A DNA stretch of 36,691 nucleotides from a virus, in the IMG/VR virus record IMGVR_UViG_3300029203_000014. One strand, written 5' to 3'. The notes under the pieces are model-generated. The model saw only the letters and a list, made by a program, of their open reading frames with translations. It searched no databases and was not told the origin of the DNA. Below are positions 1 to 36,691 of the stretch, piece by piece (positions within the stretch are counted from its first letter, which is position 1; each line of letters opens with the position of its first letter). Position numbers and translations under genes: made by a program.

Positions 1-93
1 ATGGCAGGGGTAGAAGGATTCGAACCCTCGGCACGCGGTTTTGGAGACCGCTGCTCTACCAACTGAGCTATGCCCCTATGTAAAAAGCCCACA
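1..93. repeat. Left copy of 93-nt terminal direct repeat (tRNA-Trp plus 16 nt of its 5' flank)
   Basis: Compared base by base with 36599-36691: 93/93 identical; the window starts and ends on the repeat, so its true extent cannot be seen. Confidence 0.95.
2..77 (-). tRNA. tRNA-Trp (anticodon CCA), CCA end encoded
   Basis: Reverse complement folds as a cloverleaf: AGGGGCA acceptor, GCTC/GAGC D stem, GCGGT-CTCCAAA-ACCGC anticodon arm, GAGGG-TTCGAAT-CCTTC T arm; one C6-A67 acceptor mismatch. Confidence 0.9.
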
Positions 94-116
94 GTAACCA
101 ACGTGCTGTGGGCTTT
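84..116 (-). terminator. Hairpin with flanking A/T runs between tRNA-Thr and tRNA-Trp
   Basis: AAAGCCCACAG (84-94) pairs with CTGTGGGCTTT (106-116), 11-nt loop; on the minus strand the stem runs into TTTTTA, 6 nt before the tRNA-Trp 5' end. Confidence 0.6.
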
Positions 117-120
117 GCTA

Positions 121-196
<76 letters not shown>

Positions 197-199
197 ATG

Positions 200-276
200 T
201 GGCGACCCGGATCAGGCTCGAACTGACGACCTCTAGCGTGACAGGCTAGCGTTCTAACCAACTGAACTACCGGGCC
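200..276 (-). tRNA. tRNA-Asp (anticodon GTC), CCA end encoded
   Basis: GGCCCGG/CCGGGTC acceptor, GTTC/GAAC D stem, CTAGC-CTGTCAC-GCTAG anticodon arm, GTCAG-TTCGAGC-CTGAT T arm. Confidence 0.92.
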
Positions 277-328
277 AAGCCCTTTCGCGCTTTGCATCAG
301 GCGTTACCTGACCGCTGCAACATGATTG

Positions 329-357
329 ATTATACTGGATTATACCCCAACTGTCAA
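329..357 (-). promoter_or_regulatory. Consensus sigma-70-type promoter of the tRNA operon
   Basis: Minus strand TTGACA (357-352), 17-nt spacer, TATAAT (334-329); A/T-rich UP-like tract upstream (358-385); tRNA-Asp starts about 45 nt downstream. Confidence 0.8.
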
Positions 358-469
358 GCACTTTTTTGATTTTTTTGCCATTTTTCTTGTGTTTCGCGCA
401 TCAGCGTCAATAAAGTTTTGGGCAGGTGCTCTTGTGCTTTCCTCTGCTGACCATGGCCATGCCGCAGCG

Positions 470-780
470 TTAATTTGCAGTTGCTCTTTCCCGACTACAA
501 CATTTTTTGTTACAGCGTTTTGGAAAAAAGCTGGTCAACAGAGCCGTAAAAGGCCCACAACCATATTCTCTTGGCATTTCATCCCGATTGGTAAATGTGC
601 AGAAAGTCGCCGCGTCATCATCGCACAAGGCCACAAGAGCTCTTTCGTTATTTTCAAAATCGTTTGGCTCCATCTTCTCTGCCCCAAAAATGCTGCTGCT
701 TTCCATGGGCAGCCTGCTGCAAAAGCGATGGTTCCATCCCACAGTTCATGGCCGGGTGCCATTACGATAATTTTCTCCAA
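470..780 (-). pseudogene. Small ORF split over two frames at a T5G4 run (possible frameshifted gene)
   Basis: AAGGAGA SD 6 nt before TTG at 780 opens frame A (535-780). Protein-like sequence continues in frame B (470-742). The frames overlap at TTTTTGGGG (682-690). Confidence 0.3.
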
Positions 781-820
781 CTCATTCTCCTTGAAACCCT
801 TCGGATTTTAACGAATCGAA

Positions 821-878
821 CCGCAAACAAAAAGCACAGCAGTTTTTCGATACATCTGTATCACAACTGCTGTGCTTT
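821..878 (-). terminator. Intrinsic terminator of the integrase gene
   Basis: AAAGCACAGCAG (last codons of int, 878-867) pairs with CTGCTGTGCTTT (842-831), followed on the minus strand by TTGTTTG. Confidence 0.7.
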
Positions 879-2507
879 TGGCAGGGGTAGACCGCTGCCG
901 CCCGTATGCGAAAAATTTTGAAGTTCCGAAAACGGCATTGTTTCGATGGCCTTCGGGATGGCAGAGGGGTTCAGCCGGGCGGGGTTCAGGATAATGCGCA
1001 GCCGGCTGCCGCGCGGGCCGTCATCAAACACAACAATTTTATAGATCAGGTCGCGCACGATTACGCGCATTTTTTCGGGTTGCAATTCGCGCAGGTTTAT
1101 GCCGGACCACACGCGGCGCAGTTCATCCACACTGGCGGCGGCTGATTCTGCGCTGATGTCCAGATCGTTGGCCTGGGCCAGCAGGGTCATGCGCTGTTTT
1201 TGCAGGGCGTTGATGCGCTCAATGGCCCCGGCAGCATCCAGGCCGTTTTCGATGGCCTGATACAGGCGGTCGACCTTTTGCTGTATTATGCCGGCTTCCT
1301 GCTTGAGTTCTTTGGCGCGCTCTGCGTTGCGGCCATCCGGCTGCAGGGCTTCCAGCACAGCAACACATAGGGCATCCATATTAACAGGATCCAGCACAAT
1401 ATGTTGAATATAATCAATCACTGCATTCTCTAAGCGGTCAGCGTTGACGCGGTGGGCGTGCGCTCCCCCGTCGTGCTGCCGGTGCTGGGCAGTGCAGCGG
1501 TAGTACCGGTACTCCACCGCCTTGCCGTGGCTGTTGTAGCGGTGCATTTCGCCGGACATGACCCCGCCGCAGCCGCCGCAATATACCAGCCCGGAAAGCA
1601 GGTAGAAAGCCTTTGCCTTGTACTGGGCGTTGCGGTGCTTGCGTTTATCCATTTCGTCCTGCACGGCCTGCCACTGTTCCGTGGGGATGATCTGCGGCAT
1701 GCCATTCTCCACGCAAACCCATTCGTCCCGCGGTTTGAGCCTGCGGCGGCTGGTGCGGCCGTCCACATCGGCGGGGGCCAGGCGATTCCAGATATACAGG
1801 CCGGTGTATTTTTCGTTGCGCAGGATGTCGTACAGGCTGTTTTTGCCGAATGGCTGCCCCCGGCGGGTTACATAGCCCCCAGCGTTAAGGGCATCTATAA
1901 TTTCAGTGTAGCCCGCTCCCTGCTGGTACAGCTTGAAGATCAGCTGCACCGCCTCAGCCTCCCGCGGAACAATGGCATACTGGCCTGTAGATTTATCCAC
2001 CGTATAGCCCAGCGGCGGCGGGCCGCCGGTGGTTCTTGCTGTAAGAGCGTTTTCGCGCAGACCTTTGGCAACCTCCTGCGCCAGATTGGCGCTGTACCAT
2101 TGGTTGATGGCCTTGGTTACATTGCGCATGAACTGGCCTTGCGGAGTGGCGTCAAAGTGTTCCGCCGCGGAAATGACCTGAATGCCCTGCCGGCGCAGCT
2201 GCATTTCGACTACCGTCTGCTGATCCGCGTTGCGGAAAAAGCGGTCCAGCTTGTGCACGATGATGTATTGCACCCCGGCGGCTGCCGCATCGGCCAGCAT
2301 GCGCTGAAACTCCGGGCGTTCACCCCGGCGGCCAGAATTGCCATGGTCCTTATACACCTGTACCAGCTCATACCCTGCCGTGGCGGCAAAGGTGACGATT
2401 GCACGCTGTTGGGCCTCCAGGGATTCCTCGCGCTGCTCATTGGTAGATTTACGGCAGTAGCCGAAAGCCCGCGGGGCTTGCATAAGAGATGGAATTGTAG
2501 CAGACAT
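861..2507 (-). CDS. int: Large serine recombinase (phage integrase)
   Basis: 548 aa. N-terminal resolvase-type domain (FGYCRKSTNEQ...RPEFQRML...IIVHKLDRFFRN), recombinase domain, Cys-rich zinc ribbon (CGGCGG...YYRC) and C-terminal coiled coil. Confidence 0.9.
   Translation of the reverse strand: MSATIPSLMQAPRAFGYCRKSTNEQREESLEAQQRAIVTFAATAGYELVQVYKDHGNSGRRGERPEFQRMLADAAAAGVQYIIVHKLDRFFRNADQQTVVEMQLRRQGIQVISAAEHFDATPQGQFMRNVTKAINQWYSANLAQEVAKGLRENALTARTTGGPPPLGYTVDKSTGQYAIVPREAEAVQLIFKLYQQGAGYTEIIDALNAGGYVTRRGQPFGKNSLYDILRNEKYTGLYIWNRLAPADVDGRTSRRRLKPRDEWVCVENGMPQIIPTEQWQAVQDEMDKRKHRNAQYKAKAFYLLSGLVYCGGCGGVMSGEMHRYNSHGKAVEYRYYRCTAQHRQHDGGAHAHRVNADRLENAVIDYIQHIVLDPVNMDALCVAVLEALQPDGRNAERAKELKQEAGIIQQKVDRLYQAIENGLDAAGAIERINALQKQRMTLLAQANDLDISAESAAASVDELRRVWSGINLRELQPEKMRVIVRDLIYKIVVFDDGPRGSRLRIILNPARLNPSAIPKAIETMPFSELQNFSHTGGSGLPLPKAQQL
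891..914. repeat. 24-nt repeat copy 1 (inside the int 3' coding end)
   Basis: ACCGCTGCCGCCCGTATGCGAAAA; matches 4205-4228 at 23 of 24 positions, same orientation. Confidence 0.95.
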
Positions 2508-2640
2508 GATATTACTCCCTGCCTGCCGGATTTCCCGGCAGGGCTTTTTACGCCATATGCAGCCGTTCTTTCAACGCCTGCCTGCTTCCGGGTGGAAAAC
2601 TCTGTGCGGCGGTCAAGCTCTTTTTTCCCTTGCGAAAAGC

Positions 2641-2672
2641 AAATGCCAGCCATAAAAATATGGCTGGCATTT
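2641..2672 (-). terminator. Terminator downstream of the DUF4177-like gene
   Basis: Perfect 14-bp stem AAATGCCAGCCATA/TATGGCTGGCATTT with AAAA loop, T-rich flank on the minus strand. Confidence 0.7.
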
Positions 2673-2687
2673 GCAAATACTAGTTTA

Positions 2688-2954
2688 TCAGCCCAGCTTT
2701 TCAAATACCATGGTTGCCTGAATACGGTCGCCGCCCATTATGCCTTTGCTGCCGCTGCTTGTGGTGGAGATAGTATGCAGGCGGTATCCCTTGGCTGCCT
2801 GTTCGTTGATGACTTTCTCCAATTCTGTCAGATTGCCGGAACCTGTGCCAATAAATTTTTCTTTCAGGGTAACCTGCAGCACAACATACTGGTAGCTGAT
2901 GCCAGATCCCCTGGAGAACGTAGATTCCTCTTGAATCGTGTCAAAAATGCCCAT
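2688..2954 (-). CDS. DUF4177-like small protein
   Basis: 88 aa; AGGAGG SD. Pattern ...YQYVVLQV...LEKVINEQAAKGYRLHTI...ATMVFEKL resembles the DUF4177 family (recognised by eye). Confidence 0.45.
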   Translation of the reverse strand: MGIFDTIQEESTFSRGSGISYQYVVLQVTLKEKFIGTGSGNLTELEKVINEQAAKGYRLHTISTTSSGSKGIMGGDRIQATMVFEKLG

Positions 2955-2995
2955 GATAAATACCTCCTGCTTTTTATACCGCTATAATAAGCAAA

Positions 2996-3024
2996 AGCCC
3001 CTGCCAACTATTGCGGCAGGGGCT
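2996..3024 (-). terminator. GC hairpin between the repressor and the DUF4177-like gene
   Basis: AGCCCCTGCC/GGCAGGGGCT 10-bp stem, 9-nt loop, followed on the minus strand by CTTTTGCTT. Confidence 0.5.
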
Positions 3025-3120
3025 GCTAAACATAGATACAAACGGGTAAATAATATAATTTACCCGCATTCCCCTTGAATCCTTGTATATAAAGTAGCAC
3101 AAACGGGAAAGAATTGCAAC

Positions 3121-3158
3121 AAAAATACCGCAGTCTGATGTTTGACTGCGGTATTTTT
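3121..3158. terminator. Bidirectional terminator after the repressor gene
   Basis: AAATACCGCAGTC/GACTGCGGTATTT 13-bp stem flanked by A5 and T5 runs, 26 nt past the repressor stop. Confidence 0.75.
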
Positions 3159-3183
3159 GATCAAAATTGCCAGCGCCAGAGGA

Positions 3184-3663
3184 TCAGGTGGCAACTTCGG
3201 CGGCGTTTGGGTCGTTTTCGGTGGTGGCTTGCTGGGCCAGCATTTCGGCTTCACTGCGCTCCACATTGCGGGTCAGCTGCATGACAAAGCGGCTGATAGA
3301 CACCCGCGCGGCGGTATCCATGTTGACATAGGTGCGGATCACCTCACGGCCAATATAGTCCAGATCGTACTTCTGGGCCAGTTGTTCCACCAGGTCGTCC
3401 AGCGCTGGGGCGTTGAACATGGCTTCCGGGCCGCCGGTGCCGTTGCGCAGCCAGTCCTCGTTGACGTCAAAAACACGGCAGATAGAAAGAACGTTTTGAT
3501 CCGTGACCTTGCACAAACCTTTTTCGAGTTTGCTTACCGCAGATTTGCCAATACCTAGCTGCTTTCCGAATTCCTCCAGCGTCATCCCGCGCGCCTTGCG
3601 AACGGCTTTAACGCGATCGTTTATTGTGCTGATATTATCACCTCCCTTCGCGTTTCGTTGCAT
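3184..3663 (-). CDS. XRE-family HTH immunity repressor (CI-like), no S24 peptidase domain
   Basis: 159 aa. HTH VKAVRKARGMTLEEFGKQLGIGKSAVSKLEKG and the NEDWLRNGTG motif typical of Gram-positive phage repressors. Divergent from the early operon. Start codon uncertain (see findings). Confidence 0.85.
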   Translation of the reverse strand: MQRNAKGGDNISTINDRVKAVRKARGMTLEEFGKQLGIGKSAVSKLEKGLCKVTDQNVLSICRVFDVNEDWLRNGTGGPEAMFNAPALDDLVEQLAQKYDLDYIGREVIRTYVNMDTAARVSISRFVMQLTRNVERSEAEMLAQQATTENDPNAAEVAT

Positions 3664-3665
3664 TT

Positions 3666-3694
3666 AGTATAGCACAAAAAGTTGAATAAAGCAA
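3666..3694 (-). promoter_or_regulatory. Repressor-proximal promoter (extended -10)
   Basis: Minus strand TTGCTT (3694-3689), 17 nt, TGCTATACT (3674-3666); the -10 ends only 2 nt before the annotated ATG. Confidence 0.55.
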
Positions 3695-3715
3695 CAAAAA
3701 AATTGAAATTTGGAG

Positions 3716-3744
3716 TTGACAATGTTGAATCAAGATACTATAAT
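3716..3744 (+). promoter_or_regulatory. Consensus early (lytic) promoter
   Basis: TTGACA (3716-3721), exactly 17 nt, TATAAT (3739-3744); points toward the early operon whose first ORF starts at 4261. Confidence 0.8.
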
Positions 3745-3843
3745 AAGGGCATAGGGTAGAACAAAGACACAGCTAAAGAGAATCAAGACACAAGTTGCTG
3801 TGGTATCTACCACTATTATACCCAGAAAGGTTCTTCAAATTCT

Positions 3844-3866
3844 TGCCCTATCTCATGCACAGGGGC
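3844..3866. repeat. Left arm of 23-bp perfect inverted repeat
   Basis: TGCCCTATCTCATGCACAGGGGC; exact reverse complement at 4048-4070 (the outer 3 nt add 2 more matches). Confidence 0.95.
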
Positions 3867-3878
3867 ACCGCCTATTTA

Positions 3879-4013
3879 TCAGTGCTCAGTCTTTTGCAGG
3901 GTATAAGTCATTGTTTTGGGATTACCGGCCCAGTAGGACCAGTAAATCAATTCGTATCCGTCAGTCAAGAGTTGCTTTACTTCGGCAACGGATTTTACAG
4001 TGACTTTTTTCAC
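3879..4013 (-). CDS. 44-aa micro-ORF enclosed by the inverted repeats
   Basis: AAAGGAGGTG SD (4030-4021), 7 nt, GTG 4013. Product MKKVTVKSVAEVKQLLTDGYELIYWSYWAGNPKTMTYTLQKTEH. Weak resemblance to the C-terminal half of the DUF4177-like protein. Confidence 0.55.
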   Translation of the reverse strand: MKKVTVKSVAEVKQLLTDGYELIYWSYWAGNPKTMTYTLQKTEH

Positions 4014-4047
4014 AGCAGCACCTCCTTTCCGTCACGAAAGAGGGTGC

Positions 4048-4070
4048 GCCCCTGTGCATGAGATAGGGCA
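4048..4070. repeat. Right arm of 23-bp perfect inverted repeat
   Basis: GCCCCTGTGCATGAGATAGGGCA = reverse complement of 3844-3866. Confidence 0.95.
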
Positions 4071-4172
4071 GGAGCAAAAAAATTATATGTTAGGAGATCA
4101 ATGCCTTTGCGGTGCGGCCTGGTGCGTGTGCCTGCGCACCATCAGCTATGCACTGCTGGCATTGGTGGGGAG

Positions 4173-4181
4173 ATTATAGCA
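4173..4181 (-). promoter_or_regulatory. Extended -10 promoter candidate facing the early promoter
   Basis: Minus strand TGCTATAAT; weak -35 (TTGTGC, 18-nt spacer); would transcribe leftward through the IR-bracketed micro-ORF. Confidence 0.4.
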
Positions 4182-4204
4182 TGGGGCAGCACAGCGGCAC
4201 AAGA

Positions 4205-4228
4205 ACCGCTGCCACCCGTATGCGAAAA
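4205..4228. repeat. 24-nt repeat copy 2 (early-operon leader)
   Basis: ACCGCTGCCACCCGTATGCGAAAA; 23/24 identical to 891-914. Confidence 0.95.
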
Positions 4229-4260
4229 GCGCCCCGCACAGGGGCAGAAAGGAAAACAGA

Positions 4261-4416
4261 ATGGAAAACACAAAGATGCTTACTAATGAAGAGCTGGCCA
4301 AAGAGCTGGCAAAAATGACCCCGGCGGAACGCGCCCAGGCTATGGCCTATGTGATGGGCCTGGTGGCCGGCAAAGCTCAGGCCAAGGCCGCGGAACCCGC
4401 AGGCGGCGCGGCATGA
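4261..4416 (+). CDS. Hypothetical early protein (51 aa)
   Basis: AAAGGA SD; ATG 4261; stop overlaps the next start (ATGA at 4413-4416); GC3-rich codons. Confidence 0.6.
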   Translation: MENTKMLTNEELAKELAKMTPAERAQAMAYVMGLVAGKAQAKAAEPAGGAA

Positions 4417-4985
4417 CGCCGTTAGAACGCAGCTGGGCCGCTGCCCTGTGCGCCAGTGGGGATGCTGTTGCCAACATGGGCACGGATGCCCTGCGCCTGG
4501 TAGCAACCAAAAAGCCGCAGGACGTTACCAGCGCCGGAATTATGGAGAGCGCCCACAAACTGGCCCGCGCCTGCCGGATCGCTGACGCCACAACCACCAG
4601 CACCCCGGCGGCCCAAAAAGCCGCCGACGCCTATGCGCTGGAAGCTGCCCTGTACGCCGTAGCATATGAAGCTGCACGCCTTGTGCGGTCTGATATGTGG
4701 CGGCTGGTGGCAATGCGGCTGGATGAAGCGCAGGAAGTTGGCACAAGAACGTCTGAATTGCACATCCGGCAGCCGCTGGGCAAGCTGATTATGCGCCGCC
4801 ACCCGCTGGCCGTGCGCGGATCGACCGCCCAGAACCTTGTGGACGAGCTGCTGTACGCCGCGGTAAAGCGCGGCAGGCGGCAGCAGGACTGGGCAAGCGC
4901 GCTGGAAGCCGCTGTGGCCTGCGGCTGCATGATGGACGCTGTGCTGAACTACCCGCCCAGATGGGAGAACCAAGATGGAAAATGA
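4413..4985 (+). CDS. Hypothetical early protein (190 aa)
   Basis: Translationally coupled ORF with phage-typical codon bias; no recognisable domain. Confidence 0.7.
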   Translation: MTPLERSWAAALCASGDAVANMGTDALRLVATKKPQDVTSAGIMESAHKLARACRIADATTTSTPAAQKAADAYALEAALYAVAYEAARLVRSDMWRLVAMRLDEAQEVGTRTSELHIRQPLGKLIMRRHPLAVRGSTAQNLVDELLYAAVKRGRRQQDWASALEAAVACGCMMDAVLNYPPRWENQDGK

Positions 4986-5142
4986 AGAATTTGTGATTGC
5001 GGAGGGCTTTTTGCCGGACGGCACCCCGGTGCTGCCGGGCGCACGCCTGACCGATGAAGCAATACATTGCATTGCCCCCATGCTGGCAGAGCTGTTTGCG
5101 GCGGCACTGGCACGGGAAACCGATAAGAAAAGCGAGGCATGA
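4975..5142 (+). CDS. Hypothetical early protein (55 aa)
   Basis: ATG 4975 overlaps the end of the previous ORF; fills the gap to 5146; MENEEFVIAEGFLPDG... Confidence 0.5.
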   Translation: MENEEFVIAEGFLPDGTPVLPGARLTDEAIHCIAPMLAELFAAALARETDKKSEA

Positions 5143-5145
5143 ACG

Positions 5146-5562
5146 ATGGAAGCCAGAGAATTAAAGGACATGACCGCCGTGCTGCGGTCCATCAATGACG
5201 GCAACCCCAGCAACGCAGAGCGCTGGGTGAACCTGACCCAGCGCGTGATCCGCGCCGAATATCGCGCCAACACGGCAGAGCGAGCTGCCGCCCGCAAAGA
5301 TTGGGAAAAGCAGAATGCCGAAGATGATGCCTGGATGGCCCGCTACCGCGCCGAAGAAGCCAAGCTGGCAGCGCGGCAGGCACAGGAAAATGCAAGCCTG
5401 TGGCGCTGGACTACTGTGGCCATGGCCATTGCACTGGCACTGGCTGTGGCATTTGGCACACACCAGGCGAATGAGGCCGCCCGCTGGCGGTACGAAGCCC
5501 AGGGAATGGGACAAACGGAGATTGTTACCCCGCAGAATCAGAACACGGCGGTGCAGCCATGA
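5146..5562 (+). CDS. Hypothetical membrane-anchored protein (138 aa)
   Basis: Coiled-coil N-terminus, one hydrophobic helix (WTTVAMAIALALAVAFG); ATGA coupling to the next ORF. Confidence 0.7.
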   Translation: MEARELKDMTAVLRSINDGNPSNAERWVNLTQRVIRAEYRANTAERAAARKDWEKQNAEDDAWMARYRAEEAKLAARQAQENASLWRWTTVAMAIALALAVAFGTHQANEAARWRYEAQGMGQTEIVTPQNQNTAVQP

Positions 5563-5849
5563 CGGTGCTGGAATGGCTGCAGGAACTAGAAGAGGAAGAG
5601 CGGATCGTCAAGGTTGGCTGCGTGGACAACACCCTGCGGGGCCTGCGCCGCTGCACCGCCAGAATGGCCGCCGCCAGCTACCTGCACTGGGCCTGCCCGG
5701 AATACCTTGCGCCGCAGCTGGGGCTTGCATTTGAGTGCAAAAGCCCGGCGGTCAACAACGAAAAATTTTGCGAGCGCTGCGCGGCAGCGTTTTTGTCCGC
5801 GCAGATGCCGAACACGGGGAGAGTGAAAAAGCCATGGACGCACCAATGA
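5559..5849 (+). CDS. Hypothetical Cys-containing protein (96 aa)
   Basis: Coupled ORF; no recognisable domain. Confidence 0.6.
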   Translation: MTVLEWLQELEEEERIVKVGCVDNTLRGLRRCTARMAAASYLHWACPEYLAPQLGLAFECKSPAVNNEKFCERCAAAFLSAQMPNTGRVKKPWTHQ

Positions 5850-6088
5850 CGCCGCGGGAGGCCGTGGCCTGGCTGGTGGAAAACACCGCTGCCACCCGCA
5901 AAACCTACTGCATTATACTGCGCAGCACCAACGGCGTACACAACCCCGGCACGCGTGGCATGCTGATCTGCCAGGCGGCAGAGCTGGCAGGCCGCCTGCA
6001 CGCTTACCGGGAAAGCCTGCACCACATGATGCAGGCCGGAATGATACCAGCCGATCTGCTGGACGATGTGAAGGAAGTGCTGAAATAA
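5834..6088 (+). CDS. Hypothetical protein (84 aa)
   Basis: ATG 5834 is in frame within track ORF 5735-6088; the upstream part overlaps the preceding gene, so the internal start is preferred. Confidence 0.55.
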   Translation: MDAPMTPREAVAWLVENTAATRKTYCIILRSTNGVHNPGTRGMLICQAAELAGRLHAYRESLHHMMQAGMIPADLLDDVKEVLK

Positions 6089-6246
6089 TGATTTACTATC
6101 TTATTACTGCCGGGGTTGTGGCCCTGGGGCTGCTGGCTACCTGGACCAGTGGCCGGGATGTGGGCTACCGCAATGCCATGCGGGATGCAGAACGGCTGCA
6201 CGATGATGATGCTGTATTCCGCCCCGGCAAAGGCGGCCGCCAATGA
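6088..6246 (+). CDS. Small membrane protein (52 aa)
   Basis: TAATG overlap with the previous stop; N-terminal TM helix MIYYLITAGVVALGLLATW; ATGA overlap with the next ORF. Confidence 0.55.
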   Translation: MIYYLITAGVVALGLLATWTSGRDVGYRNAMRDAERLHDDDAVFRPGKGGRQ

Positions 6247-6512
6247 CGGCGGAGGAACGCGCAGCCCTGATTGACCGGCTGGCCCCGCTGATCATTGAGG
6301 AGCGCCGCAAGGCCGCAGAGCAGAATCCCAAGCGCCCGCCCTGGTACATGACGAACATTGCCCACCCCGTGATGGGCTGGCTGTACAACCAGTACCTGGC
6401 CAAGCTGGGCGAGGTAAGTCCGCCCGGCGATGCCTGCCGCACCCGGTTTGAGCTATCCATATTGCACCCGGCTGTGCTGAAAAAGCTGGCCGAGCACTAC
6501 AAGATCCAATAA
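6243..6512 (+). CDS. Hypothetical protein (89 aa)
   Basis: Coupled ORF, followed by a GC hairpin at 6513-6528. Confidence 0.65.
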   Translation: MTAEERAALIDRLAPLIIEERRKAAEQNPKRPPWYMTNIAHPVMGWLYNQYLAKLGEVSPPGDACRTRFELSILHPAVLKKLAEHYKIQ

Positions 6513-6858
6513 CCCCGCCCCGGCGGGGCAGATATGCCGCCAAAGCTGCACGAGGCCGCGGCGGCCCCTGAATCCTCCCACAGTTGCTGCGTGGGCAAGT
6601 ACGGCAACACCACTGTGCAGGTAATGCACAACGCCCGGCACCGGCCACTACTCCCGGCTTGTGCCCGGCGGCCGCCTGTTAGCTTTTTAGCCCGGCTTTT
6701 TCCACCGGGTGCCAGGCCCCTGCGTGCAGATTGCCAAGCGCCGCGGGTGCGCCTGGGCAGGCGGGTTTTTATGGTGCGTGTGCAGCACCGGCATGGCCCA
6801 AGCAACCCATGCCGCCCGGATCAACACCGGGACGCACTGCCAAAGAATGGGTGGTTGA

Positions 6859-7104
6859 ATGATACCAATGACAATTTTTGATGCCAACTGCCTTTACGTT
6901 CTCCAATGTCTGGCCCTTGTGTTTGTTGCGGGCGGAATGCTGATCTGCCTGCTGCTGTGGTGCGGGCTGCACATCACCCGCGCCATGCACCTGCGGCGGC
7001 TGGGCCTGCCGCGGTGCGGGCGCTGCCGCTACTGGGCCACCGTGCAGTGCCCGCTGTATGGCCGCAACACGCCAAGCGACTTTTGCAGCCGCGGAGAAAA
7101 ATGA
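6859..7104 (+). CDS. Small membrane/Cys-rich protein (81 aa)
   Basis: GGGTGG SD; TM segment LALVFVAGGMLICLLLWCGL followed by CGRCRYW...C motif. Confidence 0.55.
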   Translation: MIPMTIFDANCLYVLQCLALVFVAGGMLICLLLWCGLHITRAMHLRRLGLPRCGRCRYWATVQCPLYGRNTPSDFCSRGEK

Positions 7105-7112
7105 GGTGACCA

Positions 7113-7310
7113 ATGGAACGAAGCTGTAAAAACTGCCAACAGCGCCGCGTGGGCTGCCATGCCAACTGCGAGCGTTACAAGGCCGACTGCGCCCAGGATG
7201 CCAAGCGCCGGACCTATGAAAAGCAGTTTGCCTATCTGGACAGCATGCCGCAAACCGCCACCGCCTTAAAAAAGACCCTTGCGCCCCGGCGGGTGGGCGG
7301 GCAGCAATAA
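7113..7310 (+). CDS. Small Cys-rich (zinc-ribbon-like) protein (65 aa)
   Basis: GAGGTGA SD; CKNC...C..NC...C pattern. Confidence 0.6.
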   Translation: MERSCKNCQQRRVGCHANCERYKADCAQDAKRRTYEKQFAYLDSMPQTATALKKTLAPRRVGGQQ

Positions 7311-7328
7311 AAGAAAGGATGAAATACG

Positions 7329-7625
7329 ATGACCAGAAAAAAGTGCATCAAGCTGATTATGGGAACCGTGGGGTTGCCGCAGCCGTGGGAGGCTGAAAAA
7401 GTTTTCCGAGCAACGCGGGAATGGATGTACGGTGAAACCGGGCCATGGCCGAGCAATCAGGAAGTACTGATGGCTATTCTGAGCACAATGGTAAAAGGCG
7501 TGGATATTGGCATGCCGTTTACAACTTGCTTTCTGGCAAAAGTCCGCCTGCTTATCATCAGGGCAAAACTCAAGCGCATCCACGACCGCCTGATGGGCGG
7601 CCCTGCAAAAGAAACCCAAGCATGA
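7329..7625 (+). CDS. Hypothetical protein (98 aa)
   Basis: AAAGGA SD; no recognisable domain. Confidence 0.6.
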   Translation: MTRKKCIKLIMGTVGLPQPWEAEKVFRATREWMYGETGPWPSNQEVLMAILSTMVKGVDIGMPFTTCFLAKVRLLIIRAKLKRIHDRLMGGPAKETQA

Positions 7626-7811
7626 ACCAAAGCCGCAGCCCTTAAACCAGGGCGGCGGCTTTCGCAAAACCGGGCACAGCTTACCTATTATATAGAGCAT
7701 GTGGCTGCGCAGCCGCAGCGAGCTGCCGCCAAACGGTCCGAGGGGGGGCCGTGTGGGCGGCTTGTATAGGGGTTATTTCAAGGTCCATTCTCCCCCAAAG
7801 AAAGAAAAGAA

Positions 7812-8663
7812 GTGAGCGGCATGAAAACTACCAGAAAGCAATACATCCGTGAGCAGAAAACAATCTGCGGCGATAGTTATGCCGAGGTAGATTTTTGCTG
7901 GATCACTGAGCGGGAACACCGGGCAGGCCCCCGCGGAAAAAAGCAATTTGCCAGCAGCCTTGCCCAGCAAAAGCGTAACCGGGAACGATCGGCGCGGCTG
8001 CTGGTACAACTGCTGAACACAAATTTTGACCAACGGGGCTTTGCCCTTACCCTGACCTATGAAGACACGTGGCTGCCGGACGATGACGAAGCGGCCTGGA
8101 AGGACGTGTACAACTACCTGAAACGGGTGCGCCGATGGCTGACCCGGAAAAACTGGCAGGATGCAACACCCATCAAGTGGGTGTGCGTGACGGAGAACCA
8201 GGAAGCTGACCCGGCCAACGGCCTGAAAGAGGTGCGGTACCATCACCACATGGTGCTGCAGGTGGACGGCCTGACCGCCGAACACCGCGCCGCCCTGCGT
8301 GATGCGCTGGAAGATCTGTGGTGCACCGGCCGCAGCCGGGAGCCGCTGGGGACCGTAAACGCCGACCGCCTGCAGCCTGAACATGACAGCTTGGAAGGGC
8401 TGGCCAAATACATGCTGAAATACCCCCGCCGCCGTAAAAGCTGGCACGCCAGCCGCGGTTTGAAGCGCCCCACCTATCCCCGCCCCAATGATACCCACTG
8501 GACCCCGCGCAAACTGGCCGATGCCTGCACCATGCGCGTGGACGATGCTGATTATTGGGAGCGGCGCTACCCCGGCTACAGGTTTTTGGGGGCTGTGCCC
8601 AGCTATAACGAGGAGCGGGCCGAATGGCGGCTATACATCAAGCTGCGCCGGAAACGCAGGTAA
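7812..8663 (+). CDS. HUH-superfamily rolling-circle replication initiator (Rep)
   Basis: 283 aa. Motif 1 FALTLTY, HUH motif RYHHHMVLQV, Tyr motif LAKYMLKYP (two Tyr, phiX174 A / P2 A style). Confidence 0.7.
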   Translation: MSGMKTTRKQYIREQKTICGDSYAEVDFCWITEREHRAGPRGKKQFASSLAQQKRNRERSARLLVQLLNTNFDQRGFALTLTYEDTWLPDDDEAAWKDVYNYLKRVRRWLTRKNWQDATPIKWVCVTENQEADPANGLKEVRYHHHMVLQVDGLTAEHRAALRDALEDLWCTGRSREPLGTVNADRLQPEHDSLEGLAKYMLKYPRRRKSWHASRGLKRPTYPRPNDTHWTPRKLADACTMRVDDADYWERRYPGYRFLGAVPSYNEERAEWRLYIKLRRKRR

Positions 8664-8720
8664 TACAACGTTATCCCCCGCCCCGGCGGGATAAAATAAA
8701 ACGATAGGGAGTAAACGCAA

Positions 8721-9083
8721 ATGGAAAACAAGCAAAAAGCGCTGGAAATGGCTGCGGCCATGCAGCAAAAAGAGAAAAGCGGCAGCCTGCTGTGGTGCGT
8801 GGCCGAGGATTTGAAGGCCACAATCCAGAGCATGAACGAAGAGGAGGCCAAAGTGATTGTGGCAGATCTTGAAGCCGGCACGCATGATCTGAAAACCTGC
8901 GAGAAAGCGATCCACGACTATGCCAACAAGCACAAAAGCGGCCGTTCCGCCTGCTGCCCCGGCCCTGCCGTGCCAGGGATCCTGCGTGCGCACTTCGGCC
9001 TGCCGGAAAGCGGCCAGAGCACCGCACCCGCCCTGGCAGAACGTCCCAAGCGCCAGCACCTGAACATCATGGACTTCATGTAA
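8721..9083 (+). CDS. PcfK-like protein (family that includes AcrIIA9-type Cas9 inhibitors)
   Basis: 120 aa. Pattern ...DLKTCEKAIHDYANKHKSG...GILRAHFGL resembles the PcfK family, and it sits directly upstream of a PcfJ-like gene as on pCF10. Confidence 0.45.
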   Translation: MENKQKALEMAAAMQQKEKSGSLLWCVAEDLKATIQSMNEEEAKVIVADLEAGTHDLKTCEKAIHDYANKHKSGRSACCPGPAVPGILRAHFGLPESGQSTAPALAERPKRQHLNIMDFM

Positions 9084-9095
9084 GGGGGCAACGCC

Positions 9096-10847
9096 ATGAG
9101 AACACTGGAAGAATATGTGGCCATGATACCAACCGCGCCGCCGGACGACATTGAACGCTATCTGGATGCCCTGGGCAGAAAGCCGTTTGCTGTAACAAGT
9201 TACCGGTGCATATCACGGGATGATGCCGAATTCCGCCTGGATTGCGAAGACTTCCGGGCTGATCTGCGCCCCAGTGCCGCCATACGCCCCGCCGCCCTGT
9301 GGTGCAGCGAGTGTGAAAGCTGGTATCTGGCGGAATACGTCCCGGCCTATGGCGTGCCCTGCAGCCCAAACCTGACATACCAGAACAACAGCGGCGTGCA
9401 GGTCGTGAACGTTGAGCAAGACGCCATTGACAAAAAGCGAAACGGCGAAACCATGGTATGCCCCCTGTGCGGTGCTCAAACGCAGCTGCGCAACGTGCAG
9501 GAGCTGCGGTACGGGCGGGCAGCCCAAGACTTTATCGTGGTGCCCACCGTTGCGGAAAACTGCCTAATATTAACGCAGTGGTGCATTGAGCGCCACATAT
9601 ACGAAGGTCACCGCCACACCGAGCGGAACGCTATTAACGCCTTTGTGGTTGATGGCCGGCGGATCATCAAGCTGGCGCACTACCAGTACAACGCTATGGC
9701 TGGCAGTTGGCGGAACCTGGGCACGTGGGTACAGCGCGCAAAACCGGTAGATGACATTGGCTGCCCGAAAATGTACGCCGCAAACCTGCCAGATTTGGGC
9801 GGCACCGGCGCAGAGAATGCCAAGCTGTGGGAGTACATGGAGCAATCAAACGCAGCAAAAACGTTTTACCCGGTGGCATACCTGCGGCTGTATTTTAAGC
9901 ACCCCAATGTTGAGAACCTGGTAACCGCAGGGCTGGGAAACCTGGTGGGCGATGGAATCGACGGTGAAATGGAACATCGCTACTATACCGGACTTGCCCC
10001 GCAAACAGCGGCTCCAAAGCTGGAGTGGGTGGACTGGAAAGAAAAACGCCCTGCCCAAATGCTAGGTATGACAAAGCAAGAATTGCGAACTTGGAGAGAG
10101 TACGGTCTGGGAGTTGACTGTCTGAGAACGTGGCAAGAGCTGGATACGCTGCCATGCGGCGTAAGCTTCCACGACCTTTGCGCCGCGATGAAAGCCATCG
10201 GAGCATACGACACGCGCCGGATTTTGCGCGAAAAACTGCCGATGATGCGGACCCTAAATTACATAGAGCACCAAGAGCAGGATCTTACGCAGCTTGAGGA
10301 TTATTGGCGCATGGCTGCCGTGGCCGGCTGTGACCTGAACCAGGACGCAGTGCGCTGGCCCAAAGACCTGCGCACCGCCCATGACCGGATGAGCGAAACA
10401 ATACAGTACGAGCGGGTAAGTGGCAAATGCCAGCAAGCGTTCGCCGCCATGACGGCCCGCTGCGCCGGGTTGACATGGGAACATGATGGGATTTGCATTC
10501 GCCCGGCGGAAACGCCGCTTGAGCTGATCCGGGAGGGCAGCACCCTGCACCATTGCGTTGGCAGATACTCAGATGCCCATGCACGGGGCAGAATTATCCT
10601 GTTTGTGAGGCATACCCGACGGCCAGAACGCAGCTGGTACACCCTGAACATTGACGTAACCAGCAAGAGAGAAATCCAGCTGCATGGATACGGAAACGAA
10701 TTTGCCCACGGCAAAAAGCTAAAAATACCCCGGCGGGTCCGGGAATTTGTGGATCTGTGGGAGCGCGAAGTGCTGGCTAAGTGGCAGCTGCCGCCAGAGC
10801 AGAAAGCCAAGAAAAAGAAAAACAAGGCCACCCAGGCAGTGGCATGA
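9096..10847 (+). CDS. PcfJ-like protein
   Basis: 583 aa. C-terminal LIREGSTLHHCVGRYSDAHARGRIILFVR...YTLNIDV...IQLHGYGN matches the PcfJ signature as remembered; N-terminal Cys pairs. Confidence 0.6.
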   Translation: MRTLEEYVAMIPTAPPDDIERYLDALGRKPFAVTSYRCISRDDAEFRLDCEDFRADLRPSAAIRPAALWCSECESWYLAEYVPAYGVPCSPNLTYQNNSGVQVVNVEQDAIDKKRNGETMVCPLCGAQTQLRNVQELRYGRAAQDFIVVPTVAENCLILTQWCIERHIYEGHRHTERNAINAFVVDGRRIIKLAHYQYNAMAGSWRNLGTWVQRAKPVDDIGCPKMYAANLPDLGGTGAENAKLWEYMEQSNAAKTFYPVAYLRLYFKHPNVENLVTAGLGNLVGDGIDGEMEHRYYTGLAPQTAAPKLEWVDWKEKRPAQMLGMTKQELRTWREYGLGVDCLRTWQELDTLPCGVSFHDLCAAMKAIGAYDTRRILREKLPMMRTLNYIEHQEQDLTQLEDYWRMAAVAGCDLNQDAVRWPKDLRTAHDRMSETIQYERVSGKCQQAFAAMTARCAGLTWEHDGICIRPAETPLELIREGSTLHHCVGRYSDAHARGRIILFVRHTRRPERSWYTLNIDVTSKREIQLHGYGNEFAHGKKLKIPRRVREFVDLWEREVLAKWQLPPEQKAKKKKNKATQAVA

Positions 10848-10862
10848 TAGGAAGGTGAAAGC

Positions 10863-11069
10863 ATGGACGAAATAGTGGTCCGCCTGAAATCAGGAAAAGA
10901 AATTATATACCCGCACCCCGCGACGGCAGAATGGAAGGCCATTCCCAATGCTGTAATAGTCATAACAAACGGCAGCCAGGCGGTTGATATATACAATGCC
11001 AACGAGGTTGTTTTTGTGATACATCGCGAAAAAGAGGCACCAAAAGTTGAGGAGGAACCGAAAAAATGA
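10863..11069 (+). CDS. Hypothetical protein (68 aa)
   Basis: AGGAAGGTGA SD; ATGA coupling to the next ORF. Confidence 0.6.
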   Translation: MDEIVVRLKSGKEIIYPHPATAEWKAIPNAVIVITNGSQAVDIYNANEVVFVIHREKEAPKVEEEPKK

Positions 11070-12007
11070 AATACGATAGCGAACAGATGACGTTTGTGGG
11101 TGCCGCCGCTACGGCGGAAGAATCTGCCGCTCTGCGCCTGCATTATGAGATCATGGCCGCAGCGCAGGCAGCGGCGGCCAGCCTGCTGGATCTGGCCCGC
11201 AAAATCAAACTAATGCGGGATACCGGTGGATACAAGGCCCTGGGCTTTGACACGCTGGAAGCCTACACACTGACCACCATGGGCATGAAGCAGCGCCAGG
11301 CGTATAACTACATTGCCATTGCCGAAAAACTGCCCGCGCAGCTGATAGAGCAGAACGCGGCCGCGGGCGTTACTAAGCTGGCCTTGCTGGCGCAATTGAG
11401 TGGGCAGGAGCAGCAACAGATTACAGCGGAAACCAATCTGACGGGAACGACAGTGGCCGAGCTGAAAGCGCAGATCAAAGAGCTGCAGGCCAAAAATGCC
11501 GGGTACGCCGAACAGCTCAGCCTGCTGCAGAATCAGCCGCCGGTGGCTGAGGTACAGGCCGAAGAAGTGGACATGGATGCCCTGCGTGCGGAGATTCGCG
11601 CCGAAATGAAGGCTGAAATGGAAAGCCAGCGCCGGGCCGACGCCAAAATGACCGAGCTGAACCAGAAAGAGCGCGATGAAGCCATAAAGGCCGCACAGAA
11701 AGCCAGGGCTGAACTGGAAGAGGCAAAACGTGCTGCTGCGGTGGCTGAACAGGCACGCGCTAAAGAACTGGATCAGGCGCGCCACCAGGCAGAAGAAACC
11801 GCTGCCCGGCTGAACATGGTCGCGGATGAATCCGCGGTGCGCTTCGGCTTGCTGTTTGACCAGTTGCAGGACACCGCCGGAAAAATATTTGACCTAGTTG
11901 ATACTTTGCAGCAGGGTGGCCTGACCGAAAAGGCGGAAAAATTCCAGACAGCGCTCCATAAGGCGCTGCTTGCCTTGGCCGATGAAGCGGAGGATGTACA
12001 GAAATGA
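11066..12007 (+). CDS. DUF3102/ParB-HTH-like DNA-binding protein with long coiled coil
   Basis: 313 aa; ...YKALGFDTLEAYTLTTMGMKQRQAYNYIAIAEKL... then an Ala/Glu/Lys/Gln-rich coiled coil. Confidence 0.4.
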   Translation: MKYDSEQMTFVGAAATAEESAALRLHYEIMAAAQAAAASLLDLARKIKLMRDTGGYKALGFDTLEAYTLTTMGMKQRQAYNYIAIAEKLPAQLIEQNAAAGVTKLALLAQLSGQEQQQITAETNLTGTTVAELKAQIKELQAKNAGYAEQLSLLQNQPPVAEVQAEEVDMDALRAEIRAEMKAEMESQRRADAKMTELNQKERDEAIKAAQKARAELEEAKRAAAVAEQARAKELDQARHQAEETAARLNMVADESAVRFGLLFDQLQDTAGKIFDLVDTLQQGGLTEKAEKFQTALHKALLALADEAEDVQK

Positions 12008-12102
12008 TGGCAGCATTTGAGGCGGGCGTGCGGCTGAGCATTTTCATGCTGGGCGCTGGGGTCGGCCTGCTCGGCAGCCGCGGCGAAAGGTGGGGTGACT
12101 GA
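12004..12102 (+). CDS. Tiny hydrophobic peptide (32 aa)
   Basis: ATGA overlap with the previous stop; MMAAFEAGVRLSIFMLGAGVGLLGSRGERWGD; its stop overlaps the next ATG. Confidence 0.35.
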   Translation: MMAAFEAGVRLSIFMLGAGVGLLGSRGERWGD

Positions 12103-12263
12103 TGGACATCCTGCTTTCGATCATCGGCAGCGCTGTTCTGGCCGTGCTGCTGGCAGCAGCCTATACCGCCGGGGTAGCCGCCGGGAAAGCTGCCGCGCAT
12201 GTGGATGATGAAGAATCAAAAATTTATATGCCGCACACACATGGCGGAGATCCTGACACCTGA
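12102..12263 (+). CDS. Small membrane peptide (53 aa)
   Basis: MDILLSIIGSAVLAVLLAAAYTAGVAAG TM helix followed by an acidic/His tail. Confidence 0.45.
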   Translation: MDILLSIIGSAVLAVLLAAAYTAGVAAGKAAAHVDDEESKIYMPHTHGGDPDT

Positions 12264-12306
12264 ACGCAGAGACAGCCATATTTCGGATTAAGGGAGGCAT
12301 ACACAC

Positions 12307-12786
12307 ATGGGTAAAAACAAACGTTTGCCGAATGATACCGTACTGGCAGCCCTGCAGCTGGTGCGCGGCCAGGCCAGGCGTAAGGCCGAGTATAAGCGCC
12401 AGGTTGACGAGATCATCCTGCGCAGCGGCGCAAATTTTGTGGATACCACAACCCGCTGCGGCGCACCCGTGCGTGTGTACCTGCCGTGCGCCAACGGCAG
12501 CGCCAGCGACATCACCGCCGACAAGGCCGAGGCGATCCAGCAGCTTGAGACACAGCGGGATGTGCAGATCATGCGAGCCATCGATGCCGCCGCGGATGAG
12601 ATCGGGGCGGACATCCAGAGCGCCACGGTACGGGCCGCGCTGCAAAAGGCTATTGCACTCAACTGCAAGGACTGCCGCACCTGGACATACGAGCGCCTGG
12701 AAGTGCCGGGAATTAGCCGGATAGAATTCTATCGCCGCCGCCGCAAATATTTGGAAAATGTTGCGCAACGCGTAGGAATTGGCTAA
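12307..12786 (+). CDS. Putative late-gene transcriptional regulator (sigma region-4-like C-terminus)
   Basis: 159 aa. AAGGGAGG SD. Last gene before the packaging/structural operon. C-terminal ...TYERLEVPGISRIEFYRRRRKYLENVAQRVGI looks like an HTH. Confidence 0.4.
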   Translation: MGKNKRLPNDTVLAALQLVRGQARRKAEYKRQVDEIILRSGANFVDTTTRCGAPVRVYLPCANGSASDITADKAEAIQQLETQRDVQIMRAIDAAADEIGADIQSATVRAALQKAIALNCKDCRTWTYERLEVPGISRIEFYRRRRKYLENVAQRVGIG

Positions 12787-12840
12787 AAGTTGATACTGTG
12801 CAAGATTTTTTAGTGCTAGAATTGATATCATAGAATATTG

Positions 12841-12874
12841 AGAGGACAGCCCACCGGCTGCCCTCTTTTGTTTT
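12841..12874 (+). terminator. Intrinsic terminator immediately upstream of the late operon
   Basis: AGAGGACAGCC/GGCTGCCCTCT 11-bp stem (one A-C mismatch), CACC loop, then TTTGTTTT; the first late ORF starts at 12887. Confidence 0.75.
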
Positions 12875-12886
12875 GGAGTGTAACCC

Positions 12887-13075
12887 ATGGCAGATAAAAA
12901 CAACAAAACAACCAACCCCTGCGCCCGCTGTATCTGGCGCATGTGCGGCAACGAACGAGTGATCTGTTCCCTGCCGCACTGTGTGAACCCGCAGCAGTGC
13001 GAGCGGCCCAAACATAAAATCGGCCCCGGCGGATGCTGGACCTATCAGCGACCGCTGAGAAAGGCTCCCCTATGA
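12887..13075 (+). CDS. Small Cys-rich protein (62 aa)
   Basis: GGAG SD; CARC...C...C..PHC....C pattern; ATGA coupling to HNH. Confidence 0.55.
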   Translation: MADKNNKTTNPCARCIWRMCGNERVICSLPHCVNPQQCERPKHKIGPGGCWTYQRPLRKAPL

Positions 13076-13422
13076 CTAACCCCCGGTATGCCAACGGAGC
13101 CCTGCGCAGAAAGCACCGGGCCCGGCTGAAAGCCATGGGCGCGCCGTGCGGAATCTGCGGCGGACGCCTTGGCCCGATCCATTACGATGAACCATCCGAT
13201 GCCGCGCACCCGCTCAGCTTTGTGGTGGATGAGATACGCCCCGTTGCCCGCTGGCGCGAGTTCGGGTACGCTTCCCCGCGGGCTGCGGCTGAAGATTGGG
13301 ACAACTTACAGGCTGCGCATTACTGGTGCAACGCGCAGAAAGGCTGCAAGCTTTCGCCCGCAAAACCCAATTCGGCGCAGCACACCCGCACACAAAGGCC
13401 TCCTGCAGACGGTAGCTGGTGA
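13072..13422 (+). CDS. HNH-family endonuclease (terminase-associated type), variant first motif
   Basis: CGICGG...VVDEIRPVA...NLQAAHYWCNAQKG; located just upstream of TerS as in cos-type HK97-like phages; start at 13072 rather than 13033. Confidence 0.7.
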   Translation: MTNPRYANGALRRKHRARLKAMGAPCGICGGRLGPIHYDEPSDAAHPLSFVVDEIRPVARWREFGYASPRAAAEDWDNLQAAHYWCNAQKGCKLSPAKPNSAQHTRTQRPPADGSW

Positions 13423-13542
13423 GGGGTGGGGAGGGTCCCCCGCCCCGGCCGGCGGGCGACCCCAAGCCGTCCAGCGCCGATTTACCCCCGCAAAAAATAA
13501 TTTGATGGGGGGTGGTATCAAAACAGGAAGGAGAAGCAAAAA

Positions 13543-13953
13543 GTGGCAGCAGATACTTCTAATCGCGCGCGCGCGGAGATCGCGAAAAGGTCTGCCGCAG
13601 AGCGCAGAAAACTGGCTAAATTTTTGGCCAAAAACGGATTGAATGACGAAAAAATCAAGTCGCTTGACCCGGTGATTTTGAATGTTTCGTGGATGAAATC
13701 CAAGCTGGACGATGCCAGGGAAACCATCGGTGAGGAAGGCATCACGGTGGAATATGACAATGGTGGTGGGCAGTCGGGCGTGAGAGAGAACCCGGCCTTC
13801 CGGGCTTATGAGGCATTGTGGAAAACGTACCTGTCTGGATTGGATATGCTGATTAAGCTCCTACCTGTGGAGGTGCCGCAAGAGCAAATATCCGACATTA
13901 AGCCGACAAGCGTACTCACTCTGGTGCAGAATCGGAGAAAACAGGACGCATGA
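13543..13953 (+). CDS. terS: Terminase small subunit (P27-like)
   Basis: 136 aa. AGGAAGGAGA SD plus GTG start. ...GGGQSGVRENPAFRAYEALWKTY... typical of P27-family TerS. ATGA coupling to TerL. Confidence 0.7.
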   Translation: MAADTSNRARAEIAKRSAAERRKLAKFLAKNGLNDEKIKSLDPVILNVSWMKSKLDDARETIGEEGITVEYDNGGGQSGVRENPAFRAYEALWKTYLSGLDMLIKLLPVEVPQEQISDIKPTSVLTLVQNRRKQDA

Positions 13954-15380
13954 CCGGCGCACAGATTCCAAGATACCGCATCGAGCCGGAGCGCGTTACG
14001 ACCGACGGTGCGGACGCCGCAGCGCTGATGGCTGCCTACGGCAATGCGCTGGATGAATGGCAGCAGCTGGTGCTAGACTGCTGGCTGGGCCGGGATGCAT
14101 CCGGGCGGTACACCGTGACCTCTGCCGGGCTGGCCGTGCCCCGGCAAAACGGAAAAAACGTGTGTCTGGAGGGTCGGGAGTTTTTCGGAGTGGTCATCAA
14201 CGGTGAGAAGATCCTGCACACCGCCCATCAGGTGCGCACGGCGAAAAAGAGCTTTAACCGGCTGGCCCGGATGTTTACAGACAAGCGGCACCCGGAGGTG
14301 CTGGAGCTGGTGAAAAACATCCGCTACACCAACGGTGAGGAGTGCATCGAGCTTCTGAACGGCGGGAGCATTGAGTTCTCGGCCCGATCCCGGCAGGCGG
14401 CCCGCGGCTTTGACGGCATCTCGCTGGTGGTCTATGACGAGGCACAGGAACTGACGGACGACCAGGTGGAGGCCATCATGGCCACGCTGGCCGCATCGGC
14501 CACCGGCACCCGGCAGCTGATCTATACCGGAACCCCGCCTTATCCGGGCTGTCCCGGTGACGTATTCCGCCGCCGCCGGACGGCCTGTCTTGGCGCACCG
14601 GGCGCGCACGATGCCTGGCACGAATGGTCAGTGGAGGGAGAGCAGGTTGACAAGATCGACCTAGAAGATCGCGCGGTCTGGTATCAGACTAACCCGGCCA
14701 TGGGCATTCGGCTCAGCGAGGAGTTTGCGGCGGAGGAGTGCCGGAGCATGAGCGCCGACGGCTTTGCCAGAGAACGCCTGGGCTGGTGGAGCCCCGTTCT
14801 GACGGAGCAGAGCGACAAGGCGCTGGATGCCCGGGCCTGGGAAGCCTGTGCCAGCGAGGCGGAAAAGCCGGACGGCAAAACCGCTTACGGCGTCAAGTTT
14901 GCCGCGGATGGTTCCACTGTCTGCCTGTGCGGCGCGGTGATCCCGAAAGATGGCCCGGCCCGCGTCTCGCTGATCGAACAGCAGCCCACCGGCCGCGGCC
15001 TGGCCTGGCTGGTGGACTGGCTGAACGAACGCTATGACCGCGCAAGCTGTGTGGTGATTGATGGCCGCAACGGGGTGGACGTACTGGTGGAGCGCATCCG
15101 TCCCACCTGGAAAGCCAAAAGCGCCGTGCTCCGCCCCTCTGCCAGGGACGTAATCGCATCGGTGGGGCTGTTTACCACCACCGTGAACGAGCGCGGCCTG
15201 ACCTGGTACAAGCCGCAGCAGGCCCTTGCCGAAAGCGCCGTTACTAGCACCAAGCGTCCCATCAGCGGCGGGTATGGCTTTGGCGGCGACAACAGCCTGC
15301 CGCTGGAAGCCTGCGCCCTGGCACTGTGGGGCGCGAAAACCTGCAAACGCGACCCAACCCGCAAAATGCGCATTGGATAA
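13950..15380 (+). CDS. terL: Terminase large subunit
   Basis: 476 aa; Walker A-like VPRQNGKN, Walker B LVVYDEAQE, C-terminal nuclease region; located between TerS and portal. Confidence 0.85.
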   Translation: MTGAQIPRYRIEPERVTTDGADAAALMAAYGNALDEWQQLVLDCWLGRDASGRYTVTSAGLAVPRQNGKNVCLEGREFFGVVINGEKILHTAHQVRTAKKSFNRLARMFTDKRHPEVLELVKNIRYTNGEECIELLNGGSIEFSARSRQAARGFDGISLVVYDEAQELTDDQVEAIMATLAASATGTRQLIYTGTPPYPGCPGDVFRRRRTACLGAPGAHDAWHEWSVEGEQVDKIDLEDRAVWYQTNPAMGIRLSEEFAAEECRSMSADGFARERLGWWSPVLTEQSDKALDARAWEACASEAEKPDGKTAYGVKFAADGSTVCLCGAVIPKDGPARVSLIEQQPTGRGLAWLVDWLNERYDRASCVVIDGRNGVDVLVERIRPTWKAKSAVLRPSARDVIASVGLFTTTVNERGLTWYKPQQALAESAVTSTKRPISGGYGFGGDNSLPLEACALALWGAKTCKRDPTRKMRIG

Positions 15381-15389
15381 AGGAGAACC

Positions 15390-16805
15390 ATGACGACTAC
15401 CCTAAATTTTGGTATTGTGGCCGGGCTGACCGCCGCGGAACAGCAGCAGCTCAGCGACCTGGCCGAGGCGTACACCTATCACCAGAGCCGCAACGCCACC
15501 AAAGACAAATATTATGAGGGTCATGTGACCCTGCGGGATGTCAACCTTGGCATTGCCCTGCCCACAGGGCTACGCGGGCTGGAGGTCGGCTGCAGCTGGG
15601 GTCAGAAAGCGGTGGACGTACTGGCCGCCCGCAGTATGTTTGACGGCTTTGTGGGCACCGGCGGCAGTCTGGACAGCCTTGCCCGGCTGGTGGCGGATAA
15701 CCGCCTTGTGGCCGAATACGCCAAAGCCTGCCGTGATGAGCTGAAATACGGCTGCGTGTTTGCCACGCTTTCGGCTGACGATGCGATCGGCTGCCGGATC
15801 CGGTTCCACTCCCCTGCTGCGGCCGCTGCCCTGTGGAGCGGCGAGAAAGGCCGGATCGACTGCGGCCTTGCCATCATCGACACCATGAAGGACGAAAAGG
15901 ACGAAGGGAAATGGACCCCGTCCATCGTCAACTTCTATACCGACACCGCCCTGATCGTACTGACCCGCGAAGGGACCGTTTGGACAGCAAAACGGCATCC
16001 CAATAAGATGGGGCGGCCGCTGATGGAGCCACTGATCTGGAACGCCACCAGCAGCAAGCCGTTTGGCCGCTCCCGGCTGAAACGGCCCATCCGCTCACTG
16101 ATTGACGATTATGTCCGGGTTGTGGCCAACGCCGCCATTGCGCTGGAGTTTGACACCACGCCGCAGAAATACATCCTTGGCGTGACGGATGAGCAGTACG
16201 ATACCATCGTATCGGACAAGTTCCGGCAGTATGTCGGGGCGATCATCGCGGCCACGACCAACCCCGAAACCGGCGAAAAGCCCGCGTTCGGCCAGCTGGC
16301 GCAGGGCAGCCTTTCGCCGCACGTTGAAAAGATGCGGATGACGGCCACCCAGTTTGCCGCTGCCACCGGTCTGACCGTGACCGATGTTGGCGTGGTGAAC
16401 GATGCCAACCCCACCAGCAGCGATGCCATACTGGCCCAGAGCCAGACCCTTGTATTGCTGGCCCAGCAGCTGAACACCGGCAACGGCGATGCACTACGCA
16501 CCATTGCCCGGATGGCCCAGGCCATTGCCCGCAAAGTAACGCTGGATGAGCTGACCGAGGAAGAGCGGGACGTGATGGCCCACTTCAAGAACCCGGCGAT
16601 GCCCAGTGTAGCCGTGACCGCGGATGCCGCCATCAAGATTGCTTCCGCCCGGCAGGAGTTTGCCGCCACCGACACGTTTTTGGAGATGATCGGCTTCGAT
16701 CAGGCCGACATCCGGCGCATCCGGGCGCAGGAACAGCGGGTGCGGGGCCAACAGGTGCTGATGGAGATGGAAGACGATGCAGATAACAGCCAACGCCTGG
16801 AATGA
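15390..16805 (+). CDS. Portal protein
   Basis: 471 aa; position between TerL and the MuF head protein; size and acidic C-terminus typical of SPP1-type portals. Confidence 0.8.
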   Translation: MTTTLNFGIVAGLTAAEQQQLSDLAEAYTYHQSRNATKDKYYEGHVTLRDVNLGIALPTGLRGLEVGCSWGQKAVDVLAARSMFDGFVGTGGSLDSLARLVADNRLVAEYAKACRDELKYGCVFATLSADDAIGCRIRFHSPAAAAALWSGEKGRIDCGLAIIDTMKDEKDEGKWTPSIVNFYTDTALIVLTREGTVWTAKRHPNKMGRPLMEPLIWNATSSKPFGRSRLKRPIRSLIDDYVRVVANAAIALEFDTTPQKYILGVTDEQYDTIVSDKFRQYVGAIIAATTNPETGEKPAFGQLAQGSLSPHVEKMRMTATQFAAATGLTVTDVGVVNDANPTSSDAILAQSQTLVLLAQQLNTGNGDALRTIARMAQAIARKVTLDELTEEERDVMAHFKNPAMPSVAVTADAAIKIASARQEFAATDTFLEMIGFDQADIRRIRAQEQRVRGQQVLMEMEDDADNSQRLE

Positions 16806-18030
16806 GTACATCACCCGGCTATCCCGCCTGAACCGGAAAGCCGGACAGCTCATGCGGGAATACATAGGCTCTCACGGCACCGAAAACACGGCCGACCTGA
16901 TTGCCTACGCTTACGGACTTGTGACGAAATACGGTGAGGGCAGCGCAGAGCTGGCCTGCCAGATGTATGACGCCCTTGCCGAAGCGGCCAACGCCGGGGT
17001 GCCCGCCGCCGAGCCTGCCATACCGGCAGACTATGGCGAGGTTGCCCGCATGGTGAACGCCACCAAGGACCAAAACCCGGCCAACCTGCCCAACGGCGTC
17101 AGCCGCCTGGTCAAGCGTGCCGGGGCCGATACCACCCTGAAAAACGCTGTCCGCGACGGGGCTGAGTGGGCCTGGGTGCCGCACGGCGATACCTGCCCGT
17201 TCTGCATCACGCTGGCAAGCAACGGCTGGCAGAAAGCCAGCAGCAAGGTGCTGAAAGGCGGCCACGCCGACCACATCCACGCCAACTGCGACTGTGAGTT
17301 TGCCATCCGGTTTGACCACAATACCACTGTGGCGGGATATGACCCGGAAAAATACCTGAAACAGTACCGGGATGCGGGCGGAGACATCAACAAAATGCGG
17401 CGGGTGAACTACGCCGCCAACAAGGAGCGCATCAATGCCCAGAAACGGGCGGCGTATGCCGAAAGACAAAAGTATTTGATCAGTGCTGCTGAGAGAGGGA
17501 AAGGTCCCATTACGAAAATCACTGATTCCGTAATCAATGATTTCCCCGCTGTTAAGGTCGATTGGTTTACCGAAGATCAAAACAAGCAATTTAGATCGTT
17601 ACATAAAGAACTGCTTCAAACTTCTCGCGACAAAAACAACTGCTTTGAAACAGCTTTTATTGTTTCAGGAGATTTAAGTCGAAAGACTATTGTATTTGGC
17701 GATGAAACCACAATCTCTATTCCACCGCTTTCAACTGGCTTAAATAGTTGGATTTTGCATAACCATCCGAGAAACAGCAGCTTTTCAATTGAAGATATCG
17801 CAGCTGTTACTATTCCTGGATATCAGGGAATCACTATCGCCAAAAACAATGGCGGATTGGAAATATTGACGAAATCTCCAAATTGTGATAACATCAGATT
17901 GCAAAATGATGTGCGACGTTTTCTTATAAGAAAACCCAACAAAATATCTGATTCAGACGCACAAAAAATGATTTCAAAATGGGTTGAAAAGGGGTGGGTA
18001 AAGTGGCTGATAGTAGAAAAGCAGAAGTGA
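16777..18030 (+). CDS. MuF/SPP1 gp7-family minor head protein fused to an AT-rich C-terminal RadC/JAB-like module
   Basis: MuF signatures WVPHGDTCPFC and HANCDCEF. From about nt 17465 the composition drops sharply. C-terminal motif E291...H328-N-H330-P...S337..D340. Confidence 0.8.
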   Translation: MQITANAWNEYITRLSRLNRKAGQLMREYIGSHGTENTADLIAYAYGLVTKYGEGSAELACQMYDALAEAANAGVPAAEPAIPADYGEVARMVNATKDQNPANLPNGVSRLVKRAGADTTLKNAVRDGAEWAWVPHGDTCPFCITLASNGWQKASSKVLKGGHADHIHANCDCEFAIRFDHNTTVAGYDPEKYLKQYRDAGGDINKMRRVNYAANKERINAQKRAAYAERQKYLISAAERGKGPITKITDSVINDFPAVKVDWFTEDQNKQFRSLHKELLQTSRDKNNCFETAFIVSGDLSRKTIVFGDETTISIPPLSTGLNSWILHNHPRNSSFSIEDIAAVTIPGYQGITIAKNNGGLEILTKSPNCDNIRLQNDVRRFLIRKPNKISDSDAQKMISKWVEKGWVKWLIVEKQK

Positions 18031-18167
18031 ATTTTTCGGATTTTGAAGCGGTGGATTTTAGCGATTCCGACCTTGTACTGGATGGCGATTCGGAAGCATT
18101 TGCCAAGTGGTATTTGGAAAAAACAAAGTCACTTGCTCCGCTGGATGACATCAAAGAAGACACCTGA
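18027..18167 (+). CDS. Acidic micro-ORF (46 aa) overlapping the MuF stop
   Basis: GTGA overlap (GTG 18027 / TGA 18028-18030). 13 Asp+Glu against 4 Lys. In the same AT-rich island. Followed by a weak hairpin plus T run. No strong SD. Confidence 0.35.
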   Translation: MNFSDFEAVDFSDSDLVLDGDSEAFAKWYLEKTKSLAPLDDIKEDT

Positions 18168-18234
18168 ACCACGATGCACACGCACCGTGGTATTTTTATG
18201 CCCATTTTTACGAAAAGGATTCAAGGAGGACGAC

Positions 18235-18501
18235 ATGGAACTGAAAGACACTGTAAAAGGCATGATGAGTGACGACTACAAAGAGCGCATGGCAGCCGAG
18301 TATCATCAGACCAAAATCCGTTACGAGAAGCTCAAAAAGCTGAACACCAGAATGGAGGCAAAAGTAATTTGCACATCCAGCGCGGACGAGCCCCAGCTGG
18401 ATGGTACGCCCGCACGCCTGTTGCGTGATCAGCAGCGCATTATGGGGGAGTATCTTCACATTCTGGAACTTCGGGCGGAGATTGAAGAAATCTTCATCTG
18501 A
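18235..18501 (+). CDS. Small helical phage protein (88 aa; crAss001_48-like family by eye)
   Basis: AAGGAGG SD and ATG 18235 (internal to track ORF 18043-18501); ...RMAAEYHQTKIRYEKLKKL...LLRDQQRIMGEYLHILELRAEIE. Confidence 0.6.
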   Translation: MELKDTVKGMMSDDYKERMAAEYHQTKIRYEKLKKLNTRMEAKVICTSSADEPQLDGTPARLLRDQQRIMGEYLHILELRAEIEEIFI

Positions 18502-18511
18502 ATTTTTTCAT

Positions 18512-18547
18512 GTGCTTTTGCACTCAACTGCAAAGGCACTTTTATTA
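18512..18547 (+). terminator. Intrinsic terminator
   Basis: GTGCTTTTGCA/TGCAAAGGCAC 11-bp stem (one G-U), CTCAAC loop, TTTTATTA; a second GC hairpin plus T5 follows at 18549-18588. Confidence 0.65.
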
Positions 18548-18687
18548 TGCCCACCCCAGCCGCACGAGGCCGGGGCGGGCACTTTTTATACCCATTTATT
18601 CCCCAAAACATGCCCGGCATGGCGTAAAACTGTACAGCCAAAGCGGATGCGACCCGCGTAAACAAAGCGCAGGCAGAAAGGACACCT

Positions 18688-19224
18688 ATGAAACGTGAAG
18701 AAGTCAAAGCCAAAATTCCCGGCATCACCGATGAGCAGCTGGACTGGCTGATGGGCGAAAACGGCAGGGATATCACCGCCGAAAAGACCAAAGCCACCAA
18801 CCTGCAGATCCAGGTGAACGGCCTGACCACCCAGCTGAACACCGCCAAAGACAGCCTGAAAGCCTTTGAAGGCGTGGACGTGGCCGACCTGAAAGGCCAG
18901 ATCACCAAGCTTCAGGGTCAGCTGACCGATCAGGCCGACAGCTTTGCCTTTGATTCCGCCCTGGACGGCGCAATCCGTGACGCGCACGGGCGTGACGTGA
19001 AGGCCATCCGCGGCATGCTGGATGTGGACGCGCTGAAAGCCAGCAAGGACCGCACCACCGACATCAAGGCCGCGCTGGATGCCCTGACCAAAGAAAAAGC
19101 CTGGGCCTTTGATGCCGCCCCCGGCGGCTACCCCAACGTCCGCGACGGCGGAGACCCGAACAAAACCCCAACCGGTTCCACGCGCGAGCAGTTCGCCGCG
19201 TGGTTTGACCAGGTGACAAAGTAA
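18688..19224 (+). CDS. Head scaffolding protein
   Basis: 178 aa; coiled-coil-rich (LQIQVNGLTTQLNTAKDSLKAFE...), immediately upstream of the capsid gene. Confidence 0.75.
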   Translation: MKREEVKAKIPGITDEQLDWLMGENGRDITAEKTKATNLQIQVNGLTTQLNTAKDSLKAFEGVDVADLKGQITKLQGQLTDQADSFAFDSALDGAIRDAHGRDVKAIRGMLDVDALKASKDRTTDIKAALDALTKEKAWAFDAAPGGYPNVRDGGDPNKTPTGSTREQFAAWFDQVTK

Positions 19225-19236
19225 AGGAGCAAAAGT

Positions 19237-20121
19237 ATGGCATCTATTGACATCAACCGCACGACTACTATTTCCCTGCCGGGCAGCGTGTCCAGCGAAA
19301 TTTTGCAGAAAACCCAGGAATCCAGCGCCATCATGGCACTGGCCCGGCAGATTCCGCTGCCCGGCCTGGGCGTAACCATCCCCGTTATCACCGGCGACCC
19401 CGAAGCGGGCTGGGTCGGTGAGACCGAGAAAAAGCCGGTCAAGCGCGGCACCCTGGCCACCAAGCAGATGACGCCCTATACCCTGGCCGTCATCGTACCG
19501 TTTTCCAACCAGTTCCGCCGCGATGTGCCCGCCCTGTATGATCAGCTGGTGCAGCGTCTGCCCGGCGCTCTGGCCAAAAAGTTTGACCAGACCGTGTTCG
19601 GGGCGGTGGAAGCCCCCGGCTCCAACTTCGATACCCTGAAAGCCTGCACGGCCCAGAGCATCCTGACCAATGCCTACGGCGGTCTGGTTGCCGCCGATGC
19701 AGACATCGCCGCCCATGACGGCATTCTGAACGGCTGGGTGCTGGCCCCGCAGGGCAAGGCCATCCTGCTGAACGCGGTGGACGGCAATAAGCGTCCCCTG
19801 TTCATCAACAGCGTGGCCGAAGGCGCAGTGCCCATGATTCTGGGCGCGCAGGTGCGCCAGAGCAAGGGCGCCTACACGGCCAACACGGCCAGCGATGCCG
19901 CCGTGGTCGGCTTTGCGGGCGACTGGACGCAGGCGGTGTACGGCACCGTGGAGGGCGTGCAGATCGCCATTTCCGACCAGGCCACCCTGACCGACGGTTC
20001 CACCACCATCAACCTGTTTGAACAGAACATGTTCGCCGTGCGCGCCGAGATCGAAGTCGGCTTCCGCTGCGACACCACGGTGTTCAACAAGCTGACCGGC
20101 GCAGCCAAAACGGGGTCCTGA
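19237..20121 (+). CDS. Major capsid protein (HK97 fold type)
   Basis: 294 aa; AAGGAG SD; position after the scaffold; sequence style of the phage major capsid family. Confidence 0.8.
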   Translation: MASIDINRTTTISLPGSVSSEILQKTQESSAIMALARQIPLPGLGVTIPVITGDPEAGWVGETEKKPVKRGTLATKQMTPYTLAVIVPFSNQFRRDVPALYDQLVQRLPGALAKKFDQTVFGAVEAPGSNFDTLKACTAQSILTNAYGGLVAADADIAAHDGILNGWVLAPQGKAILLNAVDGNKRPLFINSVAEGAVPMILGAQVRQSKGAYTANTASDAAVVGFAGDWTQAVYGTVEGVQIAISDQATLTDGSTTINLFEQNMFAVRAEIEVGFRCDTTVFNKLTGAAKTGS

Positions 20122-20123
20122 TC

Positions 20124-20387
20124 ATGATTGAATTCAAGAACCGCCTGACCGGCACCCTGATGGCCGTTGCCCCGGAGCGGGAAGCTGAATATCTGGCGGC
20201 AGGGCATACCCGCGTGGATCCTCCGGCGGCCGCCGCCCCGGCCAGGCAGACCGCCGAAGAGCCCGCTGAAGAGCCCACCGCCAAGCAGACCGCCGAAGAG
20301 CCCGCCGAAGAGCCCACCACCAAGCAGACCGCCGCCAAGCAGACCGCCGCCCCGGCCCCGAAGAAGAAAGCCGCCGCCAGGAAATGA
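20124..20387 (+). CDS. Small head-associated protein with repetitive acidic/Pro tail
   Basis: 87 aa; conserved-looking N-terminus MIEFKNRLTGTLMAVAPEREAEYLAAGHTRV, then QTAEEPAEEPT repeats and a Lys-rich end. Confidence 0.6.
   Translation: MIEFKNRLTGTLMAVAPEREAEYLAAGHTRVDPPAAAAPARQTAEEPAEEPTAKQTAEEPAEEPTTKQTAAKQTAAPAPKKKAAARK
20247..20324. repeat. 39-bp tandem repeat x2 (plus partial units to about 20354)
   Basis: CAGACCGCCGAAGAGCCCGC(T/C)GAAGAGCCCACC(G/A)CCAAG twice, in frame within 20124-20387. Confidence 0.9.
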
Positions 20388-20397
20388 GGTGATGGCA

Positions 20398-20775
20398 ATG
20401 GTCTATGCAACCGTGGAAGAGGTCGAAGCCGGGTTCCGCACGCTGAGCGATGACGAAAAGACGCTCTGCAGCGCCCTGCTGGCCGAAGCCGGCATTGTCA
20501 TCGACGCATACAGCCAGGACGCCCCGTTTGAGCGCAAACAGCTGGTATCCTGCCGCATGGTGCGCCGCCAACTGGACGCGGGCACCGGCGGGCAGGGCGC
20601 CGCCATGTACCCAATGGGCGCCACCCAGGCGTCCGCATCGGCGCTGGGCTACCAGCAGAGCTGGACGGTATCCGGCGGCTCGGTCGGAGAGTTGTACCTT
20701 TCCAAGCTGGAAAAGAAGCTGCTGGGCGTCGGCAGCAGGCTGGGCGCACACAGCCCGCTGGAGGACTTATGCTGA
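20398..20775 (+). CDS. Head-tail connector (gp6-like) protein
   Basis: GAGGTG SD 6 nt before ATG 20398 (an in-frame ATG also at 20392); MVYATVEEVEAGFRTLSDDEKTLCSALL... typical head-tail connector N-terminus. Confidence 0.6.
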   Translation: MVYATVEEVEAGFRTLSDDEKTLCSALLAEAGIVIDAYSQDAPFERKQLVSCRMVRRQLDAGTGGQGAAMYPMGATQASASALGYQQSWTVSGGSVGELYLSKLEKKLLGVGSRLGAHSPLEDLC

Positions 20776-21101
20776 AGGGTATCGACATCATCCTGTACGA
20801 AAAGACCAAGACCGGCGAGGACGCTTTCCACGCGCCGATCTACACTGAAACACCAGTCACTGTACACAACGTGCTGGTGGGCGAACCTGCTACGGAGGAC
20901 ATCGTCAACGATTTGCAGCTCTACGGCAGGCGGCTGGCCTATACGCTGGCCCTGCCCAAGGGAGACGCCAACGACTGGCACAACGTGACGGTGGAGCTCT
21001 TCGGGCAAAAATTCCGGACTTACGGCGATGTGGTGCAGGGCATTGAGAACCTGATCCCGCTGTGCTGGAACAAGAAGGTGAAGGTGGAGAAGTATGGGTA
21101 A
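20769..21101 (+). CDS. Head-tail adaptor / head closure protein
   Basis: 110 aa; position and size; overlapping starts and stops with neighbours. Confidence 0.55.
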   Translation: MLKGIDIILYEKTKTGEDAFHAPIYTETPVTVHNVLVGEPATEDIVNDLQLYGRRLAYTLALPKGDANDWHNVTVELFGQKFRTYGDVVQGIENLIPLCWNKKVKVEKYG

Positions 21102-21354
21102 GCTGCGCATCAAACTCAACCGCAAGGGCGTGAGGGAGCTGATGCAAAGCCGGGAAATCATGGACGAGTGCGTGCGGCTTGCCAAGGAGAAAGCCTCCGC
21201 AGCCGGGGACGGTTATGCGGCGGATGACGGTTATGTGGGCAAGACCCGCGCATCGGCCATCGTCTACCCGTCCACATCTGAAGCCCGCAGCGACAACTAC
21301 CGCAACAACACGCTGCTGAAAGTGTTCGGCTGCGCGATGAAAGTGAGGGGCTGA
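21094..21354 (+). CDS. Neck/tail-joining protein (HK97 gp10-like position)
   Basis: 86 aa; position in the connector block. Confidence 0.45.
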   Translation: MGKLRIKLNRKGVRELMQSREIMDECVRLAKEKASAAGDGYAADDGYVGKTRASAIVYPSTSEARSDNYRNNTLLKVFGCAMKVRG

Positions 21355-21356
21355 AA

Positions 21357-21695
21357 ATGATTGAAGCAACAATCCTGGAGTACCTGTCCGGCGCACTGGA
21401 CGTGCCCTGCTATATGGAGCGGCCGCCCGGTGCGCCGGGCACCTTTGCCGTGCTGGAAAAGACCGGGGAAAGCCGGGAAAATTACATCAACACCGCAATT
21501 CTGGCGGTGCAGTCCTATGCACCCACGCTGCTGCACGCGGCAGAACTGAACGAACAGGTCAAAACGGCCATGTTTGGAGCAGCACAGCTGCCCGGCGTAG
21601 CCGCCGTGCACCTGAACAGCGATTACAATTTTACTGACGCATCAAGCAAAACATACCGCTATCAGGCGGTATTTGACGTGACCTACTACGATTAA
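21357..21695 (+). CDS. Tail terminator/completion protein (DUF3168-like)
   Basis: 112 aa; immediately upstream of the major tail protein. Confidence 0.5.
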   Translation: MIEATILEYLSGALDVPCYMERPPGAPGTFAVLEKTGESRENYINTAILAVQSYAPTLLHAAELNEQVKTAMFGAAQLPGVAAVHLNSDYNFTDASSKTYRYQAVFDVTYYD

Positions 21696-21711
21696 CTGAA
21701 AGGATATTACT

Positions 21712-22278
21712 ATGCCTACAGATGTAACCAAAGTGACCGCCGGAAAACCCAAAGTCGGCGGGGCTCTGTTCCGCGCCCCGGCAGGCACTGCCCTGCCTAC
21801 CGATGCCGTCACCGCACTGGCCGAAGCTTACAAGTGCCTCGGCTATGTGTCTGAGGATGGCGTGACAAACTCTACGTCCATTGACAGCGATGAGGTCAAG
21901 GCGTGGGGCGGCGACACCGTGCTGACCCCGCAGACCGGAAAGACCGACACGTTCAAGTTGGCTTTGCTGGAATCACTCAACGTGAACGCGCTCAAATCTT
22001 ATTTTGGCGATGATAACGTAACAGGCACCGACACCGGATCGGGTCTGGTTGTCAAGTGCAACAGCAAGGAGCTGCAGTCCAGCGTCTGGGTGGTGGAGAT
22101 GATTGCAGCCGGAAACATCCCGCACCGTGTGGTTATCCCCAATGCCAAGCCCACCGAGATGGAGGACATCACCTACGTGGACAACGATCCGGTATCCCTG
22201 GGCATGACGCTGACCGCCCTGCCTGACAGCGATGGTAACACGCACTACGAGTATATCGGCGGAACCGCCAGAGGCTAA
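21712..22278 (+). CDS. Major tail protein
   Basis: 188 aa; AAAGGA SD; upstream of the G/GT chaperone pair; phi13/TP901-like sequence style. Confidence 0.75.
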   Translation: MPTDVTKVTAGKPKVGGALFRAPAGTALPTDAVTALAEAYKCLGYVSEDGVTNSTSIDSDEVKAWGGDTVLTPQTGKTDTFKLALLESLNVNALKSYFGDDNVTGTDTGSGLVVKCNSKELQSSVWVVEMIAAGNIPHRVVIPNAKPTEMEDITYVDNDPVSLGMTLTALPDSDGNTHYEYIGGTARG

Positions 22279-22287
22279 GGAGGCACC

Positions 22288-22551
22288 ATGCAAATTACAA
22301 CTACATCCGGTTTTACGTGCGAGATTGACCCCGATGTGCTCAACAATGCATTGCTGATGGACGCTCTCGCCGACTTGAAGAGCGGCAACAGCCTGGAATA
22401 TTCGACCGTCAGTCTGCTGATTCTTGGCAAAGATATCCGTGCCAAGCTCTACGACCATCTGACCAATGAGGCTGGCCGCGTTCCGCTTGAAGACGTGGAC
22501 CGTGAGCTGACGGAGATCCTGCAGGCACTGGGCACCCCGGCAAAAAACTGA
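22288..22551 (+). CDS. Tail assembly chaperone (gpG equivalent)
   Basis: 87 aa; AAGGAGG SD; between the major tail protein and the tape measure; ends 1 nt after the slippery heptamer. Confidence 0.8.
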   Translation: MQITTTSGFTCEIDPDVLNNALLMDALADLKSGNSLEYSTVSLLILGKDIRAKLYDHLTNEAGRVPLEDVDRELTEILQALGTPAKN

Positions 22552-23015
22552 TTGTCCTTGCCGCCATGCTGGCCGCTGATCGGGACGCGCTGATCTGCGA
22601 CCTGGCCGAGACGTACCACGTGCTGGATATGACCGCCCTGCCAGTACCGCTGCTGGCCACGCTGGCTGCGGGCCTGCGGGGTGATTCCCGCATCCGGTTG
22701 GCGATGTCCGGCGAGCGCGTGACGAACGCCGAGATGCTGCAGGCCGCCATGCTCGACCGGCTGACTACGCTGTGCTGGATGCAGAGCAGGGACGGCGCAC
22801 ATGGGCGCAGGCGGCCACCGTCAGTTCTGGACGCAATCAGCGGCAAGGAAGAGCAATCCGATAGCAAGCCGGTTGCCTACAACACACCGGCTGACTTTGA
22901 GCGGGCACGTGCCCGGATCATTAAGAGAGAGAGAGGTGACAAGTATGGCATCCGATGTGGCAACCGCGTATGTGCAGATCATCCCATCGGCTCGAGGCAT
23001 CAGCGGAGGGATTGA
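22288..23015 (+). CDS. Tail assembly chaperone frameshift product (gpGT equivalent)
   Basis: A -1 shift at 22542-22548 joins ...GTPAKK to LIVLAAMLAADRDALI...; this arrangement is conserved in long-tailed phages. Confidence 0.65.
22542..22548 (+). other. Programmed -1 ribosomal frameshift site A_AAA_AAC
   Basis: The heptamer is in the zero-frame phasing gcA AAA AAC TGA. The -1 frame is open from 22506 to 23015. Confidence 0.75.
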
Positions 23016-25152
23016 GCAGGCCCTCGGCGGGGATGCTGCGGTATCCAGCGCCGGTGCGAGCATCGGTGGCAAGCTGGCCGGGGCAATCAAAGTTGCTATT
23101 ACCACAGCGGGGCTTGGCGCAGCGCTGGGCAAGACGCTGACCGAGGGCGCTGCCCTTGAACAAAGCATCGGCGGCGTTGAAACGCTGTTTAAGGGCAGCG
23201 CTTCCCAGGTGACTGCGGCGGCCGATCAGGCATTCCGGACGGCCGGTGTATCGGCCAACAACTACATGGAGCAGGTGACTAGCTTTTCGGCCACCCTGCT
23301 TCAGGGCCTGGGCGGGGACACCGCCGCGGCGGCCGGGTACGCAGATAAGGCCATTGTCCAGATGTCGGACAACGCCAACAAGATGGGCACCGATATGTCC
23401 GCCATCCAGTACGCATACCAGGGTTTCGCCAAAGACAACTACACGATGCTGGACAACCTCAAGCTGGGGTACGGCGGCACACAGTCCGAGATGGCCCGTC
23501 TGATTAACGACAGTGGTGTACTGGGTGATTCCGTCAAGGTTACGGCCGACACGGTCAAGGACGTGCCGTTCAGCTCCATCATTGACGCTATCGGCGTTAT
23601 CCAGGACAACCTTGGCATCACCGGCACCACAGCCGAAGAGGCTGCGACAACGCTGTCCGGCTCGTTTGCATCCATGCAGGCGGCCGCCAGCAATGTGATG
23701 GCCAACTTAACGCTTGGCCGCGACATCGGCCCGGCATTGCAGGGCCTTGCACAGACTGTAACCACCTTTTTGGCAGGCAATCTGCTCCCGGCAATCGGCA
23801 ATATCCTGTCTGCGCTTGTGCTCCAGGTGATACCTGTCGGAACGCAAATGCTACAAAGCCTGGGTGCAGGGCTGGCGCAGGGCGTCCCCAACTTTTTGGC
23901 ACAGGCGCTGCCCATGGTGCTGCAATTCACAGAAACCCTACGCACCAATTTCGGAAACATTGTGGATGCCGGCATCGACTTGCTGCTAAACCTTGCCCAG
24001 GGCATCGCCAATAGCCTGCCCACGCTGATCGAATATGTGCCGCAGATCGTCACAAATATTGCGGGATTGATTAACGACAATGCCCCCAAGTTGTTAGCGG
24101 CAGGGCTGCATATTATCGTAACGCTTGGGCTGGGGCTGATACAGGCAATCCCCACGTTGATTGCCAATATCCCCCAGATTATACAAGCCGTTGTCAGCGT
24201 GTTTACGGCATTTAACTGGATCAGCCTTGGCAGCAACATTATTACGATGCTCAAAAACGGCATCACAAGCATGGTCAGTGCCGTACAATCCGCAGGAACA
24301 TCTATATTCGATGCTGTAAAAAATGCAATTACAAACCTGCCTTCGGCATTGCAAAGCATCGGCAGCAATGCGATTCAGAGTTTGGCCGGTGGTATTCGCG
24401 CGCTAATCTATGATGCACAAATGGCGGGCGTGAGTGTGTTTTCCGCTATTCAAACGGCAGTTTCTCAGTTACCTGCTGCGCTTCTTTCCATTGGTAAAAA
24501 TGCCGTGTCAAGTATGGCAAGCGGCCTGCGAAATATGCTGAGCAGTGTAGTAAGTGCCGCGCAGTCTATTCTTTCAGGAATTGTCGGCGCTGTTCAGGCG
24601 CTGCCCGGGCAATTATGGTCTCTCGCAAAATCCGCAGCCCAGAAACTCTGGAACGCATTCATTGTAAATGATTGGAATGGTCTCGGAACCAATATCATCC
24701 AAGGCATTATCAACGGCATCGGCTCCATGGCGGGGGCATTGTGGGAGGCGGCAACCAACGTTGCAAAGTCGGCCCTCAATGCCATCAAGAGCTTTTTCGG
24801 CATTGCGTCGCCGTCCAAACTCATGCAATTTGAAGTTGGTCCCTACATTCCTCAAGGTCTGGCACTTGGCATCGAAAAAAATGCCGGGTATGTCACCGAT
24901 GCCATGGACGACCTGGGGCTGCAATCCACAAGCCGCCTCCGCTCGACCATCGCGGCCGGTACACCGTCCGCCAATTCCGTCGGCAGCCAGGCCGACCATG
25001 CTGTGCTCGACGCCATCAACGCAGCCGCCCGCACCATCGTGCAAGCGGTGCAGGAAAACGGCGGTGAGATTGTCATTGGTGATGACGTGATCTATCGCAG
25101 CTTCAACCGCGCGCGGCAGTCGCAATCCATCATGCTGGGGGGTGCCTACTGA
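22945..25152 (+). CDS. Tail tape measure protein
   Basis: 735 aa from ATG 22945 (GAGAGAGGTGA SD). Ala/Gly/Ile/Leu-rich helical repeats. Largest gene after the chaperones. Confidence 0.85.
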   Translation: MASDVATAYVQIIPSARGISGGIEQALGGDAAVSSAGASIGGKLAGAIKVAITTAGLGAALGKTLTEGAALEQSIGGVETLFKGSASQVTAAADQAFRTAGVSANNYMEQVTSFSATLLQGLGGDTAAAAGYADKAIVQMSDNANKMGTDMSAIQYAYQGFAKDNYTMLDNLKLGYGGTQSEMARLINDSGVLGDSVKVTADTVKDVPFSSIIDAIGVIQDNLGITGTTAEEAATTLSGSFASMQAAASNVMANLTLGRDIGPALQGLAQTVTTFLAGNLLPAIGNILSALVLQVIPVGTQMLQSLGAGLAQGVPNFLAQALPMVLQFTETLRTNFGNIVDAGIDLLLNLAQGIANSLPTLIEYVPQIVTNIAGLINDNAPKLLAAGLHIIVTLGLGLIQAIPTLIANIPQIIQAVVSVFTAFNWISLGSNIITMLKNGITSMVSAVQSAGTSIFDAVKNAITNLPSALQSIGSNAIQSLAGGIRALIYDAQMAGVSVFSAIQTAVSQLPAALLSIGKNAVSSMASGLRNMLSSVVSAAQSILSGIVGAVQALPGQLWSLAKSAAQKLWNAFIVNDWNGLGTNIIQGIINGIGSMAGALWEAATNVAKSALNAIKSFFGIASPSKLMQFEVGPYIPQGLALGIEKNAGYVTDAMDDLGLQSTSRLRSTIAAGTPSANSVGSQADHAVLDAINAAARTIVQAVQENGGEIVIGDDVIYRSFNRARQSQSIMLGGAY

Positions 25153-25535
25153 TGCTCAAACGCACATCTCTCTTGCAAATCGACAGCCATTCCCTACCGG
25201 TTCCCACCGGCTCCCCCACCATCAAGTTTTCGGACGTTGAGAGCAGTGACAGCGGCGCCGACGAGATGGGCGTCTACCATCGTGAGGTGCTGCGGTTCGG
25301 TGTACTGACCTGTACCCTGACCTACAGCTACCTTGATAACGCCGACTGTGCCTACCTGCTCGGCCTTTTGCAAAACAAGACCACATTCCAGTTTACCTGC
25401 CCTATCCCCGGCGACGCCGCAGACGTGGCACAAACAACCACCCGCACCTGCTACTGCTCCAACTACGGGGCGGCCCTGCAGCGGCTGAAAACCGGTGTTT
25501 GGCGGGACATGGATCTGGAAATCAAAGAATGTTGA
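25152..25535 (+). CDS. Putative distal tail protein (short)
   Basis: 127 aa; TGATG overlap with the tape-measure stop; call is by position only. Confidence 0.4.
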   Translation: MLKRTSLLQIDSHSLPVPTGSPTIKFSDVESSDSGADEMGVYHREVLRFGVLTCTLTYSYLDNADCAYLLGLLQNKTTFQFTCPIPGDAADVAQTTTRTCYCSNYGAALQRLKTGVWRDMDLEIKEC

Positions 25536-25547
25536 AGAGGTGCCTGA

Positions 25548-28500
25548 ATGGTTAAGAACATCCTGGTGCTGGATGACGGCACTGAGATTGCCGCCGGCAC
25601 CGTTGGTCAGAACGCTATCCTTTCCCTGACTTGCACCGAAACCGTATCCAAAACCACCGACCTATGTCCCGGCGCAGCCTGCTCCAATAAGCTGGAAATC
25701 ACAATCTGGGTGGAGCCGGGAACCGATCTGCCGATTACATCCGGAACCCGGCTGACCCACTACCGGGAGACATCCGGCCATCGAACCCTGGCGGGCACCT
25801 ACTGGGCAGTTAAACCTACCAGCCAGACCCGCAACACCTATAAAGTATACGCTTATGACGCTGTATCTCGGCTTGATAGCGTACAGTCTACCTGGCTACG
25901 ATCCATTCAGGATCAGTTTCCGATGACATTGTGGAAATTCGCCGGGCTGGTAGCACAGCGGTGCGGCGTAACCATTGCCAACAACTCCCTGCCCCGCAAC
26001 GGAACCTATCTGGTACAGGCCTTTTATGCCGATAATCTGACCGGCCGCCAGCTGCTTGCCTGGGTGGCCGAAGCGTCCTGCACTTTCTTGCGGGCTACGC
26101 CGGACGGGAAAATCGAATTTGCCTGGTACACAGATTACAACGCATTGCAGAGCATCGGGCCAACCGTATACATAAGGGACGGCCTGTCGCATGACAAGTT
26201 TCAGACCGCGCCGGTCGTCAAAGTACAGATCCGGCAGAGCGATGACGACGTGGGTGTGCTGTATCCGTCCGATGAGAGTGGATCAAATGCCTTGGTTATC
26301 CAGGGCAACCTGCTGCTGACATCCGCCACTGCGGAAGCACTGAAGCCGGTCGCGCAGGCGATATTTGAAACGATGAAGGGCGTGACCTACACACCACTCA
26401 AAGTAACCGTCCCGGCGGATTTTCCCCTGCCCGCGCCTGGAAACATTGTATCTGTCACTGATGCCCGCGGAAACGTGCTGAGCTCCTATATCATGACCCG
26501 GAAAATATCCGGTCAGCAGGTCACGCTGGAATCCACCGGCAACGCCACACGGGACGGAACCGCAGCCGTAAATGAGCAGAGCTACAAGAACCTGACCGGC
26601 AAGATGCTGGAGATCAAGACCAGCGTGGACGGCCTGGAAGTAAAGGCCAGCGACCTGACCGGCAAGTACACCGACCTGAAAGCAACGGTGGACGGGCTTT
26701 CCTCTGAGGTGAAAAAAGACACCAAAATCACCGGCGGCGGCAACCTGATCCTGGGCAGTGAGAGCTTCAAGAACGCCGAGTTGAAAGGCAACGCGGTCAG
26801 CGGCAGTTCAGTCACGTACAACGATACCGGCAGCGCGACCGTAACAAACGCAAACTCCAATCGGTATTTTATTTGCAACACCGCGGGCGCTCGCATTACA
26901 AAAGGCGTCACTTTGTGCCTGTCCGTCATGTACAAACCAATTTCCGGCACCGACGGGTTGTGCCTGAGCCTTACGTATGACGCCGACAACGGAACTTCTT
27001 ACTATTTCAGTATAACAACCGAAAACCAGCTTGAAATTAAGCAGACGGACGGCTGGGTGCTGCGGTATGGTACATGGACCCCCAGCAAAAACGGTGTTTT
27101 GAAAACTGTCGAGCTTGGCTGCGGCAACATAAAGGCGGGGGTTGGCGGCAGCTACACCAACAAGTTTTCGCTGCTTCACCCCATGCTGCAATACGGCAAT
27201 GCGCCGACCGCGTGGACAGCTAGCAGCGGGGACTACATAACAGAGGAAAACGCCAAAAGCCTGATCTCCCAATCGGCGGATGAAATCAAAACGGAAGTCC
27301 GCAGCCTGAAAGAAACCACCACAACCATTTCCAACGACCTGGACAGCACAAAGCGGGAATTCAAAACCGTTAAAGAATCAGTATCCGCGATCGACCAGAA
27401 AGCCAACAGCATTACCCAGACGGTAACGCAGCGGATCACCGGCGGCAACAATATTATTGTGGGCACCGACGACTGGAACAATGCGACCCTGGATGCAGGC
27501 GGCAATGCCGCAAGCAAAAAAGGCAGTTACACCATTACGGGTGAATCTGTTCGCGTGACCAATAAGGCCCAGAATACCCGGTTCCACTTTGCGGCAGATA
27601 AAACACTGGTCATTGCAAAGGGCATGACCTATTGTGCATCGGTACTGTACAAGCTCAACTCCGGCACAGACAGTCTGTTTTTGCAGTTTGAGACCAAATC
27701 CACCAGCGGCACAAAAGCCTACTACGGCAGTGCATTCAAAAACGCGAAGCAGGACATTGTGCTGGATAATGGCTGGAAGCTGCGCTGGGCAGCCTTCACG
27801 GCGACCGCGGACGGCTATGCAGACGGTCTGTTTGTAAGCACAGCCAACGATAACGCCACCGTTACCAACGATCTGACCATCATGCACCCCATGGTGCAGA
27901 TGGGCAACGCCCCCACTGCCTGGACGGCCAGCACCGGCGACTATCTGACCGCCAACGAAACCAAAACCGAGATCAAGCAGACGGTGGGCGAAATTAAGCT
28001 GACGGCCAGCACAAGCGGAACCAGCAGCACCATCAAGCTGACGGCAGGCGGAACAGAGATCACCAGCGCACAGATCAACCTATCCGGCGTGGTGACATTT
28101 TCGGATTTGAGCACATGGAACCAGGACAAGACCATCATCAACGGCGGAAACATTACCACCGGACAACTACACAACCTGAACTACACCACCGTGTACGACC
28201 TGGACAACGCTTGGATACGTATGGGCACCGAGGCCGGTGAGCGTGTATTTTTGGACAACCGGCACATCGCATGGTATGCCACCATCAACACCGGCAGCAT
28301 CGGCCTGACCGGCGTGCTGTACTCAGAGGCTGGCAGCTCCTACATTGGGGCGTGCAGCAAGTACGCCAAGTACGGCTGGGTGAATGGACTGGACCCCACA
28401 TCTTACGTTGGGATGCAGATCACCTACAACCGCAGCGATGACAGCGATGTCGATTTTAATACAACGCGGGTGGGTGTTTCCGGCAAGCTCAACGTGCACA

Positions 28501-29009
28501 ATCTGGACGTTTGGGGCGAGAAATCCCGCGTGGTGCCTACCAGCTTCGGCGCGCTGAAAATGGCCGCATTTGAGACGCCGCTGCCAACCTTTGCGGACTG
28601 GGGCAAGGGCCAGTGCGGCCCCGAAGGCTGGTGCCTGATTGCCCTTGACCCGCACTATGCGGAGACCATCGCTCAGTACGGGCAGCCCGCCTGGCTGCTG
28701 ACGGATTGCGATGGAACCGGCCACCTGTGGGCCGAAAACTGCGGCCAGTATGCCATTATACACGGCGCACCGAGGCAGCAATTTGCATGGCTCTGCATGG
28801 CCGCCCAGCGCGGCTATGAGGGCAGCTATGCCGACCGCAGTGACAGCAGCTACCCCGCGGGCGAACCGGCAGGCATTGATCTGGCCGCCAGCACCGCCGC
28901 CCGCGCCCAGGACGAAAGCACCACCGCCGCAGATGACCTGTTGGCTATGGACACCGGCGCGAACGAAACCGCAGACATTCTATTGGATGAATCGGAGGAA
29001 TTAGCATGA
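25548..29009 (+). CDS. Tail-associated (Tal-like) baseplate/host-recognition protein with two CBM-like repeats
   Basis: 1153 aa. N-terminal prophage-tail style domain, coiled-coil segments, and two roughly 200-aa paralogous modules each ending HPM(L/V)Q.GNAPTAWTAS.GDY. Confidence 0.7.
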   Translation: MVKNILVLDDGTEIAAGTVGQNAILSLTCTETVSKTTDLCPGAACSNKLEITIWVEPGTDLPITSGTRLTHYRETSGHRTLAGTYWAVKPTSQTRNTYKVYAYDAVSRLDSVQSTWLRSIQDQFPMTLWKFAGLVAQRCGVTIANNSLPRNGTYLVQAFYADNLTGRQLLAWVAEASCTFLRATPDGKIEFAWYTDYNALQSIGPTVYIRDGLSHDKFQTAPVVKVQIRQSDDDVGVLYPSDESGSNALVIQGNLLLTSATAEALKPVAQAIFETMKGVTYTPLKVTVPADFPLPAPGNIVSVTDARGNVLSSYIMTRKISGQQVTLESTGNATRDGTAAVNEQSYKNLTGKMLEIKTSVDGLEVKASDLTGKYTDLKATVDGLSSEVKKDTKITGGGNLILGSESFKNAELKGNAVSGSSVTYNDTGSATVTNANSNRYFICNTAGARITKGVTLCLSVMYKPISGTDGLCLSLTYDADNGTSYYFSITTENQLEIKQTDGWVLRYGTWTPSKNGVLKTVELGCGNIKAGVGGSYTNKFSLLHPMLQYGNAPTAWTASSGDYITEENAKSLISQSADEIKTEVRSLKETTTTISNDLDSTKREFKTVKESVSAIDQKANSITQTVTQRITGGNNIIVGTDDWNNATLDAGGNAASKKGSYTITGESVRVTNKAQNTRFHFAADKTLVIAKGMTYCASVLYKLNSGTDSLFLQFETKSTSGTKAYYGSAFKNAKQDIVLDNGWKLRWAAFTATADGYADGLFVSTANDNATVTNDLTIMHPMVQMGNAPTAWTASTGDYLTANETKTEIKQTVGEIKLTASTSGTSSTIKLTAGGTEITSAQINLSGVVTFSDLSTWNQDKTIINGGNITTGQLHNLNYTTVYDLDNAWIRMGTEAGERVFLDNRHIAWYATINTGSIGLTGVLYSEAGSSYIGACSKYAKYGWVNGLDPTSYVGMQITYNRSDDSDVDFNTTRVGVSGKLNVHNLDVWGEKSRVVPTSFGALKMAAFETPLPTFADWGKGQCGPEGWCLIALDPHYAETIAQYGQPAWLLTDCDGTGHLWAENCGQYAIIHGAPRQQFAWLCMAAQRGYEGSYADRSDSSYPAGEPAGIDLAASTAARAQDESTTAADDLLAMDTGANETADILLDESEELA

Positions 29010-29194
29010 AGAAATTATCCGGCGTGGCAATCGTAACGACCGCTGAGGGCGAACGCGTGAGCTACACATACACCGAATTGGACAGTGATGGCAACATCAC
29101 CAGCCAGAACAACCGGGGGTCTTTTGTGGCCCTTGATGAAGAGGTTCTGGCGGCCATTGCCACGCTGAAAAATGCCGTGAACGCGCGGCTGTAA
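29006..29194 (+). CDS. Hypothetical tail-region protein (62 aa)
   Basis: ATGA coupling to the Tal-like gene. Confidence 0.5.
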   Translation: MKKLSGVAIVTTAEGERVSYTYTELDSDGNITSQNNRGSFVALDEEVLAAIATLKNAVNARL

Positions 29195-29209
29195 AGGAGG
29201 ATACCCCCC

Positions 29210-29392
29210 ATGACTGACAACAAACGCATTAAAGAATGCAAACGCAAAGTTATTGCCGCAATTAACGAAGCAACGCTGCCGTTTGCCGTCACAGAGTTGA
29301 TTTTGGAGAACGTTTTGAACGCCGTGCGTGAGAACATGGCGGCAGAGGAAATGGCAGCGGCGAACCAGCCGAACCAGGAGAAAAACGAATGA
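29210..29392 (+). CDS. Hypothetical tail-region protein (60 aa)
   Basis: AAGGAGG SD; helical, acidic tail. Confidence 0.5.
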   Translation: MTDNKRIKECKRKVIAAINEATLPFAVTELILENVLNAVRENMAAEEMAAANQPNQEKNE

Positions 29393-29718
29393 AACAGGGA
29401 ACGCAATTTGTGCTGCCCGTGGAAATCGGCATGAGCCTGGACGAGATAAGCCGGATCGAATTTGTATTTAAGCAAAAAAATTATAATGGCTTCCCGGCTA
29501 TCAAATCCAACGTCTGGCCGGATGACTGCACCCGGCAGGAAGGGCAGAACATCATCCTTATCCCCTGGACGCGGGCGGAGACATACAAATTCATGGGCGG
29601 CGAGACGCTGTACATGGACACCCGCATCACGTTGCGGGACAGCGCTGACCAGCCGCAGACGGAAATTTTGGCGCTCAAAATGAGCCCGACCTTATTCCAG
29701 GAGGTTGATGGTGCATGA
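29389..29718 (+). CDS. Hypothetical tail-region protein (109 aa)
   Basis: ATGA coupling on both sides. Confidence 0.55.
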   Translation: MKQGTQFVLPVEIGMSLDEISRIEFVFKQKNYNGFPAIKSNVWPDDCTRQEGQNIILIPWTRAETYKFMGGETLYMDTRITLRDSADQPQTEILALKMSPTLFQEVDGA

Positions 29719-29963
29719 TCCAGGTGCGAGTGGCCCAACAGAGCGCCGTATCAGTGCGCATTACAGGCACCGCAGTGGTTAGCGCGCCGGAGTATGCAGG
29801 GCCATATGACATCACGCCGTTGCTCTCGGCGCAGACCCTGCCCACCGCAAAGCGGTTATTGCAGCAGAACATAACAATCAAAAAGATACCTCAGTACGAG
29901 GTAACCAACGATTCCAACGGTTACACACTGATTATAGGAGAGGAGTACTACAATGCCCAATAA
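29715..29963 (+). CDS. Hypothetical tail-region protein (82 aa)
   Basis: Coupled ORF upstream of the fibre genes. Confidence 0.5.
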   Translation: MIQVRVAQQSAVSVRITGTAVVSAPEYAGPYDITPLLSAQTLPTAKRLLQQNITIKKIPQYEVTNDSNGYTLIIGEEYYNAQ

Positions 29964-30540
29964 ATACGTAAACAAGGTTGTTATCGGCAAGGAAACGAAG
30001 CTTGACCTGACTGCCGATACCATTACCCCGGACAAGCTCGCAAAAGGTATCACAGCGCACGACAAGTCCGGCGCCCCTATTACCGGTACCAGCACGAAAG
30101 ACGCGGATACCAGCGATGCTACCGCAGCTGTGGCGGAGGTTTTGAACGGGAAAACATTCTACGCGCGTGGCGCTAAAATGACCGGCACAATGCCCAACAA
30201 CGGCGAAGTCAACGGTGAAATCAGCACCGTTTCTGGTAAGTACACCATTCCCATGGGCTTTCATGATGGCGCGGGCGGAGTGACTATCGCAGCGACCGAA
30301 CAGGCCAAGCTGGTGCCCACAAATATCCGCGAGGGCGTTACGGTCCTGGGCGTGAAAGGCTCTATGAGCGGCAGCGAAGGTATGAAGCCGCAGGCCAAGA
30401 GCGTTACGCCGACCTTTGAGCAGCAGGTTGTGCTGCCCGACAAAGCGTATAACTGCCTGTCCCAAGTTACTGTGCAGGCGATCCCGGCCACATACGTTGA
30501 TAATGCGGCTGGCGGCCAGACGTTGACGATCGGAGGCTGA
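29953..30540 (+). CDS. Tail fibre module protein 1
   Basis: 195 aa. N-terminal NKVVIGKETKLDLTADTITPDKLAKGITAHDKSGAPITGT is shared with the next ORF. Its C-terminal unit resembles the repeats of 30862-31854. Confidence 0.6.
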   Translation: MPNKYVNKVVIGKETKLDLTADTITPDKLAKGITAHDKSGAPITGTSTKDADTSDATAAVAEVLNGKTFYARGAKMTGTMPNNGEVNGEISTVSGKYTIPMGFHDGAGGVTIAATEQAKLVPTNIREGVTVLGVKGSMSGSEGMKPQAKSVTPTFEQQVVLPDKAYNCLSQVTVQAIPATYVDNAAGGQTLTIGG

Positions 30541-30542
30541 GC

Positions 30543-30854
30543 ATGGCCGTAAACAAGGTTGTTATCAATGATGAAGTCGTCCTCGACCTGACCGGCGATA
30601 CGGTGCAGGCTGCCGACCTGCCGAAAGGGGTAATTGCCCACAGTGCCACAGGGGCCAAAGTCACCGGAACCACAAACTATGCCGGTTCCAGCAACGCAGG
30701 CGGCTCCGCAACGAGCGCCGAAAAACTAAATAACAGCCTGACCATCAAACTGAACGGAACCAGTCAGGGCGCATGGGACGGCAGCAGCGCAAAAACCATT
30801 GACATAACGGCAGCCAGCGTTGGCGCGACAAACGTTACGCTCAGAAGGTGGTGA
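30543..30854 (+). CDS. Tail fibre module protein 2
   Basis: 103 aa; N-terminal NKVVINDEVVLDLTGDTVQAADLPKGVIAHSATGAKVTGT is paralogous to 29953-30540. Confidence 0.55.
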   Translation: MAVNKVVINDEVVLDLTGDTVQAADLPKGVIAHSATGAKVTGTTNYAGSSNAGGSATSAEKLNNSLTIKLNGTSQGAWDGSSAKTIDITAASVGATNVTLRRW

Positions 30855-30861
30855 CAGTTGC

Positions 30862-31854
30862 ATGGGTGTGTATTTAGGCAGCGATGCCGTTGACATGCAG
30901 GGCGGCTTTGTGACGGGTGGTGCCAGCGGCGTAAAATTGCAGAGCAAAACAGTTACCCCAAGTGAGAATACCCAAACCGTAAATCCTGACAGCAGTTACG
31001 ACGCTTTAAGTTCCGTCACGGTGGAAGCCATATCGAACACGTATATCGGTAGCAGCGTAACCAAGAAAAGCGCCGCCACTTATACGCCGGGAACGAGTGA
31101 CCAGAGCATTGCATCTGGGCAATACCTGAGCGGGACACAAACAATCAAGGGCGATGCAAACCTGGTGGCCGGGAACATTAAGAGCGGTGTGAGTATTTTT
31201 GGAGTTTCTGGTACTTACACGGGCAGCAGCAGTGGTGGAAGCGGAAGTGTGAGTTTACAAAGCAAAACTGTATCGCCAAGTGAAAGAACACAGACTGTAA
31301 AACCTGACAGCGGATACGGCGGATTGAGCCAGGTGACTGTAAATGCTATTTCGACTACATATGTGGGCAGTGGTGTGACCAAGAAAGCTGCTGCGACTTA
31401 TACACCATCGACCAGTAACCAGACGATTGCCGCAAGCCAGTATTTAAGTGGTGCTCAAACCATTAAAGGTGATGCAAACCTTGTGGCCGGAAACATCAAA
31501 AGCGGTGTGAGCATTTTTGGCGTGACAGGAACTTATGCCGGCGGCGGGAGTTCCGGCGGCAGTGGCAATAACAATGTGGAGGCTTATGCCATTACGGACA
31601 CCAACCCCAGCGTTAGTTTTAGGCGCACTGACGGGGCAATCAAGATTTGGGGCTACGGCACCATGACCAGTTCCGGCGGCTGGGGCCAGCAGACTACGAG
31701 CCTGATCGCGTTTGAGGGTGACAAGTACCACAAGAGCGCCATATACGGCGGCCCAAGCAGCACCAATCTGAGCCTAAGCATCAGCAACGGCAAACTCTCC
31801 GGCCTGCCGAGTGGACTGACGGCAATCAGCGCGATTGTAACGAGAGGTATATGA
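30862..31854 (+). CDS. Tail fibre protein with internal tandem duplication
   Basis: 330 aa from ATG 30862; two roughly 100-aa units (LQSKTV(T/S)PSE.TQTV.PDS...GDANLVAGNIKSGVSIFGV(S/T)GTY). Confidence 0.65.
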   Translation: MGVYLGSDAVDMQGGFVTGGASGVKLQSKTVTPSENTQTVNPDSSYDALSSVTVEAISNTYIGSSVTKKSAATYTPGTSDQSIASGQYLSGTQTIKGDANLVAGNIKSGVSIFGVSGTYTGSSSGGSGSVSLQSKTVSPSERTQTVKPDSGYGGLSQVTVNAISTTYVGSGVTKKAAATYTPSTSNQTIAASQYLSGAQTIKGDANLVAGNIKSGVSIFGVTGTYAGGGSSGGSGNNNVEAYAITDTNPSVSFRRTDGAIKIWGYGTMTSSGGWGQQTTSLIAFEGDKYHKSAIYGGPSSTNLSLSISNGKLSGLPSGLTAISAIVTRGI

Positions 31855-32654
31855 TTATGGCCACTGATACAAAGCTGGACAGCCTGGTGATCAACTACCT
31901 GACGCAAGCCCAGTATAATAATGCTAAGCGTGAAGGAACGCTGAACAGCAACCAGATCTATATGACACCGGCCTCCTCCAGTACCTATACGCTTCCTGCC
32001 GCTACCAGTTCAACCCTGGGTGGTGTGAAGATTGGTAGCAATATTACGGTGAGCAACGGTACGATCAGCCTTAGCAAGACCAATGTGACCGCAGCGCTGG
32101 GATACACACCGCCAACAACCGACACCAAGTACACACTGCCGACAGGTAATGCTTCGACGTTGGGCGGTGTGAAATTGAGCGATTCGACCAGTTCAGCGAG
32201 TTCGACCAATGGTGGTATTGCGGCAACACCGGCGGCGGTGAAGGCGGCCATCGCGGAAGCAAAACTTGCAGCCTGGCCGATTGGCAGCATTTACATGAGC
32301 GTAAGCAGTACAAGCCCAGCGTCTTTGTTTGGCGGTACCTGGGAAAGAATTTCTGACTGCTTTTTGCTTGGCGCTTCTAGTAGTTTTCCCGCAGGTGCTA
32401 CTGGGGGTGAATTCACCCATAAGCTTAAACAAAGCGAGCTACCGAATTATTCGTTGTCTGTGACGAACGGAAGCAACGTAATACGCTCCAAAACCGGAAA
32501 CACTGCGGATGCGTATGTTCAGACACAATCAAGCGGCTGGGGTATTCCGAACTGGGAATCCAAAACCGTAACAGTCGCCTCCGGCGGTTCCGGGGAAGCC
32601 CACAACAACATGCCGCCCTATCTGGCGGTTAATATGTGGAAGAGAACAAAATAA
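31851..32654 (+). CDS. Tail fibre / receptor-binding protein with phage tail-collar-like C-terminus
   Basis: 267 aa (alternative ATG at 31857); repeated TLGGVK motifs; C-terminal PIGSIYMS...GGTWERI...HNNMPPYLAVNMWKRT collar signature. Confidence 0.65.
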   Translation: MIMATDTKLDSLVINYLTQAQYNNAKREGTLNSNQIYMTPASSSTYTLPAATSSTLGGVKIGSNITVSNGTISLSKTNVTAALGYTPPTTDTKYTLPTGNASTLGGVKLSDSTSSASSTNGGIAATPAAVKAAIAEAKLAAWPIGSIYMSVSSTSPASLFGGTWERISDCFLLGASSSFPAGATGGEFTHKLKQSELPNYSLSVTNGSNVIRSKTGNTADAYVQTQSSGWGIPNWESKTVTVASGGSGEAHNNMPPYLAVNMWKRTK

Positions 32655-32666
32655 GGACAACAAATC

Positions 32667-34079
32667 ATGAGACTTTCAAACGAAGACGTTCTGCTTCACT
32701 GGCCCCTGGCCCAGCACATTATCACCGCAGGCTGGCTCTACAATGACGGCAGTCTGCACCGGGCGCTGGATTTCCGCGCGGCGGTGGGCACGCCCGTGTA
32801 CGCTGCGGAGGGTGGCATGGTGGAGACGGCCTACCGCTGGAACGGCAAGCGCACCCAGGGGGACATCAACAGCTATGGCAACATGGTCAAGCTGCGCCAC
32901 ACGACCTACAAGTACGGAGCCCTCGAAACCCTGTATGCCCATCTGAGCAAGCTCTGCGTGACCCAGGGTCAGCAGGTGCAGGAGGGTCAGCTGATCGGCT
33001 ACAGCGGCGATACCGGCAACTGTTACGGCGCACACCTGCATTTTGAGGTGCGCTGGAAAGGCCAGCGCACGAACCCGCTGAACTGGCTGGACAACGATTT
33101 TAGCACGGCCAGCAGTGCGGTCAAGCTGGGCAGCTACAGCAGCGTACAAAGCACAAGTACAAAGGAAGTGAAGCGTATGTATTATGCAATCGACGTATCG
33201 AAACACCAGGGCAAATTTGATTGGCAGGCAGCCTACAGCAAGGGCATCCGCCACGCCATGCTGCGCGCCGGGTATGGCCGTTACAGCAGCCAGGTTGACC
33301 CGCAGTTTGAGCGCAACGCAGCGGAGTGTGCCCGGCTGGGCATCCAGTACGGCGTGTACTGGTACAGCTACGCCAGTACCCCGGCGGAAGCCCGCCAGGA
33401 GGCCCGCTGCTGCCTGGCCGCGATCAAGGGCAAGCACCTGTGCCTGCCGGTGGCCTATGACATTGAGTATGAACAGTGCATTTTGCGCCTGACCAATGCG
33501 CAGCGCACGGCACTGGTGGCGGCGTTCCTGGGCGAGGTCGAGGCGGCTGGATACTACGGCATCCTGTATGCTAGCTGCAATTTTATTCGCAACTGCCTGG
33601 ACTACAAGGCGCTGTCCAAATACGATATCTGGGTTGCCCAGTATGGCAGCACATGCACCTGCCCCCTGCCGTATGGCATCTGGCAGTATTCCAGCCGCAA
33701 CGCGCTGGGCGTGCCCGGCTACGGCACCAGCCTGGACTGCAACCGCGTCTACAAGGATTATGAGCAGCTGATGATCCAGGCGGGCCTGCAGGGCCACACC
33801 GCGCCCACACCGGAGGATACCACCCCCAACAAGCTGGACAAGCAGCAAATCACCATTGGCCGTATCTCCAGCGGCGACCGCGCAACCATCCGCGCCCTGT
33901 GCGATGGGCTGGGACTGATCGCGGCGGGCCTGTACCGCGAAACCTGTGCGGATGGCAACCAGTGGATGCTGGACGTTGGGCCGGTATCCAGCGGCGACGC
34001 ATGGTACATCATGCGTAAGTGCGCAGAGCTGCAGCTGATTGACGCAGGGCTGTACAAGGCCGAGTATGTGGAGGAGTGA
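32667..34079 (+). CDS. Bifunctional endolysin: M23 peptidase + GH25 muramidase + two C-terminal repeats
   Basis: M23: HRALDFRAAVGTPVYAA...GNMVKLRH...YAHLS...GDTGNCYGAHLHFEV. GH25: YAIDVSKHQGKFDW...LRAGYG. Then two roughly 40-aa SSGD...AGLY repeats. Confidence 0.85.
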   Translation: MRLSNEDVLLHWPLAQHIITAGWLYNDGSLHRALDFRAAVGTPVYAAEGGMVETAYRWNGKRTQGDINSYGNMVKLRHTTYKYGALETLYAHLSKLCVTQGQQVQEGQLIGYSGDTGNCYGAHLHFEVRWKGQRTNPLNWLDNDFSTASSAVKLGSYSSVQSTSTKEVKRMYYAIDVSKHQGKFDWQAAYSKGIRHAMLRAGYGRYSSQVDPQFERNAAECARLGIQYGVYWYSYASTPAEARQEARCCLAAIKGKHLCLPVAYDIEYEQCILRLTNAQRTALVAAFLGEVEAAGYYGILYASCNFIRNCLDYKALSKYDIWVAQYGSTCTCPLPYGIWQYSSRNALGVPGYGTSLDCNRVYKDYEQLMIQAGLQGHTAPTPEDTTPNKLDKQQITIGRISSGDRATIRALCDGLGLIAAGLYRETCADGNQWMLDVGPVSSGDAWYIMRKCAELQLIDAGLYKAEYVEE

Positions 34080-34402
34080 CCGTGCTGGACTGGATCATCA
34101 GATACTGGGTGCAGTGGCTCTTCGGCCTGATCTGCGCCGCACTGCTGGCAGGCTACCGTCGCCTGGCCAAGCGGGTGAAGGAGCAGGAAGAGGAGCGCAA
34201 AGCCATTAAGGCCGGACTTCTGGCTATCCTGCACGACCGCCTGTATGCCGAGTGCTCCCGCTGCCTTGCGCAGGGCAGCATCGACACGGACGCCATGAGG
34301 AATCTGGAATACCTCTACCGCAGCTACCATGCCCTGGGCGGCAACGGCACAGGTACGGAGCTGTACAACCGCGCCAAGGCCCTGCCGATCAGAAACGATT
34401 GA
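34076..34402 (+). CDS. Membrane-anchored lysis-cassette protein
   Basis: 108 aa; GTGA overlap with the lysin stop; N-terminal TM (WVQWLFGLICAALLAGY) then ...LYRSYHALGGNGTGTELY...; between lysin and holin. Confidence 0.55.
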   Translation: MTVLDWIIRYWVQWLFGLICAALLAGYRRLAKRVKEQEEERKAIKAGLLAILHDRLYAECSRCLAQGSIDTDAMRNLEYLYRSYHALGGNGTGTELYNRAKALPIRND

Positions 34403-34437
34403 ACACCTACACAACAAACACATAGGAGGAAATCATC

Positions 34438-34713
34438 ATGGATTTTGCATCTTTTGGCATCGCATCCGTTGCCTGCATCACCGTTATCTGCTACCTTGCC
34501 GCAACGGCTGTCAAGCAGACCCCACTGGCAAATAAGTGGCTGCCGTCCATTTGCGGCGCCCTTGGCGGCCTGCTGGGTCTGGCCGCCATGTACATCAACG
34601 TGCCAGACTTCCCGGCAGGCGACCCATTGACAGCGCTGGCCGTGGGCATTGTTTCCGGCCTGGCTGCGACCGGCGCGGATCAGGTTATCAAGCAGGCAAG
34701 CAAAGACAACTGA
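34438..34713 (+). CDS. Holin
   Basis: 91 aa; AGGAGG SD; hydrophobic segments (FGIASVACITVICYLAA; WLPSICGALGGLLGLAAMYI; LTALAVGIVSGLAATG) and charged tail KQASKDN; adjacent to the lysin. Confidence 0.75.
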   Translation: MDFASFGIASVACITVICYLAATAVKQTPLANKWLPSICGALGGLLGLAAMYINVPDFPAGDPLTALAVGIVSGLAATGADQVIKQASKDN

Positions 34714-34750
34714 CCAGCAAGTTACCAGCAAGTTAAATAATCCATAATTA

Positions 34751-34805
34751 AAGCGGCGGGCTTTTCCTCATTTCAGGGATTGCCCGCCGCTTATTTTTTT
34801 TATTT
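34751..34805. terminator. Bidirectional terminator between the holin and the convergent cassette
   Basis: AAGCGGCGGGC/GCCCGCCGCTT 11-bp stem, 20-nt loop, followed by a long T run; the AP2 gene stop lies at 34800-34802. Confidence 0.8.
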
Positions 34806-35276
34806 TTGCTGGTCTTTTTGCGCATTGTACCACGTTAAAAACTCACCAAAGAGGCGCTGCTCTGCCTCTTTGCGGGCGGCAATGGCTTTATTTTTGTCGG
34901 CGCCGCAATACAGGTGGTACCGCTCCCCCTTAAAATAGATGTATGCGACATATTTTCCGTCTTTTCTGCACGACACACCGCGCACGCCTGTGGTGTTGTT
35001 CCGTTGGGCTTTGCTCGATGATATTCGGCTAACGTTGGTGCCGTCAACCTGCCCGAGCTTATCGGCAATGGGTTTGGTGGTCAGGTTGCGGTTTTTTATG
35101 CACCCGCAGCTGATCTGCTTGGAGTGGGCGATGGTACGGCTCGGCAGCTCCACGATTTTACCGCAGTTAAGGCAGCGGCAGCGGAAAACCCGGTTGCCGT
35201 CTTGCCTCTTCGCAGTCGGCTCGATAACGTACAGATAGCCAAATGTTTGCCCGGATAAATCCTTAAACGGCGGCAT
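34800..35276 (-). CDS. AP2-domain DNA-binding protein
   Basis: 158 aa. N-terminal L.GQTFGYLYVIE...RCRCLNCG...CGC zinc motif and AP2-like NTTGVRGVSCRKDGKYVAYIYFKGERYHLYCGADKNKAIAARKEAE. Confidence 0.65.
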   Translation of the reverse strand: MPPFKDLSGQTFGYLYVIEPTAKRQDGNRVFRCRCLNCGKIVELPSRTIAHSKQISCGCIKNRNLTTKPIADKLGQVDGTNVSRISSSKAQRNNTTGVRGVSCRKDGKYVAYIYFKGERYHLYCGADKNKAIAARKEAEQRLFGEFLTWYNAQKDQQK

Positions 35277-35279
35277 GGC

Positions 35280-35696
35280 TTAGCCCTCAAGGTAGGCACG
35301 TAGCGCAGCGCGTACAACTTCGCTGCGGTTGCCGCCGCCCGCAGTGACACGGGCGTCCAGCTTGTCCAGCAGCTCCTGCGGTAGCAGGACGTTGAGGCGG
35401 GCATCCTCTACCACCTCGCCAAACGCCGCCTCGTAGGTGTTGCCGTCAAGGTACTTCTCTGCCCACTCGCGGGCGGCGTCCTCGGTGATGGGGGTGATCT
35501 CCTCGCCCCAGCCCCAGTTGCCATCCTGTTTGGGGAAACCGTTGCCGTAGTTGTGTATAAAATACTTGCCCGCCTTGGTGCGGTATAAATCTTGTCCGCG
35601 ATAGTAGATGTCATTGGGCAAGAAATTGTTTTCGTGAACACCGAGCCGCTGGGCGGTTTCGGTGTTGTAGCGGCTGCCGTTGATGATCTTTTTCAT
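35280..35696 (-). CDS. Two-domain protein with C-terminal ribbon-helix-helix (CopG/Arc type)
   Basis: 138 aa. AAGGAG SD. N-terminal MKKIINGSRYNTETAQRLG...LYRTKAGKYFIH... domain common in Firmicutes mobile elements. C-terminal RLNVLLPQELLDKLDARV...RSEVVRAALRAYLEG. Confidence 0.6.
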   Translation of the reverse strand: MKKIINGSRYNTETAQRLGVHENNFLPNDIYYRGQDLYRTKAGKYFIHNYGNGFPKQDGNWGWGEEITPITEDAAREWAEKYLDGNTYEAAFGEVVEDARLNVLLPQELLDKLDARVTAGGGNRSEVVRAALRAYLEG

Positions 35697-35716
35697 GGTG
35701 TGGCTCCTTTTTTATA

Positions 35717-36148
35717 TTACATCTGCTTTGCGTCAAAAAGCGACGATACGGATACGATCTCAAAGGGGATTTCTTCGCGCTTGCCGGAGCTGGTCGGTGC
35801 GGTTATGGTCAGCGCCTGCAGCGCCTCGTCAATGGCTTGATCATAGTCGCCTGTCACGCGGATGGCGGGGACGAAGGCAAGGACCAGATCGATGTTGCCG
35901 TCCTTGGCTTTGTAGTCGGAGCGGATGCCGCCCGGCACAGCGTGGATGAAGTCGGGCAGGGAAACCGTCACGGCTTTGTGGTGCGGTATGCCTTTGGGTT
36001 CGTGACCTTCGTAGCTCCAGCCTTCCGGCAAGCGAAAGTTTCTGTAGGTGTCGTTCTGTACGGCGGTGAAATAGGCGTTTTCGGCGGGGGTGTAATTGCC
36101 GGTGCGGTGGGATGCCAAAGCGATGGTGATGATAATCTCGGTAGTCAT
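35717..36148 (-). CDS. Hypothetical protein, first gene of the cassette (143 aa)
   Basis: AAAGGAGA SD. No confident family. The segment DGNIDLVLAFVPAIRVTGDYDQAIDEALQAL is faintly HicB/UPF0150-like. Confidence 0.55.
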   Translation of the reverse strand: MTTEIIITIALASHRTGNYTPAENAYFTAVQNDTYRNFRLPEGWSYEGHEPKGIPHHKAVTVSLPDFIHAVPGGIRSDYKAKDGNIDLVLAFVPAIRVTGDYDQAIDEALQALTITAPTSSGKREEIPFEIVSVSSLFDAKQM

Positions 36149-36201
36149 AGTGTTTTCTCCTTTGTTTGTGTGGGGTGTTTCGTATCTCTTATGTTGTACT
36201 T

Positions 36202-36230
36202 ATTATAGCACAGATAATATTTAATGTCAA
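36202..36230 (-). promoter_or_regulatory. Consensus promoter of the three-gene cassette (proximal)
   Basis: Minus strand TTGACA (36230-36225), 17 nt, TATAAT (36207-36202); about 47-nt leader to ATG 36148. Confidence 0.75.
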
Positions 36231-36234
36231 TGCG

Positions 36235-36263
36235 TATTTACAAAAAATATTATTTTATGTCAA
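36235..36263 (-). promoter_or_regulatory. Second, distal promoter candidate of the cassette
   Basis: Minus strand TTGACA (36263-36258), 17 nt, TAAATA (36240-36235); the ATTGACAT box is repeated 33 bp from the proximal one. Confidence 0.5.
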
Positions 36264-36274
36264 TAGGAGACTTT

Positions 36275-36484
36275 GCCGCCACCGCGGTCAAGCAGACCCC
36301 GCTGGCCAACAAATGGCTGCCGTCCATCTGCGGCGCCCTTGGCGGCCTGCTGGGCCTGGCCGCCATGTACATCAACGTGCCGGATTTTCCCGCCACTGAT
36401 CCCCTGACCGCCCTGGCCGTGGGCATTGTTTCCGGCCTGGCTGCGACCGGCGCGGATCAGATCATTAAGCAGGCGAGCAAGTAA
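36275..36484 (+). pseudogene. 5'-truncated second holin copy (lacks the first 20 codons / TM1)
   Basis: Codons 21-89 of holin 34438-34713 align without gaps. 180/207 nt are identical and 67/69 aa identical. No SD or in-frame canonical start at the homology boundary (about 36270). Confidence 0.7.
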
Positions 36485-36488
36485 GCCA

Positions 36489-36531
36489 AAAAGGGCCACT
36501 AGGCATTGCGCCTAGTGGCCCTTTTACTTTT
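36489..36531. terminator. Bidirectional terminator
   Basis: AAAAGGGCCACTAGG/CCTAGTGGCCCTTTT 15-bp stem, 7-nt loop, T runs follow on both strands. Confidence 0.8.
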
Positions 36532-36598
36532 TAGCGAACGATTGATAGTTCTGCGGCAATCAAGCCGTAATCAAGGACTGTAATCGTTTCGCATATGG

Positions 36599-36691
36599 AT
36601 GGCAGGGGTAGAAGGATTCGAACCCTCGGCACGCGGTTTTGGAGACCGCTGCTCTACCAACTGAGCTATGCCCCTATGTAAAAAGCCCACA
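36599..36691. repeat. Right copy of the 93-nt terminal direct repeat
   Basis: Identical to 1-93; runs to the last base of the window. Confidence 0.95.
36600..36675 (-). tRNA. tRNA-Trp (CCA), second copy or the same gene seen twice
   Basis: Sequence identical to 2-77. Confidence 0.9.

What the first reader, a model, noticed from the sequence alone, without database searches (positions are those of the whole stretch)
17465..18030. MuF head protein carries a compositionally foreign C-terminal module with a RadC/JAB-like metalloprotease motif: candidate injected effector
The N-terminal 230 aa are a standard MuF/gp7 domain (WVPHGDTCPFC, HANCDCEF) in GC-rich sequence; 17041-17100, for example, has 39 G+C in 60 nt. 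From about 17465 the same ORF becomes AT-rich: 17641-17700 and 17881-17940 each have 20 G+C in 60 nt. This part encodes about 190 aa containing E291(TAFIVSGD)...ILH328NH330PRNSSFS337IED340. That matches the JAMM/RadC pattern E...HxH...S..D with the RadC-like HNHP signature, although the H-to-S spacing is one residue shorter than canonical. Established: MuF-family proteins are packaged in the capsid, and many are polymorphic-toxin or polyvalent carriers of variable C-terminal effector domains. Inference: this is a horizontally swapped effector delivered with the DNA. A JAB isopeptidase could plausibly counter ubiquitin-like or Cap2-type conjugation defences, or it could act as a toxin.
Basis: partly seen in the sequence, partly recalled or inferred. 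Interest (0 to 1): 0.75.

Follow-up and report, generated by a model that had tools for sequence, protein, structure and literature searches.

The report
Swappable JAB-like cargo on phage MuF protein
A gut prophage's capsid-internal MuF-type head protein ends in a recently acquired, AT-rich enzyme domain with a JAB/JAMM metal-hydrolase fold that always travels with a tiny acidic partner gene; this is a new toxin-like cargo family within the already known "MuF polymorphic toxin" scheme.

Summary
ORF 16777-18030 (417 aa) has a MuF-superfamily (Pfam VG15) N-domain. At nt 17460 (aa 230) it switches to a module with GC 0.38 (GC3 0.35, against 0.77 upstream).

- **Family.** The module belongs to a family that matched no Pfam, NCBIfam or PADLOC model (about 1,200 clusters at 50% identity, all in uncultured phages and prophages, mostly of Clostridia). 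It is always C-terminal, on three MuF families, portals and a polyvalent protein, or stand-alone.
- **Fold.** N287xxxE291, H328-N-H330-P, S337 and D340 are 97-100% conserved. Two AlphaFold models (pLDDT 89-91) find JAB/JAMM structures as best PDB neighbours (BubCD, RadC, PfJAMM1, AF2198), but only at E about 0.01 and TM 0.5-0.58. Pfam JAB and RadC models stay below threshold.
- **Swapping.** N-domains 92-98% identical carry at least 8 unrelated tails (PBECR nuclease, ADP-ribosyltransferase, DUF6883, two other JAB-like alleles, none), all diverging at the same residue.
- **New here.** A 34-60 aa acidic ORF with an invariant LDG motif overlaps the 3' end of the JAB gene in 124 of 132 loci, with its own ribosome-binding site.

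Best reading: a MuF polymorphic toxin/effector cassette with an immunity-like inhibitor. The proposed role against ubiquitin-like defences has no direct evidence.

The parts
15390..16805 (+). Portal protein gene. The MuF-type gene is the next gene downstream and overlaps it by 29 nt.
   Evidence: PF05133 SPP1_portal, E 1.6e-5 (24.5 bits, just under the 25.5-bit cutoff). The same gene is listed under SPP1_portal in sister contigs.
16777..17466 (+). Conserved N-terminal carrier domain (aa 1-230) of the MuF superfamily (Pfam VG15), with CxxC...HxNCxC motifs.
   Evidence: PF25310 VG15, E 1e-43. phrog_193, E 3e-33. PF04233 itself does not hit, but P0160 matches PF04233 and PF25310 on the same stretch. 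120 relatives are 92-98% identical over this part yet carry different tails.
17459..17460 (+). Left recombination junction of the swapped cassette (after '...INAQKRAAYA', aa 228-230).
   Evidence: blastn similarity to both L005 and L006 ends at 17459. The protein alignment is invariant up to R230 and unrelated afterwards. The GC drop starts in the 17460 bin.
17467..18030 (+). AT-rich C-terminal JAB/JAMM-like module (aa 231-417). The core fold is 17563-17889.
   Evidence: No Pfam or NCBIfam hit. 1,218 representative clusters at E<=1e-3, with the domain always C-terminal. AF2 models have pLDDT 89.1 and 90.7. Foldseek top hits are JAB/JAMM and RadC structures.
17632..17636 (+). A5 run (codons K286-N287). 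An A6 allele in sister contigs frameshifts the gene just before the catalytic NxxxE.
   Evidence: L003 and L004 are identical across the whole module except for one extra A here, giving a 290-aa product, P0005. The intact allele is on 208+ contigs, the frameshifted one on 3.
17635..17649 (+). N287-x3-E291, the predicted general-base glutamate at the start of the strand that follows helix 1.
   Evidence: N is kept in 178/180, E in 177/179, and the spacing of 4 in 177/189. This is the same 'NxxxE' signature listed for Tox-JAB-1 in PMC3482391.
17758..17796 (+). H328-N-H330-P-R-N-S-S-F-S337-I-E-D340, the JAMM-type metal-binding motif (HxH at a strand end, SxxD at a helix start).
   Evidence: Conservation is 99-100%. 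The secondary-structure placement comes from the models. H330-to-S337 is x6, one residue shorter than the x7 seen in E. coli YicR 'HNHPSGCAEPSKAD'.
18003..18167 (+). Small acidic 'LDG' partner ORF (54 aa from GTG 18003; alternative start GTG 18027 gives 46 aa). It overlaps the 3' end of the JAB gene and is a candidate inhibitor or immunity protein.
   Evidence: A homologous ORF is present in 124/132 loci with a complete 3' end, in 49 distinct sequences. L, D and G are (near-)invariant. A Shine-Dalgarno-like sequence lies 6-10 nt upstream in 43/49. Median charge is -8.4. Gene callers call it in sister contigs.
18165..18209 (+). Conserved 45-nt boundary element: a hairpin (18168-18191) followed by a U-rich tail, marking the right end of the cassette.
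   Evidence: 91% identical to L006 4219-4263, and repeated in L006 at 4622-4661 on either side of its YjcQ gene. Folding gives -12.9 kcal/mol, z = -3.45.
18235..18501 (+). Neighbouring accessory gene of the Sequestin family (a 3'cADPR sponge that inhibits Thoeris). It is not part of the JAB cassette but sits in the same variable slot.
   Evidence: PF21825, E 3.5e-14 and 52.9 bits. Its function is described in bioRxiv 10.1101/2025.07.12.664507. GC3 of 0.62 is intermediate.
18688..19224 (+). Scaffolding protein gene. The conserved head module resumes here; DNA homology to the orthologues resumes from about 18515-18540.
   Evidence: PF06810, E 1.3e-29. blastn.

Best explanation
This is a MuF-type polymorphic toxin/effector cassette.

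Shown: a conserved capsid-internal carrier (the VG15/MuF domain, encoded directly after the portal gene) is joined at a fixed point (aa 230) to an exchangeable two-gene module. The first part of the module is a ~185-aa JAB/JAMM-fold domain that keeps all five catalytic-type residues (E, HxH, S, D). The second is a translationally coupled, very acidic 34-60 aa 'LDG' microprotein.

Inferred mechanism: the JAB-like domain is an active Zn-dependent hydrolase. In the producing cell the microprotein binds and blocks it in stoichiometric amounts. One possibility is that the invariant Asp of LDG reaches the metal site, or that its acidic tail covers a basic substrate surface. The MuF domain tethers the enzyme inside the capsid at the portal, and it enters the next cell together with the DNA. 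There it acts on a host macromolecule, as the nuclease and ADP-ribosyltransferase alleles at the same junction presumably do.

The substrate class is unresolved. I lean slightly towards a nucleic acid or nucleotide target (about 0.45) over a peptide or isopeptide bond (about 0.35).
For: - **Polymorphism.** N-domains 92-98% identical carry PBECR2/3, ADPrib_exo_Tox, DUF6883, two further JAB-like alleles (25% and 21% identical to this one), three unknown tails or a 17-aa stub, all diverging after INAQKRAAYA. More distant orthologues (52% and 51% protein identity overall; 75-76% nucleotide identity over the N-domain) carry CdiA_C-like and DUF6883 tails. The DNA breakpoint is at 17459 in both.
- **Foreign origin.** GC3 is 0.35 against 0.77. 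The domain's GC3 is below that of its own carrier in 67/67 distinct fused loci, and its GC is below the flanks in 137/137 loci.
- **Fold and motif.** Catalytic-type residues are 97-100% conserved. Foldseek top hits are the BubCD JAB domain (prob 0.99, TMq 0.53), RadC 2qlc (prob 0.99, TMq 0.51), PfJAMM1 (TMq 0.58, rmsd 3.8) and AF2198 (prob 0.84). Subthreshold Prok-JAB and RadC Pfam hits align in register with the motif.
- **Capsid location.** The same domain is fused to Phage_Mu_F, Phage_min_cap2, VG15 and Phage_portal, and occurs in a 1,136-aa PBECR3 polyvalent protein. 16 'minor capsid proteins' in BFVD share the fold.
- **Partner gene.** Present in 124/132 loci, with an SD-like sequence in 43/49 and invariant LDG. 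Charge is -8.4 against a domain pI of 8.7 (window: -9.5 against +8). It is absent downstream of the non-JAB alleles in L005 and L006.
- **Framework.** MuF toxins of temperate Firmicute phages are followed by small ORFs in 89% of cases (PMC5576092). JAB-fold toxin domains Tox-JAB-1 and Tox-JAB-2 exist in polymorphic toxins (PMC3482391).
Against: - No activity, toxicity, metal binding, packaging or ejection has been shown for any member.
- The fold assignment rests on Foldseek E-values of 0.01-0.03 and TM 0.5-0.58. No sequence profile reaches significance (hhalign against YicR matches only a 12-column motif, prob 4%; PDB hmmsearch finds nothing).
- Cytidine and blasticidin deaminases, which Zhang et al. 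2012 (PMC3482391) place in the same deaminase-like fold as JAB, score nearly as well.
- The partner ORF lies in the late operon with no significant promoter of its own. It would therefore protect producing cells, not lysogens, which is unlike a classical immunity gene.
- At 34-60 aa it is unusually small for an immunity protein.
- A portal-fused copy could not leave the capsid unless it is cleaved.
- The host of this particular phage was not identified.
Confidence: 0.68

Rival explanations
1. Anti-defence isopeptidase. The injected JAB domain removes ubiquitin-like conjugates made by Bil, Bub or type II CBASS (Cap2) systems, or cleaves a defence protein, early in infection. The LDG microprotein would act as a latency factor or pseudo-substrate.
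For: The best structural neighbour of the core model is the JAB/JAMM peptidase of the bacterial ubiquitination-like BubCD protein (its function is described in bioRxiv 10.1101/2024.11.21.623953). Every biochemically characterised JAB enzyme is a peptidase acting at the C-terminus of ubiquitin-like proteins (PMC3482391). The gene sits next to a proven class of anti-defence gene, Sequestin. Delivery at the moment of infection would suit a counter-defence enzyme.
Against: There is no PADLOC hit to Cap3, BilC or similar models. The family shares the HNHP and NxxxE signatures of the RadC and Tox-JAB-1 clades, which Aravind's group argues lack the groove for the ubiquitin tail. The region between E and HxH is about 25 residues shorter than in BubCD (E28...H91, against E291...H328). 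The alleles identifiable at the same junction are toxin-type enzymes, not known anti-defence proteins. Sequestin is not linked to the module in other lineages. A strictly coupled inhibitor is not expected for a harmless deconjugase.
Confidence: 0.12
2. Virion-assembly or self-processing peptidase. The JAB domain cleaves the MuF or portal carrier, the scaffold or the capsid protein during head maturation, or releases itself, rather than acting on the host.
For: It is a peptidase-type fold fused to head proteins, including the portal. PHROGs labels the carrier family 'head maturation protease'. No separate prohead protease was recognised between the portal and capsid genes. Iyer et al. propose autoproteolysis for peptidase domains of packaged polyvalent proteins.
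Against: It is dispensable and interchangeable. Near-identical phages carry nucleases, an ADP-ribosyltransferase, DUF6883 or no extension at all at this position, and a frameshifted allele circulates. Stand-alone copies exist away from head genes (L001, L002). Its foreign codon usage argues against a core morphogenetic function.
Confidence: 0.08
3. Catalytically inactive, purely structural or binding domain, or not a JAB fold at all (for example a deaminase-like or novel fold in which the motif resemblance is convergent).
For: Fold-search E-values never go below 0.01. Deaminases score similarly. The motif spacing is non-canonical (x6). All sequence-profile tests fail.
Against: The residues that remain invariant across a family with 24% mean column identity are exactly the five JAMM catalytic positions, placed on the matching secondary-structure elements. 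No deaminase H/CxE...PCxxC motif is present in the sequence. Four different JAB structures head two independent searches.
Confidence: 0.07

Closest known systems
MuF polymorphic toxins of temperate Firmicute phages (Jamet et al. 2017, PMC5576092)
   Same: The carrier gene lies immediately downstream of the portal. A conserved N-domain is joined to variable C-terminal enzymatic domains. A small ORF follows directly downstream. The phage is temperate (serine recombinase at 861-2507) and abundant in the human gut.
   Different: The C-terminal domain here is not among the domains that paper names in its main text (nucleases, metallopeptidases, ADP-ribosyl transferases and RelA-like domains). 'JAB' and 'RadC' do not occur in its main text, and occur in the held supplements only inside a phage name. 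The carrier is Pfam VG15 rather than PF04233 or PF06152. The partner ORF is only 34-60 aa and overlaps the toxin gene.
[quoted passage not shown] 2012, PMC3482391)
   Same: A JAB (deaminase-like) fold is used as the C-terminal toxin module together with a dedicated immunity gene. The Tox-JAB-1 signature 'NxxxE, HxH, S, D' matches N287xxxE291, H328xH330, S337, D340.
   Different: Tox-JAB-1 is reported only on RHS toxins of Bacteroidetes, with a lipoprotein immunity protein (Imm65). Tox-JAB-2 pairs with NTF2-like immunity. Here the carriers are phage head proteins of Clostridia and the partner is an acidic microprotein. A direct sequence relationship could not be tested.
RadC-like JAB domain (PF04002; E. 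coli YicR; PDB 2qlc), also found in polyvalent proteins of phages and conjugative elements (Iyer et al. 2017, PMC5512222)
   Same: The HNHP signature is shared. 2qlc is the second-best structural neighbour (prob 0.99, TMq 0.51). Both occur on mobile-element proteins thought to enter the cell with the DNA.
   Different: The Pfam RadC model scores 13 bits at best, against a cutoff of 22.1. hhalign matches only 12 columns. The region between the catalytic E and HNHP is shorter: a modal 37-39 residues against about 50 in YicR (E120...H170). The H-to-S spacing is one residue shorter. There is no N-terminal HhH domain.
JAB/JAMM Ubl peptidases (BubCD N-domain 9ea4, P. furiosus JAMM1 5ld9, AF2198 1oi0; by function also Cap3 and BilC)
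   Same: These are the best overall fold matches, with the same order of catalytic residues on the same structural elements.
   Different: There is no associated E1, E2 or Ubl gene and no PADLOC match. The scaffold is shorter. Whether a Ubl-tail groove exists is unknown.
Capsid-packaged injected effectors (T4 Alt, P1 Dar proteins, and PBECR/2H/InPase fusions to MuF or portal; summarised in PMC5512222)
   Same: The architecture has the same logic: a head-targeting part plus an enzymatic effector, including parallel fusions to both MuF and portal.
   Different: Packaging and ejection are experimentally shown for Alt and Dar proteins, but not for any member of this family.

Membership tests
JAB/JAMM (MPN+) metallohydrolase superfamily | Catalytic residues E ... 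HxH ... S..D are present and conserved | tested here: met
   E291 177/179, H328 181/183, H330 183/183, S337 180/182, D340 181/181 in 189 members.
JAB/JAMM (MPN+) metallohydrolase superfamily | Canonical spacing HxH-x7-S-x2-D | tested here: not met
   H330-to-S337 is x6 in 182/189 members. E. coli YicR has x7 (HNHPSGCAEPS). S-x2-D is kept.
JAB/JAMM (MPN+) metallohydrolase superfamily | JAB (deaminase-like) alpha/beta fold, with HxH at a strand end and SxxD at the start of the following helix | tested here: met
   AF2 models have pLDDT 89.1 and 90.7. Top PDB neighbours are 9ea4 BubCD (prob 0.99, TMq 0.53), 2qlc (prob 0.99, TMq 0.51), 5ld9 (TMq 0.58, rmsd 3.8) and 1oi0 (prob 0.84). Caveat: E-values are 0.012-0.03 and none is <=1e-3.
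JAB/JAMM (MPN+) metallohydrolase superfamily | Significant sequence-profile match to a curated JAB family (Prok-JAB PF14464, RadC PF04002 and others) | tested here: not met
   The window domain has no hit at E<=1. Among 65 members, Prok-JAB hits 2 (best E 0.007, 16.7 bits against a cutoff of 25) and RadC hits 3 (best E 0.063). PDB profile searches find no JAB.
JAB/JAMM (MPN+) metallohydrolase superfamily | Zn2+ binding and hydrolase activity | not testable with these tools
   Needs purified protein. The coordinates of the models could not be inspected for site geometry.
RadC-like JAB (PF04002) | HNHP signature | tested here: met
   N329 183/183, P331 182/183.
RadC-like JAB (PF04002) | Match to the RadC profile above the gathering score, or profile-profile homology to YicR | tested here: not met
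   Best score is 13.3-13.6 bits against 22.1. hhalign of A1 against the YicR alignment gives 12 columns, prob 4.4% (the YicR alignment was shallow, 72-94% identity).
MuF polymorphic toxin system (Jamet et al. 2017) | N-terminal MuF-superfamily domain encoded directly downstream of the portal gene | tested here: met
   The gene overlaps the portal gene's end. PF25310 VG15, E 1e-43. The VG15 and Phage_Mu_F models hit the same stretch of P0160 and P0169. PF04233 itself does not hit the window protein, and a shallow hhalign was uninformative.
MuF polymorphic toxin system (Jamet et al. 2017) | Unrelated C-terminal domains on a conserved N-domain | tested here: met
   8 tail clusters (one of them this JAB-like module) plus a short form among 120 proteins that are 92-98% identical in aa 1-230.
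MuF polymorphic toxin system (Jamet et al. 2017) | Small ORF immediately downstream (candidate immunity gene) | tested here: met
   The LDG ORF is present in 124/132 loci.
MuF polymorphic toxin system (Jamet et al. 2017) | Toxicity of the C-terminal domain and neutralisation by the downstream product | not testable with these tools
   Requires expression assays.
Tox-JAB-1 (Zhang et al. 2012) | Signature NxxxE, HxH, S, D on a JAB fold serving as a toxin module | tested here: inconclusive
   The motif matches. However, no Tox-JAB-1 sequence or model hit was available to test homology, and none appeared in the Pfam scans at E<=10.
Defence-associated Ubl deconjugases (Cap3, BilC, BubCD JAB) | Match to the defence-system JAB models, or an operon with E1/E2/Ubl genes | tested here: not met
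   No PADLOC JAB hit for 8 members. The neighbouring genes are phage head genes.

The most novel reading that the evidence does not exclude
The JAB-like cargo is a virion-delivered (iso)peptidase that strips or cleaves components of ubiquitin-like conjugation defences (Bil, Bub, type II CBASS) as soon as DNA enters the cell. The invariant-LDG microprotein is a new kind of 'aspartate-switch' pseudo-substrate that keeps it latent in the producing cell. This would be the first injected anti-ubiquitination weapon of a phage, and a new class of microprotein enzyme inhibitor.
Probability: 0.1. Interest if true: 0.85.

Novelty: new member of a known kind. Interest (0 to 1): 0.5.

Why it matters
MuF polymorphic toxins are common in human-gut Firmicute phages, yet about a third of their C-terminal extensions have no known domain (PMC5576092). 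This work assigns one such 'dark' extension to a large family that matched no model in the Pfam, NCBIfam or PADLOC libraries (about 1,200 clusters at 50% identity). The exact 417-aa protein occurs on more than 200 public contigs. The family has a JAB/JAMM-like catalytic centre and an obligate microprotein partner.

What JAB-fold toxins and RadC-like proteins actually hydrolyse is a long-standing open question: peptide bonds or nucleic acids. A small, self-contained enzyme-plus-inhibitor pair, with natural knock-out alleles and isolate hosts that carry relatives (Ruminococcus flavefaciens SAb67, Paenibacillus oceani IB182363), gives a tractable system for answering it. The locus is also a clean natural example of cassette exchange at a single residue, bounded by a reusable hairpin element.

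Tried and rejected
- **Sequence routes to JAB homology.** Pfam, NCBIfam and PADLOC on the window domain gave nothing. hmmsearch of family profiles against PDB found only spurious repeat proteins. hhalign against a YicR alignment matched only the HNHP motif. That YicR alignment was shallow because the homologue search returns only the closest 120 hits, so this test is weak.
- **MuF membership of the N-domain.** hhalign of the VG15 N-domain against PF04233 proteins, using 3-sequence alignments, was uninformative.
- **Cultured phages.** tblastn of two family members against 50,697 GenBank phage records gave no match, so no cultured phage with virion proteomics is available.
- **Partner ORF annotation.** PHROGs had no family for the small ORF.
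- **Separate promoter for the small ORF.** There was one weak hit against 2.2 expected by chance, so this was rejected.
- **Programmed frameshifting at the A-run.** Rejected as unlikely. The A6 allele needs a +1 shift, and the slippery heptamer is not in the zero frame (read directly from the sequence). This was not tested further.
- **Cytidine-deaminase reading of the fold.** Rejected because no H/CxE...PCxxC motif is present.
- **Head-maturation protease.** Rejected as the main reading because the module is interchangeable and dispensable.
- **Tool limits.** A genome-contig scan with the broad alignment A4 failed for lack of conserved words; A1 was used instead. No complex prediction could be run, because structure-prediction jobs were capped and accept a single chain only.
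Full report
**1. Observation**

ORF 16777..18030 (+) encodes 417 aa. GC is 0.616 over aa 1-230 and 0.38 over aa 231-417. Third-position GC falls from 0.77 to 0.35, so codon usage changes and not just amino-acid content. This is the lowest-GC 561-nt stretch of the whole window, 3.8 sd below the mean.

**2. Genomic context**

The window is a temperate siphovirus-type prophage or phage. It carries a large serine recombinase (861-2507, minus strand), a probable large terminase by position (13950-15380; no Pfam hit), a portal (15390-16805), this gene, a scaffold (18688-19224), an HK97-type capsid protein (19237-20121), and an M23+GH25 endolysin (32667-34079). The exact 417-aa protein is on more than 200 public metagenomic contigs and is named only 'hypothetical protein'.

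**3. The N-terminal part**

Residues 3-200 match Pfam VG15 (PF25310, E 1e-43) and PHROG 193. The classical Phage_Mu_F model PF04233 does not hit. However, the gene is the +1 neighbour of the portal, which is the criterion Jamet et al. used to extend the MuF superfamily. The VG15 and PF04233 models also hit the same stretch in P0160 and P0169. I accept 'MuF-superfamily carrier' and note that it is a different Pfam family.

**4. The junction**

Two more distant orthologues are 75-76% identical in DNA up to window position 17459 and unrelated afterwards. Their proteins are invariant through INAQKRAAYA.R. They then carry a CdiA_C-like tail (E 6e-5, below the Pfam cutoff) and a DUF6883 tail (32 bits against a cutoff of 27) respectively.

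Among the 120 closest relatives of the N-domain (92-98% identical), the tails fall into 8 unrelated clusters plus a 17-aa stub:

- PBECR2/3 nuclease: 58 proteins
- an unknown tail of about 110 aa: 28
- DUF6883: 8
- this JAB-like module: 6
- an unknown 115-aa tail: 6
- ADP-ribosyltransferase PF03496: 2
- others, including one tail that proved to be a divergent JAB-like allele (next paragraph)

Two further JAB-like alleles sit on the same carrier. They are only 25% and 21% identical to this one, and one has HTHP in place of HNHP. This is textbook polymorphic-toxin architecture.

**5. The C-terminal module as a family**

It has no hit in Pfam, NCBIfam or PADLOC. A profile search of 1.84 billion representative proteins finds 1,218 clusters at E<=1e-3. 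In every listed hit that is not an obvious fragment, the domain lies at the extreme C-terminus.

The carriers are Phage_Mu_F, Phage_min_cap2, VG15, Phage_portal, a MuF protein containing an intein, and a 1,136-aa polyvalent protein with PBECR3. Stand-alone copies also exist. Hosts are rumen and gut Clostridia (Ruminococcus, Oscillospiraceae, Lachnospiraceae) and a Paenibacillus. No cultured-phage record has it.

**6. Is it a JAB domain?**

Across 189 members, the positions that stay invariant are N287, E291, G308, H328, N329, H330, P331, S337 and D340. These are the five JAMM catalytic positions plus the RadC-like N and P.

Two AlphaFold2 models were made, one of the whole module (pLDDT 89.1) and one of the core only (pLDDT 90.7). 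Both place E291 at the start of the strand after a long helix, HxH at the end of a strand, and SxxD at the start of the next helix. To my knowledge this is the JAMM arrangement; I did not check it against a solved structure here.

Foldseek against the PDB gave these results:

- For the whole module, AF2198 ranks first (E 0.03, prob 0.84) and PfJAMM1 is also listed.
- For the core, the JAB/JAMM domain of BubCD ranks first (E 0.012, prob 0.99, TMq 0.53), then RadC 2qlc (E 0.014, prob 0.99, TMq 0.51), with PfJAMM1 at TMq 0.58 and rmsd 3.8 Å. BubCD's active site is described.
- Cytidine and blasticidin deaminases, which Zhang et al. 2012 place in the same deaminase-like fold as JAB, follow closely.

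Sequence-level links are only subthreshold. Prok-JAB reaches E 0.007 and RadC E 0.06-0.08 in a few divergent members, in register with the motif. hhalign against YicR aligns only the HNHP motif.

My conclusion is that this is a divergent, compact clade of the JAB superfamily. It is not a member of the RadC Pfam family. Its signature 'NxxxE, HxH, S, D' coincides with that published for Tox-JAB-1.

**7.

A small ORF starts 12-18 nt before the stop codon of the JAB gene in 124 of 132 loci with a complete 3' end. There are 49 distinct sequences of 33-60 aa. They share M-x(4-8)-h-L-D-G-[SNT]-x-E-E followed by an acidic tail. D is invariant, and L and G are kept in more than 90%.

A GGAGG-type ribosome-binding site lies 6-10 nt upstream in 43 of 49. 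It is encoded by the conserved 'EGG' codons of the JAB C-terminus. The proteins have a median charge of -8.4, against a median pI of 8.7 for the domain.

In the window, the positionally homologous start is GTG 18003, which overlaps the W codon and has an AAGGGG sequence upstream. Some gene callers use GTG 18027 instead, which overlaps the TGA stop. The ORF is absent after the non-JAB alleles. It is therefore part of the swapped cassette.

**8. Cassette boundaries and origin**

The left edge is at 17459/17460. Immediately after the small ORF's stop codon comes a 45-nt hairpin-plus-U-tract element (18165-18209; -12.9 kcal/mol, z = -3.45). It is 91% identical to an element that flanks the accessory YjcQ gene on both sides in orthologue L006.

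In 137 of 137 loci the module's GC is below that of its flanks, by 0.12 on average. In 67 of 67 distinct fusions its GC3 is below that of its own carrier (median 0.26 against 0.50). The module pool therefore looks like it circulates from low-GC genomes faster than it adapts to the composition of its carriers.

**9. Dispensability**

Sister contigs L003 and L004 are identical over the whole module except for one extra A in the A5 run at 17632-17636. This truncates the protein at 290 aa, just before NxxxE. The intact allele is far more common.

**10. Interpretation**

The best-supported reading is a MuF polymorphic toxin/effector cassette, consisting of a JAB-fold hydrolase and an immunity-like microprotein inhibitor. 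It would be tethered in the capsid and delivered with the DNA. Packaging, ejection, catalysis and inhibition are all inferred.

The anti-ubiquitin-like-defence idea is possible, given the BubCD-like fold and the neighbouring Sequestin anti-Thoeris gene. It lacks any specific support, however, and is disfavoured by the RadC/Tox-JAB-type signatures and by the toxin-type sister alleles. A morphogenetic protease role is disfavoured by the module's interchangeability.

**11. Novelty**

MuF toxins (2017), JAB-fold toxins (2012) and RadC domains in packaged polyvalent proteins (2017) are all known. What is new is this particular large family, which matched no Pfam, NCBIfam or PADLOC model and which I did not find described in the papers I searched, together with its obligate LDG microprotein. 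I rate it a new member of a known kind, of moderate interest.

Noticed in passing
window 18235-18501 (+): An 88-aa gene directly downstream of the cassette belongs to the Sequestin family (PF21825, E 3.5e-14). This family was recently shown to sequester 3'cADPR and inhibit type I Thoeris. It has a perfect AAGGAGGA ribosome-binding site and intermediate GC3 (0.62), so it looks like a separate acquisition in the same variable slot. Orthologue L006 has a YjcQ-family gene there instead.
   Followed up: partly
window 17632-17636; L003 8856; L004 8273: An A5-to-A6 length polymorphism frameshifts the MuF-JAB gene in two independent metagenome assemblies, while the rest of the module is 100% identical. 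It may be a natural knock-out or an assembly artefact. The intact allele predominates.
   Followed up: partly
window 18165-18209; L006 4219-4263 and 4622-4661: A 45-nt hairpin plus U-rich element sits at the right edge of the cassette and is duplicated on both sides of the accessory gene in an orthologous phage. It could be an intrinsic terminator, a recombination boundary sequence for cassette exchange, or both.
   Followed up: partly
P0003, P0009, P0022, P0087, P0089, P0109, P0130 (e.g. L001 6001-6654): Seven of the 186 family proteins checked, all short stand-alone ones (149-247 aa), begin with a conserved 'F/W-x-E-x-(E/K)-H-P-R-D-x-x-G-(K/R)-F' motif in place of a MuF or portal domain. It may be an alternative capsid-targeting or processing signal.
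   Followed up: no
P0057 (626 aa), P0041, P0092 (1,136 aa), P0119 (835 aa): The same JAB-like domain is fused to the C-terminus of portal proteins, ends a PBECR3-containing polyvalent protein, and follows a MuF domain interrupted by an intein. Some proteins (P0079, P0185) show two matched stretches.
   Followed up: partly
window 18512-18539 (+): A strong terminator-like hairpin (11-bp stem plus a T run) lies just after the Sequestin stop codon, inside what should be the late head operon and upstream of the scaffold gene.
   Followed up: no
L014-L086 around 4775-5230; L039 2165-2644: In the commonest IMG/VR lineage carrying the module, the next gene after the LDG ORF encodes a ~150-aa protein with a lipoprotein-like signal (…LVTVGCTEA…). 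It may be a superinfection-exclusion or moron gene in the same slot.
   Followed up: no
window 9096-10847 (+) and 32667-34079 (+): A 583-aa PcfJ-like protein (PF14284) lies in the early/replication region. The endolysin is bifunctional, combining Peptidase_M23 and Glyco_hydro_25.
   Followed up: no

Follow-up and report, generated by a model that had tools for sequence, protein, structure and literature searches.

A mobile three-gene cassette in a temperate Oscillospiraceae phage is a candidate acr-aca-type anti-defence operon

The DNA analysed here (IMG/VR record IMGVR_UViG_3300029203_000014, a stretch of 36,691 nucleotides hereafter called the window) comes from a temperate phage of the Oscillospiraceae (Faecalibacterium/Subdoligranulum group), present as a prophage with a serine integrase and two attachment-site cores. 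Between its holin gene and its right-hand attachment core lie three genes on the minus strand, here designated P1, P2 and P3 in the order of transcription, well away from the early region of the phage and transcribed towards the late genes. The open reading frames agree with the initial annotation of the locus, with gaps of 20 nt between P1 and P2 and of 3 nt between P2 and P3. The features of the region, in window coordinates, are as follows.

34438-34713, plus strand: intact holin gene (Phage_holin_5_2, Pfam E 2.8e-20), left flank of the module in the window context
34751-34792, no strand assigned: hairpin terminator common to the holin gene and the cassette, outside the module, from fold energy
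34796-36275, minus strand: whole mobile module (promoter/operator, P1, P2 and P3), from blastn boundaries
34800-35276, minus strand: P3, open reading frame of 158 aa, with a CapR-like four-cysteine zinc ribbon (aa ~9-60) and an AP2 domain (aa ~94-146), from homologue profiles
35280-35696, minus strand: P2, open reading frame of 138 aa
35286-35399, minus strand: C-terminal ribbon-helix-helix (RHH) of P2, aa 100-137, proposed autorepressor domain (Pfam RHH_1)
35412-35696, minus strand: N-terminal domain of P2, aa 1-95, a conserved family with no Pfam or PDB match
35717-36148, minus strand: P1, open reading frame of 143 aa
36157-36160, minus strand: Shine-Dalgarno sequence of P1, GGAG
36202-36230, minus strand: sigma-70 promoter TTGACA-17-TGcTATAAT with extended -10 (12/12 hexamer matches plus TG)
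36214-36222, minus strand: putative operator, downstream arm AAATATTAT, within the promoter spacer and pairing with 36245-36253
36245-36253, minus strand: putative operator, upstream arm ATAATATTT, a perfect 9-nt inverted repeat with 36214-36222
36258-36263, minus strand: upstream TTGACA hexamer, 33 bp upstream
36270-36480, plus strand: holin 3' fragment without its first ~18 codons, right flank (87% identical to 34493-34703)
36600-36612, no strand assigned: attachment-site core TGGCAGGGGTAGA, 13 nt, at the 3' end of tRNA-Trp, where the prophage actually ends (second copy at 879-891)

The cassette forms a discrete mosaic unit of 1,480 bp with sharp edges. Positions 7546-9024 of contig L071 are 96% identical to 34796-36275 of the window, while both flanks are unrelated by blastn. 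The module is found in 11 IMG/VR contigs, and of 36 near-identical phages, all sharing an endolysin with at least 91% identity, just 3 possess it. Most close relatives do without the module, which occupies two distinct insertion contexts. In the window it is placed between the holin gene and a 211-nt remnant of a second holin allele; in the other context (context B: L071, L111, L116 and L117) it has neither a holin fragment nor a target duplication. Sharp borders, a promoter of its own, patchy presence and two flanking contexts all bear out the earlier suggestion that the cassette is an autonomous unit. The further suggestion that it reaches the genome end does not hold, as the 211-nt holin copy and its terminator intervene before the attachment core. 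The position of that core is fixed by two contigs in attP form (L005 and L115), in which 36612 is joined directly to 879; a 93-bp terminal repeat considered as the attachment site proved to be the duplicated whole tRNA-Trp, the actual core being 13 nt long. On the holin side, the shared hairpin folds at -31.2 kcal/mol on the plus strand (z -4.9) and at -27.1 kcal/mol on the minus strand (z -5.3), and L071 has another terminator at this junction. A further terminator-like hairpin within the P3 coding region (34847-34872) was rejected as not significant, with 3 such sites found against 3.7 expected.

Over their 211 nt the two holin copies have 27 differences, with 21 synonymous and 3 non-synonymous codon differences. 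Because these differences are mostly synonymous, the copies derive from different alleles joined by recombination and not from duplication of a target site. L106 and L009 have holin alleles 92% identical to the fragment, which in relatives has decayed to open reading frames of 48-84 aa. Judged by its sequence, the fragment is a recombination scar. Sharp module borders flanked by direct repeats of the holin 3' part would also be expected of a free-standing homing-endonuclease remnant, a selfish element whose homing into the holin gene left the holin duplication as its scar, but both the allelic divergence of the repeats and the insertions of context B, which have no fragment or duplication, speak against such an origin.

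The perfect TTGACA-17-TATAAT promoter proposed earlier is present ahead of P1, and is extended by the TG of its -10 element. The window has 3 consensus sites of this quality where 0.06 would be expected; besides the cassette promoter they comprise the promoter of the host tRNA operon and the phage early promoter. The cassette promoter is invariant in L003-L010, L071 and L027, and the P1 5' UTR is conserved in relatives. The locus had also been described as having tandem promoters on account of the second TTGACA. The hexamer is there, but it has no acceptable -10 hexamer and reads TTGCGT in relative L027, so that the cassette has a single consensus promoter and no tandem pair. The arms of the putative operator are 22 nt apart, one on either side of the -35 hexamer. 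In L027 they read ATATTATTT and AAATAATAT, which amounts to one compensatory double change with respect to the window, and analogous AT-rich repeats are seen at the same positions of the P2-bearing operons of L011 (as a 20-nt perfect inverted repeat) and L014. Repeats of the AATATTAT type thus lie upstream of the -35 hexamer and in the spacer of the RHH operons (window, L027, L011 and L014), whereas XRE-HTH operons (L026, L001 and L016) carry GC-rich palindromes in the spacer. Across these seven loci, and with one compensatory event, operator sequence appears to track regulator type, and indirect evidence of this kind suggests that the operon is autoregulated.

The first gene of the cassette had been annotated as a protein without a confident family, and P1 indeed has no match in Pfam, PHROGs, NCBIfam or PADLOC. 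Its family is rare (26 representative clusters among 1.84 billion proteins) and its members are found on phage contigs only; neither a tblastn search of 50,697 GenBank phages nor a pattern scan of 185,579 GTDB species genomes returned a relative. With distant family members in the alignment, AF2 yields a model with a pLDDT of 91.4 and a predicted beta-rich structure (a model built from close homologues alone, with a pLDDT of 39, was discarded). Foldseek finds no match to this model in the PDB (best E 0.22, TM <0.3) and only members of its own family in BFVD, and the family profile has 0 matches among PDB sequences. P1 is acidic (pI 5.25), its alignment contains no conspicuous invariant residues of catalytic appearance on inspection by eye, hhalign finds no relationship between the P1 and P2 families, and no similarity to any known anti-defence protein is seen in Pfam, PHROGs, PADLOC or Foldseek against the PDB. 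What members of the P1 family do share is their company, since every one has a small RHH or HTH protein as its neighbour or fusion partner. Domains of the family are fused to an XRE HTH in three architectures, with the HTH at either end; in L026, the 87-aa HTH protein beside P1 shares 63% identity with the HTH that P0017 carries as a fusion to P1, and P1 is directly preceded by an RHH protein in L212 and bounded by HTH proteins on both sides in L209. Such adjacency and fusion to DNA-binding proteins recalls what is reported of bifunctional Acr-Aca proteins and of the exchange between RHH and HTH in AcrIF25 and AcrIE10 (PMC13530269).

Comparison with sister operons reveals a conserved core, made up of promoter, operator, P2 and P3, and a variable set of genes upstream of the P2-P3 pair. 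This cargo consists of P1 in the window, of a 72-aa protein, P1 and a 101-aa protein in L027, of 65-aa and 62-aa proteins in L124, and of 80-aa and 96-aa proteins in L011. All four operons therefore combine a regulator conserved at the 3' side with variable 5' cargo, the arrangement that characterizes acr-aca operons, and the swapping of cargo that a survey of related phages had been proposed to reveal is borne out. Part of the exchanged cargo can be identified. The 65-aa protein of L124 matches Pfam AcrIC5 (E 3.9e-8, 33.7 bits, cut-off 27), and a profile of four cargo proteins matches the AcrIC5 structure 7yhr over residues 3-57 of 60 (E 6.6e-11). AcrIC5 homologues accompany P2-family and/or AP2/zinc-ribbon genes at four independent loci (L124, L027, L156 and L198). 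At all four they fill the cargo slot of sister operons, which in L124 and L027 have the promoter/operator and the P2-P3 core of the window, and in L156 and L198 have P2-family and AP2 genes in common with it. By profile matches, then, homologues of a validated anti-CRISPR belong to the operon family and not to the window copy, whose P1, P2 and P3 match no Acr family in Pfam or PHROGs; the remaining cargo proteins (72, 80, 96, 101, 138, 160, 86, 78 and 184 aa) have no functional PHROG match. The neighbourhood at these four sister loci hence suggests an association of P1 with anti-defence. AcrIC5 orthologues are known in Firmicutes (PMC7913775), and clades of F. prausnitzii carry type I-C or type I-E CRISPR-Cas (PMC12716062). 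P1 itself is unrelated to AcrIC5 in sequence, twice as long and predicted to be beta-rich.

P3 had been described as a zinc-motif protein with an AP2 domain, a description sustained by four invariant cysteines (C35, C38, C57 and C59) and by the match of its homologue profile to the AP2/ERF structures 7wq5 (E 4.7e-4) and 7et4 (E 6.6e-4). Pfam recognizes AP2 in 6 of 17 P3 homologues (best E 1.3e-8) and CapR in 4 of 17 (E down to 4.2e-5); the window P3 by itself has no Pfam AP2 match, and its score against CapR (PF21817; E 0.015, 15.9 bits) falls below the cut-off of 24.2. The best PHROG matches of P3 are annotated as HNH endonucleases (phrog_374, E 7.7e-25; phrog_13470; phrog_99), and phage homing endonucleases typically bind DNA through modules such as CapR and AP2 (PMC8096241), all of which would again fit a homing-endonuclease remnant. 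These families, however, align to P3 through their DNA-binding segments only (positions 191-255 of 617 in phrog_374, for instance), and no nuclease domain is found by Pfam in the 158 residues of P3 or in its homologues. Taken together with the allelic origin of the holin repeats, this makes a homing element a very improbable account of the cassette. A known counterpart of P3 is CapR from the PLE satellite of Vibrio cholerae, in which a domesticated homing-endonuclease domain serves to repress a phage capsid operon; CapR needs its four cysteines to bind DNA (PMC8096241). P3 resembles CapR, which is related to T5orf172/GIY-YIG endonucleases, in having a four-cysteine domain and no nuclease, and differs from it in the addition of AP2; with AP2-containing HNH homing endonucleases it shares the DNA-binding modules, the HNH nuclease domain being absent.

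The presence of DNA-binding domains in two of the three proteins, one of them with a CapR-type four-cysteine domain, raises the question of whether the module might be purely regulatory, with P2 and P3 controlling prophage or host genes (in superinfection immunity or the repression of rivals, for example) and P1 acting as a ligand- or partner-binding co-factor. The three XRE-HTH fusion architectures of the P1 family are compatible with such a role, as are a 472-aa fusion of CapR, AP2 and three HTH domains that fills the same hotspot in relatives and the identical promoter that stands ahead of two adjacent operons in L198. Yet the paired operator has no second copy in the window, where just scattered single 9-mers occur, the module is dispensable in most close relatives, and the exchange of cargo and the AcrIC5 homologues point to effectors and not to regulators only. 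We consider a purely regulatory module quite unlikely.

The RHH that had been recognized at the end of P2 is clearly supported, with residues 100-137 matching RHH_1 (E 3.9e-8, 33.4 bits, cut-off 20.5), which places it in the RHH_1/CopG group, and the P2 profile matching the CopG structures 1b01 and 2cpg (E 0.0027). In the PDB the RHH part alone is matched, and the N-terminal domain is not. P2 has 248 homologues spread over Bacillota phages, prophages and plasmids, among them stand-alone and tandem forms of the N-domain. HicB-type antitoxins likewise have a globular domain at the N-terminus and an RHH at the C-terminus, and a toxin-antitoxin or abortive-infection module, in which P2 would be a HicB-style antitoxin and P3 or P1 its toxic or effector partner in addiction or phage exclusion, has several observations in its favour. 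The RHH weakly matches antitoxin families (HicB_lk_antitox, E 8.6e-4; ParD, BrnA and RelB-like), the 3-nt gap between P2 and P3 suggests coupled translation, and a strong autoregulated promoter, as proposed here, is typical of type II toxin-antitoxin operons too. Furthermore, on the Methylobacterium plasmid NZ_CP155001.1, next to parA, a P2-family member with both N-domain and RHH occupies the antitoxin position, just 8 nt ahead of the gene for a PemK/MazF toxin (Pfam E 6.6e-10), and a P2-like gene precedes a P3-like gene at 11 of 79 species-level loci across Bacillota, some of them with a P2 lacking the RHH; these two arrangements would also fit an antitoxin-toxin-like pair.

Against this reading, the pairing with MazF involves just a distant P2 homologue, whose annotation as HicB stems from its RHH, and hhalign of P2 with a HicB protein aligned the RHH part only, with no HicB relationship for the N-domain. 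Toxin families of Pfam, NCBIfam or PADLOC are found in neither P1 nor P3; NCBIfam was uninformative on both, PADLOC defence models matched none of the three proteins at E up to 1, and two DNA-binding domains account for all of P3. P1 has unrelated regulators as its partners, and the HTH domains fused to it may stand at either terminus, a P2 homologue stands alone after the lysis genes in L122, and variable small acidic genes between promoter and core, AcrIC5 homologues included, are foreign to toxin-antitoxin operons. A module of this kind is, in our view, unlikely.

An autonomous, self-repressed anti-defence operon of acr-aca type, located in the hotspot between the lysis genes and the attachment site and carrying P1 as candidate effector, is the probable identity of the cassette. 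This interpretation, already advanced in the initial annotation, is strengthened by the AcrIC5 homologues that the swapped cargo of its sisters includes at four loci. In this operon, the very strong sigma-70 promoter would place P1, P2 and P3 on one transcript, and P3, given the 3-nt gap, would probably be translationally coupled to P2. P2 would bind through its RHH, in all likelihood assembled as a dimer of dimers, to the two AT-rich arms that flank the -35 hexamer and reach into the promoter spacer, shutting the promoter once products accumulate. P3, made up of two DNA-binding modules typical of homing endonucleases from which the nuclease is absent, may be a second Aca-like regulator that is kept as a partner of P2 and may control other operons. 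P1 would be the exchangeable cargo, most likely inhibiting a host immune system through protein binding. The sequences establish the anatomy of genes and promoter, the borders of the module, its presence/absence polymorphism, the cargo swap, the AcrIC5 homologues of sister operons and the domain assignments; the operator binding of P2, the role of P3 and the anti-defence activity of P1 are inferred. On the other hand, genes required at the outset of infection seldom lie at such a distance from the early region or converge with the late genes, and this placement counts against an acr operon.

The proposed operon has close counterparts in recently described systems, and the earlier notion of an undescribed module needs to be divided accordingly: RHH-regulated acr operons are no longer a new kind of system, but the parts of this one are new. 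Like the operons of Aca14 (bioRxiv 10.64898/2026.07.27.740549) and AcrIE10 (PMC13530269), the cassette has a strong promoter under inverted AT-rich repeats, begins at its 5' end with small cargo genes that vary, and encodes an RHH protein of its own, repression by P2 being proposed here; the interchange of RHH and HTH regulators and Acr-regulator fusions have been reported in both studies. What Aca14 (WP_005725436.1) and P2 have in common is the RHH fold class. The RHH of AcrIE10 is N-terminal, joined to a second globular domain, and the protein engages DNA as a dimer of dimers (PMC13530269), whereas the RHH of P2 makes up the C-terminus, behind a domain of ~95 aa of no known family. The cassette differs from both systems in its second DNA-binding gene, with zinc ribbon and AP2, and in its host, a Gram-positive gut anaerobe. 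A broader proposition, which we put forward tentatively, is that P1 represents a new anti-defence (possibly anti-CRISPR) family with a fold unseen in the PDB, and that P2 and P3 represent two new classes of Acr-associated regulators, that of P3 being the first to derive from domesticated homing-endonuclease modules.

To our knowledge, the phages of strictly anaerobic gut Firmicutes, among them those of Faecalibacterium and its relatives, have so far yielded few anti-defence genes. With a confident predicted structure and no known relative, P1 offers a testable candidate inhibitor for this group. P2 and P3, both found with AcrIC5 homologues in several divergent elements, provide candidate regulator families for guilt-by-association mining and, since the P2 family is spread across Bacillota phages, prophages and plasmids, P2 could, if its proposed role is correct, mark anti-defence genes in gut Firmicutes. 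A zinc-ribbon/AP2 Aca, if true, would also answer the question posed in the 2026 Aca14 preprint of whether acr regulators extend beyond the HTH and RHH folds. Lastly, the clean borders of the module and the holin scar beside it show how such cassettes move between phages.

The module at 34796-36275 comprises three closely packed minus-strand genes, a cargo gene (P1), a gene for an RHH (ribbon-helix-helix) protein (P2) and one for a zinc-ribbon/AP2 protein (P3), behind a consensus promoter. The 36.7-kb window has three perfect TTGACA-17-TATAAT sites, this promoter included, where chance would give 0.06.

Cassette genes (ORF reading), perfect promoters and adjoining repressor gene
36230->36202, minus strand: cassette promoter TTGACA-17-TATAAT, TG before the -10; 12/12 hexamer positions match
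35717-36148, minus strand: P1, 143 aa
35280-35696, minus strand: P2, 138 aa
34800-35276, minus strand: P3, 158 aa
329-357, minus strand: promoter of the host tRNA operon, upstream of an Asp-Thr-Trp tRNA array
3716-3744, plus strand: presumed promoter of the phage early region, divergent from the repressor gene
3184-3663: CI-like HTH repressor gene

The reading frames and their 20-nt and 3-nt gaps are exactly as the initial annotation had placed them, and the perfect cassette promoter is confirmed. Its proposal of tandem consensus promoters is unsupported: a second TTGACA does lie 33 bp upstream of the cassette promoter, but no usable -10 hexamer for it was found in the sequence and the related locus L027 carries TTGCGT in its place. 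The site at 3716-3744 is presumably the phage early promoter. Elsewhere in the window, a perfect palindrome at 3045-3066 (GGGTAAAT-AATATA-ATTTACCC), between the CI-like repressor gene and a small gene beside the integrase, could be a terminator or an operator, and ARAGORN calls a tRNA-His of 97 nt, unusually long for a tRNA, at 6746-6842 (plus strand) in the phage early region.

The cassette promoter carries a perfect 9-nt inverted repeat, ATAATATTT-22-AAATATTAT; one of its arms immediately precedes the -35 hexamer, while the spacer contains the other. In L027 the repeat reads ATATTATTT-23-AAATAATAT, a single compensatory double change; in L011, whose P2 is 58% identical, an AT-rich inverted repeat of this type occupies these positions and is perfect over 20 nt, and L014, with P2 and no P3, has two AATATTAT-type copies positioned as in the window. 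Where the regulator is an XRE HTH protein, GC-rich palindromes replace these repeats and lie in the spacer: L026 has GGCTAATATTAGCC, L001 GGCCAATTTTGGCC and L016 CGCCTTTATAGGCG. In these loci operator type thus tracks regulator type, a correspondence that supports autorepression of the cassette promoter by the P2 RHH. The pattern matches the autorepression shown experimentally for Aca14 (bioRxiv 10.64898/2026.07.27.740549) and the regulation shown experimentally for AcrIE10, an RHH fused to an Acr domain (PMC13530269), and from it we infer operator binding in the cassette.

The C-terminal end of P2 is a CopG-type RHH (Pfam E 3.9e-8; the profile matches CopG structures), preceded by a well-conserved domain of about 95 residues with no match in Pfam, NCBIfam or the PDB. 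The family comprises 248 cluster representatives, and 79 GTDB species genomes, predominantly of Bacillota, encode relatives, the best match there being a Subdoligranulum variabile MAG (88% identity). In the cultured Lactobacillus phages LFP01 and JNU_P7, the P2 homologue comes last among the genes that separate the lysis module from the integrase. The N-terminal domain also occurs stand-alone and in tandem; several Bacillota genomes (L145, L170, L181, L184, L195) hold arrays of two or three stand-alone paralogues without the RHH. P3 combines a CapR-like domain with four invariant cysteines (CxxC...CxC) and an AP2 domain. CapR is a domesticated homing-endonuclease domain acting as a repressor, with four cysteines required for DNA binding (PMC8096241), and a purely regulatory module on this model is a less likely reading of the cassette. 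Also less likely is a homing-endonuclease remnant: P3 matches PHROG 'HNH endonuclease' families, yet only over their DNA-binding segments, and no nuclease is present. P3-like genes follow the P2-family gene in 11 of the 79 species-level loci and terminate similar post-lysis cassettes of other prophages (L016-L020). RadC and DUF3560 are typical of anti-restriction or leading-region islands; in an element inserted at cotJC (L021-L024, around 1668-5585), a P3-like protein with two zinc ribbons and an AP2 domain has RadC and a SAM-synthetase gene to one side of it and DUF3560 to the other.

The P1 family is rare (26 representatives among 1.84 billion clusters), with no match in GenBank phages and none in a pattern scan of GTDB representative genomes. 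Its AF2 model, obtained with a deepened alignment (pLDDT 91.4), has no relative in the PDB by Foldseek (best E 0.22) and retrieves only family members among viral models. The protein is mildly acidic, and its invariant residues in the family alignment are mostly glycine, proline or hydrophobic, which we take to favour a binding role over an enzymatic one. P1 is also found in the absence of P2: in L026 an 87-aa XRE HTH protein comes next; P0017 fuses P1 to an HTH 63% identical to that protein; P0145 and P0159 fuse it to N-terminal HTH domains; and among more distant members, L209 has HTH proteins on both sides and L212 a small RHH protein in front.

The comparative survey of relatives that the initial annotation had proposed reveals a recurrent core of promoter, operator, P2 and P3, and swapped cargo in front of P2.

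Cargo upstream of P2
Window, L028, L071 and others: P1
L027: 72 aa + P1 + 101 aa
L124 (phage whose lysis genes differ): 65 aa + 62 aa
L011 (flanking genes same as in L027): 80 aa + 96 aa

In the L124 operon the first gene encodes the 65-aa protein, whose match to Pfam AcrIC5 exceeds the curated threshold (E 3.9e-8); the 72-aa product of the first L027 gene is its homologue. Two further homologues, one from a Faecalibacterium MAG (L156) and one from an Oscillospiraceae MAG (L198), share their operons with genes of the P2 family and of the zinc-ribbon/AP2 type, and a profile of the four proteins matches the AcrIC5 crystal structure 7yhr over almost its full length (E 6.6e-11). P1 hence occupies the cargo position in an operon family that has a known anti-CRISPR family among its other cargo, and guilt by association of this kind has been the route to many anti-CRISPR genes. 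The proposed anti-defence type of operon thereby gains support, the functions of P1, P2 and P3 being predictions. AcrIC5 has been validated as a broad type I-C CRISPR-Cas inhibitor, and Firmicutes encode orthologues of it (PMC7913775); type I-C or type I-E systems are found in clades of F. prausnitzii (PMC12716062). Descriptions of acr operons under RHH control and of RHH-Acr fusions date from 2026 (bioRxiv 10.64898/2026.07.27.740549; PMC13530269); no description of the P1 family, the P2 N-terminal domain or a zinc-ribbon/AP2 partner in such operons was found in the libraries and literature searched. In L198, an identical 29-nt promoter (TTGACTTACAGTGCAACTCATGATATAAT) at 3123-3151 and 4006-4034 precedes two adjacent operons, one encoding an acidic 72-aa protein and a P2-family protein, the other the AcrIC5 homologue and a P3-like protein, which suggests that neighbouring anti-defence operons are co-regulated.

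The most serious counter-evidence points towards a toxin-antitoxin-like module, in which an antitoxin-like P2 would act with a toxin-like partner. On a Methylobacterium plasmid (L220, NZ_CP155001.1, 2501-3363), a clear P2-family member with N-domain and RHH, annotated as HicB antitoxin, lies by parA and, at a distance of 8 nt, directly upstream of the gene for a PemK/MazF toxin, the only case of this family seen in a classical antitoxin position, and the conserved pairing of P2 with P3 would suit such a pair. Nevertheless, the cassette contains no toxin domain, P3 is fully explained by its two DNA-binding domains, P1 pairs with or fuses to unrelated regulators, and variable cargo including AcrIC5 homologues is not toxin-antitoxin-like.

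The proposed anti-defence operon is set in a variable part of a prophage with a large serine integrase.

Features of the prophage ends
861-2507, minus strand: serine integrase
36270-36480: holin 3' fragment, 211 nt, first ~18 codons absent, separating the cassette promoter from the att end; 87% identity to 34493-34703

The 93-bp terminal repeat (1-93 and 36599-36691) was rejected as the attachment site, being a duplicated whole tRNA-Trp gene. The 3' end of the tRNA contains the true core, the 13-nt TGGCAGGGGTAGA (879-891 and 36600-36612): contigs in attP configuration (L005, L115) join 36612 straight to 879, and 1-878 is host DNA with a second Trp-Thr-Asp tRNA array. The integrase ORF overlaps the core at its 3' end, so that integration alters its C-terminus (548 aa in the prophage, 565 aa in L005). 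The region between the lysis genes and the attachment end, which the initial annotation called a hotspot, bears out that description. An endolysin with 91% identity or more occurs in 80 IMG/VR loci; in 36 of them the sequence continues for 1.5 kb or more downstream of it, and only 3 of these 36 carry the cassette. The remainder have other cargo here: a membrane protein resembling dCTP deaminase, a Dam methylase together with an HTH protein, or a 472-aa fusion of CapR, AP2 and three HTH domains with a 185-aa acidic protein. The interval is thus a genuine hypervariable hotspot in this phage lineage. The first of these cargoes, a candidate defence gene downstream of the holin in L057, L062, L063, L078, L082 and L098, encodes 267 aa that combine a dCTP-deaminase-like domain (Pfam DCD E 7.6e-10) with a hydrophobic C-terminal portion; in the close relatives L091 and L093, the fusion, which joins three XRE HTH domains to a CapR zinc ribbon and AP2, lies ~1.2-3.2 kb downstream of the endolysin, preceded on the same (minus) strand by the acidic protein.

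By blastn, 34796-36275 is 96% identical to L071 7546-9024, where its neighbours are a GerE-like gene, whose terminator differs, and an unrelated gene of 131 aa, and the holin fragment is absent. Scanning IMG/VR for the promoter pattern gave 11 contigs, all P1-P2-P3 and each in one of these two flanking contexts. By these comparisons, the cassette is a discrete, mobile and dispensable unit. The ~330 bp between its promoter and the prophage end contain the holin fragment, followed by its own terminator, both overlooked in the initial annotation. The fragment differs from the intact holin at 27 nt (21 differing codons synonymous, 3 non-synonymous) and is nearer to holin alleles of other phages (92%); a local duplication was rejected on these grounds, and the fragment is a scar left by recombination, derived from a functional holin allele of another kind. 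Were the two holin copies to recombine, the cassette would be lost and an intact but chimeric holin would remain.
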